This document shows positions 1 through 64,000 of a stretch of DNA of 64,000 bases, piece after piece. Each line of letters starts with the position of its first letter. Positions within the stretch are counted from its first letter, which is position 1. Position numbers and translations under genes: made by a program. The notes under the pieces are model-generated. The model was given only the letters and a program-made list of their open reading frames with translations, was not told where the DNA came from and made no database searches. Source of the DNA: Promethearchaeota archaeon (lineage in GTDB: Archaea; Asgardarchaeota; Lokiarchaeia; Sigyniarchaeales; SOKP01); NCBI GenBank assembly GCA_019058445.1, contig JAHPZA010000003.1:452919-516918 (forward strand), given 5' to 3'.

Positions 1-1175
1 TTTAAAGGGTATTTCCTATATTTTTCAATAGCAGCTCTTAGTGCTAAGATATTTTCCCAAGGGGCATTTAGAATATTGTGACTCGGTCCAGCAAAATAAC
101 CTCCACATTGAGCAGCTGCTCTAATGCATCTCTTTACTTCCTCCTCAACATCTTTTGGAGTTCCAAAATTAAGTATATTAGAACCGTCAATACCACCTAG
201 AAACACCACACTATCACCTAAAGTTTCTTTTAAATGAGCGAGATCCACTCCTGCTGCGGGCTCAAGGGCTTGGATACCATTCAATCCCGCCTCAACCATA
301 TGAGGTAATAGTTTGTCTATATATCCACAGGAATGTTGAATAATGAACATGCTATTTTTCTTAGCCGCTTGATAAATCTGTCGGTAATATGGCAGAATAA
401 ATTCTTTAAATTGCTCAACTGAAAAAATAGATCGCTGTTTCATGCCTAAATCATCTTCATAAAACACGATGTCGACGCCAGCTTCTGCTAGCCTCTTAAT
501 TATTTCCAAGTTAACTTTCGTGAATTCATTCATTACTTCATGTATAAACTGGGGGTCTTTTCTCATGTAGTAGGCTACTCTCGTTATCGTCATTCCTTCG
601 AATAATGATTCATGCATACTAATAGGTAGCAAAGCCATTGGATACAAATAATTTGATAGTTTTTCCACAAAATTATCCCAAATATCAGGAGAATAGTTCA
701 TTTTATTATTAATGAACTCAATAGGTTTGCCATATTTATCCCAATATTCATGTACAATTTCTGGGGTTTTAAAATAACCATTCTCGTACCATAAATACAT
801 CAAACCAGTATTAATTTGAGGAGCAATTTTCCAAATTCTTCCGTCATATGGTAACATAACACATTCAGGAAATTCAGGAGGTGCCTTGATCGGTTTCATT
901 TTAAATTTATCAATTCCCCAAGGATCCAATGAATGGAGGTCTGCGTTCCAGAACCGTAATTCGATTATACTCCCTGTAATTCCCATAAGTACTTTGAACT
1001 TCATTTTTAAAACCTCATTTTCTATTCCCGCTCTAATATTCTTGTATTCTTCCGATTTTATAAAATACTGGTTAGAACTTCCCGTCCATTCAAATCCTAA
1101 ATGGTGAATTGGCACCATATCGGGCTCTTCAAGCTCTAAAGTTCTGATTACTCTTTCTCTTTTTGAAAGTGCCAT
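1..1175 (-). CDS. Uroporphyrinogen-decarboxylase-family (MtaA/CmuA-like) cobalamin-dependent methyltransferase, 3' end cut by the window edge
   Basis: Not in the ORF track because there is no stop in the window. Manual translation from ATG at 1175 gives MALSKRERVIRTLELEEPDMVP...IQHSCGYIDKLLP...GGYFAGPSHNILNAPWENILAL...KYRKYPL. HxC Zn motif and URO-D-type termini; divergent from a corrinoid protein gene. Confidence 0.85.
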   Translation of the reverse strand, partial: MALSKRERVIRTLELEEPDMVPIHHLGFEWTGSSNQYFIKSEEYKNIRAGIENEVLKMKFKVLMGITGSIIELRFWNADLHSLDPWGIDKFKMKPIKAPPEFPECVMLPYDGRIWKIAPQINTGLMYLWYENGYFKTPEIVHEYWDKYGKPIEFINNKMNYSPDIWDNFVEKLSNYLYPMALLPISMHESLFEGMTITRVAYYMRKDPQFIHEVMNEFTKVNLEIIKRLAEAGVDIVFYEDDLGMKQRSIFSVEQFKEFILPYYRQIYQAAKKNSMFIIQHSCGYIDKLLPHMVEAGLNGIQALEPAAGVDLAHLKETLGDSVVFLGGIDGSNILNFGTPKDVEEEVKRCIRAAAQCGGYFAGPSHNILNAPWENILALRAAIEKYRKYPL

Positions 1176-1344
1176 ATGCAAATATATACCTTATGATTTA
1201 AAAAAAGTTTTTAGTCGAATGCTTGAAAAAATAGTGATTTAAAAATAATAAAAATCTATTCAAAATCCTTTTCGATAAAAAAAAAATAATTAATAATTCT
1301 TTCACTCTAAATATTATATAATCAAAAAATATCGGTTTAATATT

Positions 1345-1980
1345 ATGGATTATGAACAATTAACAGAACTTATAGTAGAATTGGAGCTCGATGATATTGC
1401 GGATGCAGTAAAGGAGGCCCTTGAGGCGGATGGGAAAGACCCATTTGATGTGTTATCCGCACTTACTGCAGGAATGGATGAAGTAGGGCGGCGATATGAT
1501 GATGAGATTTATTATTTAGCAGACTTAATGCTGGCAGCAGAGACTATGAAGGTTGCATTAGATGTTTTGAAACCGGAATTAGCTTCATCTGAAAAAGTGA
1601 AAGAGAAAGTAAAAATCGTTATCGCAACCGTTAAAGGAGATAATCATGATATCGGGAAGAATTTACTTGGAATATTATTGATGAGTGAAGGATTTGAAGT
1701 ATACGATTTAGGTAAAGATGTGGATGCTGAAGCTATTGTGGCAAAGGTAAAAGAAACAGGTGCTACAATCGTTGGTTTGAGTTCACTCTTAAGTATGACT
1801 GTTCCCCAAATTGAAGTTGTTCATGAAGCACTTAAAGCTGCGGGGTTACGAGATAAAGTGAAATTAATTGTTGGTGGAGCGCCTCTAAGTATGGATCTAG
1901 CCAAGCAATTTGGAGCAGATGATTTTGCCGAAGATACGATTAAAGGAATTTCACACATAAAAGATTTAGCTGGAATCTAA
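1345..1980 (+). CDS. Corrinoid (B12-binding) methyltransferase protein, MtbC/MttC/MtaC-like
   Basis: B12-binding cap domain plus DxHxxG motif (GDNHDIGKN), SxL and GG motifs (GLSSLLS, IVGGAP). Confidence 0.93.
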   Translation: MDYEQLTELIVELELDDIADAVKEALEADGKDPFDVLSALTAGMDEVGRRYDDEIYYLADLMLAAETMKVALDVLKPELASSEKVKEKVKIVIATVKGDNHDIGKNLLGILLMSEGFEVYDLGKDVDAEAIVAKVKETGATIVGLSSLLSMTVPQIEVVHEALKAAGLRDKVKLIVGGAPLSMDLAKQFGADDFAEDTIKGISHIKDLAGI

Positions 1981-2018
1981 TTTTTTCATTCCTTTTTTCT
2001 TATTTTTTCTATTTTTTT
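1981..2018 (+). terminator. Archaeal T-rich terminator
   Basis: Several T tracts immediately after the stop at 1980, between convergent genes. Confidence 0.55.
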
Positions 2019-2121
2019 AAAATCAAGGTCTTTTGAGGTTCTTTATAAACTTTCGAGCAAGATCATTATTGAATTTATAAATTAGATTAATTATTAAAAT
2101 AAAAAAAATTGATTAATTGCG

Positions 2122-3543
2122 TTAAATTACACCTTTTTCTTTAAGCATTTGTAGATATTTCGCTTCTTTTTCTTCATGTATTTTTTTTAATTCTTCTTTT
2201 TGTTTCATCCATTCGGGACCTCCGAGAGGATAAAATTTTACACAAAGTCCTCCAATTAAAAGTACTATTCCCGGAATAATAGTAAAGGCCAGCATTATAC
2301 CAAGTTGTGCGTTAGCTGTTTGAGTTGATGCATGTTCATTAAATCCAAAGGCCAATACGACCCAAATAAAAACAGCTGGTGCAATAGATATAGCTGGTTT
2401 CTGCACAAGCGCTTCTATACCGGCATAAGTTGCTTCCCTTCTTTTACCAGTCTTTAATTCATCGTAATCAACCACATCCCCAAAAACCATCTGTACCATA
2501 AGATAAAAACCTGAAAATGCTGCTCCTAATACCATTAAACCGATGAAAGCTGTTATATAGACCCAACCTATTAGAATAAATGCTGTAAAACCAATTCCTA
2601 ATATGATAAGGGAAGTCATAAACGCATTTTTAAGGCCTATTTTCAATACGACTTTATTCCACACAGGAAGGAACAAAATAAGCATCAAAAAGAATACTAG
2701 GATCGGGAGAAGAGCTAAAAGTCCTCCGACTTGAAGGACAAAATCAAGATAGTAAAAGACAGCAGTACCAAGAACTTGTTGAGCAAAATAGAAGCAGAAA
2801 TAAGGAATCAAATACAAATTAAAAGCCTTATTTTTAAAGGTGGTTTTAATACCTTCGATGAATCCCATAGGTTCTTCCATTACCGTAAATTTATTTTCTG
2901 TTATGTAATATGAACTTGCGAATAATGCTATTCCACAAATAATACCAATAATAGTCATTAATATTATTATATCAAGATTGATTCCTTTCCGTTCTGTTCC
3001 AGTGAATAGAAGTATAGGTACAGCCAGCGAAAGAAAACTAGCAATAGTAGATGCAACACCTCCATAAGTCATTAAGTTACCACGAGCTTTCGAGGATATG
3101 GCCATCTCTGCTGGAAGGAGCCATGTGATCATCAATATAATTGTTATCATTGTATCAATTGCAAAAAGAACAAATACGAAATAAAGGAACAGGGCAAATT
3201 GATCGTTAATATCGACTAATGGGATCCAACATATAATAAAAGTTAGTGCAAAAAATGGAGCACCAAATCGAATCACCGGAATTCTTCTTCCATATTTTTC
3301 GCTGTGTATTCTATCTTCTAAATATCCTATTATTGGATCATTGAGAGTATTCCATACCAAGAAAATTACCCATCCTATGGCAATCCATGTTGCTGATAGC
3401 CCTAAGATAATATTGTAATAGTATGTTATTGCGACCATTGAAATATTTCCTAAGATGCTGCCTGCTAATTGAGCACCTCCAAATGCCATTTTCGCACTTC
3501 TTGGAAGTTTCTCTTCAAATTCTTCAACAACACTCATTTTCAA
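2122..3543 (-). CDS. MFS GPH-family (MelB-like) sugar:cation symporter
   Basis: About 12 TM segments; WNTLNDPIIGYLED, YGRRIP and DVVDYDELKTGKRREATYAG motifs. Confidence 0.9.
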   Translation of the reverse strand: MKMSVVEEFEEKLPRSAKMAFGGAQLAGSILGNISMVAITYYYNIILGLSATWIAIGWVIFLVWNTLNDPIIGYLEDRIHSEKYGRRIPVIRFGAPFFALTFIICWIPLVDINDQFALFLYFVFVLFAIDTMITIILMITWLLPAEMAISSKARGNLMTYGGVASTIASFLSLAVPILLFTGTERKGINLDIIILMTIIGIICGIALFASSYYITENKFTVMEEPMGFIEGIKTTFKNKAFNLYLIPYFCFYFAQQVLGTAVFYYLDFVLQVGGLLALLPILVFFLMLILFLPVWNKVVLKIGLKNAFMTSLIILGIGFTAFILIGWVYITAFIGLMVLGAAFSGFYLMVQMVFGDVVDYDELKTGKRREATYAGIEALVQKPAISIAPAVFIWVVLAFGFNEHASTQTANAQLGIMLAFTIIPGIVLLIGGLCVKFYPLGGPEWMKQKEELKKIHEEKEAKYLQMLKEKGVI

Positions 3544-3662
3544 TCACTTTTGTTGTTTTTTTATGAAAAATAAATATATTAACATTTTTTTTAAAAATAT
3601 TTAAATTTATTTAATTGTCTTTTTTTTCGAAGCAATAAAATTGTTAAATGCTGATTTGAGAA

Positions 3663-4661
3663 TTAATCAAATCGATTAACGAGTTCTTGTCGAGCTACTT
3701 GTAGATTCATAGGTGGTAAACCTTTTAATAGAGCTTCCACATCGTCAGTGACCATGCGACCTATATTTCGACGTGCTTGTAAGGCAGAACCAGCCATATG
3801 GGGGGTGAAAATTATATTTTTGGCCTTGCGAACAGGATGATCCTTAGGTAATGGCTCTACAGGAAAAACATCAACAGCTGCTTTAAACCTATTATCATTA
3901 GTTAATTCTATAAGAGCATCAAAATCGATTAAATGAGCACGACTTAATAATATTAAAATAGAGTCACTTTGAATTTTTTGTAGCTTTTCGCGTGAGAGAA
4001 GAGCTTTATTTTCAGCTGATGGTATTGCTAATACAAAAATAAATTTAGACGTTTCTAAGAGGGTTTCTAAAGTGACTGAAGATACTCCTTGTTTCTTGAG
4101 ATAGCTACTTGGAAGCCATGGATCATATGCTTGAATCTTACATCGAAAGGGCTCAAGCAATGGTTTAAACGCTCGAGCGAGATTGCCATATCCAATTATT
4201 CCTACAACTTGGTCATACAGTGTAGAAACATTCATATTCTGCCACTTTTCAGTTCCTGACCTTAAAGCTCTATCTGATTCTACTATATCGCGTGCAGCAG
4301 AGATTGCCAGCCCTAATCCCATCTCTGCTACCATTGGGGCGAATGCGGGTGCACAGCTTAAAACCCGGATATTCCGTTCAAAGCAAATATCATAATCAAG
4401 TACTTTAGGTGAAGGATGTTGTCCACCAACTTCAATAATCGCTTCTAAATTTGGTGCACTCTCCTTATCGACCGACCCATAGCGCCAGAAGCCAGTAATA
4501 ATAATAGAGGCTTCTTTCTTAGCCTCTTTCCATTCTTTTTTCGGCATCTTCTTATCCTTACCCCAGATTATTTCCGCTGTGCTTTTTAATCGTTCTAGAT
4601 CTTCGGAATAAAAGATAGTATGCAAGGTACGGAAATAGGGATCTAATAGTATTTTTTTCAT
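3663..4661 (-). CDS. D-isomer-specific 2-hydroxyacid dehydrogenase
   Basis: GIIGYGNLA, YDPW, SRAHLID, AVDVFPVEP and TPHMAG motifs. Confidence 0.9.
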   Translation of the reverse strand: MKKILLDPYFRTLHTIFYSEDLERLKSTAEIIWGKDKKMPKKEWKEAKKEASIIITGFWRYGSVDKESAPNLEAIIEVGGQHPSPKVLDYDICFERNIRVLSCAPAFAPMVAEMGLGLAISAARDIVESDRALRSGTEKWQNMNVSTLYDQVVGIIGYGNLARAFKPLLEPFRCKIQAYDPWLPSSYLKKQGVSSVTLETLLETSKFIFVLAIPSAENKALLSREKLQKIQSDSILILLSRAHLIDFDALIELTNDNRFKAAVDVFPVEPLPKDHPVRKAKNIIFTPHMAGSALQARRNIGRMVTDDVEALLKGLPPMNLQVARQELVNRFD

Positions 4662-4680
4662 AATTTTTAAAACTTAATCT

Positions 4681-5046
4681 TTAATTTTCTTCTATAAATA
4701 TTTTTTTTATAAAATTAGGAGCCATAAAACCAAAATAAAAGAAAATAGCACCTATTATATTAACTACTCGTGTAATAACAATTAAGAGAGATCTCGTAAT
4801 AATTATTGCTTCAAGAAATATACTCACAAATATAAAAATAAACCCTAAAAATATGAAATTCCCTTTTAAAATAGTCAAATTATTCCCGGACTTAAGACAG
4901 TTAAAAACAAATAGAAATCCGGTTATCATTATAATTGAAATATAGATTACAAAATATATGTTTATTAAGTCAAACCAAACCATATAATGACCTCTTCTGA
5001 ATTCTCCTATTGAACTAGGATTCGTGAAAAAAGTGTAATAATAGAT
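4681..5046 (-). pseudogene. Probable 5'-truncated membrane protein
   Basis: The track ORF 4681-4983 has 3 TM. Its frame stays open for 21 more codons (IYYYTFFTNPSSIGEFRRGHY) up to a TAG at 5047-5049 with no ATG/GTG/TTG, which looks like the C-terminal half of a larger multi-TM protein. Confidence 0.5.
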
Positions 5047-5092
5047 CTAGGATTATAAATATATTATTTTTTATTTTATAATTTATTATATA

Positions 5093-6157
5093 ATGGTAAA
5101 TTCTAATATGGTAAATTCTTTAGAGTTAACACTTTCGAGCATTAAGGGCATACCAGAAATAATACCTTTTAATCCATTTATCATGCATTTAGCAGCTTCA
5201 ATTATAAATGTGGATTATAATCAAGAATATTGTAGAAATCCAGATAATTTAGTAAAAGGCCAAATAAAATGTTCTGAATTCTTCGGAATAGACCATGTAA
5301 ATGTTTCGACAGATGCTTATCGCGAGGCTAATGCTTGGGGAGTTGAAATTAATTGGGAAAGCCATACTCCTGTTGCGAATACTCATCTAAGAATCGATGA
5401 CTTTGATTCAATCGATCCTCCCGATTTAACTTCAAATATAAGAATCATGAATAGAGTTAATGCGGTAAAAAAACTAGCTCAAAAGATTGGAGGGACACAA
5501 TGTATAGTTGGTTGGATTGAGGCTCCTTTTGCCGAAATCTGTTGTTTATTTGACTTAATTAATGTTTTAAAATTATGCAGATATGATGATTGGGAAAAGC
5601 AAATTAAAAATTTAATAAATAGAATCCTTCCAATACAAAAGGAATTTGCTGAGATGCAGATTGAAGCAGGAGCTAATATAATTGGAGCTGGCGATTCGGC
5701 AATTTCTCAAATTGGGCCTAAAAGATATGAAAAATGTTGTTTATCAGATACTAAAGACTTATTCAACCACATTCAGAAGAAAGTTCCCGTATTATATCAT
5801 ATATGTGGTGATAACTCTGTAGTGGACAAGGATGGTAGAGATATGTTAAATTTAGTATCGAGCACTAATGCCGCTATATTGGATTTAGATTATCAAGTTG
5901 ATTTAAAAATGGCAAGAGAAAAAATAGGAAAAAACAATTGTATAAGAGGAAATACTAATACCCAAATATTGGGAAGTACAACTTATTCCGCGTTGGATGT
6001 AATAACCGAAGTATCTAAAACTATAAAAATAGGAAAACCGGGAGGAATGTATATGTATGCTGCAGGATGTGAATGGCCTTGGGAACCAAAAGAGATGGCA
6101 ATCCGAAACCTTAGTATAGCTAAGGCTTTAGTTGAAGAAACAGGAAAATATTCATAA
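5093..6157 (+). CDS. MtaA/CmuA-family methylcobamide methyltransferase (URO-D fold)
   Basis: GWIEAPF, GDSAISQIGP, YHICG (HxC), GNTN and AAGCE (third Zn ligand) motifs. The start may be the second ATG at 5108. Confidence 0.88.
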   Translation: MVNSNMVNSLELTLSSIKGIPEIIPFNPFIMHLAASIINVDYNQEYCRNPDNLVKGQIKCSEFFGIDHVNVSTDAYREANAWGVEINWESHTPVANTHLRIDDFDSIDPPDLTSNIRIMNRVNAVKKLAQKIGGTQCIVGWIEAPFAEICCLFDLINVLKLCRYDDWEKQIKNLINRILPIQKEFAEMQIEAGANIIGAGDSAISQIGPKRYEKCCLSDTKDLFNHIQKKVPVLYHICGDNSVVDKDGRDMLNLVSSTNAAILDLDYQVDLKMAREKIGKNNCIRGNTNTQILGSTTYSALDVITEVSKTIKIGKPGGMYMYAAGCEWPWEPKEMAIRNLSIAKALVEETGKYS

Positions 6158-6327
6158 AGATAATTCATCAAAGACTATGGATATATGATCATTTCGCTCA
6201 ATCTTAAATTATGATCTGAGATTACTTTCTATTAATATCAAATTTAGATTAATTATCTAAAATTCTGGTATTTATAATTCAGAAGTTATTAATTAAGATA
6301 TTATTTAAATTAAAATAGTGGTGTAAA

Positions 6328-7308
6328 ATGAATATTAGACTTGATAAAAATGAAATGCCTGAACCTCCGCCAAGAAATATCATTGAGGAGATTAAACTAA
6401 GTATTGACCAAATTAATCGGTACACTTCTCAAAAAGAGGTAAATAGATTAATTGAAATGTTATCTGAATATGCAAATGTGCCTCTAGAATCATTAATATT
6501 AAGTTCAGGCTCAGATATTCTGATTAAGGAGTTTATTTATCTTTTTTCAAAAGGACGTCAAATCATTATCGTAGATCCAACTTTTTTCTTAATTTCGAAT
6601 GCCGCTCAGAAAACATCCTCTCCGATATTAAAAGTTCGACTAAAAGAACCAAAATTTAATTTCCCTTTAGAACCTTTACTTGATGAAATTAATAAACCGA
6701 CACTGATAATTATAGATAATCCTAATAATCCGACGGGAAATTTGCTCTTAGATAAAAATAAAGTAAAAATGTTGTTGGAAAATGAGCACTTGATAATATT
6801 AGTTGATGAAGCATACTTTGAATTTTCCAGAGTTGGTGTTGCTGATTTGATAAGAAATTATCCCAATTTAGCTGTTTCTAGAACCTTATCTAAAGCTTTT
6901 GGATTGGCTGGTTCGGGAATAGGTTATTTAATCGCGGGAGAATTAGTTCAACAAAGATTCTCTGGTCTTGAAATTATGCTTCCTTATCCAAGTATAATTG
7001 CGGGAATTCAAGCTTTAAAAAATAGGGAGTATATGAAAGAATTTATAAAAGAAGTTAACCAAGAAAAGAAGAGGGTCATGAAACTATTATCTGAACTAGG
7101 AATCATTGTGTATCCAAGTTATACAAACTTTTTGTTGATAAAATCAGAAATTCCTGATTTGGCTCAAAAATTAGAGAAAAAAGGGATCTACGTTTCGAAT
7201 TTATCTCACTATTCATTAAGTGCAGAATTTATTAGAGTAAGTATTGGCTCGAAAATTGAAAATGATAATTTTGTAAATATTTTAAGAGCCATTATTGAAA
7301 ATCATTAG
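6328..7308 (+). CDS. Class I/II PLP aminotransferase, HisC/CobD-like
   Basis: RLDKNE, NPNNPTG, DEAY and RTLSKAFGLAG (PLP lysine), NFLL and IRVSIG motifs. Confidence 0.85.
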   Translation: MNIRLDKNEMPEPPPRNIIEEIKLSIDQINRYTSQKEVNRLIEMLSEYANVPLESLILSSGSDILIKEFIYLFSKGRQIIIVDPTFFLISNAAQKTSSPILKVRLKEPKFNFPLEPLLDEINKPTLIIIDNPNNPTGNLLLDKNKVKMLLENEHLIILVDEAYFEFSRVGVADLIRNYPNLAVSRTLSKAFGLAGSGIGYLIAGELVQQRFSGLEIMLPYPSIIAGIQALKNREYMKEFIKEVNQEKKRVMKLLSELGIIVYPSYTNFLLIKSEIPDLAQKLEKKGIYVSNLSHYSLSAEFIRVSIGSKIENDNFVNILRAIIENH

Positions 7309-7744
7309 CTCATTAATGCTTTCTTAATTCTCTATAAAATTCATCAGGATCATCAATTTTTAATATTAACAATTCCAATTTCTTATCGATTCCTAATTAA
7401 TTAGCAGTTTATGTGACTTTATTATTTTGGAATATCTATATTTTTGTTAAGAACAAAATCACACATTTCGAAAAAAGGTTAATTGCATCTTCTCGAGATA
7501 TATTATTCATTAATTCAATCCTACCTTTGAAATTCCTGACCATTTTCCTATATTTTTTCTTCGAATCAAATTACTTATTTGTTTGGATTTATAATTTACA
7601 TACTTCTAACGTAATATAGGAAACTTAAAGCTATTAATAGTCAATTTTAATAAATTTATAAATAATGTGTCTTTAATGAATTTCAGTCCGAAATATACAT
7701 AAATCATTAAGTGATTTTAAATCCAAATTAAATGGTGAAAAAAT

Positions 7745-8626
7745 TTGAAACTTTTAGAAGACAAAAAGTCCTTAATCACAGGTAGTGGAAGAGGGATTGG
7801 AAAAGCTGTCGCGATTGAATTCGCCTTAAATGGAGCTGATGTAGCTATTACAGCTCGCTCTGAGAATGAATTGAATCAAACTCTAAGGGAAATTGAAAAT
7901 TATGGTGTGAAGGGTCTTAGGATTCCTGCCGATCTTTCCACTATAGATGGAGTTAATCAATGTGCTAATACATATTTAAAAGAATTTCAAAAATGCGATA
8001 TTTTAGTTAATAATGCGGGATATAGTCAATATTGTTCTATTATGGATTATTCTGTTGAAGATTTTCAATATTTATTTAATCTGAATGTCATGAGTTATTT
8101 TTTGATGACAAAATGTATGCTTCCTGGTATGATTGAACAAAAGAGTGGCAAAATCATTATGACAGCTTCATCAGCAGGAAATTTGGCTTTTCCTGCAAAG
8201 AAATTTGCATATGCTGCAACAAAAGCGGCAGAATCAGCTATGGGAAAATGCCTAGATGCTGAATTAGGTGTATACAATATTCAAGTGAATACCATATGCC
8301 CAGGTCCAATCGAAACTAAATTATTGAAAGATAATAGAACATGGGGAGCTGTTTATCCTGAAGGTATGGCACCTGAAGTTATATCACCAATGTATTTATT
8401 TTTTGCAAGTGACACTATAAAACGCCCATATAGAGGAAGAGTAATTGATCAATACTTATTTTCTGAATTACTCTCAACTCTAAAAAAAGAGGTTAATAGT
8501 GATGATTTTGATATTAAGGAGCTATTAAAGTCTATGAAAGAGAAACTTAAAAAAGACTCTTATACCTTATTTAGAAAAAATCAGGAATTAGCAGAATTTA
8601 TGCTTAAATACAATAGAGATAAATAA
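7745..8626 (+). CDS. Short-chain dehydrogenase/reductase with C-terminal helical extension
   Basis: TGSGRGIG, NNAG, YAATK; TTG start preceded by GGTGA. Confidence 0.92.
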   Translation: MKLLEDKKSLITGSGRGIGKAVAIEFALNGADVAITARSENELNQTLREIENYGVKGLRIPADLSTIDGVNQCANTYLKEFQKCDILVNNAGYSQYCSIMDYSVEDFQYLFNLNVMSYFLMTKCMLPGMIEQKSGKIIMTASSAGNLAFPAKKFAYAATKAAESAMGKCLDAELGVYNIQVNTICPGPIETKLLKDNRTWGAVYPEGMAPEVISPMYLFFASDTIKRPYRGRVIDQYLFSELLSTLKKEVNSDDFDIKELLKSMKEKLKKDSYTLFRKNQELAEFMLKYNRDK

Positions 8627-8662
8627 TTTAATATTAATAAATAAAACTAATAATGTGATTGA

Positions 8663-9541
8663 ATGAAATTATTAGATGGAAAAATAGCTTTAATAACTGG
8701 TGGGGGAAGAGGAATTGGAAAAGCTACGGCACTTGAATTTGCCAAAAATGGTGCAAATGTTGTAGTTGTCTCTAGAACCGAAAATGAACTAAATCAGACT
8801 GTTAAAGAAATTGAAAATTATGGTGTAAAAGGTATTGCAATTCCAGCTGATTTGTCCAGGGTTGATGGAGCTAAAGACTTAGTTAATAAATATTATAAAA
8901 CATTTGAAAGATGCGATATTTTGGTAAATAACGCTGGAATGACTCATTTTGCAAGCGTAGTTGATTATCCTCTTGAAAAAGCAGTAAAATTATTCAATGT
9001 GAATCTTATTTCCTATTATGTCATGATAAAATTGATCTTACCTGGAATGCTTGAACAAGGAGGGGGTAATATTCTATTAACCTCATCACCACAGGGAACC
9101 ATTTATTTTAGCAGTCATAAAGTGGCCTATTCTGCCTCTAAAGCTGCTGTTATGGCAATGGGAAAATGTTTACAAAATGAGGTGGGAAGACAAAACGTAC
9201 GGGTAAATGTTATCCTGCCAGGAGCAATCCATACCCAGATGATGGAAAATCTAATAGAATGGGGTCAGAATTTCCCTGAAAAGGTACCCCCAGAGAAAAT
9301 AGCTCCTTTATATCTCTTTTTGGCCAGTGAATCCTCTAAGCGAAAATACAAAGGAAAGGTTATAAATCAGTTAATGCTTAACGAAATAGTGAATACTATT
9401 CAAACTGAATTAGGAAGTAAGGAATATAAAATCAGAGAAATTATAGATCTTATGAAAGATACACTAAATAAAGATCAACATACAATGTTGAGAAAAAATC
9501 AAGAGCTTTTTGAATTTATGCTCAATTATAAAACTATATAA
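8663..9541 (+). CDS. Short-chain dehydrogenase/reductase, tandem paralogue of 7745-8626
   Basis: TGGGRGIG, NNAG, YSASK; shares the C-terminal RKNQELxEFML motif. Confidence 0.92.
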   Translation: MKLLDGKIALITGGGRGIGKATALEFAKNGANVVVVSRTENELNQTVKEIENYGVKGIAIPADLSRVDGAKDLVNKYYKTFERCDILVNNAGMTHFASVVDYPLEKAVKLFNVNLISYYVMIKLILPGMLEQGGGNILLTSSPQGTIYFSSHKVAYSASKAAVMAMGKCLQNEVGRQNVRVNVILPGAIHTQMMENLIEWGQNFPEKVPPEKIAPLYLFLASESSKRKYKGKVINQLMLNEIVNTIQTELGSKEYKIREIIDLMKDTLNKDQHTMLRKNQELFEFMLNYKTI

Positions 9542-9565
9542 AATAAATCAAGGGTGAATAGAAAC

Positions 9566-10387
9566 ATGTCTAATGAAATAAAGAATGTAAGTGTTATTGG
9601 TATAGGTTTCTTGGGTAGATTAATTACCGAAAGAACTGCGTTATATAACTATAATGTGCGCATATATGATATAAATTCTGAGGGTCTTGAAAAATTAGCG
9701 AGATCATTAACGAGAAAAAAGAAACGAAAGAATTTATATGGAGAGGTTTCATTTCATAATACCGTTTCGGAAGCAGTGGCTGATGCTGATTTAATTATTG
9801 AGGCTGTACCAGAAAAGTTAGAATTAAAAAAGGAAGTATTTTCACAGATTGACAGGGCTGCCCCGCCTCATGCTATCATTGCTACAAATAGCTCTTCAAT
9901 ACCTGTTTCAAGGATAGAGGACGCTGTTAAACGGAAAGATAAACTATTAAATATTCATTTTTATCATCCAACAACATCACCAATGGTAGATATCATGCGG
10001 GGATCAGAAACTAGTGAGGATACCTTCAAAAAGGGTAAAAATTGGATCGAATCTCTTGAGCTTACTCCATTAGAAGTGAAAAAAGAGTGCTTAGGATTTG
10101 TGTTCAATAGAATATGGAGAGCGATCAAAAAAGAATGTCTAAAGATTTGGGCGGGAGGTTATGCTGAAATTGAAACCGTTGATAAAGCGTGGAAAATCTT
10201 CACTGGTATGGGAGTAGGACCATTTAGCCTTATGGATATGGTAGGTCTAGATGTTGTTTATGATATAGAAATGTCATACTTTAACGAAAGTGGAGATCCT
10301 AAAGATAAACCACCTCAAACTCTTAAAGATAAAGTAGATAGAGGAGAACTCGGAAGAAAATCCGGGAAAGGTTTTTATGAATATTAA
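9566..10387 (+). CDS. 3-hydroxyacyl-CoA dehydrogenase
   Basis: GIGFLG, IEAVPE, TNSSS, HF, GFVFNR and GPFSLMDMVGLD motifs, GRKSGKGFY. ATG at 9566 preferred to GTG at 9554. Confidence 0.92.
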   Translation: MSNEIKNVSVIGIGFLGRLITERTALYNYNVRIYDINSEGLEKLARSLTRKKKRKNLYGEVSFHNTVSEAVADADLIIEAVPEKLELKKEVFSQIDRAAPPHAIIATNSSSIPVSRIEDAVKRKDKLLNIHFYHPTTSPMVDIMRGSETSEDTFKKGKNWIESLELTPLEVKKECLGFVFNRIWRAIKKECLKIWAGGYAEIETVDKAWKIFTGMGVGPFSLMDMVGLDVVYDIEMSYFNESGDPKDKPPQTLKDKVDRGELGRKSGKGFYEY

Positions 10388-10443
10388 TTTTAATGTTGCT
10401 ATAAGAAAGTTCATTAATTTAAAGAATAAATAAAAAAATAAAA

Positions 10444-12240
10444 TTAAATTGGTGCTACTATATTCCTTAATTCACCATATTTTCCTTCCTTTATATTTTG
10501 ATGTAATTCTTCTGTTAGGGGTACATATTTTTTAGCGCTTGAATCCCAGAAATGAATTGGATCTTTAACAATGTTGAGATTATATATTTCTTTACGGAGA
10601 TTAGTTTTTACTATTTTAAAACTACTCGTAGTTGTTTCGAGTTCCTCCATTATACGCATAAAGATAGGAATTGAATAGCTAGGTAAAGAACTTAAAACAA
10701 ATTGAGAGAGTTCATCTATATCGAATTTAATCGAAGAATCCAATGTAAAAGCTGCCATACCGGCTTTTCCCTCGGTATTGGGAATGGCTACACCATACAC
10801 TGCACTATATTGAATCGCAGGAAAAGAATTTAAAATAGCTTCTACTTCTAAGGTAGATACGTTTTCTCCCTTCCATCGGAACGTATCGCCAAATCGGTCA
10901 ACAAAAGACACCCACCGGTCCTTGTGGACCTTTAACATATCACCTGTGTGGAAAAAAGTGTCGTTCTTTCGAAATACATTATGAATTATTTTCTTTTCAG
11001 TTTTTTCCTTATCTTTATAGCCCGTAAAAACCCCTCTTTCCTCGACTTTTATTAAACCCATCCCAATATCACCTGCTTTGCACTTTATACAATATCCTTT
11101 CTCGTTTTTATAAAATTCACCTGTATCGGGGTCGACTTTTGCGATAGAAAATCCGGCCATATTATCCCTTCCGACCATTCCCGGCACTCCATCGGCGTTG
11201 AAAAGTGGCCGATGACCTTCAGTTGAACCATAAAATTCGTAGATATTAGGAACTTGGAAGCGAGCTTGAAATTCTTCCCATATTTCTTTACGTAATCCTA
11301 AACCTAACATTTTTTTGAGTGTGTGGTTCTTATCATTTTCCGAAGGGGGTTGGTTAAGAAGATAACGAGGAATTTCACCGACATACATGAAATATGTCGC
11401 TTGAAATTTCCGGATATCATCCCAAAATTTGGTAGCAGAAAACCTCTTACTCAAGGCTATTTTTGCCCCCAGAAGATTTGCTTTCATCCAAGAGCATCCG
11501 ATTCCAACATTATGATATAAGGGAGTTGGGATATAAATGATTTCATCAGGACCCAAATCAGCAATAGCACATAAAATAGAAGCTTGAGTATATAATCGAA
11601 AGTTTTGCATGATTACAGCCTTAGGAAGTCCAGTAGTCCCCGATGTATAGATATAAAGTGCAGTTTCTCGTAATACAGAATCAAAAGTTGTTTTAGGATT
11701 TGCTGAAGATATTGATTTTAACTCGTCTGACAAGTCTGTGTACTCGTGCTTAATATTTTTAGGATTGTTTATTACAAAAATCTGATCCGGGTTATAGGAA
11801 AGATCATCAACAACGTCATTAAAGTATGGTATGCACGTTCCATCAAGAACTATCCATTTTGCTTCAGCTACATTGAAGGAATGCGTTAGAGCCTGCTTTC
11901 TCTGGTTAAAATTAATTAAAGCACTAATGCCCTGAATTTTATTTATACCCGCTACAAAAAAGAAATATTCTGGACAATTTTCCAGCATCAGAGCAACCGT
12001 ATCACCCCGCTGTAATCCTAAATCATAAAAATAATGAGCGACTCGATTACTTTCTTCGTTGAATGCCTGCCAAGTCCATGATAAATCTTCATAAAATAAT
12101 GCTTTTTCTTTCGGTTTTTCCCTTGCGTTCTTTTCAATTCTAGTGCCAATACTTTGATTTTCATTTGCCATTATATCATTCATTACACCTCGGAATTTAT
12201 CCCAGACTGCTGCTTCTTTAGGAGTCATTTTTGGAGACAT
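10444..12240 (-). CDS. FATP/FadD6-type long-chain acyl-CoA synthetase
   Basis: YIYTSGTTGLPKA AMP-binding motif, FYGSTEG, and the FATP signature DRFGDTFRWKGENVST. Confidence 0.93.
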   Translation of the reverse strand: MSPKMTPKEAAVWDKFRGVMNDIMANENQSIGTRIEKNAREKPKEKALFYEDLSWTWQAFNEESNRVAHYFYDLGLQRGDTVALMLENCPEYFFFVAGINKIQGISALINFNQRKQALTHSFNVAEAKWIVLDGTCIPYFNDVVDDLSYNPDQIFVINNPKNIKHEYTDLSDELKSISSANPKTTFDSVLRETALYIYTSGTTGLPKAVIMQNFRLYTQASILCAIADLGPDEIIYIPTPLYHNVGIGCSWMKANLLGAKIALSKRFSATKFWDDIRKFQATYFMYVGEIPRYLLNQPPSENDKNHTLKKMLGLGLRKEIWEEFQARFQVPNIYEFYGSTEGHRPLFNADGVPGMVGRDNMAGFSIAKVDPDTGEFYKNEKGYCIKCKAGDIGMGLIKVEERGVFTGYKDKEKTEKKIIHNVFRKNDTFFHTGDMLKVHKDRWVSFVDRFGDTFRWKGENVSTLEVEAILNSFPAIQYSAVYGVAIPNTEGKAGMAAFTLDSSIKFDIDELSQFVLSSLPSYSIPIFMRIMEELETTTSSFKIVKTNLRKEIYNLNIVKDPIHFWDSSAKKYVPLTEELHQNIKEGKYGELRNIVAPI

Positions 12241-12385
12241 AAGTTTACCTCAATTTATTTAATGAAAATTTATTAGATTATATCATTTTGAATTAAATTT
12301 GATATACGATAAGGTGATATTTATTTCTTTTTCTCTCATAAATTGAGAAAATAAACAAATGGTTTTAATTTCGTTAATAAAATTA

Positions 12386-13324
12386 TCAGATCAGAAGAAT
12401 AATTAAAATCCATACCATTGCAAAACTAATTATGATCGTTAAATTAGCAATCATACTAACTAGCTTCTGATCATATTCAAATTCTATGGAAAATGGAATT
12501 ACAGCTAACCCAATAGGAAAAATCAGTGAAATAGTTAAGATAATTCGAAAAAGTAAGTTGAACTGATCAGAAGGAAGGAAAAAAAACAATAGTAAACCAA
12601 CAAGTAAACCCAAGGAATAACGAATTATAAGAACTTTTATAATTGTTGCCCATTCTGTTCTTTCAAATTTAAAGTTCAAATAAATACCTAATAAAAGTAA
12701 AGATAATGCGGTATTAGCTCTTGCGATAATATCCAACAAATCCCAGAAAAACATTGGGATATTAGGTCCAATTTCTGAAAAGTTTATGAAGAGGGCAAGG
12801 ATATAGCTCATTAAAGGAGTAGATTTTAACAAACGTTTCCCTATATCTTTAAAATCTATACCTAAATCTTCAGTATTATTATTAGGTGAGAAGATGGAAC
12901 CAATAATATAACAGAGTACGAAGATTGTAAATGCATTCCCGGCATCAATGAGTGCAATATATTGCATACCCTCATCTCCCCAAATCCCTTCAATTAAGGG
13001 GAAAGAAAAATGAGCTACATTAAACCCTATTAATGACATTAGTATGAGTCCTTTTTTATCCCTTTGATATCTTCTAAATAGAATTAATCCAATCATAGCC
13101 ATAAAAAAACCAAAAATTATAGTAACCAAAGGCAATAAGATTAGAGTTAAATTAAACTCAATTTTGCTTGTTACCTTAAGAATAACTGCTGGCAGAGTAA
13201 TATTAAATATAACTTTGGCGACTACCTTCCCATTTTCCTCTGTTAAGATTTTTAATTTCTTAACTACGTACCCTATAATTATTATAATTAATGATAAAAA
13301 GAAAATGTAATTTACATCTGCCAT
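12386..13324 (-). CDS. AEC (auxin efflux carrier/malate permease) family transporter
   Basis: About 10 TM in two repeats; NITLPA, FSFPLIEGIWG and LLLLG motifs. Confidence 0.85.
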   Translation of the reverse strand: MADVNYIFFLSLIIIIIGYVVKKLKILTEENGKVVAKVIFNITLPAVILKVTSKIEFNLTLILLPLVTIIFGFFMAMIGLILFRRYQRDKKGLILMSLIGFNVAHFSFPLIEGIWGDEGMQYIALIDAGNAFTIFVLCYIIGSIFSPNNNTEDLGIDFKDIGKRLLKSTPLMSYILALFINFSEIGPNIPMFFWDLLDIIARANTALSLLLLGIYLNFKFERTEWATIIKVLIIRYSLGLLVGLLLFFFLPSDQFNLLFRIILTISLIFPIGLAVIPFSIEFEYDQKLVSMIANLTIIISFAMVWILIILLI

Positions 13325-13483
13325 TTTTTCAATTTTTTCCTCATTTTCAATCTTAAAATAAAATATTATAAGTAATTTATAGAAAAATTAATCCATTTCT
13401 ATTTTAACATAAAGTATAAATAAATTTATCTCTAAATTCCAATTAAACCATTTTAATTTTGAAGTTTTAGAGGTTAATAAGAA

Positions 13484-14398
13484 TTGAAACCAAATCTTCT
13501 TTCAGATGAGAAAGTAATTATTACTGCTGCTATAACTGGTGGCATTCAAGGTAAATGGGCAAATCCTGCTGTACCAATCACTGCTGAAGAGCAAGCTCAA
13601 GATGCCTTAGAATGTTATAATGCTGGGGCTAGCATTTGCCACCTTCATGTTCGTGGAGAGGATGGTCAAAATACTCCTGATTTAAAAGTGTATAATAAAG
13701 CTGTCACTCTAATCAAGGAAAAATGTCCCATTATAACACAAATAGGAAATGGTATAGGAGCCTGGGTTGAGTGGGGTACAAAAGTGAGTAGTAAAGGTAA
13801 AAAATATGGCACATCAATCCGAATGGCTACCTTGGAAGAGAGATTAAATCTTCTCAATATCGAGCCAGTACCAGACATGTATACGATAAACGCCGGAACT
13901 TTTGAATTCCGAACACGTTATGGAAGCCATCTTTTTGATAATCCTATGGATTTCAATAGAAAGTTTGTGAATAAATGCTACAAGCGAGGTTGTGGGATTG
14001 AAATTGAAGTATATGACTCAGGTCATATTAATAATATTTTTGATCTTGTAGATGTAAGCTCACTAAAGCCTCCCCTCCATTTTAGCCTTGTGTTAGGAAT
14101 CAATGGGGGAGCTCCTGCTACAGTAAGTAATTTGACTCACTTAGTTGACCAGATTCCTGAAGGTTCTATGTGGCAAGTCGTCACTGTGGGCAGATATAAT
14201 CTTACTCTTACCACTATTGCCATGTGTATGGGCGGGAATATTAGAACGGGTTTAGAAGACACACTTCACTATAGAAAAGGTAAGCTCGTTCAAAGTAATG
14301 CTCAACTTGTCGCTCGCATGGTGAGACTAGCTAAAGAACTTGGAAGAGAGCCTGCTACCGTAGATGAAGCAAAAGAAATGCTAGGATTAAAATCATAA
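13484..14398 (+). CDS. Beta-keto acid cleavage enzyme (BKACE/Kce, DUF849)
   Basis: IITAAITG, HLHVR (Zn ligands), EIEVYD, GGNIRTGLED and SNAQLV motifs. Confidence 0.93.
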   Translation: MKPNLLSDEKVIITAAITGGIQGKWANPAVPITAEEQAQDALECYNAGASICHLHVRGEDGQNTPDLKVYNKAVTLIKEKCPIITQIGNGIGAWVEWGTKVSSKGKKYGTSIRMATLEERLNLLNIEPVPDMYTINAGTFEFRTRYGSHLFDNPMDFNRKFVNKCYKRGCGIEIEVYDSGHINNIFDLVDVSSLKPPLHFSLVLGINGGAPATVSNLTHLVDQIPEGSMWQVVTVGRYNLTLTTIAMCMGGNIRTGLEDTLHYRKGKLVQSNAQLVARMVRLAKELGREPATVDEAKEMLGLKS

Positions 14399-14496
14399 AA
14401 GAAATTTTCACTGTGTAATTTTACTTGGTAATATCTTTTTTTTATTCACTTTAGATATTAAATATAAAAAAAATAAAAATAGAAAAAATTTTCAAA

Positions 14497-15588
14497 TTAC
14501 TCCGATTCTTTGCCAAATAAAGCTTTTACATCTTTTTCACATAGGAAGAACGCAATAGCAACTGGAAAACCAAATAAGAAAAAGGCACAGGAAGCAGCAA
14601 TAGCAAGATACCTGCAGAAATTAATCTTAAATAGCAGTCCTATTGAACCAATTAGCAACATTAACGCAATTGGACCTGCAATGAGTGCAATAATCGTCAA
14701 TGATGTGGAAATTTCAGAGGCACTCTGTTGACTATTTTTTGCTCTTTGTTGGCCTAGATAATCTGCATTGGTTATAACATAATATGCATAAAAGAGAAAA
14801 GTTAATGCTACTGCTATAGAAATAATCGATACGATATATAAAAGAGTCTCTCTTTTAATTTTAGGCATATCTGGAGTTGTTCTGGGATTATCTTGCACAT
14901 CACGGGCAGCATACATGAGCAAAAAGAGTGGGATTAAAACGTAAACTGTACCATGAACCATTACTCCGAATTCGCGTTCACCACCATATACAGCCGTTGA
15001 AACTACAAGCATTAAAAAGACTGAAAGAGCTGTAAATACTAAAAAAAATTTAAACGTTTCTTTATAGCCCTTTCTAAAATAATACATCGAAAGTAATATT
15101 GAAGCAACGACGATCATCGCTCCTAAGATCATTAAAGGATCTATGACGTGATATGCATAACCACCCCATGCGAGCATTTCATCATGTGTGAGGTCTATTC
15201 CATACCAAATATGCATTTGTTTTTCAAAATGATAAAACTGATCAATAAAAAAATGAGAAATACCACCTGCTACCGAAACAAGATAAGCATTCTTCCAGTT
15301 GACCTCTCTAATTTCCTCATCTACAAACTTTAATGGAAAAAGACCATTAGATTCCACTAATGTAAAGCGAGAGCTATATGAATAAACCAATGAAAAAGGA
15401 ATAGCAAGTATGGCATATCCGAGAATATTATGAAAGTATGGAATAGAGAAATAATGCAGTATGTCTGGACCGAATATATTGTTTGCTAGAAAAATAAAAG
15501 CGATTTTATAGCTGAATTTATCCTTGGTGTAATAAAGAATCGGGATAATTAGACATAATCCATAAAAAACGTGTCCGAAGGTTGGCAT
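14497..15588 (-). CDS. Membrane-embedded metal-dependent hydrolase (YdjM-like N-terminus) with extra TM region
   Basis: MPTFGH, GPD, HNILG and SHFFID (H..D..H..HxxxD pattern); many TM segments. Confidence 0.7.
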   Translation of the reverse strand: MPTFGHVFYGLCLIIPILYYTKDKFSYKIAFIFLANNIFGPDILHYFSIPYFHNILGYAILAIPFSLVYSYSSRFTLVESNGLFPLKFVDEEIREVNWKNAYLVSVAGGISHFFIDQFYHFEKQMHIWYGIDLTHDEMLAWGGYAYHVIDPLMILGAMIVVASILLSMYYFRKGYKETFKFFLVFTALSVFLMLVVSTAVYGGEREFGVMVHGTVYVLIPLFLLMYAARDVQDNPRTTPDMPKIKRETLLYIVSIISIAVALTFLFYAYYVITNADYLGQQRAKNSQQSASEISTSLTIIALIAGPIALMLLIGSIGLLFKINFCRYLAIAASCAFFLFGFPVAIAFFLCEKDVKALFGKESE

Positions 15589-15643
15589 TTTTATATGATT
15601 TGTTTTTAATTTAGAAATAAAAAATTTATCAATATATATAGAA

Positions 15644-15676
15644 ATTCTCTTTTGGATTATATATAGTATATAGATT
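15644..15676 (-). promoter_or_regulatory. Conserved promoter block of the 14497-15588 gene
   Basis: 33-nt block, 31/33 identical to 16907-16939, containing a TATATA core, starting 56 nt upstream of the ATG. Confidence 0.7.
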
Positions 15677-15715
15677 TTATCAGATTGCTTAACTCTATTA
15701 TTTTACAAAAATGAG

Positions 15716-15731
15716 AAAAAAAAAAAAAAAA
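15716..15731 (-). terminator. Poly-U terminator (16-nt A run on +)
   Basis: A16 tract just downstream of the 15750 stop on the minus strand. Confidence 0.6.
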
Positions 15732-15749
15732 GAAAATAAAAATTTGAGA

Positions 15750-16853
15750 TTAAGCTTCTGATTCCTTATTAAACATAGCTTTTACGTCATTTTCGCATAA
15801 GAATAAACTGATGGCGAATGGAAATGCAAAGATTAAGAAATACATACAAATGGCAATTACAATGTAGCGGCAAATATTACTTTTAAAGAAAAGTCCAATT
15901 GAAGCAATTAGTAAAATAATTGCGAAGGTCAAATATATATACCCGATTATTGTTACTGTAATGGTCATTTCAGCGACGCTCCCTCCAAACATTTCAATAA
16001 TAAGTTCAGCAAGATACCCAGCATATGTTATTGCAAAATAAGCATATAAAGCCATAAAGAGTGCAAATAAAATAGAAATTATTGCGACGATCTTCAAAAG
16101 CGTATCCCTGTTTATTTTCGGCACATCTGGTGTTGTAATAGGATTATCTTTTACATCCCGGGCTGCATACATGAGTAAAAATAGTGGTATCAGCACATAA
16201 ACAAAACAATGCACTATCGCCCCGAATTCACGTTCAGCCCAAAATATACTTGTAGACACAAAAACCATCAAACTAACTGTAATAACGGTAGAGATTAAAA
16301 GCAACTCGAAGGATTCCTTATGGCCTTTCATGAAAGTATAGAGAGAGAGCACGATAAAGCTAATTATTGCAATATCGCCTATTATTATTAAAGGAGTGAT
16401 GTAGTGGTAGGCAGATCCCCCCCATGCAAGCATCTCGTCATGAGTAATACTGATTCCTTCCCAAATCATCATTTCTTTTTCCCAATGATAAAACTGGTCT
16501 ATAAAGAAATGTGAAATCCCTCCAGCAGCTGTAATACAGTATGCATTTTTGTAATTTACTTCACTAATTCCATCATCTACAAATTTTAATGGTAAGATCC
16601 CGTCAGATTTTTTTAAAGAAAACCTAGAGAAATATGAGTAGAACACTGCGAGTGGAAGTGCCATTATAAGAAATCCCAAAATACTATGAGTCGGTATTAT
16701 AAAGAAAAGTCCTACTAGATCAGGACCGTATATATTGTTCGCGAGAAAGATAAAAGCGACCTTGTAATTAAACGGCTTTTCATCGGTCTTTGTATAATAA
16801 AGGATCGGAATCAGAAGTGCTAAACCATAGCAAATATGTCCGAAAGTTGGCAT
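15750..16853 (-). CDS. Membrane-embedded metal-dependent hydrolase, tandem paralogue of 14497-15588
   Basis: MPTFGH, GPD, THSILG and SHFFID motifs; colinear similarity over the full length. Confidence 0.7.
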   Translation of the reverse strand: MPTFGHICYGLALLIPILYYTKTDEKPFNYKVAFIFLANNIYGPDLVGLFFIIPTHSILGFLIMALPLAVFYSYFSRFSLKKSDGILPLKFVDDGISEVNYKNAYCITAAGGISHFFIDQFYHWEKEMMIWEGISITHDEMLAWGGSAYHYITPLIIIGDIAIISFIVLSLYTFMKGHKESFELLLISTVITVSLMVFVSTSIFWAEREFGAIVHCFVYVLIPLFLLMYAARDVKDNPITTPDVPKINRDTLLKIVAIISILFALFMALYAYFAITYAGYLAELIIEMFGGSVAEMTITVTIIGYIYLTFAIILLIASIGLFFKSNICRYIVIAICMYFLIFAFPFAISLFLCENDVKAMFNKESEA

Positions 16854-16906
16854 TTTTATACCTTTTATTTTGAAATTTAAATTTTTAAAATTTTTTTTAT
16901 ATTAAT

Positions 16907-16939
16907 ATTCTCTTTTGAATTATATATAGTATATCGATT
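16907..16939 (-). promoter_or_regulatory. Conserved promoter block of the 15750-16853 gene
   Basis: 31/33 identical to 15644-15676, starting 54 nt upstream of the ATG. Confidence 0.7.
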
Positions 16940-17192
16940 GATTTACTCCAATATTTAACAAAAAAGGAAAAAAATGTTGGTTTTCACTAAAATAAAAATT
17001 TTGGCTTATTCTTTGTCCTTTACTAACCAATATACTAATTAATTTCAATAAAAGTATTTAACCTTAATTTTTCCATTTTTATGAACAACCCCAATATGAA
17101 ATAGTTATAAGATTTTAATTAGCAGTAATATTAATGATCATATTAAACTCTAATTTAATTTAAAAAAACTAAATCAAAAAGGATGAAAAAAA

Positions 17193-18362
17193 ATGGTTGA
17201 AATTAAAAACTTAGTGGTTGTTGGAGCTGGTCAGATGGGCACTGGTATAGGTCAAGTGGCATTAATGGCAGGTTTTAATATTACCATGGTTGATATCAAG
17301 GATGAGTATGTTGATAAAAGTTATGCAAATATAGATGAAGGGATGAAAAAACTTGAAGCAAAAGGAAAATTTAGTGAAGGAAAAACCGCTGCTGGTTATA
17401 TGGCGAATTGTAAAAAATCGATAGATATGGCCTCTGCGGTGAAAGATGCGGATATCATTATTGAAGCTGTTATTGAGGACATGAATATTAAAAAGCAAGT
17501 GTTTAAAACATGTGATGAAAATGCTCCTGCTCATTGTATCATTGCCTCAAATACTTCTACTATGTCAATTTCAGAAATGGCGACTGCCACCAATAGACCA
17601 GATAAAGTAATTGGTATGCACTTCTTTAATCCGGTTCCTTTAATGCGTTGTATTGAAGTAATCTATGGCGATAAAAGTTCTGATGAAAACATCGATGCTG
17701 CAATAGGTTTTGCTGGAAAATTGCCTTGTCTTAGGGGTGACAGATATATTGCGAAAGTATTAAAGGACAGACCTGGATTTATTGTAAACCGTATTACAGC
17801 CCCTGTTCAGATTTATCAGAATTATATTTTCGACAAAGCTGAAGCAGAAGGAAAAACTTGGGAACAACTTGACAATGATTCGGGTGGTCCAATGCCTACT
17901 TGTGTACTTGCAGATTATGTGGGTATTGATACGATATATCACGGTCTCAAATATTATGAAAAAACATTGTCCCCAGATTTTGCCCCTGGAAAAATAATAG
18001 CCAGAATGTTTAATGAGGGCAAATTAGGTGCAAAAACAGGACAAGGATTTTATGATTGGTCTAAAGGACGCCCAAAGCCAGATAAGAAAGCTGGTAAAGC
18101 TCGATTATTTAAACTTAAATATCCAATAGCAATTATGCTAAATGAAGGATGTCGAGTTTTAGAAGAGGGAATTGCTACCAGCTGGAAAGTTTGTGACGAT
18201 GCTTTAATGGCGGGGATGAACATGCCTGGCCCAATGGCTCCTAACGTGAACAATTCAGCGAAACAAGTTGAAGTGTTAAACGAACTTGTAGAATTGACTG
18301 GTAAAAAATACTTTGAACCATGTGAACTCTTAAAGTCTGCCAAATGGGTAGACATGAAATGA
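17193..18362 (+). CDS. 3-hydroxyacyl-CoA dehydrogenase with duplicated C-terminal domain
   Basis: GAGQMG, IEAVIE, SNTS, GMHFFNP, PGFIVNR and GAKTGQGFY motifs; second C-domain (LNEGCRVLEEG). Confidence 0.93.
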   Translation: MVEIKNLVVVGAGQMGTGIGQVALMAGFNITMVDIKDEYVDKSYANIDEGMKKLEAKGKFSEGKTAAGYMANCKKSIDMASAVKDADIIIEAVIEDMNIKKQVFKTCDENAPAHCIIASNTSTMSISEMATATNRPDKVIGMHFFNPVPLMRCIEVIYGDKSSDENIDAAIGFAGKLPCLRGDRYIAKVLKDRPGFIVNRITAPVQIYQNYIFDKAEAEGKTWEQLDNDSGGPMPTCVLADYVGIDTIYHGLKYYEKTLSPDFAPGKIIARMFNEGKLGAKTGQGFYDWSKGRPKPDKKAGKARLFKLKYPIAIMLNEGCRVLEEGIATSWKVCDDALMAGMNMPGPMAPNVNNSAKQVEVLNELVELTGKKYFEPCELLKSAKWVDMK

Positions 18363-18561
18363 GTTACACAAACCCATATTTTTTTTTATATTTTTAATTT
18401 TAAAAAATTCAAAACTACTTTTTAGAGATTAAAGGACTAATTTTCTCAATAATTTAGGTTGTCACAGCCTTATCATTTAAGTTTTTCAATAAGTTCTGGA
18501 ATTTTTGAAGAATCAGAGAATAAGATAACAAATTTATTTTAAAAATTCTTTACAAATTATG

Positions 18562-18590
18562 AATAACTATTAATTTAGAGCTTAATGCTC
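18562..18590 (+). promoter_or_regulatory. Shared promoter/operator motif, copy 1
   Basis: AATAAcTATTAATTTAGAGCttaatGCTC; the first 20 nt match 19876-19895 at 19/20; begins 73 nt before ATG 18635. Confidence 0.6.
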
Positions 18591-18634
18591 TTACTCTTTT
18601 TAAATATAAACTAGAACAAAAAGGATGAAAAAAA

Positions 18635-19810
18635 ATGGTTGAGATTAAAAAAATTGCGTGTTTAGGAGTAGGTTTAATGGGACAAGGTATAGCTCAAGTC
18701 TCATTAATGGCAGGTTATGATGTCGTTTTAGTAGATATTAAGGATGAGTTCGTTGACAATGCCTATGAAGGTATTAATGCGGGTATAAAAAAAGTCGAAT
18801 CGAAAGGTGGCTTAGGAGAGGGAGTTACTTCGGCAGATATCATGACAAAATGCTCAAAATCGATTGATTTAGCTTCTGCAGTGAAAGAAGTTGATATGAT
18901 TATTGAGGCAGTCATTGAGAAAATGGAGGTAAAGAAAGCAGTATGTAAAACGACTATGGATAATGGCCCTGATCATATAATTTTTGCATCAAATACTTCT
19001 ACAATGAGTATTACCGAGATTGGAAAAGATTCTGGAAAACCCGCTCAAGTTTGTGGTATTCACTTCTTTAACCCCGTACCCTTAATGCGCTGTATTGAAG
19101 TAATTAAGGGTGCTAGTACCTCCGATGAGACATTTAACACAGCTATTGAAGTTGCTGGAAGACTCCCTTGTTTGAGAGGTAAAAGATATATTGCTCCTGT
19201 ACTAAAAGATCGCCCTGGTTTCATAGTAAATCGTATGAACGCTCCAGTTCAGATTTACATGAATTATATCTTCGATAAGGCTGCTGAGCAAGGTATTCCA
19301 TGGGAGCAAATCGACGCAGACGCAGGTGACCTTATGCCAATGGGTCCTACTGAATTGGCGGATTACGTTGGGTTAGATACAATGTTTCATGTTGGGAATT
19401 ACTATGCTGAAACGCTTTCTCCTGACTTCAAACCGGGAAAAGTGCTAATTAAAATGGTAGATGAATGTAATTTAGGTAGAAAAACCGGAAAAGGTTTTCA
19501 TGATTGGTCCCAAGGACGACCAAAAATTGATAAATCGAAAAAAGCGGGAATATTCAACTTAGAAAATACAATGGCTATTTTATTAAATGAAGGTTGTAGA
19601 ATTTTGGAGGAAGGTGTTGCTTCAGGTTTCAAAATCATTGATGATGCCAATATGGCTGGTATGAACACACCAGGTCCATTTGGGGCAGGGAAAAAAAATT
19701 ATGCCCAATGGGCAGAGTTGCTTGAAAAACTTGCAGATGAAACTGGGAAAGATTACTTACGACCCTGTGAACTGATGAAGTCTGGTGGCTTTACGAAAAT
19801 GCGAAAATAA
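18635..19810 (+). CDS. 3-hydroxyacyl-CoA dehydrogenase, tandem paralogue of 17193-18362
   Basis: GVGLMG, SNTS, HFFNP, PGFIVNR and GRKTGKGF motifs; same RBS context (caaaaaggatgaaaaaaaATG). Confidence 0.93.
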   Translation: MVEIKKIACLGVGLMGQGIAQVSLMAGYDVVLVDIKDEFVDNAYEGINAGIKKVESKGGLGEGVTSADIMTKCSKSIDLASAVKEVDMIIEAVIEKMEVKKAVCKTTMDNGPDHIIFASNTSTMSITEIGKDSGKPAQVCGIHFFNPVPLMRCIEVIKGASTSDETFNTAIEVAGRLPCLRGKRYIAPVLKDRPGFIVNRMNAPVQIYMNYIFDKAAEQGIPWEQIDADAGDLMPMGPTELADYVGLDTMFHVGNYYAETLSPDFKPGKVLIKMVDECNLGRKTGKGFHDWSQGRPKIDKSKKAGIFNLENTMAILLNEGCRILEEGVASGFKIIDDANMAGMNTPGPFGAGKKNYAQWAELLEKLADETGKDYLRPCELMKSGGFTKMRK

Positions 19811-19875
19811 GAGTATATAATTTAAACCAGTAATTTTTCTTTTTTTTTATAAAATTTTTTTGAATATACTTTATT

Positions 19876-19905
19876 AATAAATATTAATTTAGAGCAATAA
19901 TGATC
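19876..19905 (+). promoter_or_regulatory. Shared promoter/operator motif, copy 2
   Basis: AATAAaTATTAATTTAGAGCaataatGATC; begins 77 nt before ATG 19953. Confidence 0.6.
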
Positions 19906-19952
19906 AAAATTTTGCTTTGATCAGATTAAAAATCAACACTATATGATTAAAA

Positions 19953-21002
19953 ATGGTTATAGAAACAAAAATTACCAAAATGTTGGGGATTAAACATCCC
20001 ATAGTTGCCGCACCAATGGGACCATTTTACACTACCGATTTAGCGATTGCTGTTTCTGAAGCTGGTGGTTGTGGAGTCATAAGTCATACGGCTTTAGTTA
20101 GCGAAATCTTAGCCGGGAGAAGTGCTGTGGAGATTATGAAAGAAGATATGATCAAAGTTGTTGAACATACCGATAAACCTTTTGGATTCAACATTAGAAC
20201 TTCGCGTAACGAACGCGAGGCTCCAGCCCTTTGTAAACGAATTCCTGAATTCATAATGAAAAACCCAAAATTAAAAGAACAATGCGTATATGCTATAACT
20301 AGCGCGGGCTCTTCGAAATCAATATATACCAGTAAATTTAAGAAATTAAGGGAAAGTGGGTCTCAAATTAAACATTTTCACGTCGCACCAGCTCGTTGGT
20401 TAGCAGATAAATGTGTCGCAACGGGAGTGGATGGAATGGTTATAACGGGAGGTGAAGGGGGTGGTCATCAATCTTATGAAAAAGTTAGTACTTTAGTATT
20501 ACTGCAACAAATTACACAAAAATATCCTGACTTCCCTATTATTGCTTGCGGAGGATTTGCCACAGGTCAGGCACTTGCAGCTGCGTTAACAATGGGAGCT
20601 GGAGCAATTGCTATGGGTTCTCGGTTTATTGCGTCAAAAGAAAGTGAATTTCACGAAACATACAAAAATGTGGTTCCACCTGCTCATGCCCAAGATACTG
20701 TATTAGTCACTGGAGCCTTAGGTCCGATAAGACTCTGGAAAAATGAATATTCCTTGCATCACGATCTGGTCCAAAGCAAGGAAGAAAAAATGGCCGAAGA
20801 ACAAGGAGTATCTATTGAAGAACTGATAGAGGACGGAAAAAAATATGAGTTGGCATATCATGGTAATATCAAGGACGGAGCTGTACTTTTAGGACAGAGC
20901 ATTGGAATTATGCATAGTATTGAAAGTGTCTCTAATATAATTAATTCAATCGTATCAGATGCTGAAAAACGTTTGAAAAACGGCGCTACGTTAGTTAAAT
21001 AA
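19953..21002 (+). CDS. Nitronate monooxygenase / FabK-like FMN-dependent oxidoreductase
   Basis: LGIKHPIVAAPM, AVSEAGG, GGEGGGH, ACGG and MGSRF motifs, GQSIG. Confidence 0.9.
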   Translation: MVIETKITKMLGIKHPIVAAPMGPFYTTDLAIAVSEAGGCGVISHTALVSEILAGRSAVEIMKEDMIKVVEHTDKPFGFNIRTSRNEREAPALCKRIPEFIMKNPKLKEQCVYAITSAGSSKSIYTSKFKKLRESGSQIKHFHVAPARWLADKCVATGVDGMVITGGEGGGHQSYEKVSTLVLLQQITQKYPDFPIIACGGFATGQALAAALTMGAGAIAMGSRFIASKESEFHETYKNVVPPAHAQDTVLVTGALGPIRLWKNEYSLHHDLVQSKEEKMAEEQGVSIEELIEDGKKYELAYHGNIKDGAVLLGQSIGIMHSIESVSNIINSIVSDAEKRLKNGATLVK

Positions 21003-21071
21003 TCCCTGAAATTTGATATAATAATCTAATTTAATTTTTTTTTTAATTTAGAGCTTGTTACTATAAGAGAT

Positions 21072-22442
21072 TTAAAATTGGGGAAGCCATTTCGCTTCAA
21101 CTTCGAATAATTCATCCACCATATCTCGAACTTCTTTCGGAGAGCATACACTCGCGGTATTAGGATCGAGTAGTACGGCATGATAAATCTTTTCTCGGTC
21201 TAAGATAAGAGCACCTTCGACAGCAGCTTTTTGGACCATAATGTTGGATGTACAAAGAGCTTGACAAATAGTTGGAAGCTCAATCCCTCCTTGAGGATGC
21301 AATCCCTGATTATCAGCAGTGACCGGGACTTCTACGCAACATTCTTTTGGTAGGTTTGTTATTAATCCTCCCTGTTTGTTTATTACGTTCCCATTAAACA
21401 TGAATGGTTTATTGGTTTCAATAGCGTTCATTATATATGAAGCGTATTCTCCTGAATGTCTTTTTTTAAACTTCAATTTCTTTCGTTTCAATTTTCGTGC
21501 AATTGTTTTGTCAACACTTTCAGAATTTCTTTTACTCATAACATAATTAAAATTATGTTCCAGATTAGCAAACAGCATGGTACCCTTATATTTTTCTAAT
21601 AAATCATCTCGTTTCCTATAGTAGGGAAGATATTCACTTAGATGTCCGGATGATTCAGTCATAAAATAACCAGTAGCCCTCATCATATCTACCCTTAGTC
21701 TTTCTAATTCTTCGAAGCTTGGATCTTCTTCCAGTTTTTTATGCAAAAGGGGATATGCATTTTTCCAAGGTGATAATTTATTTTCCCTATATAATAGTTT
21801 AAGAAACCAGGCCATATGGTTAATGCCGGCGCACAAATATGAGAAATTTTCCGACTTAAGCTTTAAAGCACTCCTAAGCCCAAAAGCTGTACCAAATACA
21901 CCGTGGCAGAGGCCGACTGTGGAATCGGGCAAAATTTTATTGCAATACCAAGTGACCATTGCCATTGGATTTGTATAATTTAAAAGCAATGGTTTGTCAA
22001 TTTCACTTCCACAGTTATATCCTACTTCTTTAATATCTTTTAAAATGGATTTCAGAACTTGGCTAGCTCTCAAAAATCGAAATACCCCACCTGGTCCTAA
22101 GGTATCCCCCACACACTGAGTTACATTGTATTTGTAAGGAATATCCATATCTAATTTATAAGCTTCATACCCTCCAACATGGATGGCATTGATAATATAC
22201 TTCGCATCTTCAATAGCTTTACGCTGATTTGTCGTTTTCTCAAAGCTAACTCCTTCAAATCTTTCCGGAAAATTCTCTTTTAACTTTAACATATCTTTAT
22301 ACATTAAATCTAAATAGTGTTCATCAATATCTTCAAGATATATGACTGTATTTTCAATGAGAGAAGGAAACATGAGTATATCCGTCAATACGGTCTCTCC
22401 AAAGACAAATGAACCCGCACCTATAAATGCTATTTTTATCAT
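21072..22442 (-). CDS. melA: GH4 NAD+/Mn2+-dependent alpha-galactosidase
   Basis: KIAFIGAGS, GDTLGPGG, NYTNP, GLCHG, GINHMAW and ESSGHLSEY motifs. Confidence 0.88.
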   Translation of the reverse strand: MIKIAFIGAGSFVFGETVLTDILMFPSLIENTVIYLEDIDEHYLDLMYKDMLKLKENFPERFEGVSFEKTTNQRKAIEDAKYIINAIHVGGYEAYKLDMDIPYKYNVTQCVGDTLGPGGVFRFLRASQVLKSILKDIKEVGYNCGSEIDKPLLLNYTNPMAMVTWYCNKILPDSTVGLCHGVFGTAFGLRSALKLKSENFSYLCAGINHMAWFLKLLYRENKLSPWKNAYPLLHKKLEEDPSFEELERLRVDMMRATGYFMTESSGHLSEYLPYYRKRDDLLEKYKGTMLFANLEHNFNYVMSKRNSESVDKTIARKLKRKKLKFKKRHSGEYASYIMNAIETNKPFMFNGNVINKQGGLITNLPKECCVEVPVTADNQGLHPQGGIELPTICQALCTSNIMVQKAAVEGALILDREKIYHAVLLDPNTASVCSPKEVRDMVDELFEVEAKWLPQF

Positions 22443-22581
22443 TATAATTCAACTGAATTCATTCATAATTAAATTTTTTATCAATAAGTATATAGAAAAA
22501 TACATTTTACGTTAGTATTAGTTTTAGATAACTTTCTTAAGTATATAGTATTTTTATTGTAAGAAAATGGATATATTCTAA

Positions 22582-23847
22582 GTGGAAAAAATGAGTGAAA
22601 AAGTATATATTGTTAGTGTTGGGATGATAAAATTTGGAAAATATCTTGATAAAAGTATTAAAGATTTAACTGGTGAAGCGCTCCAATCGGTCAAAAATGA
22701 TTTCGGACGGGAGTTCAGTGAAATTGAAGCTGCGTGGTTTTCTAATACGGGCTGGGGAATGAGCGAAGATTTTCAGCATTGTATTAGAGGTCAAGTAGCA
22801 CTATCTGCACATGGTATAGAAAAAATCCCGATTAACAATGTAGAAAATGCCTGCGCCAGTGGGAGTAATGCCGTGCACGGCGCATGGACCGCAATTAAAG
22901 CAGGGCTTTATGATTGTACCCTTGCTATAGGTGCTGAAAAAGTATATCATGAAGATCGTAAAAAAATGATGGAAGGATTTATAGCTGGTACAGATGTTGT
23001 GAAGACAAGGAAATTAATTGAACAACTTAAAAAAATGGAAAGAAAGCGAAAGGAAAAATTAGCCAAAAAGCAAGGAACCGAGGCTATTAAAGAAAAAAAG
23101 GGCGGTCACTCTGCATTTATGGATCTTTATGCATTAGGAGCCCGGAACCATATGAAACGGTATGGATTGACGCAGAGACAATTAGCAGTCGTTTCTGCGA
23201 AAAATCACACAAATTCATCAATGAATCCATTAGCACAATATACCTTTCCTCTAACTGTAGAACAAGTCTTAGAGGATTATGAAGTAGCTTATCCCCTAAC
23301 AAGATCTATGTGTGCGCCCGTTGGAGATGGAGCAGCAGCAGCAATTATTTGTTCAGAAGACTGGTTAAAACATCATCCAGAACTTAAGGACAGAGCGATC
23401 CTAATAAGAGCATCTGTTTTAAGATCAGGTTCATGGACCTCAGACGACATTGCAAAAAGAGCTTCGATGGCTGCTTATAAAATGTCTGGTCTTGGCCCGA
23501 AAGATATTTCAGTAGCAGAGGTTCACGATGCCACAGCTTTTGGAGAAATACATCAAATCGAACAAATGGGGTTCTGTCCTATAGGACAGGGAGGGCCATT
23601 TACAGAGAGTGGCGCCACGGCTCTTGATGGTGAGATCCCTGTTAATACTAGTGGAGGACTACTTTCACGTGGACATCCCATTGGAGCTTCAGGATTAGCA
23701 CAAATATATGAATTAGTCACACAATTACGCGGGGAAGCAGGGGATAGGCAAGTCAAGAATCCCAAATTAGCCTTGGCAGAAAATGGTGGGGGTAATATCG
23801 GTCCTGGAGAAGCCGCCATGTGTGTCCATATTTTTGAAAAAATATAA
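22582..23847 (+). CDS. Thiolase, SCP2-type (acetyl-CoA acyltransferase)
   Basis: NVENACASG, EVHDA, NTSGGLLSRGHPIGASG and ENGGG motifs. The start may be the ATG at 22591. Confidence 0.92.
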   Translation: MEKMSEKVYIVSVGMIKFGKYLDKSIKDLTGEALQSVKNDFGREFSEIEAAWFSNTGWGMSEDFQHCIRGQVALSAHGIEKIPINNVENACASGSNAVHGAWTAIKAGLYDCTLAIGAEKVYHEDRKKMMEGFIAGTDVVKTRKLIEQLKKMERKRKEKLAKKQGTEAIKEKKGGHSAFMDLYALGARNHMKRYGLTQRQLAVVSAKNHTNSSMNPLAQYTFPLTVEQVLEDYEVAYPLTRSMCAPVGDGAAAAIICSEDWLKHHPELKDRAILIRASVLRSGSWTSDDIAKRASMAAYKMSGLGPKDISVAEVHDATAFGEIHQIEQMGFCPIGQGGPFTESGATALDGEIPVNTSGGLLSRGHPIGASGLAQIYELVTQLRGEAGDRQVKNPKLALAENGGGNIGPGEAAMCVHIFEKI

Positions 23848-23882
23848 TTATCTTTTTATCCTTATTCTTTTGAAGGAATATC

Positions 23883-24476
23883 TCAGATTGCCATTCTCGC
23901 TTTACCTTGTAAATCAAACTCTGCAATAGTGCCACTTCTATTAACAAATTCCCAATTTTTCCCGAAGTCGTTGTATTTCCAGAAGTGTGTATTACATATT
24001 TTAATATCCTTGAAAAAAACTTCGAAAAGGGAGTTTTGCAAACGCTGAGGATTCTTACCATCGCCTCCGGTTGTCAAAGTTAATTTCATTTCACCATAAG
24101 GCATTGAGATATGGTATGTTTTATCCTCTTGAGTTAATTTAATATCCACATATCGAGTTCCTAATATTTTTCTAAGTATCAGTCCTCCAGGTATATTATT
24201 GAAGAAAAACGGCTCTAAATATTTTCGTTGTTCTTCTGTAGTAGTATCATTGATATAAAGCCCTCCCTCGCCACCTTTTGCTAACAACTCAGCAGCTTTA
24301 TTTGAATATATATCAACCACGTTGATTGCCAACACACCGCCGATGTCAACATCACCAATCTTACCTTCTTCAATTTTAAATAATTGAAACGATTTACAGG
24401 GTTCATCTCTATCTCTACCGAAATAAAAGGAGCAATGCCCTTCTGAGGCGCATGCTTCATACCATGTACCTTTCAT
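23883..24476 (-). CDS. DUF1326-family protein
   Basis: (W)xxKGTWYEAC...C...C, IEEGKIGDVDIGG, YIN...EEQR and WEFVNRSG pattern. The true start is probably upstream (see findings). Confidence 0.75.
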   Translation of the reverse strand: MKGTWYEACASEGHCSFYFGRDRDEPCKSFQLFKIEEGKIGDVDIGGVLAINVVDIYSNKAAELLAKGGEGGLYINDTTTEEQRKYLEPFFFNNIPGGLILRKILGTRYVDIKLTQEDKTYHISMPYGEMKLTLTTGGDGKNPQRLQNSLFEVFFKDIKICNTHFWKYNDFGKNWEFVNRSGTIAEFDLQGKARMAI

Positions 24477-24616
24477 ATTCCAATTTAATCTTACTTTACT
24501 TTTTGAAATTGATTTTCACCTCAATTTTATTACTAAGTTCTAATTATTTTAGATACTATTTAACAATTTTAGAATTAGTTTGAATCTCTAAAAATTTGGG
24601 CTAAAATGTAGCTTTC

Positions 24617-25222
24617 TTATTTTTTTTTTAAAGATTTTTTTTTCGTTAAAAGATTTAATTCTGCAATTAACCAACACAGTTCTTCGTAAGTTGATGAGGA
24701 TCTATGAATCTCTTGAGCCTTTTTTTCAATTTCTTTTTTAGTTGCTTTTGCTTTAGGTTTTAATAGATTTAATTGTATCTCAGCAAGTTGTTCACATAAC
24801 TCTTCATATGTTTTTTTTTCTTTCGAGACTTCGTGACTTGCAATAGTAATTTCTCCTTCTAAATCTGGATCAATTCCCGCCTCTATTAATTCCATGGTAT
24901 CTTCATATTGGATTTCTAATTCTGGTCTTCTTTCAATTATAGTTTCTTTTTTTAACCCTGTTTTCAAAAGATCCATAATTGCGAGGAAAGAACCATATTC
25001 TTTATTTTGAGTTATTATTTGAATATTAGATGGGGGATTTCTCTTGTCATTAATGCTATTAACTTTTTTAATGCAAAAATCTTTTCTTTTCTCTGGAATT
25101 TTTTGCCCAATCCATAGATAAAGGGTTTTAAAGTCATCTATTAGATAAACCTGATTTTCATTAAACTCAACTTTATTAATTTTTGTTAATCCGCCCCTAA
25201 CACCCATGCTATATAGTTTCAC
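24617..25222 (-). CDS. Asgard gelsolin-domain protein with C-terminal helical domain (1DGelX-like)
   Basis: Gelsolin-repeat core (VYLIDDFKTLYLWIG...QNKEYGSF) followed by duplicated TYEELC(E/W)xxAE motifs. Confidence 0.8.
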   Translation of the reverse strand: MKLYSMGVRGGLTKINKVEFNENQVYLIDDFKTLYLWIGQKIPEKRKDFCIKKVNSINDKRNPPSNIQIITQNKEYGSFLAIMDLLKTGLKKETIIERRPELEIQYEDTMELIEAGIDPDLEGEITIASHEVSKEKKTYEELCEQLAEIQLNLLKPKAKATKKEIEKKAQEIHRSSSTYEELCWLIAELNLLTKKKSLKKK

Positions 25223-25348
25223 TGCATTTCTCTAGATATGTAATTATAATATAGTAAAACTAAGTAACTCCATATTAATAATTTTAACTCATTCTATGAG
25301 TTTAATATTAGTAAGAAGAAAACCAAAGGTAAAGAAGTTAAGTTTTCT

Positions 25349-25657
25349 TTAAAACCTATATTTCCCATTCATAATAATCTTGTAAATTTCTTCCGTTAAA
25401 AAAATATATTCCGAGCTGTGCAGTAATAATACATAGATAGGATCGTTAGTTTTAGAAATATCAAAGCCGATTCTTTTCATCTCAGATTTTTTAATTTTAA
25501 AAGTGGAAGTCGTTTTTAATTCACGTAATACTCGAATAAATTTTGGAATTGCATATTGAGGTAGATTTTTCTGTAATAAATTTAAGAGCTCGTTAAATTG
25601 AAGGTTTTTACTATTCTCTGTAGTTTTAATAGAAGCCATTCCTGCACGCCCTTCTGA
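25349..25657 (-). pseudogene. 3' remnant of a FATP-type acyl-CoA synthetase
   Basis: SEGRAGMAS...LPQYAIPKFIR...TTSTFKIKK...DPIY aligns with the last ~105 aa of the 10444-12240 protein; in-frame stop at 25667-25669 upstream. Confidence 0.88.
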
Positions 25658-26501
25658 GATTACGTTTTAGTGTTTTTGGGCTAAAAATTACTACAATTAA
25701 TGTAGAAAAAATACCAAGTATCAATGTATAATAAAAGTCAGCAGTAGTATTCTGACCGAGAGGGAATATAATTATGATTGCTAAATTGCTCATGGCATGA
25801 AAGATTGTCGCTGCTAAGAGATTTCCTTCAGTATTATTATAGATCCACGTGTATAAAATAGAAAGAAAAACGACGACAATTAAGAACCACAAAAAGGAGC
25901 CTTCTTGATGGGAGCTTCCAGCAACAAACCAAAAAGGTAGGTGCCAAAACGCCCATATTACTCCAAGCGCGATGCTAGAATATAGTGCGTTGTATTTAGC
26001 CTGTAAGCGATCAATAGCATAACCTCTCCAGCCGAATTCTTCAGCTAACCCTCCGGCAAATGTAAATAGCATGAAAAACCATAAAAGAAGTATCCACGGT
26101 TGAGATAACCAGATTAATTCAGGAATCAGTCCTTCAGTAAAAATTGCAGTTAAAAAAGCAATTCCGGATATAATAGGAAATAAGAGAAAGATCACGAGTA
26201 CCCATTTCTTTTTTATATGAAAATTCCAGAATCTTTTCCATAACTGTTTGATGCCTTCTTTTCCCTCATTTATAAAGGTTAAAGAAACAGCTCCAACTAA
26301 AGGTCCAAAATTGCCTATAATCTCTAATATTACGATGTGAAGTTCAATATTGCCAGTTGATGTACGACCACCCCCAGTTGGTGAGAGGATAGATGGTAAG
26401 TAAAATAACCAAGTCCAACCGAAAGCGATTAAAATGAATAGTATGAGGTTTCTAACTTCAAATTCTTTTATAGATTGTTCTGACTTTTTAATGTTATTCA
26501 T
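25626..26501 (-). CDS. CPBP/CAAX (Abi) intramembrane glutamic protease
   Basis: EEFGWRG, WAFWHLP and HAMSN motifs; multiple TM segments. Confidence 0.92.
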   Translation of the reverse strand: MNNIKKSEQSIKEFEVRNLILFILIAFGWTWLFYLPSILSPTGGGRTSTGNIELHIVILEIIGNFGPLVGAVSLTFINEGKEGIKQLWKRFWNFHIKKKWVLVIFLLFPIISGIAFLTAIFTEGLIPELIWLSQPWILLLWFFMLFTFAGGLAEEFGWRGYAIDRLQAKYNALYSSIALGVIWAFWHLPFWFVAGSSHQEGSFLWFLIVVVFLSILYTWIYNNTEGNLLAATIFHAMSNLAIIIIFPLGQNTTADFYYTLILGIFSTLIVVIFSPKTLKRNLRRACRNGFY

Positions 26502-26614
26502 TTTAAGAATAGAGGTTTTATCTTAATTAATCCTAAATTTCTTAAAAATCTTAATATGCTAAATATTTTCTCACGATCTCTAATTACAAAGAAAAAGAAT
26601 TAAAAAAAAAACAA

Positions 26615-28117
26615 TTAAATTTCTAACAATCCATCCCATGCGGTCCTTTCTTTATCAAATGCAGCATTTACGGCTTTACACTCATCTCCAAAAAACATCG
26701 TAGTTCTCTTTTCTGTATCGTAAGAAGACCAATCAGGAAGACCCTCATGATTAGGATTTCCGGTACGAGCAAAAGCGATCCATGCATCCATCATTTTTTC
26801 GCTAAGAGCTTTATTAGTATTTTTGCCAACAAAATTATCCATATGGGGCAGATCAAGATTTCCAAAAACAAATGGTAATTCAAGAGCGTGGCATGCGCCT
26901 AATATTCCATCTAGAACCGGCGTTTGCCAAGTAAACATATAGTTATAAGTGTTTGGTTGATGAGGGCTCTGAGCCTCAAGCAATCGGATCGTGGAAATTC
27001 GAAATATTGCATCTGTAATAAGAGCTGACATTATTTCTTTAGGATCTGTAGAATATTTTCCTTCCCTTGCTTCTTTATATGTGTTGAGTATTAATTTACT
27101 CCTGTCATTATCTATGCCTAGGGTACCCAAGTATCCGATTAATAATTTTTCCATATCAGAATCGCTTACATTGAACGCATTTGGATCAAGGGCACTAAAT
27201 AATTTGAACTCATCTAGATTAGTTCCTATCATAAAATCAAGGTGTTTACAATCACCATTTCTGAATGCTTTTAGGGGATGGATGGGTATTGTGTCTCCAT
27301 CAATCAGAGGCCTTAACGCGAGAATATCTATAGCATTTTTCTCAAAATATTTGTTTTGTCCCTCAATAATTTTTTCAGCTGGAATTTTACGCAATCCATC
27401 GATATCACCTCTTTTTAAACCGAATTCACGCATCAGTTTCTTGGTTGTTATATCGTTTATTCTTGGATCAATAAAGGGAGCGCTTTGGGCTATAACTTTG
27501 TGAAAAAGTCCTTTAGCAGCAGGCATTGCGGATAGAGTAATGACCGCATAACCACCAGCAGACTCACCAAAAATGGTCACATTATTTGGATCCCCCCCAA
27601 AAAATTCAATATTATCTTGTACCCATTTTAGTGCTAATATTTGATCAAACTGACCAACATTGATAGTTTTTCCTGGTACATATAAATATCCAAACATCCC
27701 AAGTCGATAATTTATAGTAACGACCACAACATCGCCTCTCTTTGCTAATGCTGAACCATCATATATGGGATCTATTCCTCCTCCAATTGTGAACGCACCT
27801 CCATGAATCCAGAACATTACTGGGCGCTTTTTTTTATCAGCCGAGGGAGTCCATATATTTAGATTTAAGCAGTCCTCACTTTCAGGTTGAAGCTTGCCAA
27901 ACCATTCTTCTAATTGTGAATATGCTTGAAACGCACAATGACCATATCTTGTCGCGTCGAGCACATCAGTCCATACCTTTTTTGCTACGGGAGGACGAAA
28001 ACGTAAATCTCCTAAAGAAGATTCTGCATATGGAATTCCTTTAAATATTTCCAAACCGTCTTCGGTATAACCTTGGATTTTACCTGCCTTAGTTTCAATA
28101 ATACCTGTTTTATTCAT
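26615..28117 (-). CDS. Type-B carboxylesterase (para-nitrobenzyl esterase-like)
   Basis: SEDCLNLNIW, HGGAF, GESAG (catalytic Ser), GTNLDE and ACHALEL motifs. Confidence 0.95.
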   Translation of the reverse strand: MNKTGIIETKAGKIQGYTEDGLEIFKGIPYAESSLGDLRFRPPVAKKVWTDVLDATRYGHCAFQAYSQLEEWFGKLQPESEDCLNLNIWTPSADKKKRPVMFWIHGGAFTIGGGIDPIYDGSALAKRGDVVVVTINYRLGMFGYLYVPGKTINVGQFDQILALKWVQDNIEFFGGDPNNVTIFGESAGGYAVITLSAMPAAKGLFHKVIAQSAPFIDPRINDITTKKLMREFGLKRGDIDGLRKIPAEKIIEGQNKYFEKNAIDILALRPLIDGDTIPIHPLKAFRNGDCKHLDFMIGTNLDEFKLFSALDPNAFNVSDSDMEKLLIGYLGTLGIDNDRSKLILNTYKEAREGKYSTDPKEIMSALITDAIFRISTIRLLEAQSPHQPNTYNYMFTWQTPVLDGILGACHALELPFVFGNLDLPHMDNFVGKNTNKALSEKMMDAWIAFARTGNPNHEGLPDWSSYDTEKRTTMFFGDECKAVNAAFDKERTAWDGLLEI

Positions 28118-28229
28118 AATAGAGATTGAAATTTTTTATAATTTTTAAGACTTGCTTAGTATAATCTCAATAGGGAAAAGCTATGATCTAAGATCCTAAA
28201 ATTTGATTTTAAGATATAAATATAAATAG

Positions 28230-28295
28230 AAAACCAATCCCTATAACGCGATAATGAGTTAAAAGCGCTGCCTTGGGCATGCCTGTGGTACTAGA
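28230..28295 (-). pseudogene. Internal remnant (AMP-binding motif) of an acyl-CoA synthetase
   Basis: Minus-strand translation SSTTGMPKAALLTHYRVIGIG matches TSGTTGLPKAVIMQNFR of the FATP gene; a GC-rich patch in an AT-rich spacer. Confidence 0.72.
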
Positions 28296-28333
28296 GATAT
28301 TATTATATTATAAAATTGCCCAATTTTCGTAAT

Positions 28334-28519
28334 TTAATATAAGACTTTCGAAGAAGATTTCAATTTTTTTAATTTGTTCTGGTAATCCGGGCAGAGCTTA
28401 TAATCTGGAAAATGACATAAGCTGTCCATTTTAGGAAGATTACATGATTGTAAGAAGGGACAAAACAAAAGTATATTCTCGAGTTTAAAATTCAATTCAC
28501 TGGTCATATTTTTTATCAT
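28334..28519 (-). CDS. Small 4-Cys putative Zn-binding protein
   Basis: CPFLQSC-x8-C-x7-CPDY in a ~57-61 aa ORF that has its own AT-rich upstream region. Confidence 0.6.
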   Translation of the reverse strand: MIKNMTSELNFKLENILLFCPFLQSCNLPKMDSLCHFPDYKLCPDYQNKLKKLKSSSKVLY

Positions 28520-28710
28520 CTTTTGAATCTTTATATTTCAAAAATTGTATCGGTTGTGTCTATATAGAGCATCGTACCTTAATAAAAAAAGATGACTACT
28601 GAAAATTATTAATTTTTTGATAAATATGCTTGCATCCTAAAATCAAATTATTGATTTTGCTAATAAAACATTTAGAGAAATTAGAATTTGTAGAGTTTTA
28701 AAGTAAAACC

Positions 28711-29013
28711 CTATTGGAGGCCAATTAAGGGTAATGCCTCTCGTGTAGTTAATAAATGTTCTATTTTAAATCGTGATCCCTCAATATAAAAATATCCTGT
28801 AAATCTATTTGCGATAGCAATCAGCCCTTCGTGCGCCTTTTCATCTTTAACTTCATAAAGCACATAATTCTTAACTTCACTATCAAGAACCACAAACACT
28901 TTCTCTTGGGTTACAAAATCTGGCATTTTAGGAGCTTTACCTGATAAAAAGGCTTGCCCTACTTCTTTTGCCTTGTCGGGAGGATATGTAAATGACACGA
29001 GGAAATAAGTCAA
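28711..29013 (-). CDS. Hypothetical protein (small alpha/beta)
   Basis: TTG start with GAGGTGA RBS; protein-like composition. Confidence 0.75.
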   Translation of the reverse strand: MTYFLVSFTYPPDKAKEVGQAFLSGKAPKMPDFVTQEKVFVVLDSEVKNYVLYEVKDEKAHEGLIAIANRFTGYFYIEGSRFKIEHLLTTREALPLIGLQ

Positions 29014-29163
29014 CTTTCTTTTTCACCTCTTTTAATTTATTTGAATTGATATTTTGTTTTTTAAATGTATTTTTCTAAATATGATTATTTATTCAATCTA
29101 CTCTTTTAAAATTGTTGAGAATTATAGAGTTATAAAATTCTATAAAATTGGGTATATTTTATG

Positions 29164-30063
29164 TCAAAAAGCATCTACATTACTCGCGTTTTCAAAATCA
29201 AAAAGCGGATTTGTTTTAATCAATGCGCCAAGATGAAATACTCCAAAAGAACCACATAAATCGCAATCTACATCATTCCCGTGGCAACAAAATGGAATTT
29301 CAAAGCCCTCATCACCTAAATAAAGTGGCAGCAAATATTTCTTTAGCGGACAATTGTTTGTAATGTCGAGTGCATTTTGAGAGAATAGCAATTCAAAAGC
29401 TAAATCCTTGTTGAGTATAAAATTTGGATATTTCTTTTTTATGGAATATGCTTTTTTTACTGCGTTATCTCGTTCTTTTAATGATTTCCAGGCAAATTCA
29501 GATGTATCATTCTTCCTTGGTACGTAAAATGAAAAAATAAAACCTCTAATAGGGGTATCATTCATTATGATCTCAACGAGTTCTTCAAATTCTTTTTCAT
29601 TCTTTTTAGTAACAACACATTGGCATTGTAAATCACCTACAAAATCATCTGGTAAATTATTTAAGTTTTTAATAACCTTTTTGAAACACCCCTTTCCTCG
29701 AATTTCATCATTTATTTCTTCGGGACCATCTAATGAAATCACCCATTTTGTTTTTGGACCCAAATTAATTAAAGGTAGTGTTCCATTAGTAGTAACCACA
29801 TTACGGGGGAAAAGTTTTACACCTAATTTTAAAACATCCTTCCTTAGAAGGGGTTCTCCTCCCATCCACACCATTGAATAGATGCCATGTCTCCTCTTAT
29901 ATCTCTTAATCTCCTTTATCATTAAGTCTGCAGGCATTTCATCCTTTAGAGGTGTATTTGGATTTCCCTCTCGAAAGACAAAACAGTGCTTACATCGTAA
30001 GGTGCACCTATTGGTTATATTAACCATTGCAAGTGGATAAAAACGTCTTCTTTCAGGTTTCAT
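29164..30063 (-). CDS. Radical SAM protein with C-terminal Cys cluster
   Basis: CTLRCKHC, GGEP, TNGT and SLDG motifs; C-terminal C...CCHGNDVDCDLC. Confidence 0.92.
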   Translation of the reverse strand: MKPERRRFYPLAMVNITNRCTLRCKHCFVFREGNPNTPLKDEMPADLMIKEIKRYKRRHGIYSMVWMGGEPLLRKDVLKLGVKLFPRNVVTTNGTLPLINLGPKTKWVISLDGPEEINDEIRGKGCFKKVIKNLNNLPDDFVGDLQCQCVVTKKNEKEFEELVEIIMNDTPIRGFIFSFYVPRKNDTSEFAWKSLKERDNAVKKAYSIKKKYPNFILNKDLAFELLFSQNALDITNNCPLKKYLLPLYLGDEGFEIPFCCHGNDVDCDLCGSFGVFHLGALIKTNPLFDFENASNVDAF

Positions 30064-30106
30064 TCTCCTAAGAAAGATTAAGTTATAGTATTATTAAAAA
30101 ATGGAA

Positions 30107-30574
30107 TTAAATTAATTTTGCTGTATATTCTGTAATCTTCCTTAGATGTAAATCTTTCTTTATTTCCTTAGTGGTTAGTTCAAGTGTTGCGACTGGTGTT
30201 TTATCACTTAATTTAGCCATATTTTTAAAACATTTTTCTCCTCCACGTCCTCCTTCTGTGCAGAAGAAAGCGACCTTATTAAATTTCTCTTTATTCTCAA
30301 TAATATATGTTCTTATAGGAGTTGACATATTGCTTGTCCAAATAGGAGTTCCAATTCCTATTAAATCGTAAGATTCTGGATTCTTATTTATTTTTTCCAA
30401 AGTAGTTAACTTCTTCTTCATGGCATCTATAGCAGATTTTATATAACCAAAAAATCCTTTTCTGTTTTTAGTATCGAAAATCTCTTCAATGTCACAATTC
30501 AAATTTTCTGCAATTCTGTTGGCAACCCTTTTTGTCGTGCCTGTTCTAGAATAAAAAATTATTAAAATGCTCAT
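30107..30574 (-). CDS. Flavodoxin
   Basis: YSRTGTT FMN loop, GTPIW and FCTEGG motifs. Confidence 0.92.
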   Translation of the reverse strand: MSILIIFYSRTGTTKRVANRIAENLNCDIEEIFDTKNRKGFFGYIKSAIDAMKKKLTTLEKINKNPESYDLIGIGTPIWTSNMSTPIRTYIIENKEKFNKVAFFCTEGGRGGEKCFKNMAKLSDKTPVATLELTTKEIKKDLHLRKITEYTAKLI

Positions 30575-30677
30575 AGTAAATCAAATTAAACTTCAAAAAT
30601 TAATAAAAGTTATCTAAAATTCGTTAAAGTCAGAAATTTTCCAAGTTTTATATGATAAGTTAAAAATTGTACTATAA

Positions 30678-31226
30678 TTAAAACTTCAAATGTCTAAATC
30701 TATTAAGCATATAAAACATAAGCAGGGAAAATATAATAATTTGAAGTGCGAAGGAAATTTCCATTAATATTATCTTACCCCAACCCACATAACGTACAAC
30801 TTCCTTTACAATGCCTTGAACACGACTCCTAGGGATTGGGGCCGCATCTACTACTTCATTAGCGTCCCCCTTGGTTAAATAAAACCATTTACTTCCGTTT
30901 TTCCACTTATCAATGACTCGATGCACAATAGGATCTTCAGGAGCATCATCCCATAACCCACGTGCATCAAATACAATAACATCACCATCTCTATCATCTA
31001 TCGAGCCAGATTTAATTAAAGTATTATTCCTGATACCTTCAACAATTACCACATCCCCTTTATTGATATATGGTCTCATCGAATTTGATTTCACAACTGC
31101 TACTGGTTCAGAAGTGCACAGTGTAATCTTTAATATATATAAGATGATAATAGGGCTAAAAATCAAAAAAAATATGAAACAAACAATTATGCCCTTTTTA
31201 GTGATATCTCTAATTGTAATAATCAC
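30678..31226 (-). CDS. Signal peptidase I, archaeal/SEC11 type (S26B)
   Basis: SNSMRP, GD, IVHRV and TKGDAN..D motifs; N- and C-terminal TM. Confidence 0.92.
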   Translation of the reverse strand: MIITIRDITKKGIIVCFIFFLIFSPIIILYILKITLCTSEPVAVVKSNSMRPYINKGDVVIVEGIRNNTLIKSGSIDDRDGDVIVFDARGLWDDAPEDPIVHRVIDKWKNGSKWFYLTKGDANEVVDAAPIPRSRVQGIVKEVVRYVGWGKIILMEISFALQIIIFSLLMFYMLNRFRHLKF

Positions 31227-31517
31227 CTAAAATTTCTTATAAAACCCTACTATCTGAAAAAATCTCTACTTTCAACAAAATAATACAATTTCATCTTTAT
31301 AAACTTTTCAAGGTTATATATAAAATATAGGATAATATATAGGACTACATATGTATGATTTCTAATTTTCTTCTTGATAGAGGAAATAGGAATATACTTA
31401 AATCTTAAGTAAACAGGAGCTATGCACTCAGTTCCTTTATTATTTGACTTTTTAAATATGCTGCTAAAATTATAGTTATAAGCGATTAAAAACTAATGAT
31501 CTATTAAAAGAAAAAGA

Positions 31518-32885
31518 ATGCAAATCAGCAAATTGATTGAGAATAAGAGAAGTGAAAGGTTTAATTGGAATTTATTAGTTTCATTCTTTAATCAAAGAAA
31601 AGGACCTGATATTTTAATTAATCCGTATCATATCGAAGAATATCCTATTGAAGACTCTGAATTAGATGCCATTTTACAGAATTTGGATTATAATTTTGAA
31701 GAGGAGACGTTTATTTTTGGATTTCGAAAGAACGTGATACTTAACTATTTATTTAATACATATTCAGATTTCGCAAGATCCAAGCAAAATCTCCTTATGA
31801 TTTCTTATATAATCAGAGAGGAATATATTCATGAGCATAATATAGACACTCTTAGATTATTGGAAAGTAAAAAGCATATCCTTAAAGAATATGGCGAAGA
31901 ATTAAAAGAAATGGATAATCTCCCATTATTAATTCGAAAAATAGAAGATCCTGCCTGTGATATCTCAGAAGCGAAATATAATGAGTATAAAGAAGAATTT
32001 TACCAACTATATAAGAAATATTTTGAAAAACTTGAACCTATTTCTGATGTTTTCAAAAAGCTTACCATTACATGTCCAATTTGTAACACATCAAAAGAAA
32101 TTGATATCCCAGAAAGAATAATTAATTTTAACAAAGATATGACAACCATTCCAATCCCTCAGCATAGAATATGTGAACATGCGTTTTTAATGTGTTTGAA
32201 AACGGTGGACGATCAAATAAAAATTGGGAGTGTAAAAGAACTTGGGGATATACATGATTATCCTTCATTGAGAGATAAGCTTGAGCTTCAAGAAGAAGAT
32301 ATTATTGAAATCAAATCATATTTAAAATCCCAAACATTAATTTATGTTCTTAATGCGCACTTTTTTAAGAAAAATATATTAATTTTGACTAGAATTTCTG
32401 ATGATTTTAATACGATTATTTTGAAATTTTTCAACTTATTATTTCACAATACGTTTTCAATCTCAATTGCTGTAATTAATAGGTTACGATTCGAAGAAGA
32501 TCCAGACTTATATAAAGATTATCTTATTATTGAAAATATAAATAAGGATCCCATTAATTCAGAAAATTTATTCTATGAAAAGAAAATTGCTGAAAATTTT
32601 TATAATAATAATGATGATCTCTTAAGTTTAGATAATCTTAGGCATGAAATTTCATTTATTTACGGACTTTCTCAAGAAATCTATAAATATGCGACGAGGG
32701 AACAGCATCCATATCCTTTCAAACGAAAAGATCTAATTCGGAAATTGTTGGACACATTCCTTATTGAAATAAACAAAAATTTCCTCTCATTTTTACTAGA
32801 TATAGTAGAAAATTACTTTGGCACTCGAATTGAATTCACACAGGACTTATTGGCCAAAAAAATCGATGAAATGTGGGGGAGATAG
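31518..32885 (+). CDS. Hypothetical protein: possible longin/uDENN-like N-terminus, central Zn-binding motif
   Basis: LLVSFFNQRKGPDIL...ARSKQNLLMISYII pattern; CPIC...ICEH motif. Confidence 0.6.
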   Translation: MQISKLIENKRSERFNWNLLVSFFNQRKGPDILINPYHIEEYPIEDSELDAILQNLDYNFEEETFIFGFRKNVILNYLFNTYSDFARSKQNLLMISYIIREEYIHEHNIDTLRLLESKKHILKEYGEELKEMDNLPLLIRKIEDPACDISEAKYNEYKEEFYQLYKKYFEKLEPISDVFKKLTITCPICNTSKEIDIPERIINFNKDMTTIPIPQHRICEHAFLMCLKTVDDQIKIGSVKELGDIHDYPSLRDKLELQEEDIIEIKSYLKSQTLIYVLNAHFFKKNILILTRISDDFNTIILKFFNLLFHNTFSISIAVINRLRFEEDPDLYKDYLIIENINKDPINSENLFYEKKIAENFYNNNDDLLSLDNLRHEISFIYGLSQEIYKYATREQHPYPFKRKDLIRKLLDTFLIEINKNFLSFLLDIVENYFGTRIEFTQDLLAKKIDEMWGR

Positions 32886-33009
32886 AATTCTACTTTTAAA
32901 TTCCTATTTAATAGATTAATCATTCAGGAAGATGTTCATGAAATGAAATATACTCATAACCTCCTGGAATTCACATTCTTCGATATATATGTTAAAATTC
33001 ATACGAGTC

Positions 33010-33699
33010 TTATATTTTACGACCAATTCCATAATATATGAGAAAACCTGAAGGAATTGAGAAAATTGCCAAAACACTCCAGATAATCCGATATATAGGA
33101 TTATCCCAGAACACATAAAATAAAATGCCATAAACCATAAAAGATAGACACAGAACTCCAATTAAGAAGTATTTTAATTGTTGTTTAAGAAGCGCATCCG
33201 TAAATGAGTTATACACTTTTTTAGAATAGTAGAGAGTGGGTATAATCAGAAAAAACGTATAATATAGAATAAGTAAAATAGAAAAATAAAAAGCAAATTT
33301 GGGTCTCCAATTAGTATTTTTATTATATATAAAACCCTCTGGGTAGAGAAGAATTATAAAAGTAATAATTGCATATCCAATTAAAATTTTAAATCCATTG
33401 GGATGAGCTTGTTCAAGATTACGTGTGAATATAATAAGAAAAGAATGGGCGAAAAGACCCAAATAAAGAATTATAAAATACAAAATAAAGGCTGTAGGGT
33501 TTGTTCTTATTGGAATTAGAATCGCATTGAGAAATGCAACACTTGCTATGGTTAAATAATAACAACCTAAGGAACGTCCGATATGATTTTGATTGCGTTT
33601 AATTAAAACAATACCAAAATAAAAGAAAAAAATCCCTAATGTCAATTGAATTCCGTAAACAAGAAAAATTCGAGTCCAATCTGAATTGTCAATAATCAT
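33010..33699 (-). CDS. 7-TM membrane protein (sensor-like)
   Basis: About seven hydrophobic segments, ending IYYGIGRKI. Confidence 0.75.
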   Translation of the reverse strand: MIIDNSDWTRIFLVYGIQLTLGIFFFYFGIVLIKRNQNHIGRSLGCYYLTIASVAFLNAILIPIRTNPTAFILYFIILYLGLFAHSFLIIFTRNLEQAHPNGFKILIGYAIITFIILLYPEGFIYNKNTNWRPKFAFYFSILLILYYTFFLIIPTLYYSKKVYNSFTDALLKQQLKYFLIGVLCLSFMVYGILFYVFWDNPIYRIIWSVLAIFSIPSGFLIYYGIGRKI

Positions 33700-33975
33700 A
33701 ATGCAATCGATGATGTAGTATTTCTTATTATCAAATTCATCGAGTCATATCCCTAATTAATTATGAATACCATCTTTTTCCATTTAAGATTACAAGTATT
33801 AAATATAATTGTGATATGATAGAACAAACATTAAACAATTTAGTTTGTTTAAAAAACCGCCTTTATAAACGGTAGTTCTCCACTCTAAATGATTGAGATG
33901 ATAGTTAAATATTTTAAAGATTTTAGATTTTGGAAATTATTTATAAAAAAATAGTAAGAGACAAATTGAAAATTT

Positions 33976-34293
33976 TTATAGATTATTAAGTTCAAATTTG
34001 GTATCTTCGAGGAGCTTGTTTAGATTCCAGAAAAAAGCCTCAAATTTTTTAAATATTTGAAAATCAACATCACTATTATCTTTTTCTTCAACACAAAAAG
34101 GATTGTTTTTAAAAACTTTTGCTGTATCAATCGAAATTAAATTAGTTTCCAAAATTTTTTGCAGATCAGGGGATAATCTGGTTAGATATTCAGATAATTC
34201 AAAACCTGTACATTTATTATCAACCATTTCCTTTATTTCTTCTAAAACGGTTAATTCTTGTTCGAGTTCCTTTATTTTTTCTTTTTTATTCAT
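33976..34293 (-). CDS. Hypothetical protein
   Basis: 105-aa charged ORF with ATG start; no recognisable motif. Confidence 0.6.
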   Translation of the reverse strand: MNKKEKIKELEQELTVLEEIKEMVDNKCTGFELSEYLTRLSPDLQKILETNLISIDTAKVFKNNPFCVEEKDNSDVDFQIFKKFEAFFWNLNKLLEDTKFELNNL

Positions 34294-34564
34294 TTTTAAA
34301 TTATTATCTTTTAATTCGAATAAATTTTAATGGCAAATACCACCTAAAAATATATAATCATTGAGATATCTATGATTTAATGCACTAAAGTATTTTACCA
34401 TTATCTGGGTAAATAAACAAGGATTAACCTAATAAAACTTCTCTTAAAAAAGGATAAATTTAATATAAAAAGAGATTATAAAATTAACGCATGAATACGA
34501 GATAATTTTTAATATATTAGACCTTCAAAATATATCGCTGTTTATTTGAAAATTAAGGTATTAT

Positions 34565-34987
34565 TTATTTTTTCGTAAATAGCATATCTATAATAACCTC
34601 ATCTCTTGTTTTATTAATATAATTCTCAATCTCTCCCAATATTTCAGCCTTTCCTTCAAGGTTATATAGATTTTCATTCTTATATTTTTCAAAAAAATAA
34701 TCAACTATTCGTTGCAGAACTCTTAAAACTTTTTTATGTTTTACAGTTTTCAGGGAACTACCAACAAAAAATAAACTTTCTTTTTTAATTATATCAAATC
34801 GAATTTCTGAAAATTCAAATTGATTCAATTGTTCATGAGCAAAATCCTGGCAGAATATATTTAAAGCCCTAATCAAATTACTAAAAAATACTCCTTCAAT
34901 TTCAGGATTTTTAATTCTTCTTACTATAACTTTTCCTTCGGTAGTTATAATTAAGATATCCTCTAAAATATCAAACAAATTAAACAC
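34565..34987 (-). CDS. Longin-like domain protein
   Basis: Beta-beta-alpha-beta-beta-beta-alpha-alpha pattern (DILIITTEGKVIVRR...FFSNLIRALNIF...FDIIKKESLFFVG...LQRIVDYFFEKY). Confidence 0.65.
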   Translation of the reverse strand: MFNLFDILEDILIITTEGKVIVRRIKNPEIEGVFFSNLIRALNIFCQDFAHEQLNQFEFSEIRFDIIKKESLFFVGSSLKTVKHKKVLRVLQRIVDYFFEKYKNENLYNLEGKAEILGEIENYINKTRDEVIIDMLFTKK

Positions 34988-35152
34988 TTTATATTATTAT
35001 TACCCTAACTGTCCAAAAAGTTGTTCCAAAAATAAAGAAAAAAAAGAATTATTTAAATTTTTGTTAAGTATATAAATTAGAACTGATAAATTGAATAGAT
35101 TTCAATAACTTTTATTAGATCTTGAATTTCACGGTATTTATAAGTCTTTTTC

Positions 35153-35551
35153 TTATCCCGCTCGATTATATAAAATCGTGTTGACCACTACTAATCCGAT
35201 AAGTACGATTATAGTAATCCAAGTTCTTACTATTTCCATTGATGCATATGGCATGTAGGTCAATGATGCAATATCCAAGATTAACACAATGATCCACCAT
35301 ATAATAACAAGCTCCCATACAGGTTTCAATTTCTCTAATTCTCCTCTTTTTAGAGCAATCACACCACCAATTGCGAATGCTAAAACTGTTCCTCCAATAA
35401 CCCTCATATAATGTGGATTATAATAAGTTCCACCTGCAAATAAAATATCCGTTAGCACTAAGTATTGAATTGTATATATGATAGCAACGATTAAGTCAAT
35501 ATAAAATACATATTTCACTTCTTTTGAGAGCTCAACCATCTGATATCTCAT
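35153..35551 (-). CDS. 4-TM membrane protein
   Basis: Four hydrophobic helices; GAGGAG RBS upstream. Confidence 0.75.
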   Translation of the reverse strand: MRYQMVELSKEVKYVFYIDLIVAIIYTIQYLVLTDILFAGGTYYNPHYMRVIGGTVLAFAIGGVIALKRGELEKLKPVWELVIIWWIIVLILDIASLTYMPYASMEIVRTWITIIVLIGLVVVNTILYNRAG

Positions 35552-35712
35552 CTCCTCTCTATTTATTTTAAAAATGATTAAATATTGGATTTATATTTAG
35601 ATAAAATTTTACATAAATGTAAGAGAATCTCAATTTTAAATCTTTCTTAAAATGTGTTTAACTCATATAAAAATTATTAAATGTCCTGCTATTAACTTAC
35701 CTGCGAAAAAAT

Positions 35713-36585
35713 CTAAATGAAGAAAGTGTCAAATTCTGGATTCTCTTTTTTTAAAGCAGGAATATGAAAAACTCCAAAAGAACCACATAAGTCACAGTTA
35801 ACGTCATTTCCATAACAACAAAAAGGTATTTCGAATCCCTCATCACCTAAGTATAAGGGAATCATAAAATTCTTTACACAACAATCTCTAGTATATTTTA
35901 AAGCATTTTGAGATAACATATATTCAAGTGCGAGCACTCTATTTGGTATAAAAGAGGGATATTTTTTCTTTAAAGCTATTGCTTTTTTAACTGCAGCATC
36001 GCGGTCTTCTAAAGAATTCCAAGCAAATTCGGAAGTATCATTTTTTTTTGGAACATAAAAAGATAACACTAAACTGTGCACTGGTGTATCTTTCATCAAT
36101 ATTTCCGCTAATTCTTCAATGGAGTCTTCGTTTTTTTTAGTAATTGCGCATTGGCACTGGATTTTATTAGGGAAATTATCAGGAAGGTTATTTAAAGTAT
36201 TAATGACTTTTTGAAATGAGCCTTTTCCTCGTATTTCATCATTGATATGTTCGGGACCGTCGATTGATACTGTCCAATGTATTTTTGGATCGATATCTGG
36301 AATGGGTAGCGTACCATTAGTAGCAATAACATTTAAAGGAAACAGTTTCACACCAAGTTCTAATACATCCTTTCGTAAAAGAGGTTCTCCTCCCATCCAG
36401 AGCATTCTTATTATCCCATACTTTCTTTTATATTTTTTAAGTTTTTTTATCATTGTTTCTGCGGGCATCTCATTCTTCTTAGTAGGTGTATTCGGATTGC
36501 CTTCTCGGTACACAAAACAGTGTTTACAGCTTAAATTACATCTGTTTGTTATATTTACCAAGGCCAATGGATATTTTTTATTCAT
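35713..36585 (-). CDS. Radical SAM protein, paralogue of 29164-30063
   Basis: CNLSCKHC and GGEP motifs; CCYGNDVNCDLC; long identical stretches with 29164-30063. Confidence 0.92.
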   Translation of the reverse strand: MNKKYPLALVNITNRCNLSCKHCFVYREGNPNTPTKKNEMPAETMIKKLKKYKRKYGIIRMLWMGGEPLLRKDVLELGVKLFPLNVIATNGTLPIPDIDPKIHWTVSIDGPEHINDEIRGKGSFQKVINTLNNLPDNFPNKIQCQCAITKKNEDSIEELAEILMKDTPVHSLVLSFYVPKKNDTSEFAWNSLEDRDAAVKKAIALKKKYPSFIPNRVLALEYMLSQNALKYTRDCCVKNFMIPLYLGDEGFEIPFCCYGNDVNCDLCGSFGVFHIPALKKENPEFDTFFI

Positions 36586-36818
36586 TTTTTTTATACCAGA
36601 TTAATTAGATATATTCTGTTATTTATAAATTAATTACTTTAAGTAATAAATCTCACTTTTCTTTAACTCTTTTTTATAAAAGGTTTTTTCCAATAAATTA
36701 AATGTCACATCTGCTAATAGAAAGTATGCGATTAGTCTCATTTTTTTATGAAACATTAAAAAAACCTTTATTTTTTTTAAATTATCTTTTAAAATTAAAA
36801 ACTTAAGGATGATCTTAA

Positions 36819-37322
36819 ATGGGATTATTAGCAGAAAATAGTGTTAAAGATTTGCCAACTCGATTTGAGACAGTACCGTATAGTACTTTTTTCAAACTCT
36901 GGTATGCTCTTCAAAAATCACTCCCTTCAGATAAAAAAGGAGAAATTCTCACGAGAATAGGACGAACAATCGGAAGAGAATTCGATGATGAAGGAATCGA
37001 GACAATTAACGATTTTTTAGCTAGGTTGGAGCAATTTTTGGAACAAGAATGGGCAATTACTGATAATGCAAAAGTAGAAGTTCTAAGAGATAGAGAAGGA
37101 AAAATTGTTAAATTAATAGCAAAACAAGACAGCTGTAAAATGTGTTTTGCCAATACTTATTATAGATTTCACGACAATGGAAGTCCATCTTGTATGTTTC
37201 CTCAAGTTGTTATGGGAATTTTATCAAAGGTGAAAAATAAGTTCGGGTTTAAGAATTTGAGATATGAGGGCGTTCAGAAAGGTGGAGTTGGAGTGTGCGC
37301 CATGACATGGAACGTTAAATAG
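36819..37322 (+). CDS. V4R/methanogen-output-domain-like protein
   Basis: ILTRIGRTIGRE helix followed by SCKMC...C...C Zn-ligand spacing typical of the V4R/H-NOX/Bet3 fold. Confidence 0.65.
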   Translation: MGLLAENSVKDLPTRFETVPYSTFFKLWYALQKSLPSDKKGEILTRIGRTIGREFDDEGIETINDFLARLEQFLEQEWAITDNAKVEVLRDREGKIVKLIAKQDSCKMCFANTYYRFHDNGSPSCMFPQVVMGILSKVKNKFGFKNLRYEGVQKGGVGVCAMTWNVK

Positions 37323-37425
37323 ATAGGTTACCTCTTTTTTTATTATTTCTCTTTATTTTTTGACTAAATTAAATAATATAAAAAAAGATAAAAAAGAATT
37401 ATCGAATTATAACATTTTCTTGCCG

Positions 37426-38064
37426 TTAATGCCAAAGAATTAGCGGATAAATGATAACTATAGGTACTGTTGCGATACTTATTATCACTACAAGAAAAGG
37501 TTTAAGAGTGTGTATTTTAGCCTTATATAAATGGATATCCGCTACAATTATCCAGATGATACATGTCCAGATACAAATAAGTTTGATTAATGCAAAGCAG
37601 CTATGAATTATGGCCCATATATCAGGGAAGCCTTGTGGGTCAGTAAGCATCAGTAATATAAAACCATTTTCAGTGTTATCACAAATAGCTGCAATTATTC
37701 CTAAAATAGCTATAAAATATCCTGATTTTCTCCATTTTGATACTTCCTCGAATTTCCGTCCAAGATATAAAATCATACTAAAATAAAATATTCCGTAGCT
37801 TACAGCATAAACATCGTCTAAAATAATAGCTATTCTATAATAATTAATCTGTTCAGCAGTCATCGATCTAAGTAGTGATTTATAATACGATCCACTGAAT
37901 GAAAGTTGGTGTATGTAGAAATTTTGTGGAAAAGTGGATAATGTCCAATAGTAAGCTAAAATTGGAAAATGGACAGCATAGAGAATGATACTAAAATATA
38001 TTAAAATTTTAATATTTCTTTCAGATGGCCAATTGGCTAATTTTTCTAACTTCATTCTATTCAC
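37426..38064 (-). CDS. Membrane protein
   Basis: About five TM segments; DNTEN motif. Confidence 0.7.
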   Translation of the reverse strand: MNRMKLEKLANWPSERNIKILIYFSIILYAVHFPILAYYWTLSTFPQNFYIHQLSFSGSYYKSLLRSMTAEQINYYRIAIILDDVYAVSYGIFYFSMILYLGRKFEEVSKWRKSGYFIAILGIIAAICDNTENGFILLMLTDPQGFPDIWAIIHSCFALIKLICIWTCIIWIIVADIHLYKAKIHTLKPFLVVIISIATVPIVIIYPLILWH

Positions 38065-38244
38065 GGGGATTTCTGAATTATTTTTGCTGATAAAAATGTG
38101 GAATATAAAACTCTTTTTAAATCTTTCCTCTTATATCAGATTAAAGCATTTGAACTTTCTGTCAAAATTTTTTCAATGAAAGTAAATCTCTTGTATGTAC
38201 TGCAAAAGTAACTATAAATACAGATAGTATACATATTTATTATT

Positions 38245-38892
38245 ATGGAAAATACAAGCTTTATTGAAAAGTTGACTACCCCTAAATTCGTCAAAATTTC
38301 GACTATTACTGCGTTAATCGTTGCATTTTCATGTTTGATCATTGGTTATATAATAGCTCAATTTGGCCCTTACGGATATAACATGTTCGATAACTATATA
38401 AGTGATATGGGTTCGAGCCGCTATACCCCGTTTCCCTACATGAGAACAATATCTAATCTTATATCTAGCCCTCTGTTCTTTCCTTTAACTTTTTACATGA
38501 AACAAAAATTATTACCAAAATCTCAAGTACTTCCAAGAAAAAGACAGATCTTAGGTAAATTGGGTTTTATCGGAATGCTTATGATTTTTATAGGGATGAC
38601 AATCACAGGTATAATTACCGAAGATGTGAATATGCAAATTCATACCTATATTGCAATTTTCGCAATTTTTGGAGGGGTACTTGCTACTTTTACTTATGGA
38701 CTACTAATTACTAGATATCCCTCTCAAGTGCCTAAAAAAGTGGGAATCTATATGACACTCTGTATTCCAATTATTGCGATCTTAGCCATAATAGGATTCC
38801 CTTCTCGAATTTTTTATGAATGGATTCTATTATTTGCACTATATTCTTGGATTATTCTTTGCAGTGCTTTTCTTCTAAAAAATACAAATTAA
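38245..38892 (+). CDS. DUF998-like membrane protein
   Basis: YNMFDNYISDMG, a conserved His (QIH) and a C-terminal EW; 6 TM. Confidence 0.75.
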   Translation: MENTSFIEKLTTPKFVKISTITALIVAFSCLIIGYIIAQFGPYGYNMFDNYISDMGSSRYTPFPYMRTISNLISSPLFFPLTFYMKQKLLPKSQVLPRKRQILGKLGFIGMLMIFIGMTITGIITEDVNMQIHTYIAIFAIFGGVLATFTYGLLITRYPSQVPKKVGIYMTLCIPIIAILAIIGFPSRIFYEWILLFALYSWIILCSAFLLKNTN

Positions 38893-39012
38893 GAAGAAAT
38901 TTTTCAACAATCTCCCCAAATCATTCTTTTTTAAATATTACCCATACTTATAAGATACCTAACACCGTGTTCAATAATAAATATAAAAAAAGAGAATTAC
39001 TATAAATTTAAT

Positions 39013-39951
39013 ATGAGAATCCAAAAAAAACACAATTTTTTATTAGTTAGCATTTTGTTTCTGGTTCTTTTTTCTATGACTCCTGCAATTTATTGCGACA
39101 GTGACGAATATGAAATGGGTATTGATGAAAATGGTATTATAGTCTGGGAAGTCATTGACGCCGATGAAGATCAAATAGAGTACCTCTTATCTGTTGCGGA
39201 ATTAGATGAAGATGATTTTGATTATGAAGAAGAGGATGAAATTAAATACGAAATAAATTCAATAACAGAGGTCTCTGATGAGGAATATTATATAATATCA
39301 TATGACGAATATGAGAATGATGAGGACCAAGGAACAAAAGCAGAAAAAATAGCGATGGACCCTGGTGAGCTGGCAGAAGATTTGGAAGACTTTGAGCTAG
39401 ATGACTATTCAATAACGTTTGTATTAACCGATACGGAAGACTACATTGATGAAGTTGGTGATGATGTTTCAGATACCTACAAACCATTTGTATATACTTC
39501 CGGATCATCGGTTATTTTAAATGGTTCAGTTGGAAGTTTTTTATTTTGGCTAAAGATGGATTACGATAAGCATGGAATACTGGAAGAAATTTTATTAGTG
39601 TACGACGGACAAGAAATTTTTAATATGGAACAAAAAAGTTATACGAAATCAAACCGTCTACCTTTAATCTGGATTATAATTATTTTCTTGCTTATAATAG
39701 GGGCAATTATTACCATAGTTATAGCACTAATCGTTGTTTTGACCAAACACGCAAAAAAGAAAAAACCAAAAAAGGTTCCCACCCCCTCAGAACCATCTGT
39801 TATTGCCGAACCAGAACAATTGGAAAAGACTCAAATAGTATCCGAAGATGAGGCAAAAAAAAAACCTAAGAAGACACAGTTTTGTTCAAATTGTGGTGCT
39901 GAAAGAGACACTGATAGCGCGTACTGCACATATTGTGGAAGTAAATTCTGA
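39013..39951 (+). CDS. Single-pass membrane protein: signal peptide, acidic ectodomain, cytoplasmic double zinc ribbon
   Basis: N-terminal hydrophobic leader, D/E-rich domain, long TM followed by a K-rich stop-transfer, then FCSNCG...YCTYCG. Confidence 0.8.
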   Translation: MRIQKKHNFLLVSILFLVLFSMTPAIYCDSDEYEMGIDENGIIVWEVIDADEDQIEYLLSVAELDEDDFDYEEEDEIKYEINSITEVSDEEYYIISYDEYENDEDQGTKAEKIAMDPGELAEDLEDFELDDYSITFVLTDTEDYIDEVGDDVSDTYKPFVYTSGSSVILNGSVGSFLFWLKMDYDKHGILEEILLVYDGQEIFNMEQKSYTKSNRLPLIWIIIIFLLIIGAIITIVIALIVVLTKHAKKKKPKKVPTPSEPSVIAEPEQLEKTQIVSEDEAKKKPKKTQFCSNCGAERDTDSAYCTYCGSKF

Positions 39952-39970
39952 TAAGATATTTTTTTCATGA

Positions 39971-40129
39971 TCAATTTTTTTTTCGTTTTTCTATCTCTTG
40001 AATTTCAAAATCTTCTTTTTTTTCCTCCTCTAACAATTTTGCTGGCTTGAACTTATCAAAGGGGGCAAAGCATACCCAACGTGCATTTTCTATATTTACC
40101 AATGCTTTAGCGCAACCGAATAGATTCAA
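39971..40129 (-). pseudogene. 3' remnant of a Zn-finger protein gene
   Basis: Manual translation LNLFGCAKALVNIENARWVCFAPFDKFKPAKLLEEEKKE...* reads like a decayed C..C.RAL...ENACWVC.AP zinc-finger tail. Confidence 0.45.
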
Positions 40130-40253
40130 GTAATGGAAAATTTTAGCAAAAGGTTTCCGATTGTTTTGAATTTAAATAGAAATTTACTAAGTAATCTAAA
40201 GGAAGGAGAAATCACTGCTGAAGCTCAAATTACAAGAATTGAGAAAACTTTTA

Positions 40254-40592
40254 CTATATTATCATGCCACAGTGAGTACATTTATCCCCTGGAGGGAGTA
40301 GCTTGCTTCCGCAATATGGGCAAAATTTATAGACACTCCCAAGTTGAGAATCTGTTTGAGACACTGCTTGTTCGGAGGGATACATTGAGATTACTTCTTT
40401 AGGCTTCCTATAACGCAGATTTTTGTTTTGTTTACATATAGGGCATGTATCTCCACTTGAAACCAAGTAATACACAAGATAAATGATACCCCCGATAAAA
40501 GTGAACAGGAATAGCATAAAAAAAGCACGACGATTAAAAATTTTCATTGGAATAACGTGCTTTTTACAGGAATCACACCAGTTTTTTTTCAT
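40254..40592 (-). CDS. LITAF-like Zn-ribbon membrane protein with C-terminal double zinc ribbon
   Basis: WCDSC - hydrophobic stretch - CPIC, then FCPYCG...KCTHCG. Confidence 0.7.
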   Translation of the reverse strand: MKKNWCDSCKKHVIPMKIFNRRAFFMLFLFTFIGGIIYLVYYLVSSGDTCPICKQNKNLRYRKPKEVISMYPSEQAVSQTDSQLGSVYKFCPYCGSKLLPPGDKCTHCGMII

Positions 40593-40708
40593 CTTCCTAT
40601 GCTTACTATTAATTACAAATAGTTTTGTATTTTCAAATAAAGAAAGAGATAGTTATATTTTAAATTTTTTTTTAAAAGTAAAACAGTAAAATAGAAGACT
40701 AAATGTTC

Positions 40709-40733
40709 AACTAAACCTTTTTTAGGTTTAGTT
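40709..40733. promoter_or_regulatory. Perfect 10-bp inverted repeat (candidate operator)
   Basis: AACTAAACCT-TTTTT-AGGTTTAGTT. Confidence 0.6.
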
Positions 40734-40762
40734 TAAAATTAACTTTATCACACATTTTTAAT

Positions 40763-41057
40763 GGTTTTTTTATCATTTTCCGATACTCAAAATCTGCGGA
40801 TTATTGGATTCGATCATAATGTGATTTCCCATTCATTTAGCAAATCAAAAATTCGGTTTTCGATAATTCTAAATTTTTCTCTTGATCTTATGCGACATTA
40901 TGCACGTTTTGCAACATCATAAGATCTACTTTGTAGTAATGGAAAAAGCTAAAGTGACCTTTTATTGATTTTGTCGGAACCTGATAAAGGTTATTCGGCA
41001 AAATCGTTTTATCTAATATTCAGCATGTTCAGAAGTATCGAAAATGATCACCTTTTT
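40763..41057 (+). ncRNA. Candidate structured non-coding RNA (closing stem plus five hairpins)
   Basis: 40772-40809 pairs with 41011-41048. Internal hairpins at 40813-40825, 40835-40874, 40884-40926, 40928-40955 and 40967-41005. Non-Watson-Crick pairs in the stems are mostly G-U on the + strand; TATA-like TTTATCA about 25 nt upstream; T tract at 41053-41057. Confidence 0.5.
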
Positions 41058-41182
41058 CCCATAAATTAACGAAAAGTGACATAACATTTAAATACGAATA
41101 TAGTTAAGTATAAAATGGGAAACACAAAATTGTGAAAAAAAATTCACAATTAAAAAGTAAAAACCTTAGAAGTGAAAAAAAA

Positions 41183-41407
41183 ATGTGTAATAAATGCGAA
41201 TGTGATGGAATAGCTCAATGTTCTATAGTTGGATATCAACCTTTCGGAGCATGTTGTACACTTTGTGCCCATTGGGACGAAGAACATACCTGTCCGAATT
41301 ATGAAATGGTTGCGAAAAATGTTACAGTTTCGCAGGAAAACCTATTTAAAGTTGCGCCAAAGGAAAAAGCCAAAGCTATGACCGTTTCAGTTGAAAAATT
41401 TCCATAA
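41183..41407 (+). CDS. Small Cys-rich metal-binding protein, copy 1
   Basis: MCNKCECDGIAQCSIVGYQPFGACCTLCAHWDEEHTC; start moved to ATG 41183 by alignment with the paralogues. Confidence 0.85.
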   Translation: MCNKCECDGIAQCSIVGYQPFGACCTLCAHWDEEHTCPNYEMVAKNVTVSQENLFKVAPKEKAKAMTVSVEKFP

Positions 41408-41463
41408 AAAATATGAACATAAATTATAAAAGTATTTCACTAACGGAAATTGAGTGATAAAAA

Positions 41464-41712
41464 GTGTGTAATTATTGCGAATGTGATAACATGGATAAAT
41501 GTTCTATAGTCGGGAATATTCCCTTAGGATTTTGTTGTCCTAAGTGTAAATTTTATTCAGGAGCGCATACATGCTTAAATTCGAAGATTAGAACTCAGGA
41601 GAAAATCAAAGCGATAACAAAAAAAATCGATGCTCTTCGTGAAGCTTTTGGTAAAAACGGCAATTCTTCCGAGGAGGAGGAAGAAATCGAAGAGCTTGAA
41701 AAGTATCCCTAA
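41464..41712 (+). CDS. Small Cys-rich metal-binding protein, copy 2
   Basis: MCNYCECDNMDKCSIVGNIPLGFCCPKCKFYSGAHTC; GTG start, GAGTGA RBS. Confidence 0.85.
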   Translation: MCNYCECDNMDKCSIVGNIPLGFCCPKCKFYSGAHTCLNSKIRTQEKIKAITKKIDALREAFGKNGNSSEEEEEIEELEKYP

Positions 41713-41752
41713 ATATTTCCTTAAAATTTTTATAATAAAGGAGGTTTAATAA

Positions 41753-42040
41753 ATGTGTAATAATTGTAATTGCGAAAATTATGACAAATGTTCGATTGTT
41801 GGATATATGCCCATAGGGTTTTGTTGTTCTAAATGCTATCTCTATGATGAGCAACACACTTGTTTAAATACCAAGACCAAACGAAAATCTCCATTAGAGC
41901 AGGAAGATGAAGAAAAACGAGATGAATTAAAACCGATTAGTACTACAATAGAAAATGGAGTAGTAAAGGTGGTAGTTGGTAAGAAAGATAAAAAGAAGGA
42001 GATCTATATTGACCTTCAAAAACATTTAGATTCGCAATAG
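41753..42040 (+). CDS. Small Cys-rich metal-binding protein, copy 3
   Basis: MCNNCNCENYDKCSIVGYMPIGFCCSKCYLYDEQHTC; GGAGGT RBS. Confidence 0.88.
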   Translation: MCNNCNCENYDKCSIVGYMPIGFCCSKCYLYDEQHTCLNTKTKRKSPLEQEDEEKRDELKPISTTIENGVVKVVVGKKDKKKEIYIDLQKHLDSQ

Positions 42041-42055
42041 ACAATGAATTTGAAT

Positions 42056-42077
42056 AAAGATTCGATGTTGAATCTTT
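42056..42077 (+). terminator. Hairpin after the Cys-rich gene triplet
   Basis: AAAGATTC-gatgtt-GAATCTTT, a perfect 8-bp stem 15 nt after the stop. Confidence 0.4.
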
Positions 42078-42322
42078 GATTGCAAAGATGACTTAATTAT
42101 CGGAGAATTCCAATGAATGCAGGAAGAATTATCAAATCTAGTAGAAATTATCAGATCTAATATTCAAGAATCGAAGATTTGTAGGATTTCCGAAAGTTTA
42201 AAGAGAGATGTGATAAATTATAATAATTTGTCCATTTCATCTTTTCGAAAAATAATAAAAACTTTATAAAATTTAAAGTATAAATAAAAAAACAAGAAAT
42301 AACAAAAAAATAGGTATTTGAC

Positions 42323-42820
42323 ATGAGTGTCATTAATTTTGAGTTTAGGAATGAAGTGTTGAAGCATAACGCCTCTCTGTCATATTGTTATCAATGTTCT
42401 ACTTGTTCTGGGGGGTGCCCTGTTGCATTGATAACAGAGGGGAAGTATAATCCCCGGAAGATTATTGAAGAGGCAATTTTAGGATTACAGGAAAAATTGG
42501 TAAATGAGCAAGATCCAAATCCTTGGTTATGTTCGACCTGTCAGAAATGTGTTGAGTTATGCCCTCAAAAGGTAGAATTGACAGAAATATTTACACTCAT
42601 CAAAAATCAGTGTTTTGAGAAGGGTAAATTTCCTGAGGCTTTTTCAGCACAAGGTCAAGCAGTATTAGAGTTTGGTATTGCTATTCCTTATTCTAAAGCG
42701 ATCATATCTAGGCGGGAGAAATTAGGATTACCTTCCATCAACACGGCTCCCGTTGAGGAGATACAAACGCTTTTAAAAGAAACCAAATTTGATAAAAACA
42801 TAACAAGGGGGGGTGATTAA
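42323..42820 (+). CDS. hdrC: Heterodisulfide reductase subunit C
   Basis: CYQCSTCSGGCP and WLCSTCQKCVELCP [4Fe-4S] motifs; precedes hdrB. Confidence 0.93.
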   Translation: MSVINFEFRNEVLKHNASLSYCYQCSTCSGGCPVALITEGKYNPRKIIEEAILGLQEKLVNEQDPNPWLCSTCQKCVELCPQKVELTEIFTLIKNQCFEKGKFPEAFSAQGQAVLEFGIAIPYSKAIISRREKLGLPSINTAPVEEIQTLLKETKFDKNITRGGD

Positions 42821-42823
42821 AGT

Positions 42824-43699
42824 ATGAGCTATGATTTATTTTTGGGCTGTGTGATTCCCGCAAGATTGCCTTACTTAGAGGCATCTGCGAGAAAGGTTTT
42901 CGAGAAACTTGGTATTATATTAAAAGATGTGGATGGATTTAGTTGTTGCCCCGATCCAACTGGAATTGAATTAATTGATCATAAGACTTGGCTTGCCTTA
43001 GGTGCAAGAAATTTAAGTTTATGCAATAATAATGGTGGTGTGATCTCCTTTTGTTCTGGTTGTGTAGAAACACTCAAGGGAGTGAATTACTTCATTAATA
43101 AAGATATCACCGTTAAAAAAGAAGTGAATAAATATCTCCAAAAGGTGGGAAAAGTTTATGAGGGTAATACAGCAGTTAAGCATTTTGCAGAGGTTCTCTA
43201 TGAAAATCTCGATAAAGTGAAAGAAACGGTAGAAAAACCATTAGAAGGATTTAAAGTGGCAGTTCATTATGGATGTCACTACTTACGACCTTCAGAGATT
43301 ATCGAATGGGATGATCCTTTCGAACCTGTTACTGTTGATGAGATTGTAGAAGCGTTGGGCGCAGAGTCGGTTGATTATGATTTAAAATTGGAGTGTTGTG
43401 GGAATCCATTAGATAAATCAGATAAAGATTTATCACTTCAAATGATTGACAATAAATTAGATGCGATTCAAAAAGCCGGGGCCAATTGCGTAGTAGTAGT
43501 GTGTCCGGCATGTTACCAGCAATATGAATTTAATCAACGTGAGCTCAATAAAAAGAATGGAACCGAATATAATTTACCGATTTTTTATCTTTCAGAATTA
43601 GTTGCATTAGCATTTGGGTTTAAACCCCAAGAATTAGGATTGAATTTTCATAGGGTCAGACCAAATGCGTTGTTTGAAAATGTAGGGTTTAAAGTTTAA
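42824..43699 (+). CDS. hdrB: Heterodisulfide reductase subunit B
   Basis: Two CCG domains: FLGC, SCCP, CSGC, HYGCH, CCG and CPAC motifs. Confidence 0.95.
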   Translation: MSYDLFLGCVIPARLPYLEASARKVFEKLGIILKDVDGFSCCPDPTGIELIDHKTWLALGARNLSLCNNNGGVISFCSGCVETLKGVNYFINKDITVKKEVNKYLQKVGKVYEGNTAVKHFAEVLYENLDKVKETVEKPLEGFKVAVHYGCHYLRPSEIIEWDDPFEPVTVDEIVEALGAESVDYDLKLECCGNPLDKSDKDLSLQMIDNKLDAIQKAGANCVVVVCPACYQQYEFNQRELNKKNGTEYNLPIFYLSELVALAFGFKPQELGLNFHRVRPNALFENVGFKV

Positions 43700-43736
43700 A
43701 TATACATATTTATGAAAAAATAATGGGTGGAAAAAA

Positions 43737-45044
43737 ATGGATATCCCATCAAAAAGTGCTTTAATAATAGGCGGAGGAATAGCTGGAATTCAAGCAGCGT
43801 TAGATTTAGCAGATATGGGCATTCAAGTCAATATGGTGGAAAAAAAACCATGTATTGGAGGGAGAATGGCACAATTAGATAAGACTTTTCCTACAAATGA
43901 TTGTTCTATCTGTATACTCGCACCAAAATTATCAGAATGCTATAGACACCATAATATAACGCTCTATTCTTATTCGGAAGTTCAAAAAGTAGAGGGTTCT
44001 GCGGGGAATTTTTCAGCAGAAATTCTAAAACGAGCGCGATTTATTAAAGAAGATGCGTGTATAAATTGCGGTTTATGTGCCGAAAAGTGCCCCATGAGAG
44101 TGGATGATGAGTTCGATCGCGAATTAAGGAAGAGAAGGGCGGTTTATATGTATTATCTTCAAGGAGTACCATCAGTTATGACTATTGATAAGGAAAAATG
44201 CTTATGGTTCACCAAAAACGCATGTAGAATCTGTGAAAAAACTTGCGAGAGAGATGCAATTGATTTTGATCAGCAAGATGAGACTATCAAAATAAACAAT
44301 ATAGGCTCTATAATAGTGGCTACAGGCTACAATTTAATTGAGGACATTAACAAAGAGGTGCTGAAAAATTATGGGTATGGGAAATTTAGAAATGTCTTGA
44401 CTGCGTTGGAATTTGAGCGATTAGAAAGTGCTTCAGGACCTCAAGGAGGGCATATAAAACGTTTTTCTGATAACGAGACTCCTAAAAAAATTGCCTTTCT
44501 TCAATGTATTGGATCACGATCAGATAGGGTAGAAAAATATTGTTCCTCTATATGTTGTATGTATACTACCAAAGAAGCGATGATCGCATATGAACATGAT
44601 AATGAACTGGAGAATTATGTATTTTATATTGATATGAGAGCCGGAGGCAAAGGATTTCAATCATTTCTCAAGAGAGGCGAAAATGAATACAATATCAAAT
44701 ATATTAAAAGTAAAATTGCTCAGATAACAATAGATGAGAAAGAAAATCCAATCATCGTATATGAGAATTTAGATACGGGGGAAGTGAAACAAATACAGGT
44801 GGATTTAGTGGTGTTAGCTACATGTATTGTACCTCCTCAAGGTATTGATAAATTAGCTGAAGTACTAGGAATTGAATTGAATGATTATCATTTCATAAAA
44901 ACACCTCCCTTTATTTCAGTCGAAACTAGTAAAAACGGGATTTTTACTTGTGGTTGTGTACATGAGCCGATGGATATTCCACGCTCCGTTGCCGAAGCTA
45001 GCGGTGCAGCAGCAAGAGCGGCAGAAGTAATTAGAGGAGGTTAA
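43737..45044 (+). CDS. hdrA: Heterodisulfide reductase subunit A-like, N-terminal half of a split HdrA
   Basis: GGGIAG, LDKTFPTNDCSIC, inserted ferredoxin domain, QCIGSR and YCSSICC motifs. Confidence 0.9.
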   Translation: MDIPSKSALIIGGGIAGIQAALDLADMGIQVNMVEKKPCIGGRMAQLDKTFPTNDCSICILAPKLSECYRHHNITLYSYSEVQKVEGSAGNFSAEILKRARFIKEDACINCGLCAEKCPMRVDDEFDRELRKRRAVYMYYLQGVPSVMTIDKEKCLWFTKNACRICEKTCERDAIDFDQQDETIKINNIGSIIVATGYNLIEDINKEVLKNYGYGKFRNVLTALEFERLESASGPQGGHIKRFSDNETPKKIAFLQCIGSRSDRVEKYCSSICCMYTTKEAMIAYEHDNELENYVFYIDMRAGGKGFQSFLKRGENEYNIKYIKSKIAQITIDEKENPIIVYENLDTGEVKQIQVDLVVLATCIVPPQGIDKLAEVLGIELNDYHFIKTPPFISVETSKNGIFTCGCVHEPMDIPRSVAEASGAAARAAEVIRGG

Positions 45045-45050
45045 AAGAAA

Positions 45051-46739
45051 ATGTCAGAAGAAGAGAAAAAAGAGGAAAATGTTAGAGTAGGAATATTTGT
45101 TTGCCATTGTGGATCCAATATAGGTGGTCTGATTGATTGTCACAAATTAGCAGAAGAATCGAAAGAATTACCTTTTGTTGCTCATGCTGAAGATAATTTA
45201 TATACATGCTCAGAAACAGGATTAGCTGCCATTAAAAAAGCGATTGAAGAACATAATTTAAATAGAGTGGTAGTGGCATCTTGTACTCCCCGAACTCACG
45301 AGCCGTTATTTAGGGAATGTATTTCTGAAGCTGGATTAAACCCATATTTATTTAATTTCGTTAATATTAGAGATCAATGTACCTGGGTTCACATGAAACA
45401 TGCTCAAGAAGCTTATGATAAAGCAAAAGACCTAATTAAGATGGGTGCTGCAAAAGCTGTGAAACTTGAACCTCTGGAGATGATTATGGTCAATATTACT
45501 CCTGCTGCTATGGTTATTGGAGGGGGAGTGGCGGGAATGAGTGCTGCTTTAAGTTTGAGCAGGCAGGGATTTAAGACATATTTAGTAGAAAAAGAAGATA
45601 AATTAGGCGGTAGGTTAAACTCACTTTATAAACTATTTCCGTATGATATCGATGCTTCAGAATTTATAGGAAATATCATTTCTAACGTACAAAATGCGAA
45701 AAATTTAGAAATTCTAACTTCATCTCAAGTAATAAATATTGAGGGCTTTGTAGGGAATTTTGAAGTTGAGGTAGAACACAATGGAACTATCAATACATTT
45801 GAAATAGGGGCAATAATAGTTGCCGTAGGATCCTCCATCCTTGACCCAACGGGTCTTTTTGGTTATGATGGGAATAAAAGAATAACTCAATTCGAATTAG
45901 AATCGAAGTTAAAGAATAATAAGATAAATCAAAAAGATATTATAATGATCCAGTGTGTGGGCTCGCGTATTGAAGAAAGGCCTTATTGTTCAAGCGTGTG
46001 TTGTATGACAGCGTTAAAGAACGCACTTAATATCAAAGACCAAAATCCAGAAGCACACATTACGATCTTATTCAGAGATTTATATACGCCTGGAACTGAA
46101 TATGAAGAATATTATCGAAAAGCACGAGAGCAAGGAGTTTTATTTGTAAAATATGATCCTGAAAAAATGCCCGTGATAGAAGAAACTCAGGTAAAAGTAT
46201 TTAATGAATATATTAATACAGAAATGACAATTCCTTATGATTTGCTTGTCTTATCTACTCCACTAGTGGCAAATGATGATAACAAGGAGCTTGCTCAGAT
46301 GTTAAAGGTTCCTTTAGAAGCGAATAAATTCTTTTTAGAAGCACACGTCAAGTTACGCCCTAATGATTTTGCAACAGATGGGGTATATATTGGTGGTTCT
46401 GCAAAATGGCCTGTTGATATAACTGAGTCTATCTCGCAAGGATACGCAGCCGCTTCAAGAGCAAGTACTATATTATCTCATGATACTATTGAAGTAGAGG
46501 GTGCGACGTCTTGCTTACCCGAATATAATAAATCACTCTGTACTGGTTGTGAAGTATGTGTGAAAGTTTGTCCATTTAATGCGATAATAAAAAATGAAGA
46601 TGATGAAATTGAAATTATTGAAGCACTGTGTAAAGGATGTGGAGTTTGTGCAGCAACCTGCACGAACCAGGCACTTGTAATTAGACATTTTACAGATGAT
46701 CAGATTATGTCAGAAATTTTTGCATATGGAGGTGAATAA
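45051..46739 (+). CDS. hdrA: Heterodisulfide reductase subunit A-like, C-terminal half of a split HdrA
   Basis: GIFVCHCG, ASCTPRTHE, NIRDQCTWVH, GGGVAG and CSSVCC motifs; C-terminal 2x[4Fe-4S]. Confidence 0.9.
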   Translation: MSEEEKKEENVRVGIFVCHCGSNIGGLIDCHKLAEESKELPFVAHAEDNLYTCSETGLAAIKKAIEEHNLNRVVVASCTPRTHEPLFRECISEAGLNPYLFNFVNIRDQCTWVHMKHAQEAYDKAKDLIKMGAAKAVKLEPLEMIMVNITPAAMVIGGGVAGMSAALSLSRQGFKTYLVEKEDKLGGRLNSLYKLFPYDIDASEFIGNIISNVQNAKNLEILTSSQVINIEGFVGNFEVEVEHNGTINTFEIGAIIVAVGSSILDPTGLFGYDGNKRITQFELESKLKNNKINQKDIIMIQCVGSRIEERPYCSSVCCMTALKNALNIKDQNPEAHITILFRDLYTPGTEYEEYYRKAREQGVLFVKYDPEKMPVIEETQVKVFNEYINTEMTIPYDLLVLSTPLVANDDNKELAQMLKVPLEANKFFLEAHVKLRPNDFATDGVYIGGSAKWPVDITESISQGYAAASRASTILSHDTIEVEGATSCLPEYNKSLCTGCEVCVKVCPFNAIIKNEDDEIEIIEALCKGCGVCAATCTNQALVIRHFTDDQIMSEIFAYGGE

Positions 46740-46740
46740 T

Positions 46741-47502
46741 ATGAGTTTTGAACCAAAATTATTAGGATTTTTGTGTAATTGGTGTTCTTATGCCGGAGCA
46801 GATTTAGCAGGGGTAAGTAGAATTCAATATCCTCCCAATATGAGAGTTATTAGAGTAATGTGTAGTGGTCGAGTTGACCCTAAATTTTTAATCCAGGCCC
46901 TTGAGTTAGGTATTGATGGAGTGTATGTTATGGGATGTCATATCGGAGATTGTCATTATTTAGAGGGGAATTACGAGGCATTACGTAAATTTGATATGAC
47001 TAAAAAATTACTCAGTTTTGTAGGGCTTGATAACAGAATTAGGTTAGATTGGGTTTCTGCTTCAGAAGGCGTTCGATTTGGAGAAGTTGTCTCTAAGTTT
47101 GTTGAAGATATTCGAGCTCTTGGACCTTCACCATTAAGTAGGGATAATCCAGATCAAGAACTTCTTAAAAAAGTAAAAGCGATCAATATGGCAGCAGGTA
47201 CTAAAAGGTTGCGAGCATTAGTAGGGAGACAGAGAAAAATTACTGAAGAAGAAAATGTCTATGGAGAAAAAGTACCTGAAGAGGAATTTAATGAACTTCT
47301 CGATACAGCTCTAAAAGAAGAATATGACCGTCAACGGATATTGCTTGCACTTGCCAGAGACTCAAAATCAGTAAAAGATTTAGCGGTTGAGCTTAGTTTG
47401 GAACCAAGCTTGGTTCTAGAACATATGTTAACTTTAAAAGGTCGAAGTCAAGTAGACTTTCAAGAAATAATAGGTAATACACCTTTATTTATGAGGATAT
47501 AG
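46741..47502 (+). CDS. mvhD: MvhD-like [2Fe-2S] subunit with C-terminal extension (HTH-like)
   Basis: FLCNWCSYAGAD, CSGRV and GCHIGDCHY motifs; ATG 46741 follows GGAGGTGA; about 120 extra C-terminal residues. Confidence 0.9.
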   Translation: MSFEPKLLGFLCNWCSYAGADLAGVSRIQYPPNMRVIRVMCSGRVDPKFLIQALELGIDGVYVMGCHIGDCHYLEGNYEALRKFDMTKKLLSFVGLDNRIRLDWVSASEGVRFGEVVSKFVEDIRALGPSPLSRDNPDQELLKKVKAINMAAGTKRLRALVGRQRKITEEENVYGEKVPEEEFNELLDTALKEEYDRQRILLALARDSKSVKDLAVELSLEPSLVLEHMLTLKGRSQVDFQEIIGNTPLFMRI

Positions 47503-47516
47503 AGGGGATAAAAGAA

Positions 47517-50500
47517 ATGGAAAAAGTAGGAGCGGTTATGGTTGTAGGCGCTGGAATAGGCGGTTCTCAAGCATCATTAGATTTAGCAGATTCGGGGTAT
47601 AAAGTATATTTAATCGAGTCTACAACTAGTATAGGTGGTGTTATGGCGCAGTTAGATAAAACTTTTCCGACAAATGATTGCGCCATGTGTATTGTTTCTC
47701 CAAAATTAGTTGAAACTGGACGACATCAAAATATTGATTTATCCATTAATTGTAAGATTCAGGAAGTGAGTGGAGAAGCTGGTAATTTTACGGTTAAAGT
47801 GTTAAAGAAGTCTTTATTTATTAATCAAGATAAGTGTACTGGATGCGGAGTCTGTGGAAAAGAATGTCCCGTTGAGGCAATTGATATCTTCAATGAGGGA
47901 TTAGCTAAGTATGCTGCTACATCTGTTAGGTATCCACAGGCAGTTCCTTTAGTTTATGCTATTAATAAAGATTATTGTATTGGTTGTGGAATTTGTGCAG
48001 GAGTATGTAAAGCAAAGGCTGTAGAATATGATCTTGAAGATGAGGAGGTTGATCTAAACGTAGGTGCTATCATCTTATCTCCTGGGTTTGATGAATATGT
48101 TCCACCAAAAGCGAATCTTTATGGATATGGAAAGTATAAAAATGTGGTCACAAGTATCGAGTTTGAGCGGATATTAAGCGCTAGTGGACCCTATGCGGGT
48201 AGAGTTTTGAGACCTTCTGATGGAGACGTACCAGAAAAGGTTGCATTTCTTCAATGTATAGGATCACGAGACTTTAGTGGTTCGGGAAATCCTTATTGTT
48301 CCTCAGTGTGTTGCATGTACACTGCAAAGGAGGCGGTAATTGCTCATGAACATATGCATCAAATAAAACCAACCATTTTTAGTATGGATGTAAGAGCATA
48401 CGGAAAAGATTTTGATAAGTATATTATAAGAGCTCAAGAGGAATATGGAGTCCAATACATTAGAAGTCGAATTTCATCTATTCAAGAAGTGCCAGAAACA
48501 AATGATTTAAGAATTAGATATGAGACTGAGGATGGAAAGGTAAAGGAAGAGATATTCCAAATGGTAGTGCTTGCGGTAGGATTTAATCCTCCAAATGATG
48601 CAAAATATCTCGCGGAAAAATTTGGAATAGAATTAAATGAATATAATTTTGCTAAAACCGATATATTTAACCCTGTACAAACATCAAAACCAGGTATTTT
48701 CGCTTGTGGAGCATTTTCTTCTCCTAAAGATATTCCAGATACCGTAACCCAAGCCAGTGCTGCAGCAGGATGCGTTAATCAGCTCTTATACGACGAAAAG
48801 GGAACTCTAATAACCGAAAAATCTTTACCTCCTGAAATATTTGTAAATGGTCAACCCCCTAGGATAGGGGTATTTATTTGTCATTGTGGTATTAATATAG
48901 GGGGTTTTGTAGATGTTCCCGAAGTTACCAGATATGCCAAAACACTTCCTAATGTCGTGTTATCAGATCGAAATCTATATACGTGTTCAGCAGATACGCA
49001 AACAATAATTAAGAATATGGTAAAAGAATATCATCTTAACCGTGTTATTGTAGCATCATGTACTCCAAGAACTCATGAACCTCTCTTTCAAGAAACAATC
49101 AGAGAGGCTGGTCTAAATAGATATTTGTTTCAAATGGCCAATATTAGAGATCAGTGTTCATGGGTGCATATGAATGAGCCAGAGGCTGCTACAGAAAAAG
49201 CAAAAGATTTAGTGAGAATGGCAGTAAATAAAGCAAGAAAGATTCAACCTATTGATCGAATCAAATTAAGTGTAACTCCCAAAGCCTTAGTAGTGGGAGG
49301 GGGTATTAGTGGAATGGCTGCAGCATTAAATTTCGCAAGTCAAGAGTATGAAACGTATTTGGTTGAAAAACAAGATAAATTAGGAGGTTTTGCTAATAAC
49401 ATATATCATACACTAGAAGGTGGAGATGTCCAAGCTTTTATTACAGATTTGATCAAAAAAATTGAATCACATGAATTTATTCACGTTTATAAAGAAGCCG
49501 AGATCGAAAATATAGATGGTTATATCGGCAATTTCAAAACGTCCATTATATATGGCAAAAATAAAGAAAAAGCAGAGTTTGAACATGGAGTTGTTATTGT
49601 CGCGACAGGAGCTAAGGAATATCAGCCTAATGAATATCTTTATGGACAAAATGATTTGGTTATCCTTCAATCCGAGCTTGAAAAGATACTCAATACGTCA
49701 GATGATATAAAAAAGAAGAAATCAATTGTTATGATCCAATGTGTTGGGTCAAGAAACGATGAGCATCCTTATTGCAGTAAAATGTGTTGCGCAGAGGCGA
49801 TTAAAAATGCACTCTTAGCAAAAGAAAAAAATCCTGATGTAGAGATCACTGTTTTATTTAGGGATATTAGAACATATGGTTTTAAGGAGAAATATTATAG
49901 GAAAGCTCGAGAAGCAGGAGTTATTTTTATTCAATATGATGAAAATGATCCACCAAAAATTAACGTAGAAGACTCAGAACTGAGAGTTGAGGTTAAAACT
50001 GCAAGACACGATACAATCAATATTAAATCTGATTGGCTGGTGTTGAGTGCCGGTATTTATGCAATTCGCGAAGAAAATGAAGATTTAGCAAAAATGCTAA
50101 AAGTTCCTTTGAATGATGATAATTTCTTTTTAGAAGCCCATGTAAAGCTACGTCCCGTAGATTTTGCCACGGAGGGTGTGTTTGTGGCTGGTATCGCACA
50201 TTGTCCTAAAACAATTGAAGATTCTATTGCCCAAGCTAATGCAGCGGTATCGAGAGCATGTACCATTCTTTCTAAAGAAGAGATTGAAGCAGAGGGAAAA
50301 ACAGCTCAAATAGATATGTCGCGTTGTATCGGTTGCGGGATGTGTATTGAAAACTGTGCTTACAATGCAATCGAACTTATTGATGATAGGAGATTTGGAC
50401 GGGTTGCATATATTAATCAAGCCTTATGCAAGGGCTGTGGCGCGTGTTCCGGGAATTGTAGGTGTGCTGCAATCGATATACTCGGTTTTACAGGAGAACA

Positions 50501-50534
50501 AATATTTTCAATGATAACCGGGAGGGTGAGTTAA
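47517..50534 (+). CDS. hdrA: Large HdrA-like flavoprotein with two FAD modules
   Basis: Same motif order as 43737 and 45051 fused: GAGIGG, TNDCAMC, CSSVCC, GVFICHCG, GGGISG, CSKMCC, terminal ferredoxin. Confidence 0.93.
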   Translation: MEKVGAVMVVGAGIGGSQASLDLADSGYKVYLIESTTSIGGVMAQLDKTFPTNDCAMCIVSPKLVETGRHQNIDLSINCKIQEVSGEAGNFTVKVLKKSLFINQDKCTGCGVCGKECPVEAIDIFNEGLAKYAATSVRYPQAVPLVYAINKDYCIGCGICAGVCKAKAVEYDLEDEEVDLNVGAIILSPGFDEYVPPKANLYGYGKYKNVVTSIEFERILSASGPYAGRVLRPSDGDVPEKVAFLQCIGSRDFSGSGNPYCSSVCCMYTAKEAVIAHEHMHQIKPTIFSMDVRAYGKDFDKYIIRAQEEYGVQYIRSRISSIQEVPETNDLRIRYETEDGKVKEEIFQMVVLAVGFNPPNDAKYLAEKFGIELNEYNFAKTDIFNPVQTSKPGIFACGAFSSPKDIPDTVTQASAAAGCVNQLLYDEKGTLITEKSLPPEIFVNGQPPRIGVFICHCGINIGGFVDVPEVTRYAKTLPNVVLSDRNLYTCSADTQTIIKNMVKEYHLNRVIVASCTPRTHEPLFQETIREAGLNRYLFQMANIRDQCSWVHMNEPEAATEKAKDLVRMAVNKARKIQPIDRIKLSVTPKALVVGGGISGMAAALNFASQEYETYLVEKQDKLGGFANNIYHTLEGGDVQAFITDLIKKIESHEFIHVYKEAEIENIDGYIGNFKTSIIYGKNKEKAEFEHGVVIVATGAKEYQPNEYLYGQNDLVILQSELEKILNTSDDIKKKKSIVMIQCVGSRNDEHPYCSKMCCAEAIKNALLAKEKNPDVEITVLFRDIRTYGFKEKYYRKAREAGVIFIQYDENDPPKINVEDSELRVEVKTARHDTINIKSDWLVLSAGIYAIREENEDLAKMLKVPLNDDNFFLEAHVKLRPVDFATEGVFVAGIAHCPKTIEDSIAQANAAVSRACTILSKEEIEAEGKTAQIDMSRCIGCGMCIENCAYNAIELIDDRRFGRVAYINQALCKGCGACSGNCRCAAIDILGFTGEQIFSMITGRVS

Positions 50535-50536
50535 AA

Positions 50537-50989
50537 ATGACGGTAAAAAACGAACAAGAAGCAGAAAAAAGTGAAGAATGGGAACCAAAAATCATTGCTT
50601 TTTTGTGTAATTGGTGTTCATATGCGGGGGCTGATTTAGCGGGAGTAAGTAGAATACAATATCCCCCAAATATTAGAATTGTAAGGGTTCCGTGCTCTGG
50701 AAGAGTAAACCCATATTTTATTGTAAAAAGTTTAACAGATGGATGGGATGGTGTGGTTGTATCTGGGTGTCATCCCGGAGATTGTCATTATCTTACGGGA
50801 AATCTTGTTGCAAGGAGGAGATTTGCCATTTTAAAGGAGTTGCTAGAATTCTTTGGAATTGAGCCTGGAAGGGTAAATTTCATGTGGGCATCAGCTGCCG
50901 AAGGGGAGCGTTTTGCTGTATTAATTAGAAAAGCTACGAAGATTGTAAAGGAGTTAGGGCCAAATAAAAAATTTGAAAAAAAGTGGTGA
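50537..50989 (+). CDS. mvhD: MvhD/FlxD [2Fe-2S] subunit
   Basis: FLCNWCSYAGAD, CSGRV and GCHPGDCHY motifs; start corrected to ATG 50537. Confidence 0.93.
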   Translation: MTVKNEQEAEKSEEWEPKIIAFLCNWCSYAGADLAGVSRIQYPPNIRIVRVPCSGRVNPYFIVKSLTDGWDGVVVSGCHPGDCHYLTGNLVARRRFAILKELLEFFGIEPGRVNFMWASAAEGERFAVLIRKATKIVKELGPNKKFEKKW

Positions 50990-52014
50990 GAATTATGGGA
51001 ATTGAGATAAAAAATCAAGAAATTGAAAATCAGATGAGGGAACTTGCGAGGAATTTACTTAATGAGAAAAAGGTTGATGTTATAATTGGATATGCCAAGG
51101 GTACTGTACCTTTGAGCTCAGCTCCAATAATGATTACTAATGAAGAAGATATTGACAAATTGATCTGGAATAATTTATGTTATATAAACTTAGCAAAATA
51201 TCTGGTTCCAAGAATACCCCAACTCATCGATCCTGAGGGTAACAATTTAAAAGTAGGGATAGTTTCTAAGGGATGTGTAGGGAGAGCCCTAATACATTTA
51301 GCAGTTGAAAAACAAATCAATCTTGATGATATTAAGATAATAGGTATTCCGTGTAATGGAATAATCAATCGGAAAAAAGTTGAAAAGGAAATAGATGAAA
51401 AGGAAATTTTAGAAGTCTCTGCTTCCGGCAACGATATAGTAGTTAAAGGAAAGGATTTTGAGCAAAAATTTCCTTTTGATGAATATATCAATGAATTATG
51501 TAAAGTTTGTAAGGTTAAATCACCCCCAACTGACGCGAGCATTTCAGAAGCATGTGTTGGTGAATGCCAGGAGATTTCGAATCTTGAAGATGATTTTGCT
51601 GATTTAGCGGAATTTGAGGCAAAAAGTTCCAAAGAAAAATGGGACTATATTAAAGATTTATTGAAGACATGTACAAGGTGTTATGCTTGTAGGGAAGCTT
51701 GTCCGATGTGTTATTGTAATCTATGTTTTGTGGATCAAAACAAGCCTATTTGGTTTGGTAAAACAACGGAGTTGTCTGATATAATTGTATTTCATTTGAT
51801 TCGAGCAATGCATTTAGCGGGAAGATGCGTGGCTTGCGGAGCCTGTAGCAGTGTTTGTCCTATGGGCATTGATTTAAACTTGATAACACGAAAATTAGAA
51901 AAAATGGTAAAGGAGCGATTTGATTTTACTTCAGGAATCGATAGCGAAACTTTGCCCCCAATGATGTCCTTTAATATGGATGATGAACAGGAATTTATGT
52001 TAGAGGAGGATTGA
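50983..52014 (+). CDS. flxC: FlxC/FdhB-like Fe-S protein
   Basis: KGC, CTRCYACREACPMCYC and RAMHLAGRCVACGACSSVCP motifs; position in the flxDCBA order. The start may be ATG 50995. Confidence 0.82.
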   Translation: MVRIMGIEIKNQEIENQMRELARNLLNEKKVDVIIGYAKGTVPLSSAPIMITNEEDIDKLIWNNLCYINLAKYLVPRIPQLIDPEGNNLKVGIVSKGCVGRALIHLAVEKQINLDDIKIIGIPCNGIINRKKVEKEIDEKEILEVSASGNDIVVKGKDFEQKFPFDEYINELCKVCKVKSPPTDASISEACVGECQEISNLEDDFADLAEFEAKSSKEKWDYIKDLLKTCTRCYACREACPMCYCNLCFVDQNKPIWFGKTTELSDIIVFHLIRAMHLAGRCVACGACSSVCPMGIDLNLITRKLEKMVKERFDFTSGIDSETLPPMMSFNMDDEQEFMLEED

Positions 52015-52018
52015 GAAA

Positions 52019-53074
52019 ATGGATCAAAAAATATTAATGAAAAATGAAATTGGAAAATTGTATATTGAATTAGCAGAAGAATATAACTTTTATGCACCTG
52101 TAAAAGAAAAGGGGAATATAGTTTTTAAAAAGATCTTAAATCCAGATGATATTGTGTTAGAATATTTTAATTCAAAAGTACCACCAAAAGAAGTGCTGTT
52201 TCCGGAGATGGAAGTATTGTTTGAATATAGCTTAGACGGAAAAGATGTTGAGATACAAGACAGACAGGATTTAGACGAGAAGAATGTGATTTTTGGTATA
52301 AGACCTTGTGATGCACATGGTTTTGCGTTAATGGCCACTTTTTTTACTGCTCACGGAGACTGTGAAGACGAAATTTTTATGAAAAAACGCGCAAATACTA
52401 TCCTGATGGGGATAGGATGTAATGAGCCTAAAAGTACCTGCTTTTGCACATCATTAGGAGGTCACCCGTTCCAAAAGGATGATTTGGATGTAATGCTTAC
52501 AGATTTAGGAGAAAAATACTTAGTCGAAACTATTAGTGAGAAGGGAAAAACTTTTATTCAAAAATTAAAGTGGCTTGCTGATGCGAAAAAGAAAGATGTT
52601 CAACAAGCTCAAGAATTATCAAAGAAATCTGAAGAATCATTTGTAACGAAATTGGACCTTACTGATATTGACAAGATTTTAGATCCGAATTTTGAACATC
52701 CAATATGGAAGGAAATTAGCGATATATGTATAAGTTGTGGAACCTGTTCATATCTATGTCCAACATGCACGTGTTTCGATGTTATCGATGAAACAGACGA
52801 GTATAATAACCGAGGGCGGCGGATTCGAATTTGGGATACATGTCAATCCTGTCTCTACACACTTCACACCAGCGGGCATAATCCACGCAATAGTTGTATA
52901 GAAAGGTGTAGAAATCGTATAATGCATAAATTTAGCTATTATCCCAAAAATTATGATCAAATAGGATGCGTTGGATGTGGTCGATGTGTTCAACTATGTC
53001 CCGTTAATAATGATATAAGAGCAATTCTTACTAAAATTAAAAATATTGAAAAGGAGGAGGAAATAAGTGCCTAA
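52019..53074 (+). CDS. flxB: FlxB/AsrA/HydB-like Fe-S protein
   Basis: GIRPCD, CFC, CISCGTCSYLCPTCTCF, RIWDTC, RIMHKF and CVGCGRCVQLCP motifs. Confidence 0.85.
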   Translation: MDQKILMKNEIGKLYIELAEEYNFYAPVKEKGNIVFKKILNPDDIVLEYFNSKVPPKEVLFPEMEVLFEYSLDGKDVEIQDRQDLDEKNVIFGIRPCDAHGFALMATFFTAHGDCEDEIFMKKRANTILMGIGCNEPKSTCFCTSLGGHPFQKDDLDVMLTDLGEKYLVETISEKGKTFIQKLKWLADAKKKDVQQAQELSKKSEESFVTKLDLTDIDKILDPNFEHPIWKEISDICISCGTCSYLCPTCTCFDVIDETDEYNNRGRRIRIWDTCQSCLYTLHTSGHNPRNSCIERCRNRIMHKFSYYPKNYDQIGCVGCGRCVQLCPVNNDIRAILTKIKNIEKEEEISA

Positions 53075-53906
53075 TCCATATATTCCGATGCTCACTAAGG
53101 TTAAAAATATCGTTTCAGAAAATAAAGTAAATGATATTAAAACCATCGAACTAGAATTTAAAAATCAAGAGGATTATAAAGCTTTTAACTACATTCCTGG
53201 ACAATTCGCTGAGATTAGCTTGATTGGAAAGGGTGAATGTCCTATTGGTATAGCATCTTCCCCAACCGAGGAAGGTTCAATTAAATTTACCATTAAAAAG
53301 ATGGGAACTGTCACAAGCGAATTTCATAATTGTGAGGTTGGTGATACGGTAGGGGTGAGAGGTCCCTGCGGAAATGGGTGGCCAATGGAAGATCTAAAAG
53401 GCAAAAATTTAGTAGTAATCGGTGGGGGATTCGCATTTTCGACCCTACGATCACTTGTGTTATATGTATTAGATGAGAAATATAGAAAAGATTTCGGGGA
53501 TATTACAGTGATTTATGGAAACAGAGATAGTGGAGAAGTATTATATGGGGATGTCCTTGAAGAATGGGAAAAAAGGGATGATATTAACGTAGTATTAACT
53601 ATCGATCGCGAGGAAGAAGATTGGACTCGCGAAGTGGGATTCGTTGCTGCGATAGTTAAAAAAGTTGCTCCTTCTCCTGATAATGCTGTTGCGGTTGTCT
53701 GTGGTCCTCCTATAATGATAAGAACAGCAGTGGCAGAACTAGAACAATTGGGTTGGAAGGATTACCAAATTTTAAACTCTTTAGAAATGAGAATGAAATG
53801 TGGTATTGGAAAGTGTGGAAGATGTAATATTGGAAATAAATATGTCTGCGTTGATGGGCCAGTTTTCTCTCTGGAAGAACTTAAAAAATTACCCAATGAA
53901 TATTAA
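53067..53906 (+). CDS. flxA: FlxA/AsrB/HydG-like FAD/NAD(P)-binding [2Fe-2S] subunit
   Basis: PGQF, RGPCGNGW, GGG, CGPPIM and MKCGIGKCGRC...CVDGPVF motifs. Confidence 0.88.
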   Translation: MPNPYIPMLTKVKNIVSENKVNDIKTIELEFKNQEDYKAFNYIPGQFAEISLIGKGECPIGIASSPTEEGSIKFTIKKMGTVTSEFHNCEVGDTVGVRGPCGNGWPMEDLKGKNLVVIGGGFAFSTLRSLVLYVLDEKYRKDFGDITVIYGNRDSGEVLYGDVLEEWEKRDDINVVLTIDREEEDWTREVGFVAAIVKKVAPSPDNAVAVVCGPPIMIRTAVAELEQLGWKDYQILNSLEMRMKCGIGKCGRCNIGNKYVCVDGPVFSLEELKKLPNEY

Positions 53907-55056
53907 AATTAAAACTAATAATAGAAAAAAGGTTGATAAAAAATTGGTTGAAGAAGTATTACCAAAATCGTTTGAAGATTTAATAAAAGATGTTCATGAA
54001 CTAGGAATCTGTGGAGAATGTGGTGGATGTGTAAGTTTTTGCTCTGCAGGCGAGATTAAAGCAATCGTAATGCCAGAGTCAGGTCCGCCGGTATATTATG
54101 ATAAGGATAATTGTCTCCATTGCGGAATTTGTTATTTAGTTTGTCCACAGACTCATGTTATGGATAATGAATTAAATAAGCGTTTTAATTATAAAGTCTC
54201 TATAGGAAATTACACCAAAGTTACCTCAAGTCAAGCAACTTCAGAGGAAATTAGAAAAAAGGCAACAGATGGAGGAGTGGTTACCGCGATTTTATCTTAC
54301 CTTTTAGATAAAAATCTAATCAGTGGTGCGATTGTATCAAAAAAGGAAGGACCATTTAATAGGATCCCCTTCTTTGCCTCCACAAAAGATGAATTATTAG
54401 AAGCCGCGGGATCGCATTATGATTTGTCGCAAGGAGTAGTAGGTTTAGAAAACTATAATTCATTTGTTCCAACAATTACCAAATTAAAACAAGTAGTAAG
54501 TTTAGATATGCCTAGTATTGCCGTCGTTGGAACACCATGCCAGATAATGTCAATACGTAAGATGCAGGAGTTAAGTATTTTACCAGCTCATATCGTAAAA
54601 TATACATTGGGTTTATTTTGTAATTTGAACTTTTCGTTTAATGCGGATGCTCGCAAAGAATTGGAAGAACGGTTCGATTTTTCTTTTGATGATGTGGAAA
54701 AATTAAATATTAAAGAGAATTTAATTATCCAGCTGAAAAATGGGCAGACAAAATATATCGATTTTAAGGATATTCACGAATTTGCACGATCTGCATGTTT
54801 TGCTTGCAGGGACTTTTCCAATGTATATGCGGATATCTCATTTGGGGGTTTAGGATCTAAAGACGGCTATACTACCTCTGTAATTCGAACAAAAGCAGGG
54901 GAAGAAATATACAATAATGCGCTCAGAGAAGGATATATACAAGAAACTTCTGATATGAATACGTCTGTCAAAAAATCAGAAATGCTCGCAAAAGTTATTA
55001 GTTTTGGGAAGAGAAAATTCGAAAGATATAAACAAGCTCGTAAAGCAAGAGAGTAA
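53896..55056 (+). CDS. frhB: Coenzyme F420 hydrogenase/dehydrogenase beta subunit (FrhB/FpoF-like) with N-terminal 2x[4Fe-4S]
   Basis: CGECGGC, CLHCGICYLVCP, DGGVVTAIL, VGTPCQ, GLFC and CFACRDF..ADISFG motifs; start corrected to ATG 53896 (TTG 53944 is an alternative). Confidence 0.88.
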   Translation: MNIKIKTNNRKKVDKKLVEEVLPKSFEDLIKDVHELGICGECGGCVSFCSAGEIKAIVMPESGPPVYYDKDNCLHCGICYLVCPQTHVMDNELNKRFNYKVSIGNYTKVTSSQATSEEIRKKATDGGVVTAILSYLLDKNLISGAIVSKKEGPFNRIPFFASTKDELLEAAGSHYDLSQGVVGLENYNSFVPTITKLKQVVSLDMPSIAVVGTPCQIMSIRKMQELSILPAHIVKYTLGLFCNLNFSFNADARKELEERFDFSFDDVEKLNIKENLIIQLKNGQTKYIDFKDIHEFARSACFACRDFSNVYADISFGGLGSKDGYTTSVIRTKAGEEIYNNALREGYIQETSDMNTSVKKSEMLAKVISFGKRKFERYKQARKARE

Positions 55057-55107
55057 ATCTTAAAATCTTTTTTTTACTTAATTAATCTATAATTCCCTTT
55101 TTTAAAA

Positions 55108-57111
55108 TCATTTTTTAATGGACTCATATTCTTTCTTCAATCTAGCGAGTTCTTCTTCTTCTTTTGCTTTTTTTTTTGCGAGTTTCGCTTTCTGCTTTTC
55201 TAATTTCTTTTCTTGTTTTTTTTTCTTTTTAATTAATTTAGCTTGTTGTTTCTTTTTTGCCTTTAATTCTTTTAATTCGATCTTTTGTCTTTCAATAGCT
55301 TCTCTCTCTTGCTGCTCTTTCTCTAATCGTTCTTGTTCAATTCTTTGCTGTTCTTGTCTTTCAGCCTCAATTTTTTCTTGTTCTCTCTGTAATTTGATTC
55401 TCTCTTGTTCTTTTCGAAGTGCTTCTATTCTCTCTCTTTCTTTTCTCTCTTCTTCTAACTTTTGTTTTTCTTTTTCAATCCTCTCTTTCTCTAAAGCTTC
55501 CCGTTCCTTTCGCTCTTTTTCTAATCGTTCTCTTTCGATTCTTTCCCTTTCCTCCCTTTCTTTTCGCTCTTTTTCCAACCTTTCCTCTTCAAATTGATTT
55601 ATCCATTTACCAACTCCTTCAAGTAATTCTTTCTTATCTTTTGGCGGAAGACCTAGAAGGGCTTCTTTTTTCTCGTAAATGTTTGCCCATTTGCTTAATT
55701 CCCATTTTATTTTTGAAAATTCAACTGGATATAAGTTTTTTATACTATCTCGTGCTAATCCGATTGCTATTCCTACAGAGTGCATATCAAAATCTTCCTC
55801 AATGATCCTTCTGATATATAATAAAATTTGTTCAATATCTTCTGTAGGGACTGGAGGGAGTGCTTTGGCTTGAACAAATTCAGACTTTTCTACTCTTAAT
55901 TTAAATTGCTCTGTTTCTCTTTGCGGTTCTCGATAATCTTTTAGTGTAGAAATACCAACTTGCTGAGAAGAAGAATCGACGGATCTTGTATGTGGAATGA
56001 CAAAAGATTCCTCTTTTACTGGTTTAATTTCAATTTCTTCTTTAATATTTCTCGGAAATTCACTTGGCCACTCGATCATTGAATTTAAACGATTTTCTGC
56101 GGAATATAATACTGATTTTTTAAGGGATAAAGTGGGTTCTGATGGGGATTCTAATAAAGAAATAGGAGTTGTTTCAGACTTTAAACTCTTAGACACATTT
56201 TCTAAAATGGAGTATGGATACATTGGATCATAATCAATTGTAGAATAAGTTTTCTTTAAATGAGTAATAACTTGTTCGATTTTTTGAAGTTCTATTGGAG
56301 ATAAGATTTTTGGTAAATATTCATCAACCCCATAATTGATTTCATTTAATCCCGCTGTTTCTTCCATATATCCCCTAGATACATATACTTTCATTTTATC
56401 TGATACGATTATTTTATTATAATAATCTCGAGAACTGCTTAGAAGCAAATGCCCCATAGCATCTAATTTGTAAGATTCTGGATCTCGAATTTTATCCATA
56501 AAATCCAAGAAGATATCCTTATTAGGAATAAAAATATTTCTCATAATAGCTCCTTTAATAAGAGTTTGCCGGCCTTCAGATTTAAAAGAGAGATCAATAG
56601 GTATCTTTATAACTTTTTCTGTAATAATTGCATCTTTATCATCTTCTAATGTAAGATCATTAGAGGCTGCGAGATGATCATATACAAAATCAGATAAGAT
56701 CAATCCTGTAAGTAGACGATTATCAATAATATATTTTCCTCTAGATAATTCTACATCATGGCGTAATTCAAATTTGTTATAGTAATAACCTATTCCAAAA
56801 ATAAAATAAATTGTACCTTTTTCAGTTTCAACCGCACATTCAGCTCCACCAAAAAGGATTACAATGTCAGTTATGATTTTTGCTACACCGTGACCGACAT
56901 ATTTACCTAAGGTCGGATATCCTAGTAAATCCCCCCAACTCGGGATTATAAAAATCATATTATTAGGGATGAGGCGATTAAGTTTTTTAAATTGCTCTTC
57001 TTTTTCTCTTTCTAATTTTTCTTGTTCGATTCGTGCTTTTTCAATTCTTTCTTTATCTAAAATTTCTTTATCCAATTTTTCATTCTCATTTAAAGGTTCT
57101 TTTTCTTCCAT
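55108..57111 (-). CDS. Hypothetical protein with long E/R/K-rich C-terminal helix
   Basis: 667-aa ORF; globular N-terminal region and about 160 aa of ERLEKE/KKK repeats. Confidence 0.85.
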   Translation of the reverse strand: MEEKEPLNENEKLDKEILDKERIEKARIEQEKLEREKEEQFKKLNRLIPNNMIFIIPSWGDLLGYPTLGKYVGHGVAKIITDIVILFGGAECAVETEKGTIYFIFGIGYYYNKFELRHDVELSRGKYIIDNRLLTGLILSDFVYDHLAASNDLTLEDDKDAIITEKVIKIPIDLSFKSEGRQTLIKGAIMRNIFIPNKDIFLDFMDKIRDPESYKLDAMGHLLLSSSRDYYNKIIVSDKMKVYVSRGYMEETAGLNEINYGVDEYLPKILSPIELQKIEQVITHLKKTYSTIDYDPMYPYSILENVSKSLKSETTPISLLESPSEPTLSLKKSVLYSAENRLNSMIEWPSEFPRNIKEEIEIKPVKEESFVIPHTRSVDSSSQQVGISTLKDYREPQRETEQFKLRVEKSEFVQAKALPPVPTEDIEQILLYIRRIIEEDFDMHSVGIAIGLARDSIKNLYPVEFSKIKWELSKWANIYEKKEALLGLPPKDKKELLEGVGKWINQFEEERLEKERKEREERERIERERLEKERKEREALEKERIEKEKQKLEEERKERERIEALRKEQERIKLQREQEKIEAERQEQQRIEQERLEKEQQEREAIERQKIELKELKAKKKQQAKLIKKKKKQEKKLEKQKAKLAKKKAKEEEELARLKKEYESIKK

Positions 57112-57381
57112 AATCTCAACTTTTTGAAATTAATTGTAATTTCCTTTTTAGTACTCGAAATCACTCTATTATTATTTTTCCTTTTATTTTAGTATTTTAA
57201 AAATAATAAATATTAACCTTTTTTAACAAATATCGTCAATTTCAAGTGAGATTTTTAAACTAATTTATCTTAATTTAAAGTAAAATAAGTTTATAATATT
57301 CCAATGTAAAAATTTGCATTTCAAATATTTTAGATTAATTTATTCAATTTCTAATCTAATGATGAGATGTAAAAAAATTAA

Positions 57382-58500
57382 ATGGTGAATCAAATGGCTG
57401 TGAAAAATATAAGTAATGACACGATGGTATTGATTGCCTCTGACCAACACTTAGGTGCCCGAAAATCAAAGAGTGAGGAATTTAAAGCTTTTCTTGATCA
57501 AGTTATTTATAAGCTCGACAATGAGATGTTAAAGAAGTTAAAGGCATTCTTACTACTTGGAGATTTCTTTGATATTGTGATGGATACTTATAAGGATATA
57601 TCTACAGATTTTAAAGAAATATATAATCGATTAGATGTACTACTAGAAAATGGTATTCATGTGATAATTACTCTCGGGAATCATGAAATCTCGATAAGAA
57701 AACCTTTAGAAAAACGATTCAAGAGAAGGAAAAATAAAATGGTCAGAAAATTTCAAAGGAAAAAACTGAGGAATAAATTCCTTAAAAGAGAAAATATGTG
57801 TCAATATATCGTTCTAAGAAAAAATGAGAATGAACAATTAGAAATGATAACATATGATTCTAAGAATCATATTGATAAGACTAGATTTGTAAAAGCAGAA
57901 ATTTTAGGTAATATCCCACATGAAGGTCCTCTGAAAGGAAGATATAAATGCTTATTTACCCATGGTTTTCAATTTGAACCCGAAAAATTTTCTTTTTTCG
58001 CTCTAATCTGGTGTTTCTTACTAAGAATGCCTGGTTTTATCAAGGAACTTTTTGATATATTATGGAATGGAATAATTAAAACCCCGGAGAGGCCCGCAAT
58101 TGAACAAATCGATAAAGCGGAGTTTAATCGAAGAATAAAAGAAAATAAAAAGATGCTCAACAAGAAACAAAAAATATCCTATTTTCTCTTTAAACGATTT
58201 ATACTTAAAGAATTAGTCAAAGAAGCAGAACGTCGAGCTGCCATCAAAGATAACAGTGAATTTAATAAAGTCATCGAAGAATCTTATATAGATGATTTTT
58301 TAGAATTAGGAATAACACATGTAGTTTACGGTCATTCTCATACAAAGCAGGAAGATGTTGTTATAAAAGGAGTTCCTGTGTTTAATACAGGAGGTTGGCA
58401 GCAAGTATCCGAACCAGCTTTTATTGAAATTCATTCAAATGGAGATATTAGGGTAAAAAGCTATACTCAAAAAGAAGAAATATCCAATATTGAAGCATAG
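57382..58500 (+). CDS. Calcineurin-like metallophosphoesterase (LpxH-like)
   Basis: SDQHLG, GDFFD, GNHE, THG, GHSH and NTGGW motifs. Confidence 0.9.
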   Translation: MVNQMAVKNISNDTMVLIASDQHLGARKSKSEEFKAFLDQVIYKLDNEMLKKLKAFLLLGDFFDIVMDTYKDISTDFKEIYNRLDVLLENGIHVIITLGNHEISIRKPLEKRFKRRKNKMVRKFQRKKLRNKFLKRENMCQYIVLRKNENEQLEMITYDSKNHIDKTRFVKAEILGNIPHEGPLKGRYKCLFTHGFQFEPEKFSFFALIWCFLLRMPGFIKELFDILWNGIIKTPERPAIEQIDKAEFNRRIKENKKMLNKKQKISYFLFKRFILKELVKEAERRAAIKDNSEFNKVIEESYIDDFLELGITHVVYGHSHTKQEDVVIKGVPVFNTGGWQQVSEPAFIEIHSNGDIRVKSYTQKEEISNIEA

Positions 58501-58908
58501 CTACTTAAAACTATTGTAAAATTCTTTTTTTATATCTTTTAATTATCCTAAAATGTCGATTAAAATAGCTTTAACTCTTAAAAAGTAATATTTTTTGAGT
58601 GATGATTTTTAATAATTGTTTCTTTTATTTATTATCGCTTCCCCTAATAATATTTGTTTGTGTGATGGGAAGGGAGAGTTTTGATCTTTTTTGGTGATCA
58701 TTTTCGTGCAATTTTATAAAAAGGTTTATTTAGATACGGGATTTTTTATTGATTCTCGACATGCAATTAATATTATGCAATATTTATTGACTTATATCTT
58801 TCAAATTATTACGGGATGTGATAACAAAATGACGAAAAGCAAATATTTAAAAATTCAAAATTCTTATTATTAAATAAGAAATAAAAAAAATTAATGAGAA
58901 GGTAAAAA

Positions 58909-59229
58909 ATGATCGAATCGGAATTTTCTGATAAACTTGCGGACGAAGCTTTCAAAAATTTTGAGAACATCAAAAAATCCCTAAAAGGATTGTTTGAAAT
59001 CTTGCAGCTTGCTAAAGATGGTGAAGAATTTCAAGATGTTTATTATGATCTTGGAGTAGATAATATTTCTGGCCTCTATGAAAACCTACTCGAATTGATG
59101 TTTAACGATTATGGTGCAAGAAAAGTTATGAAAGCTCTAAGAAATTCTGAAATTGATCTGGCAATTCCTCTAAACGACCCAATCAAGGGAGAAAGCGAAA
59201 GCGAAGAAGAAGAAGAAGCTGTTTTTTAA
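58909..59229 (+). CDS. Hypothetical acidic protein
   Basis: 106-aa helical ORF with GAAGGT RBS and upstream TATA-like sequence. Confidence 0.75.
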   Translation: MIESEFSDKLADEAFKNFENIKKSLKGLFEILQLAKDGEEFQDVYYDLGVDNISGLYENLLELMFNDYGARKVMKALRNSEIDLAIPLNDPIKGESESEEEEEAVF

Positions 59230-59364
59230 GCACTACCTATTTTTCTTATTATTAGGATATATTATCCCTGACTTCATTTTGCTAATTAGTTTATTTTAAT
59301 AGTTATCATTAATTTCAATTTATAATTTAGTTACTTTCAATTATATTAAAAAAGAGGATATAAA

Positions 59365-60399
59365 TTGGTTATAAAAACTGATATAACAGAGATGTTTGGG
59401 ATTAAACACCCCATCGTAGCTGCGCCTATGGGTCCTTTTTACACAACTGACCTTACTATCGCAGTTAGCGAAGCTGGCGGTATGGGGGTTTTAAGCCATA
59501 CAAATTTATTTGGAAAGGATAGTTTAACGGAACTAAAGAAGAATATGGAATATGTGGTTGAGCATACTGACAAGCCATTTGGATTTAACATTAGGACGGG
59601 CCGCATGCAGATGGATGCAAAGATACTCTGCCAAAAAATCCCTCGCTTTATCTTGAAAAACCCTAAAATTAGGGAACAATGTCTATATGCATTAACAAGC
59701 GCAGGATCGTCAAAGTTGATTAAAACGAAAGCTTGGCAAGCACTAAAAGAAAGTGGTTCGAATATCAAACACTTTCATGTTGCTCCTGCTTTATGGCTAG
59801 CGGATAAATGTGTTGCTTCAAATGTGGATGGTATGGTTGTCACTGGTGGAGAAGGTGGGGGCCATCAATCTTATGAAAAGATTAGCACTTTAGTATTGCT
59901 CCAACAGGTAAAACAAAAATACCCCGACTTTCCTGTAATAGCATGTGGAGGTTTTGCTACCGGTGAAGGGATAGCCGCTGCTTTAGCTATAGGAGCTGGA
60001 GCTGTGGCGATGGGTTCAAGATTTATCGCTTCACAAGAAAGCGAGTTTCATCAGACCTATAAAGATATCGTACCCTCCGGTAAGGCTACGGATACTGTGT
60101 TAGTTACCGGATTTTTAGGTCCGATTCGACTCTGGAAAAATAAATATTCTCTCCATCACGGTCTTGTGGCAAATAAGGAAGAGAAAATGGCAGAGGAATC
60201 AAAAATGTCCTTGGAGGACTTAATAAAAGATGGTAAACATTATGAGATGACTTACCACGGGGACATTGAAGATGGTGCAGTTCTCTTAGGGCAAAGCATT
60301 GGGTTAATACCTAGTATTGATAAAGTACCAGATATTATTGATACTCTGGTGAAAGGCGCTGAAAAACGGTTAAAAGCTGCTGCTTCTATGGTAGAATAG
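59365..60399 (+). CDS. Nitronate monooxygenase / FabK-like oxidoreductase, paralogue of 19953-21002
   Basis: Near-colinear with 19953-21002 (GIKHPIVAAPMGPFYTTDL, GGEGGGHQSYEK). Confidence 0.9.
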   Translation: MVIKTDITEMFGIKHPIVAAPMGPFYTTDLTIAVSEAGGMGVLSHTNLFGKDSLTELKKNMEYVVEHTDKPFGFNIRTGRMQMDAKILCQKIPRFILKNPKIREQCLYALTSAGSSKLIKTKAWQALKESGSNIKHFHVAPALWLADKCVASNVDGMVVTGGEGGGHQSYEKISTLVLLQQVKQKYPDFPVIACGGFATGEGIAAALAIGAGAVAMGSRFIASQESEFHQTYKDIVPSGKATDTVLVTGFLGPIRLWKNKYSLHHGLVANKEEKMAEESKMSLEDLIKDGKHYEMTYHGDIEDGAVLLGQSIGLIPSIDKVPDIIDTLVKGAEKRLKAAASMVE

Positions 60400-60518
60400 T
60401 TTAAAACAAACTTATTTTATCAATTTTTACTTAATATACAAAAATTTTTTTTTTTCTTTATTTTTATGGATTTTGCTAAATTGAAAAAATTTAAGAGAGA
60501 AATCTGAAAAAATTAAAT

Positions 60519-61943
60519 TTATAGTTGAAGCTCTTTCAATTTCGCTCGAATTATTTCAACTTTCTCTGGTTTTAAATCGCAAAACTTCCAGAAAATACCT
60601 CCCCCAATGAGAATTATAAAAATTGGGATTAATGCCGTGTGGAGACGAATACCCCAAATAGCTAAATCCGTTTGGGAAGCACCTGGTATGGGATTAAATC
60701 CAGTAGCAATATGGACGGTTGTAAATATTATAGCTTGACAAATATATGATAATCTCACGAAAAACGTTCGGATTCCGAGAAATATTCCTTCTTCCCTCGT
60801 TTTTCGTTCAATAACTATTTCATCTAATACATCGCTAAGCATAGCTAAGGATATAGCATATGTAGCCCCAATCCCCACTCCAACTAACAATGTACTAATA
60901 AAAGCACCCAATACATCGGAAACAAAAAGTAGAGGTACGGCAGCGGCGGCGGTAACTAGAAATCCAATAAAAAAAGTAATTCTGTTCCCTTTTCTACGTG
61001 CTAACATCACCCATAATGGAACAGAGACCAGGCTTCCTAAAAGTACCCCTGCTGTAAGAAAAACTTCAGAGCTAGCAGGTTGTTTTAGTATATATTGATT
61101 AAGATAAGGAATTGAAGCCACCATGACTACAACTAAAATTTGCCAACATGTATATGCTAGCACAAATGCCATGAAATTTCTTTTTTTTAACGCAAACCTT
61201 AGTACTTTCCAAAAAGATGCTTTTTCCTCTTCTTTTTTTCCTTCACTAGCCAATTGCATAGCTCTATCAATCATAGTTTGATTTTCTCGGGTCCCCGGTA
61301 TCATTAAAACTACACAAATTAATCCAACAATCATAATTATCGCTGCTGCAGTAAAATAGGATTGTTTATTACCATATGTAATAAATAGTGGAGGTATAAG
61401 AACACCGATTGCAACACCCACTAAACCTAAGATTGAACCAATCCCGCCAATTTTAGTGCGTTCATTCTGAGAACGAAAACGATCGGGAGCTTGCGCTAAG
61501 AAATTAACATTCCACACTGATAAGAAAAAATCTATGAGACATGTTATAATTGTGAGATATAAGAAGATGAGTAATGCATCTTTGACTGGATCAACATTAG
61601 GAGGCGCAAATAAGAGTAAAAAAAAGATACAATAGAGTATAGCTCCGATGAAGATCCATGGAAATCTCCTACCCCATCTTTTCCATAATATATTCGGCTT
61701 ATCACTTAAATATCCGATAAATGGATCGTTGACCATGTTCCATATGCCATATATAATAAATGAGAGTAAGATAAAAAGCACTGGGAGCCCTACTTCTGTT
61801 TCATAGAAGATAAATGTTCTTGTATCAAACACTACTCCTATGAATGTAATAAGAAAATTACCTATAGCATATGATAATTGAATTCCAGTTGATGATGGTG
61901 CTTCAATACTTTCAGCCATTTTACTTTCTTTAATATTGTTCAT
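60519..61943 (-). CDS. MFS GPH-family sugar:cation symporter
   Basis: WNMVNDPFIGYLSD, WGRRFPW and DVLDE..REEGIF motifs; about 12 TM. The start may be ATG 61919. Confidence 0.9.
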   Translation of the reverse strand: MNNIKESKMAESIEAPSSTGIQLSYAIGNFLITFIGVVFDTRTFIFYETEVGLPVLFILLSFIIYGIWNMVNDPFIGYLSDKPNILWKRWGRRFPWIFIGAILYCIFFLLLFAPPNVDPVKDALLIFLYLTIITCLIDFFLSVWNVNFLAQAPDRFRSQNERTKIGGIGSILGLVGVAIGVLIPPLFITYGNKQSYFTAAAIIMIVGLICVVLMIPGTRENQTMIDRAMQLASEGKKEEEKASFWKVLRFALKKRNFMAFVLAYTCWQILVVVMVASIPYLNQYILKQPASSEVFLTAGVLLGSLVSVPLWVMLARRKGNRITFFIGFLVTAAAAVPLLFVSDVLGAFISTLLVGVGIGATYAISLAMLSDVLDEIVIERKTREEGIFLGIRTFFVRLSYICQAIIFTTVHIATGFNPIPGASQTDLAIWGIRLHTALIPIFIILIGGGIFWKFCDLKPEKVEIIRAKLKELQL

Positions 61944-61989
61944 TCCTTATTTTCCTCTTAATTTCTATTATCCTTTATTGAAAGAAAGT

Positions 61990-63621
61990 TTATTTTTTAA
62001 TTACTCTAACACAGCGTTTTTCAATTGATTTGTTTCCAAAATTATCCATAGCCGTGAGGGAGACCTCATATTTACCGGCCTTTTCATATGCATGCCGGGT
62101 TAAGAGCCTGGGACTCTTCTCTCCATCCCCAAAGTCCCATTCAAGTTCTAATAATATGCTTTCAGGTGCACTCATCACTGTCGGATAAAAAATAACAGAA
62201 AAACCTTCTGTAATGGGATAAGGAAGAATTGAAAATGAAATATGAGGTGAGGTCACTCCTTCTTTTTTGGTGATATATTTTTGCATATCTATTTCCTGAG
62301 CATCTGCCGAAATAATATCGGCAGCGGGAATTTCTTGAATTTTTTCAATGATATATGCGTGAGCTTTTGCGGTTCGTTCCAGCTGGTCAGGAGTACATTT
62401 ATCTATAGTATCATATTTAGTATGATAAAATACTGGTTTTCCAATGACCATTATTGAAGGAACATTGGCAAAAATGAATGGAGGTAAATCACTCACTGGG
62501 AGCTGTCTTGCTGAAACATACGCAGCGGGAAATAAATTATATTTGAACACCGCATCTTTTACTATTGGCCAGAGCAAAATATTATCTGATACAAACAGAC
62601 CTCTTCTTTCGTCAAGGCCGGTTTCTACGACACCCCCTTCAACTTGATTATACCAGCCTTTTGATCCAAATCCATCCATCATAATAAAAGTGGCAATTTT
62701 CTTTACCATCTCTGGATACATGGAATGAAATTGGAACGTTCCGACCAATCCACACTCATGACCCGTCCAACCAGCAAAAACAATAGTTTTATCCCTTTTT
62801 TCGAGAGGAATTTGAGCGAAGTATTTCGCAAGCGCAATTAAGCCAGCGTTAGCCCCTGCGTTGTCTACAGCTCCAGTAAATGTGCTGTCTACATGAGTTC
62901 CTATTAATATAATTTCATCTGTTCTTCCTGGTAGAGTTCCGAGTATCATACTACTTGGTGCCTTTTCTGTTTTTACATCTAAAGTAAATTTTACCAAAAC
63001 CTCATCAGGTGTTTTTGTACATAATGCTCTTAGATATTGCCCATCAAAATTATTTACTGACAGTGCCGGTAATCTTCTTTTCCAACCCCTCACTTCATCG
63101 ACTCCGACATAAGATATCGAATCTAACGGAGAATTATTAGTAAAAATTGCTCCGAGAGCGCCTTTTTTCTTTGCTAAGTTTAGAGAATTAAACAAATTAA
63201 CTTGTTGAGAAGGTGCAAAATTTAATACCATGATTCCGTCTATAAGCACAATTTTATTCTTAACATCAATTTTCTCAAAATCTACGGAAGTTCCATATCC
63301 CGCGTACACCATTTCGCCCTCTACTCCCTCAGGGGCGGTGGATCCACTAAGATGTACTGGAAATGTTTCAATGACTTGATCTGAAGGTATAGAAGGAGTT
63401 CCTTTAGCAATCAATTTCAGCTCCTGTTTTTCGGCCCACCAACGAGTAAATTTAAACGGATCTAATTTAACATCTGGCAATTTTGCTTCCTTTAATTTAT
63501 TATAAATATAATTTTCCGCTTCTATAGCAATTTGAGTACCAGCTCTACGATAACCAAATTCACATAGTTCTTTCATAATTTGATACATTTCAGCACCAGA
63601 AATATTTTCATAATTAGACAT
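61990..63621 (-). CDS. M28-family peptidase with PA domain and C-terminal PKD domain
   Basis: GTHVDS, GAVDNAG, GHECG, MDG and YHTKYD motifs; PA insert; WDFGDG..HAYEKAGKYEVSLTAMD. ATG 63621 preferred to 63636. Confidence 0.88.
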   Translation of the reverse strand: MSNYENISGAEMYQIMKELCEFGYRRAGTQIAIEAENYIYNKLKEAKLPDVKLDPFKFTRWWAEKQELKLIAKGTPSIPSDQVIETFPVHLSGSTAPEGVEGEMVYAGYGTSVDFEKIDVKNKIVLIDGIMVLNFAPSQQVNLFNSLNLAKKKGALGAIFTNNSPLDSISYVGVDEVRGWKRRLPALSVNNFDGQYLRALCTKTPDEVLVKFTLDVKTEKAPSSMILGTLPGRTDEIILIGTHVDSTFTGAVDNAGANAGLIALAKYFAQIPLEKRDKTIVFAGWTGHECGLVGTFQFHSMYPEMVKKIATFIMMDGFGSKGWYNQVEGGVVETGLDERRGLFVSDNILLWPIVKDAVFKYNLFPAAYVSARQLPVSDLPPFIFANVPSIMVIGKPVFYHTKYDTIDKCTPDQLERTAKAHAYIIEKIQEIPAADIISADAQEIDMQKYITKKEGVTSPHISFSILPYPITEGFSVIFYPTVMSAPESILLELEWDFGDGEKSPRLLTRHAYEKAGKYEVSLTAMDNFGNKSIEKRCVRVIKK

Positions 63622-63900
63622 TGGTTCTTTCCTCAAATAATAAGATATTTTAGAGTATTAATTATCATAAATTATTTTATAATTGGTTTAAGAGATTATT
63701 AATATTTCTTTTCTTTTTCCAATTAATCATCTGAGATTTGAGGAAGAAAAACTATTTTATCGCTTATAAATTATCAATGCTAGATAAATTACCTTTAAAT
63801 AAGAACCAATCACAATATAAAATAACGAAAAAATAATCGTAATAAGGTAAAAAATCTTAATTGAAAATATCGAAATTAATATGAGTACAAGTTGATGAAA

Positions 63901-64000
63901 ATGTCAGAAGAAAAACAAAAATCTAAACCAGTAAGGCTCAAAGGTTTTCCAATGCTTATAGGTAATCTTGTCAATTCTGTGAAGGATACTCCCGAATGTA
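63901..64000 (+). CDS. 5' end of a hypothetical protein running off the window
   Basis: ATG 63901 opens MSEEKQKSKPVRLKGFPMLIGNLVNSVKDTPEC with no stop before the edge. Confidence 0.65.
   Translation, partial: MSEEKQKSKPVRLKGFPMLIGNLVNSVKDTPEC

Follow-up and report, generated by a model that had tools for sequence, protein, structure and literature searches.

A conserved non-coding block upstream of a Cys-rich and hdr gene operon promoter in Lokiarchaeia, with a candidate role as cis-regulatory DNA

A 295-nt non-coding element at positions 40763-41057 of the window analysed here, a 64,000-nt stretch of a Promethearchaeota genome (G000; 4.6 Mb, 92.6% complete), can be folded by hand into a closing helix that encloses five hairpins. 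An earlier note on this DNA read it as a new multibranch structured RNA of about 290 nt, or else as a regulatory leader. The locus thus raises the question of what is maintained there, a folded transcript or something else. To our knowledge almost nothing is known about transcriptional regulation in uncultured Asgard archaea, and a full-text search of the literature on Asgard or Lokiarchaeial transcription start sites, non-coding RNAs or promoters returned nothing relevant.

Position of the block at the operon promoter

The block sits between a divergent upstream neighbour, a Zn-ribbon membrane gene on the minus strand (40254-40592), and three paralogous small Cys-rich genes, the first of which is encoded on the plus strand at 41183-41407 and the others at 41464-41712 and 41753-42040. 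The Cys-rich triplet is followed by hdrC at 42323, hdrB at 42824 and then hdrA/mvhD-like genes. Between the block and the first Cys-rich gene, the plus-strand interval 41070-41094 holds a promoter-proximal third copy of the motif that also forms the closing helix (CGAAAAGTGACA, 41070-41081) and a TATA box (TTTAAATA, 41087-41094). A palindrome, TTGTGAA-N6-TTCACAA, follows at 41130-41149, between the TATA box and the start codon. This order, CGAAAA..GATCA..TTTAAATA, then about 35 nt to the palindrome and about 33 nt from there to the ATG, recurs in dozens of Lokiarchaeial loci, and from its conservation and its consensus we infer that the CGAAAA..TTTAAATA arrangement is a promoter. Since the 3' end of the element is 30 nt upstream of the conserved TATA box, the element would lie upstream of the promoter and not in a leader, which makes the leader reading unlikely.

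The position of the dyad at 41130-41149 is kept in about 40 loci across Lokiarchaeial clades (for example L066:2515, L049:1919 and L171:2951), with variants such as TTGTGAT..ATCACAA and TAGTGAG..TTCACAA that retain the dyad. Its half-sites resemble the bacterial Rex box. Rex itself was rejected as the regulator of the palindrome, as the Rex N-terminal domain (PF06971) was not found in the 92.6% complete genome. Among the surrounding genes, an 89-aa ORF at 40133-40402 on the plus strand overlaps the Zn-ribbon gene antisense, has no Pfam match and is probably spurious. Some 4 kb upstream of the block, a plus-strand gene at 36819-37322 encodes a 167-aa protein with a Cys-rich C-terminal half and no Pfam match, and adjoins a minus-strand radical-SAM gene (35713-36585).

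The fold in a single genome

RNAfold applied to the plus strand of 40763-41057 returned a multibranch minimum free energy structure of 99 pairs at -69.4 kcal/mol. Dinucleotide shuffles averaged -52.5 +/- 4.2 kcal/mol and none of 200 was as stable (z = -4.03; -4.4 when rerun beside the orthologs), so that the energy advantage over shuffles that the earlier note had proposed as a check was indeed found in this genome. The arms that had been drawn by hand are also present: the closing helix (40772-40787 with 41034-41048), its continuation (40795-40809 with 41011-41025), the pairing of GATCTTATG at 40884 with CATAAGATC at 40918, and the stem at 40967-41005. The reverse complement folds at -69.2 kcal/mol with z = -4.26, 61 pairs are common to the folds of the two strands, and the number of G-U pairs is 9 on the plus and 5 on the minus strand. 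Because the reverse strand folds equally well, the argument that the wobble pairs work only on the plus strand does not tell the strands apart when the whole fold is considered.

For comparison, 36 windows of 295 nt, all below 30% GC, were drawn at random from this genome and each was set against 20 shuffles, which gives a rough estimate. Their mean z was -0.55 with a standard deviation of 1.6; three of the 36 (about 8%) had z of -3.5 or lower, and one reached -5.5. With so heavy a lower tail, a single-sequence z near -4 is weak evidence in this genome: the value for the hand-picked element is above shuffles yet not exceptional for its AT-rich DNA.

A TATA-like box (TTTAAAAT) is present upstream at 40732-40739 and a T5 run downstream at 41053-41057, but neither is conserved among the orthologs. 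A simple scan found no bacterial-type terminator. An Rfam cmscan with 4227 families at E <= 10 gave no match within 40763-41057, in agreement with the reported lack of tRNA, RNase P and SRP signatures. The element is also single-copy in the 4.6-Mb genome, where the next best match is 30 nt long with E = 0.004. A replication origin was considered and rejected; the three Cdc6_C matches lie on contigs C1, C7 and C9 and none on C3, the contig of this locus, and there is no clear skew turn at 493 kb.

Orthologs, selection and the fate of the fold

In 160 loci with a gene for the third Cys-rich paralog, searches with BLAST and nhmmer turned up six more copies of the block, in MAGs and metagenome contigs of related Promethearchaeota, so that with G000 there are seven loci. 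Across 135 genomes of the family the element was seen in two others besides G000, both of the same genus, and in each at the orthologous locus and nowhere else. At all seven loci the block is immediately followed by the CGAAAA..TTTAAATA promoter of the first Cys-rich gene. The upstream neighbour varies (the Zn-ribbon membrane gene, another membrane protein, a small GTPase-like or an aldo-keto-reductase-like gene) and is on the minus strand at every locus.

The copies come in two versions. A 5' module (40745-40903) was found by nhmmer and BLAST in all seven loci. The middle module (40904-41032) is that of type 1 in G000, L042 (= G007), L126 and L044 (= G002), and is replaced in the type-2 loci L124, L043 and L125 by a longer, non-homologous segment (about 230 nt versus about 130 nt) that resembles it on neither strand. 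Type-2 copies have only the 5' ~140 nt and the last ~26 nt in common with type 1, and in the 5' module L124 is 74-78% identical to type 1, with L043 and L125 matching only in part and at lower identity. Looked for elsewhere, in G000 and the remaining loci, the type-2 middle gave no match. An invertible segment was rejected, as the type-1 and type-2 middles have no reverse-complement homology.

Across the four-genome type-1 set the block is 65-77% identical (0.57-0.77 against G000). When G000 is compared with L044 in 60-nt windows, identity is 0.57-0.73 in the block, 0.65-0.90 in coding sequence and 0.22-0.35 in the adjacent spacers. Four-fold degenerate sites of the flanking genes are saturated, with identities of 0.31-0.35 against L042, L044, L126 and L124, and the good conservation of the block at such distances argues for purifying selection. 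By this comparison of sequences, the block is a real functional non-coding element under purifying selection. Conservation sets in sharply at about 40745, the interval 40671-40760 being only 0.22-0.30 identical to L044, and the Zn-ribbon gene has a conserved proximal region of its own at 40600-40670. Conserved stretches of the type-1 block include ATCGAAAATG and GATCATAAT. That no frame looks convincingly coding was borne out by the orthologs: no ORF is conserved, and each of the six frames has 2-13 stops in every one of them. A small ORF was likewise rejected, the longest open stretches lying in different frames and columns in different orthologs.

The type of a locus does not follow the phylogeny of the flanking genes, since the closest relative of G000 by genes is L043 (four-fold identity 0.54), yet L043 carries type 2. 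L042 and L124 (L042:1180-1760 and L124:760-1420) are about 95% identical over the stretch that begins with the right motif copy, takes in the promoter and extends into the genes, and about 80% identical in the 5' module, and their middles are unrelated. Such discordance in the aligned sequences suggests an old polymorphism or recombination among lineages, with chimeric assembly as a further conceivable source.

The multibranch fold was not kept in the orthologs. On the plus strand the six orthologs have z of -1.1, +0.25, -0.75, -1.4, -1.0 and -0.25, and are thus not more stable than shuffles; on the minus strand the values are -2.3, -2.7, -2.3, -1.0, -1.7 and +0.3. Where an ortholog has a substitution in a G000 pair, 29-32% of the pairs can still form, compared with 39-41% when partners are permuted. 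The 32-pair closing helix keeps 17-22 pairs, and the perfect 9-bp plus-strand hairpin of GATCTTATG and CATAAGATC (40884-40926) is specific to G000, with 5, 3 and 4 of its 9 pairs in orthologs. RNAalifold gave a covariation term of -0.06 and the structure conservation index (SCI) is 0.38 on both strands; for type 2 it is 0.30 and 0.37, with an unrelated consensus structure. The 5' module, the best-conserved part of the block, aligned over all seven loci, has per-sequence z near 0 and, on the plus strand, an RNAalifold energy of 0.00 and an SCI of 0; on the minus strand RNAalifold retains only a small TCGAAAA/TTTTCGA palindrome (40844-40864) that is paired in 5-7 of the 7 sequences. The proposed multibranch RNA therefore has no covariation to its credit, and its fold is a peculiarity of G000 alone.

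One inner hairpin stands apart. At 40967-41005 the four type-1 copies fold on the plus strand with -17.1, -9.4, -15.4 and -12.1 kcal/mol (z of -5.6, -2.8, -5.4 and -3.4), compared with -10.1, -1.8, -6.8 and -8.6 kcal/mol on the minus strand, and the SCI of this window is 0.72 on the plus and 0.05 on the minus strand. Among the substitutions are one double change from U-A to A-U and several changes from G-U to A-U. Only this one of the inner hairpins proposed earlier keeps a conserved, plus-strand-specific signal, and it does so in type-1 loci only; type-2 loci have no comparable hairpin (-1 to -3 kcal/mol), and the others are not conserved. With a plus-strand advantage of 3.5-8.6 kcal/mol in each of the four type-1 copies, and with G-U to A-U changes, the hairpin looks RNA-like and counts against reading the whole block as DNA sites.

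Ten loci of a sister Lokiarchaeial clade (L066, L140, L142, L149, L054, L063, L068, L143, L144 and L060) have their own conserved block of about 350 nt upstream of the same promoter, with a sharp upstream boundary. Only the promoter-proximal ~25 nt align with the G000 block. This sister block is unstructured (z of -0.6, -2.6, -0.4 and +0.7; SCI 0.35 and 0.33) and contains TTTTCGAAAA, TGATCA and ATCGAT motifs. A non-homologous block that nonetheless carries similar motifs is what would be expected from the turnover of cis-regulatory DNA. The sister-clade block also carries a 16-bp palindrome, GATTCTGATCAGAATC, and in L142 it has an internal 32-nt tandem duplication.

Motifs, candidate functions and known systems

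Both arms of the closing helix are copies of one motif, ATCGAAAATGAT, in inverted orientation, and this motif is found again next to the TATA box. Written as AGTATCG(G)AAAATGAT, it occupies 40772-40787 of the minus strand and 41034-41048 of the plus strand. The left copy, which forms the 5' arm of the helix, reads AGTATCGGAAAATGAT and its core is kept in 6 of the 7 loci; in L125 an A-tract replaces its T-tract, and the other arm has no compensating change. The right copy and 3' arm, AGTATCGAAAATGATCA (41034-41050, plus strand), keeps ATCGAAA(A/T)TG in 6 of the 7. A palindromic pair of the motif, ATCAAAAA..TTTTCGAT, lies at 40844-40864, and a GATCA site (40812-40816) within TCGATCATAATG (40810-40821) is invariant in all seven sequences. 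TCGAAAA is enriched about 20-fold and TGATCA about 12-fold in the seven blocks, and ATCGAAAA-like sites number 4-10 per locus in both orientations, compared with 2.7 per kb genome-wide. No regulon is obvious: ATCGAAAATGA has nine exact matches in the genome, and the 20-mer palindrome pattern near the start codon has two, at C3:494048 and C2:170943.

GATC occurs upstream of the promoter roughly 4 times per 480 nt (38 loci, several clades), versus 1.2 times in low-GC windows of the genome; four or more are found in 3% of the low-GC windows of G000, and genome-wide GATC is at expectation (ratio 1.03). The enrichment in the 38 loci, about four-fold and mostly as TGATCA, could reflect a binding motif or a methylation-related feature.

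The plus strand also carries T runs. A T7 run at 40765-40771 marks the start of the block and is T6 or T7 in 5 of the 7 loci; T5 to T7 runs lie at 40765-40771, 40874-40878 and 41053-41057 in G000, and there are more in the orthologs. Oligo-T runs of this length are archaeal termination signals, and their presence would disfavour a plus-strand transcript through the 5' module.

Our leading reading, held tentatively, is that the block is a cis-regulatory upstream DNA region of the Cys-rich-triplet/hdr-flx operon. The block of about 310 nt (40745-41057) would be the upstream part of the operon control region, abutting the core promoter, and would act in cis as DNA, as an array of putative transcription-factor sites. 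The array would be built from the short motifs ATCGAAAA(TGAT) and TGATCA in both orientations, with one copy directly upstream of the TATA box; the closing helix and several of the inner hairpins would be by-products of inverted motif copies. Proteins that bind these motifs may thereby regulate the operon. What points this way is the linkage to one promoter, a repeated motif vocabulary that is found also in the non-homologous blocks, constraint on sequence together with no constraint on structure, and the T runs. Several observations count against it: a stretch of about 300 nt, conserved fairly evenly throughout, is longer than is usual for known archaeal operators or upstream activating regions, ATCGAAAATGA with its nine matches is not obviously a member of a genome-wide regulon, and the spacing between 5' module and promoter differs by about 90 nt between the types.

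The same even conservation over about 300 nt would suit the main alternative, a mostly unstructured plus-strand non-coding transcript that contains the hairpin at 40967-41005. This transcript might begin inside or after the 5' module and stop before the main promoter, and it might act as RNA or by transcriptional interference with the downstream promoter. We regard it as possible but less probable. The strand-specific stability of the hairpin in all four type-1 copies, its contrasting SCI on the two strands and its one double-sided and several G-U-mediated changes are consistent with such an RNA, as are the TATA-like box upstream and the T5 run downstream in G000, but these last two signals are not conserved, and the hairpin is absent from type-2 loci, is the only conserved helix, and is seen in four sequences that represent only two or three independent lineages. 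The T5-T7 runs in the 5' module also speak against it. The two readings are not mutually exclusive, and a cis-acting DNA region is compatible with an upstream transcript.

For an RNA that functions through the complete fold, closing helix and five inner hairpins together, we see very little room. The G000 fold is real and beats shuffles (z -4.0), and six of the seven loci retain the inverted motif at the ends; against this, about 8% of random AT-rich G000 windows have a similar z, the minus strand is equally stable, the orthologs are no better than shuffles on the plus strand, substituted pairs are retained at or below the chance rate, and SCI is 0.38 overall and 0 in the 5' module. In addition, close relatives have swapped the middle for a non-homologous, differently folding sequence, and there is no Rfam match. 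The comparative tests have largely refuted this reading. About as improbable is an ancient, now immobile MITE-like insertion, bounded by inverted repeats of some 15 nt, that became fixed in front of the operon and was co-opted afterwards. The inverted 15-16-nt motif copies at both ends (40772-40787 and 41034-41048) are terminal inverted repeats of the kind expected, and T runs flank both ends in G000, L042 and L124. These runs are missing in L126, L044, L043 and L125 and are not adjacent to the repeats in all loci, so there is no consistent target-site duplication; the same motif is found again inside the block and beside the TATA box, and purifying selection acts on the interior. The MITE alternative offered in the earlier note fails on copy number, since the element is present once in the genome, only at this locus among the 135 family genomes, and the genomes searched contained no dispersed copies flanked by target-site duplications. 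Unlikely, but less so than these two, is a control region shared by two divergent promoters, in which the left motif copy and an A7 run (CGGAAAATG-ATAAAAAAA on the minus strand) would be a leftward BRE/TATA-like promoter mirroring that of the operon. In its favour, the motif copies are arranged symmetrically at the two edges and the upstream neighbours are all encoded on the minus strand; on the left, conservation ends at 40745-40756, some 20-25 nt past the A/T run, where a transcription start would be expected. The arrangement, proposed from inspection of the sequence, sits poorly with the unconserved left spacer (40671-40760), with the separate conserved proximal region of the Zn-ribbon gene (40600-40670) and with upstream genes that vary between loci.

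On present evidence, the block is a moderately interesting regulatory region and not a new class of element. The proposed structured RNA is unsupported, so a false lead has been removed, and what takes its place is a stretch of about 300 nt of non-coding DNA, in front of an energy-metabolism operon of uncultured Asgard archaea, that is clearly under strong purifying selection. The block offers a defined motif vocabulary (ATCGAAAA, TGATCA) and two alternative modules, and, should regulators or transcripts be identified, it would be a first entry point to the control of an Hdr/Flx-type redox complex in these archaea. A broader and more doubtful proposal is that Lokiarchaeia keep, under selection, unusually long (300-400 nt) control modules before the Cys-rich/hdr-flx operon, and that recombination between lineages exchanges at least two interchangeable versions of them, which are not homologous. 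A module of this length could be enhancer-like DNA or an upstream transcript with a conserved hairpin in type 1. If long swapped modules prove true, they would be closer to eukaryote-style regulation upstream of promoters than to the compact operators of other archaea.

Compared with known systems, the block has nothing in common with Rfam structured RNAs beyond being non-coding. With MITEs it shares a length of about 290 nt, ends formed by inverted repeats of some 15 nt, AT-richness, lack of coding sequence and folding on both strands; it differs from them in being single-copy, at the same locus in all genomes, under purifying selection and without a consistent target-site duplication. The E. 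coli fimS element is an invertible promoter switch, and the block is like it in being a segment of roughly 270 nt with short flanking inverted repeats directly upstream of an operon; unlike fimS, no ortholog has the segment inverted, and the conserved TATA box lies outside it. Archaeal upstream activating and operator regions include multi-site regions bound by Lrp/Ptr2-type regulators upstream of the BRE/TATA, usually spanning a few tens of nt. We know of no operator consensus that the motif of the block matches. The block differs from these regions in its length, about 300-400 nt versus a few tens, and in having two alternative versions; like them, it lies directly upstream of the BRE/TATA, has motifs repeated in both orientations with one abutting the TATA box, and is linked to one promoter.
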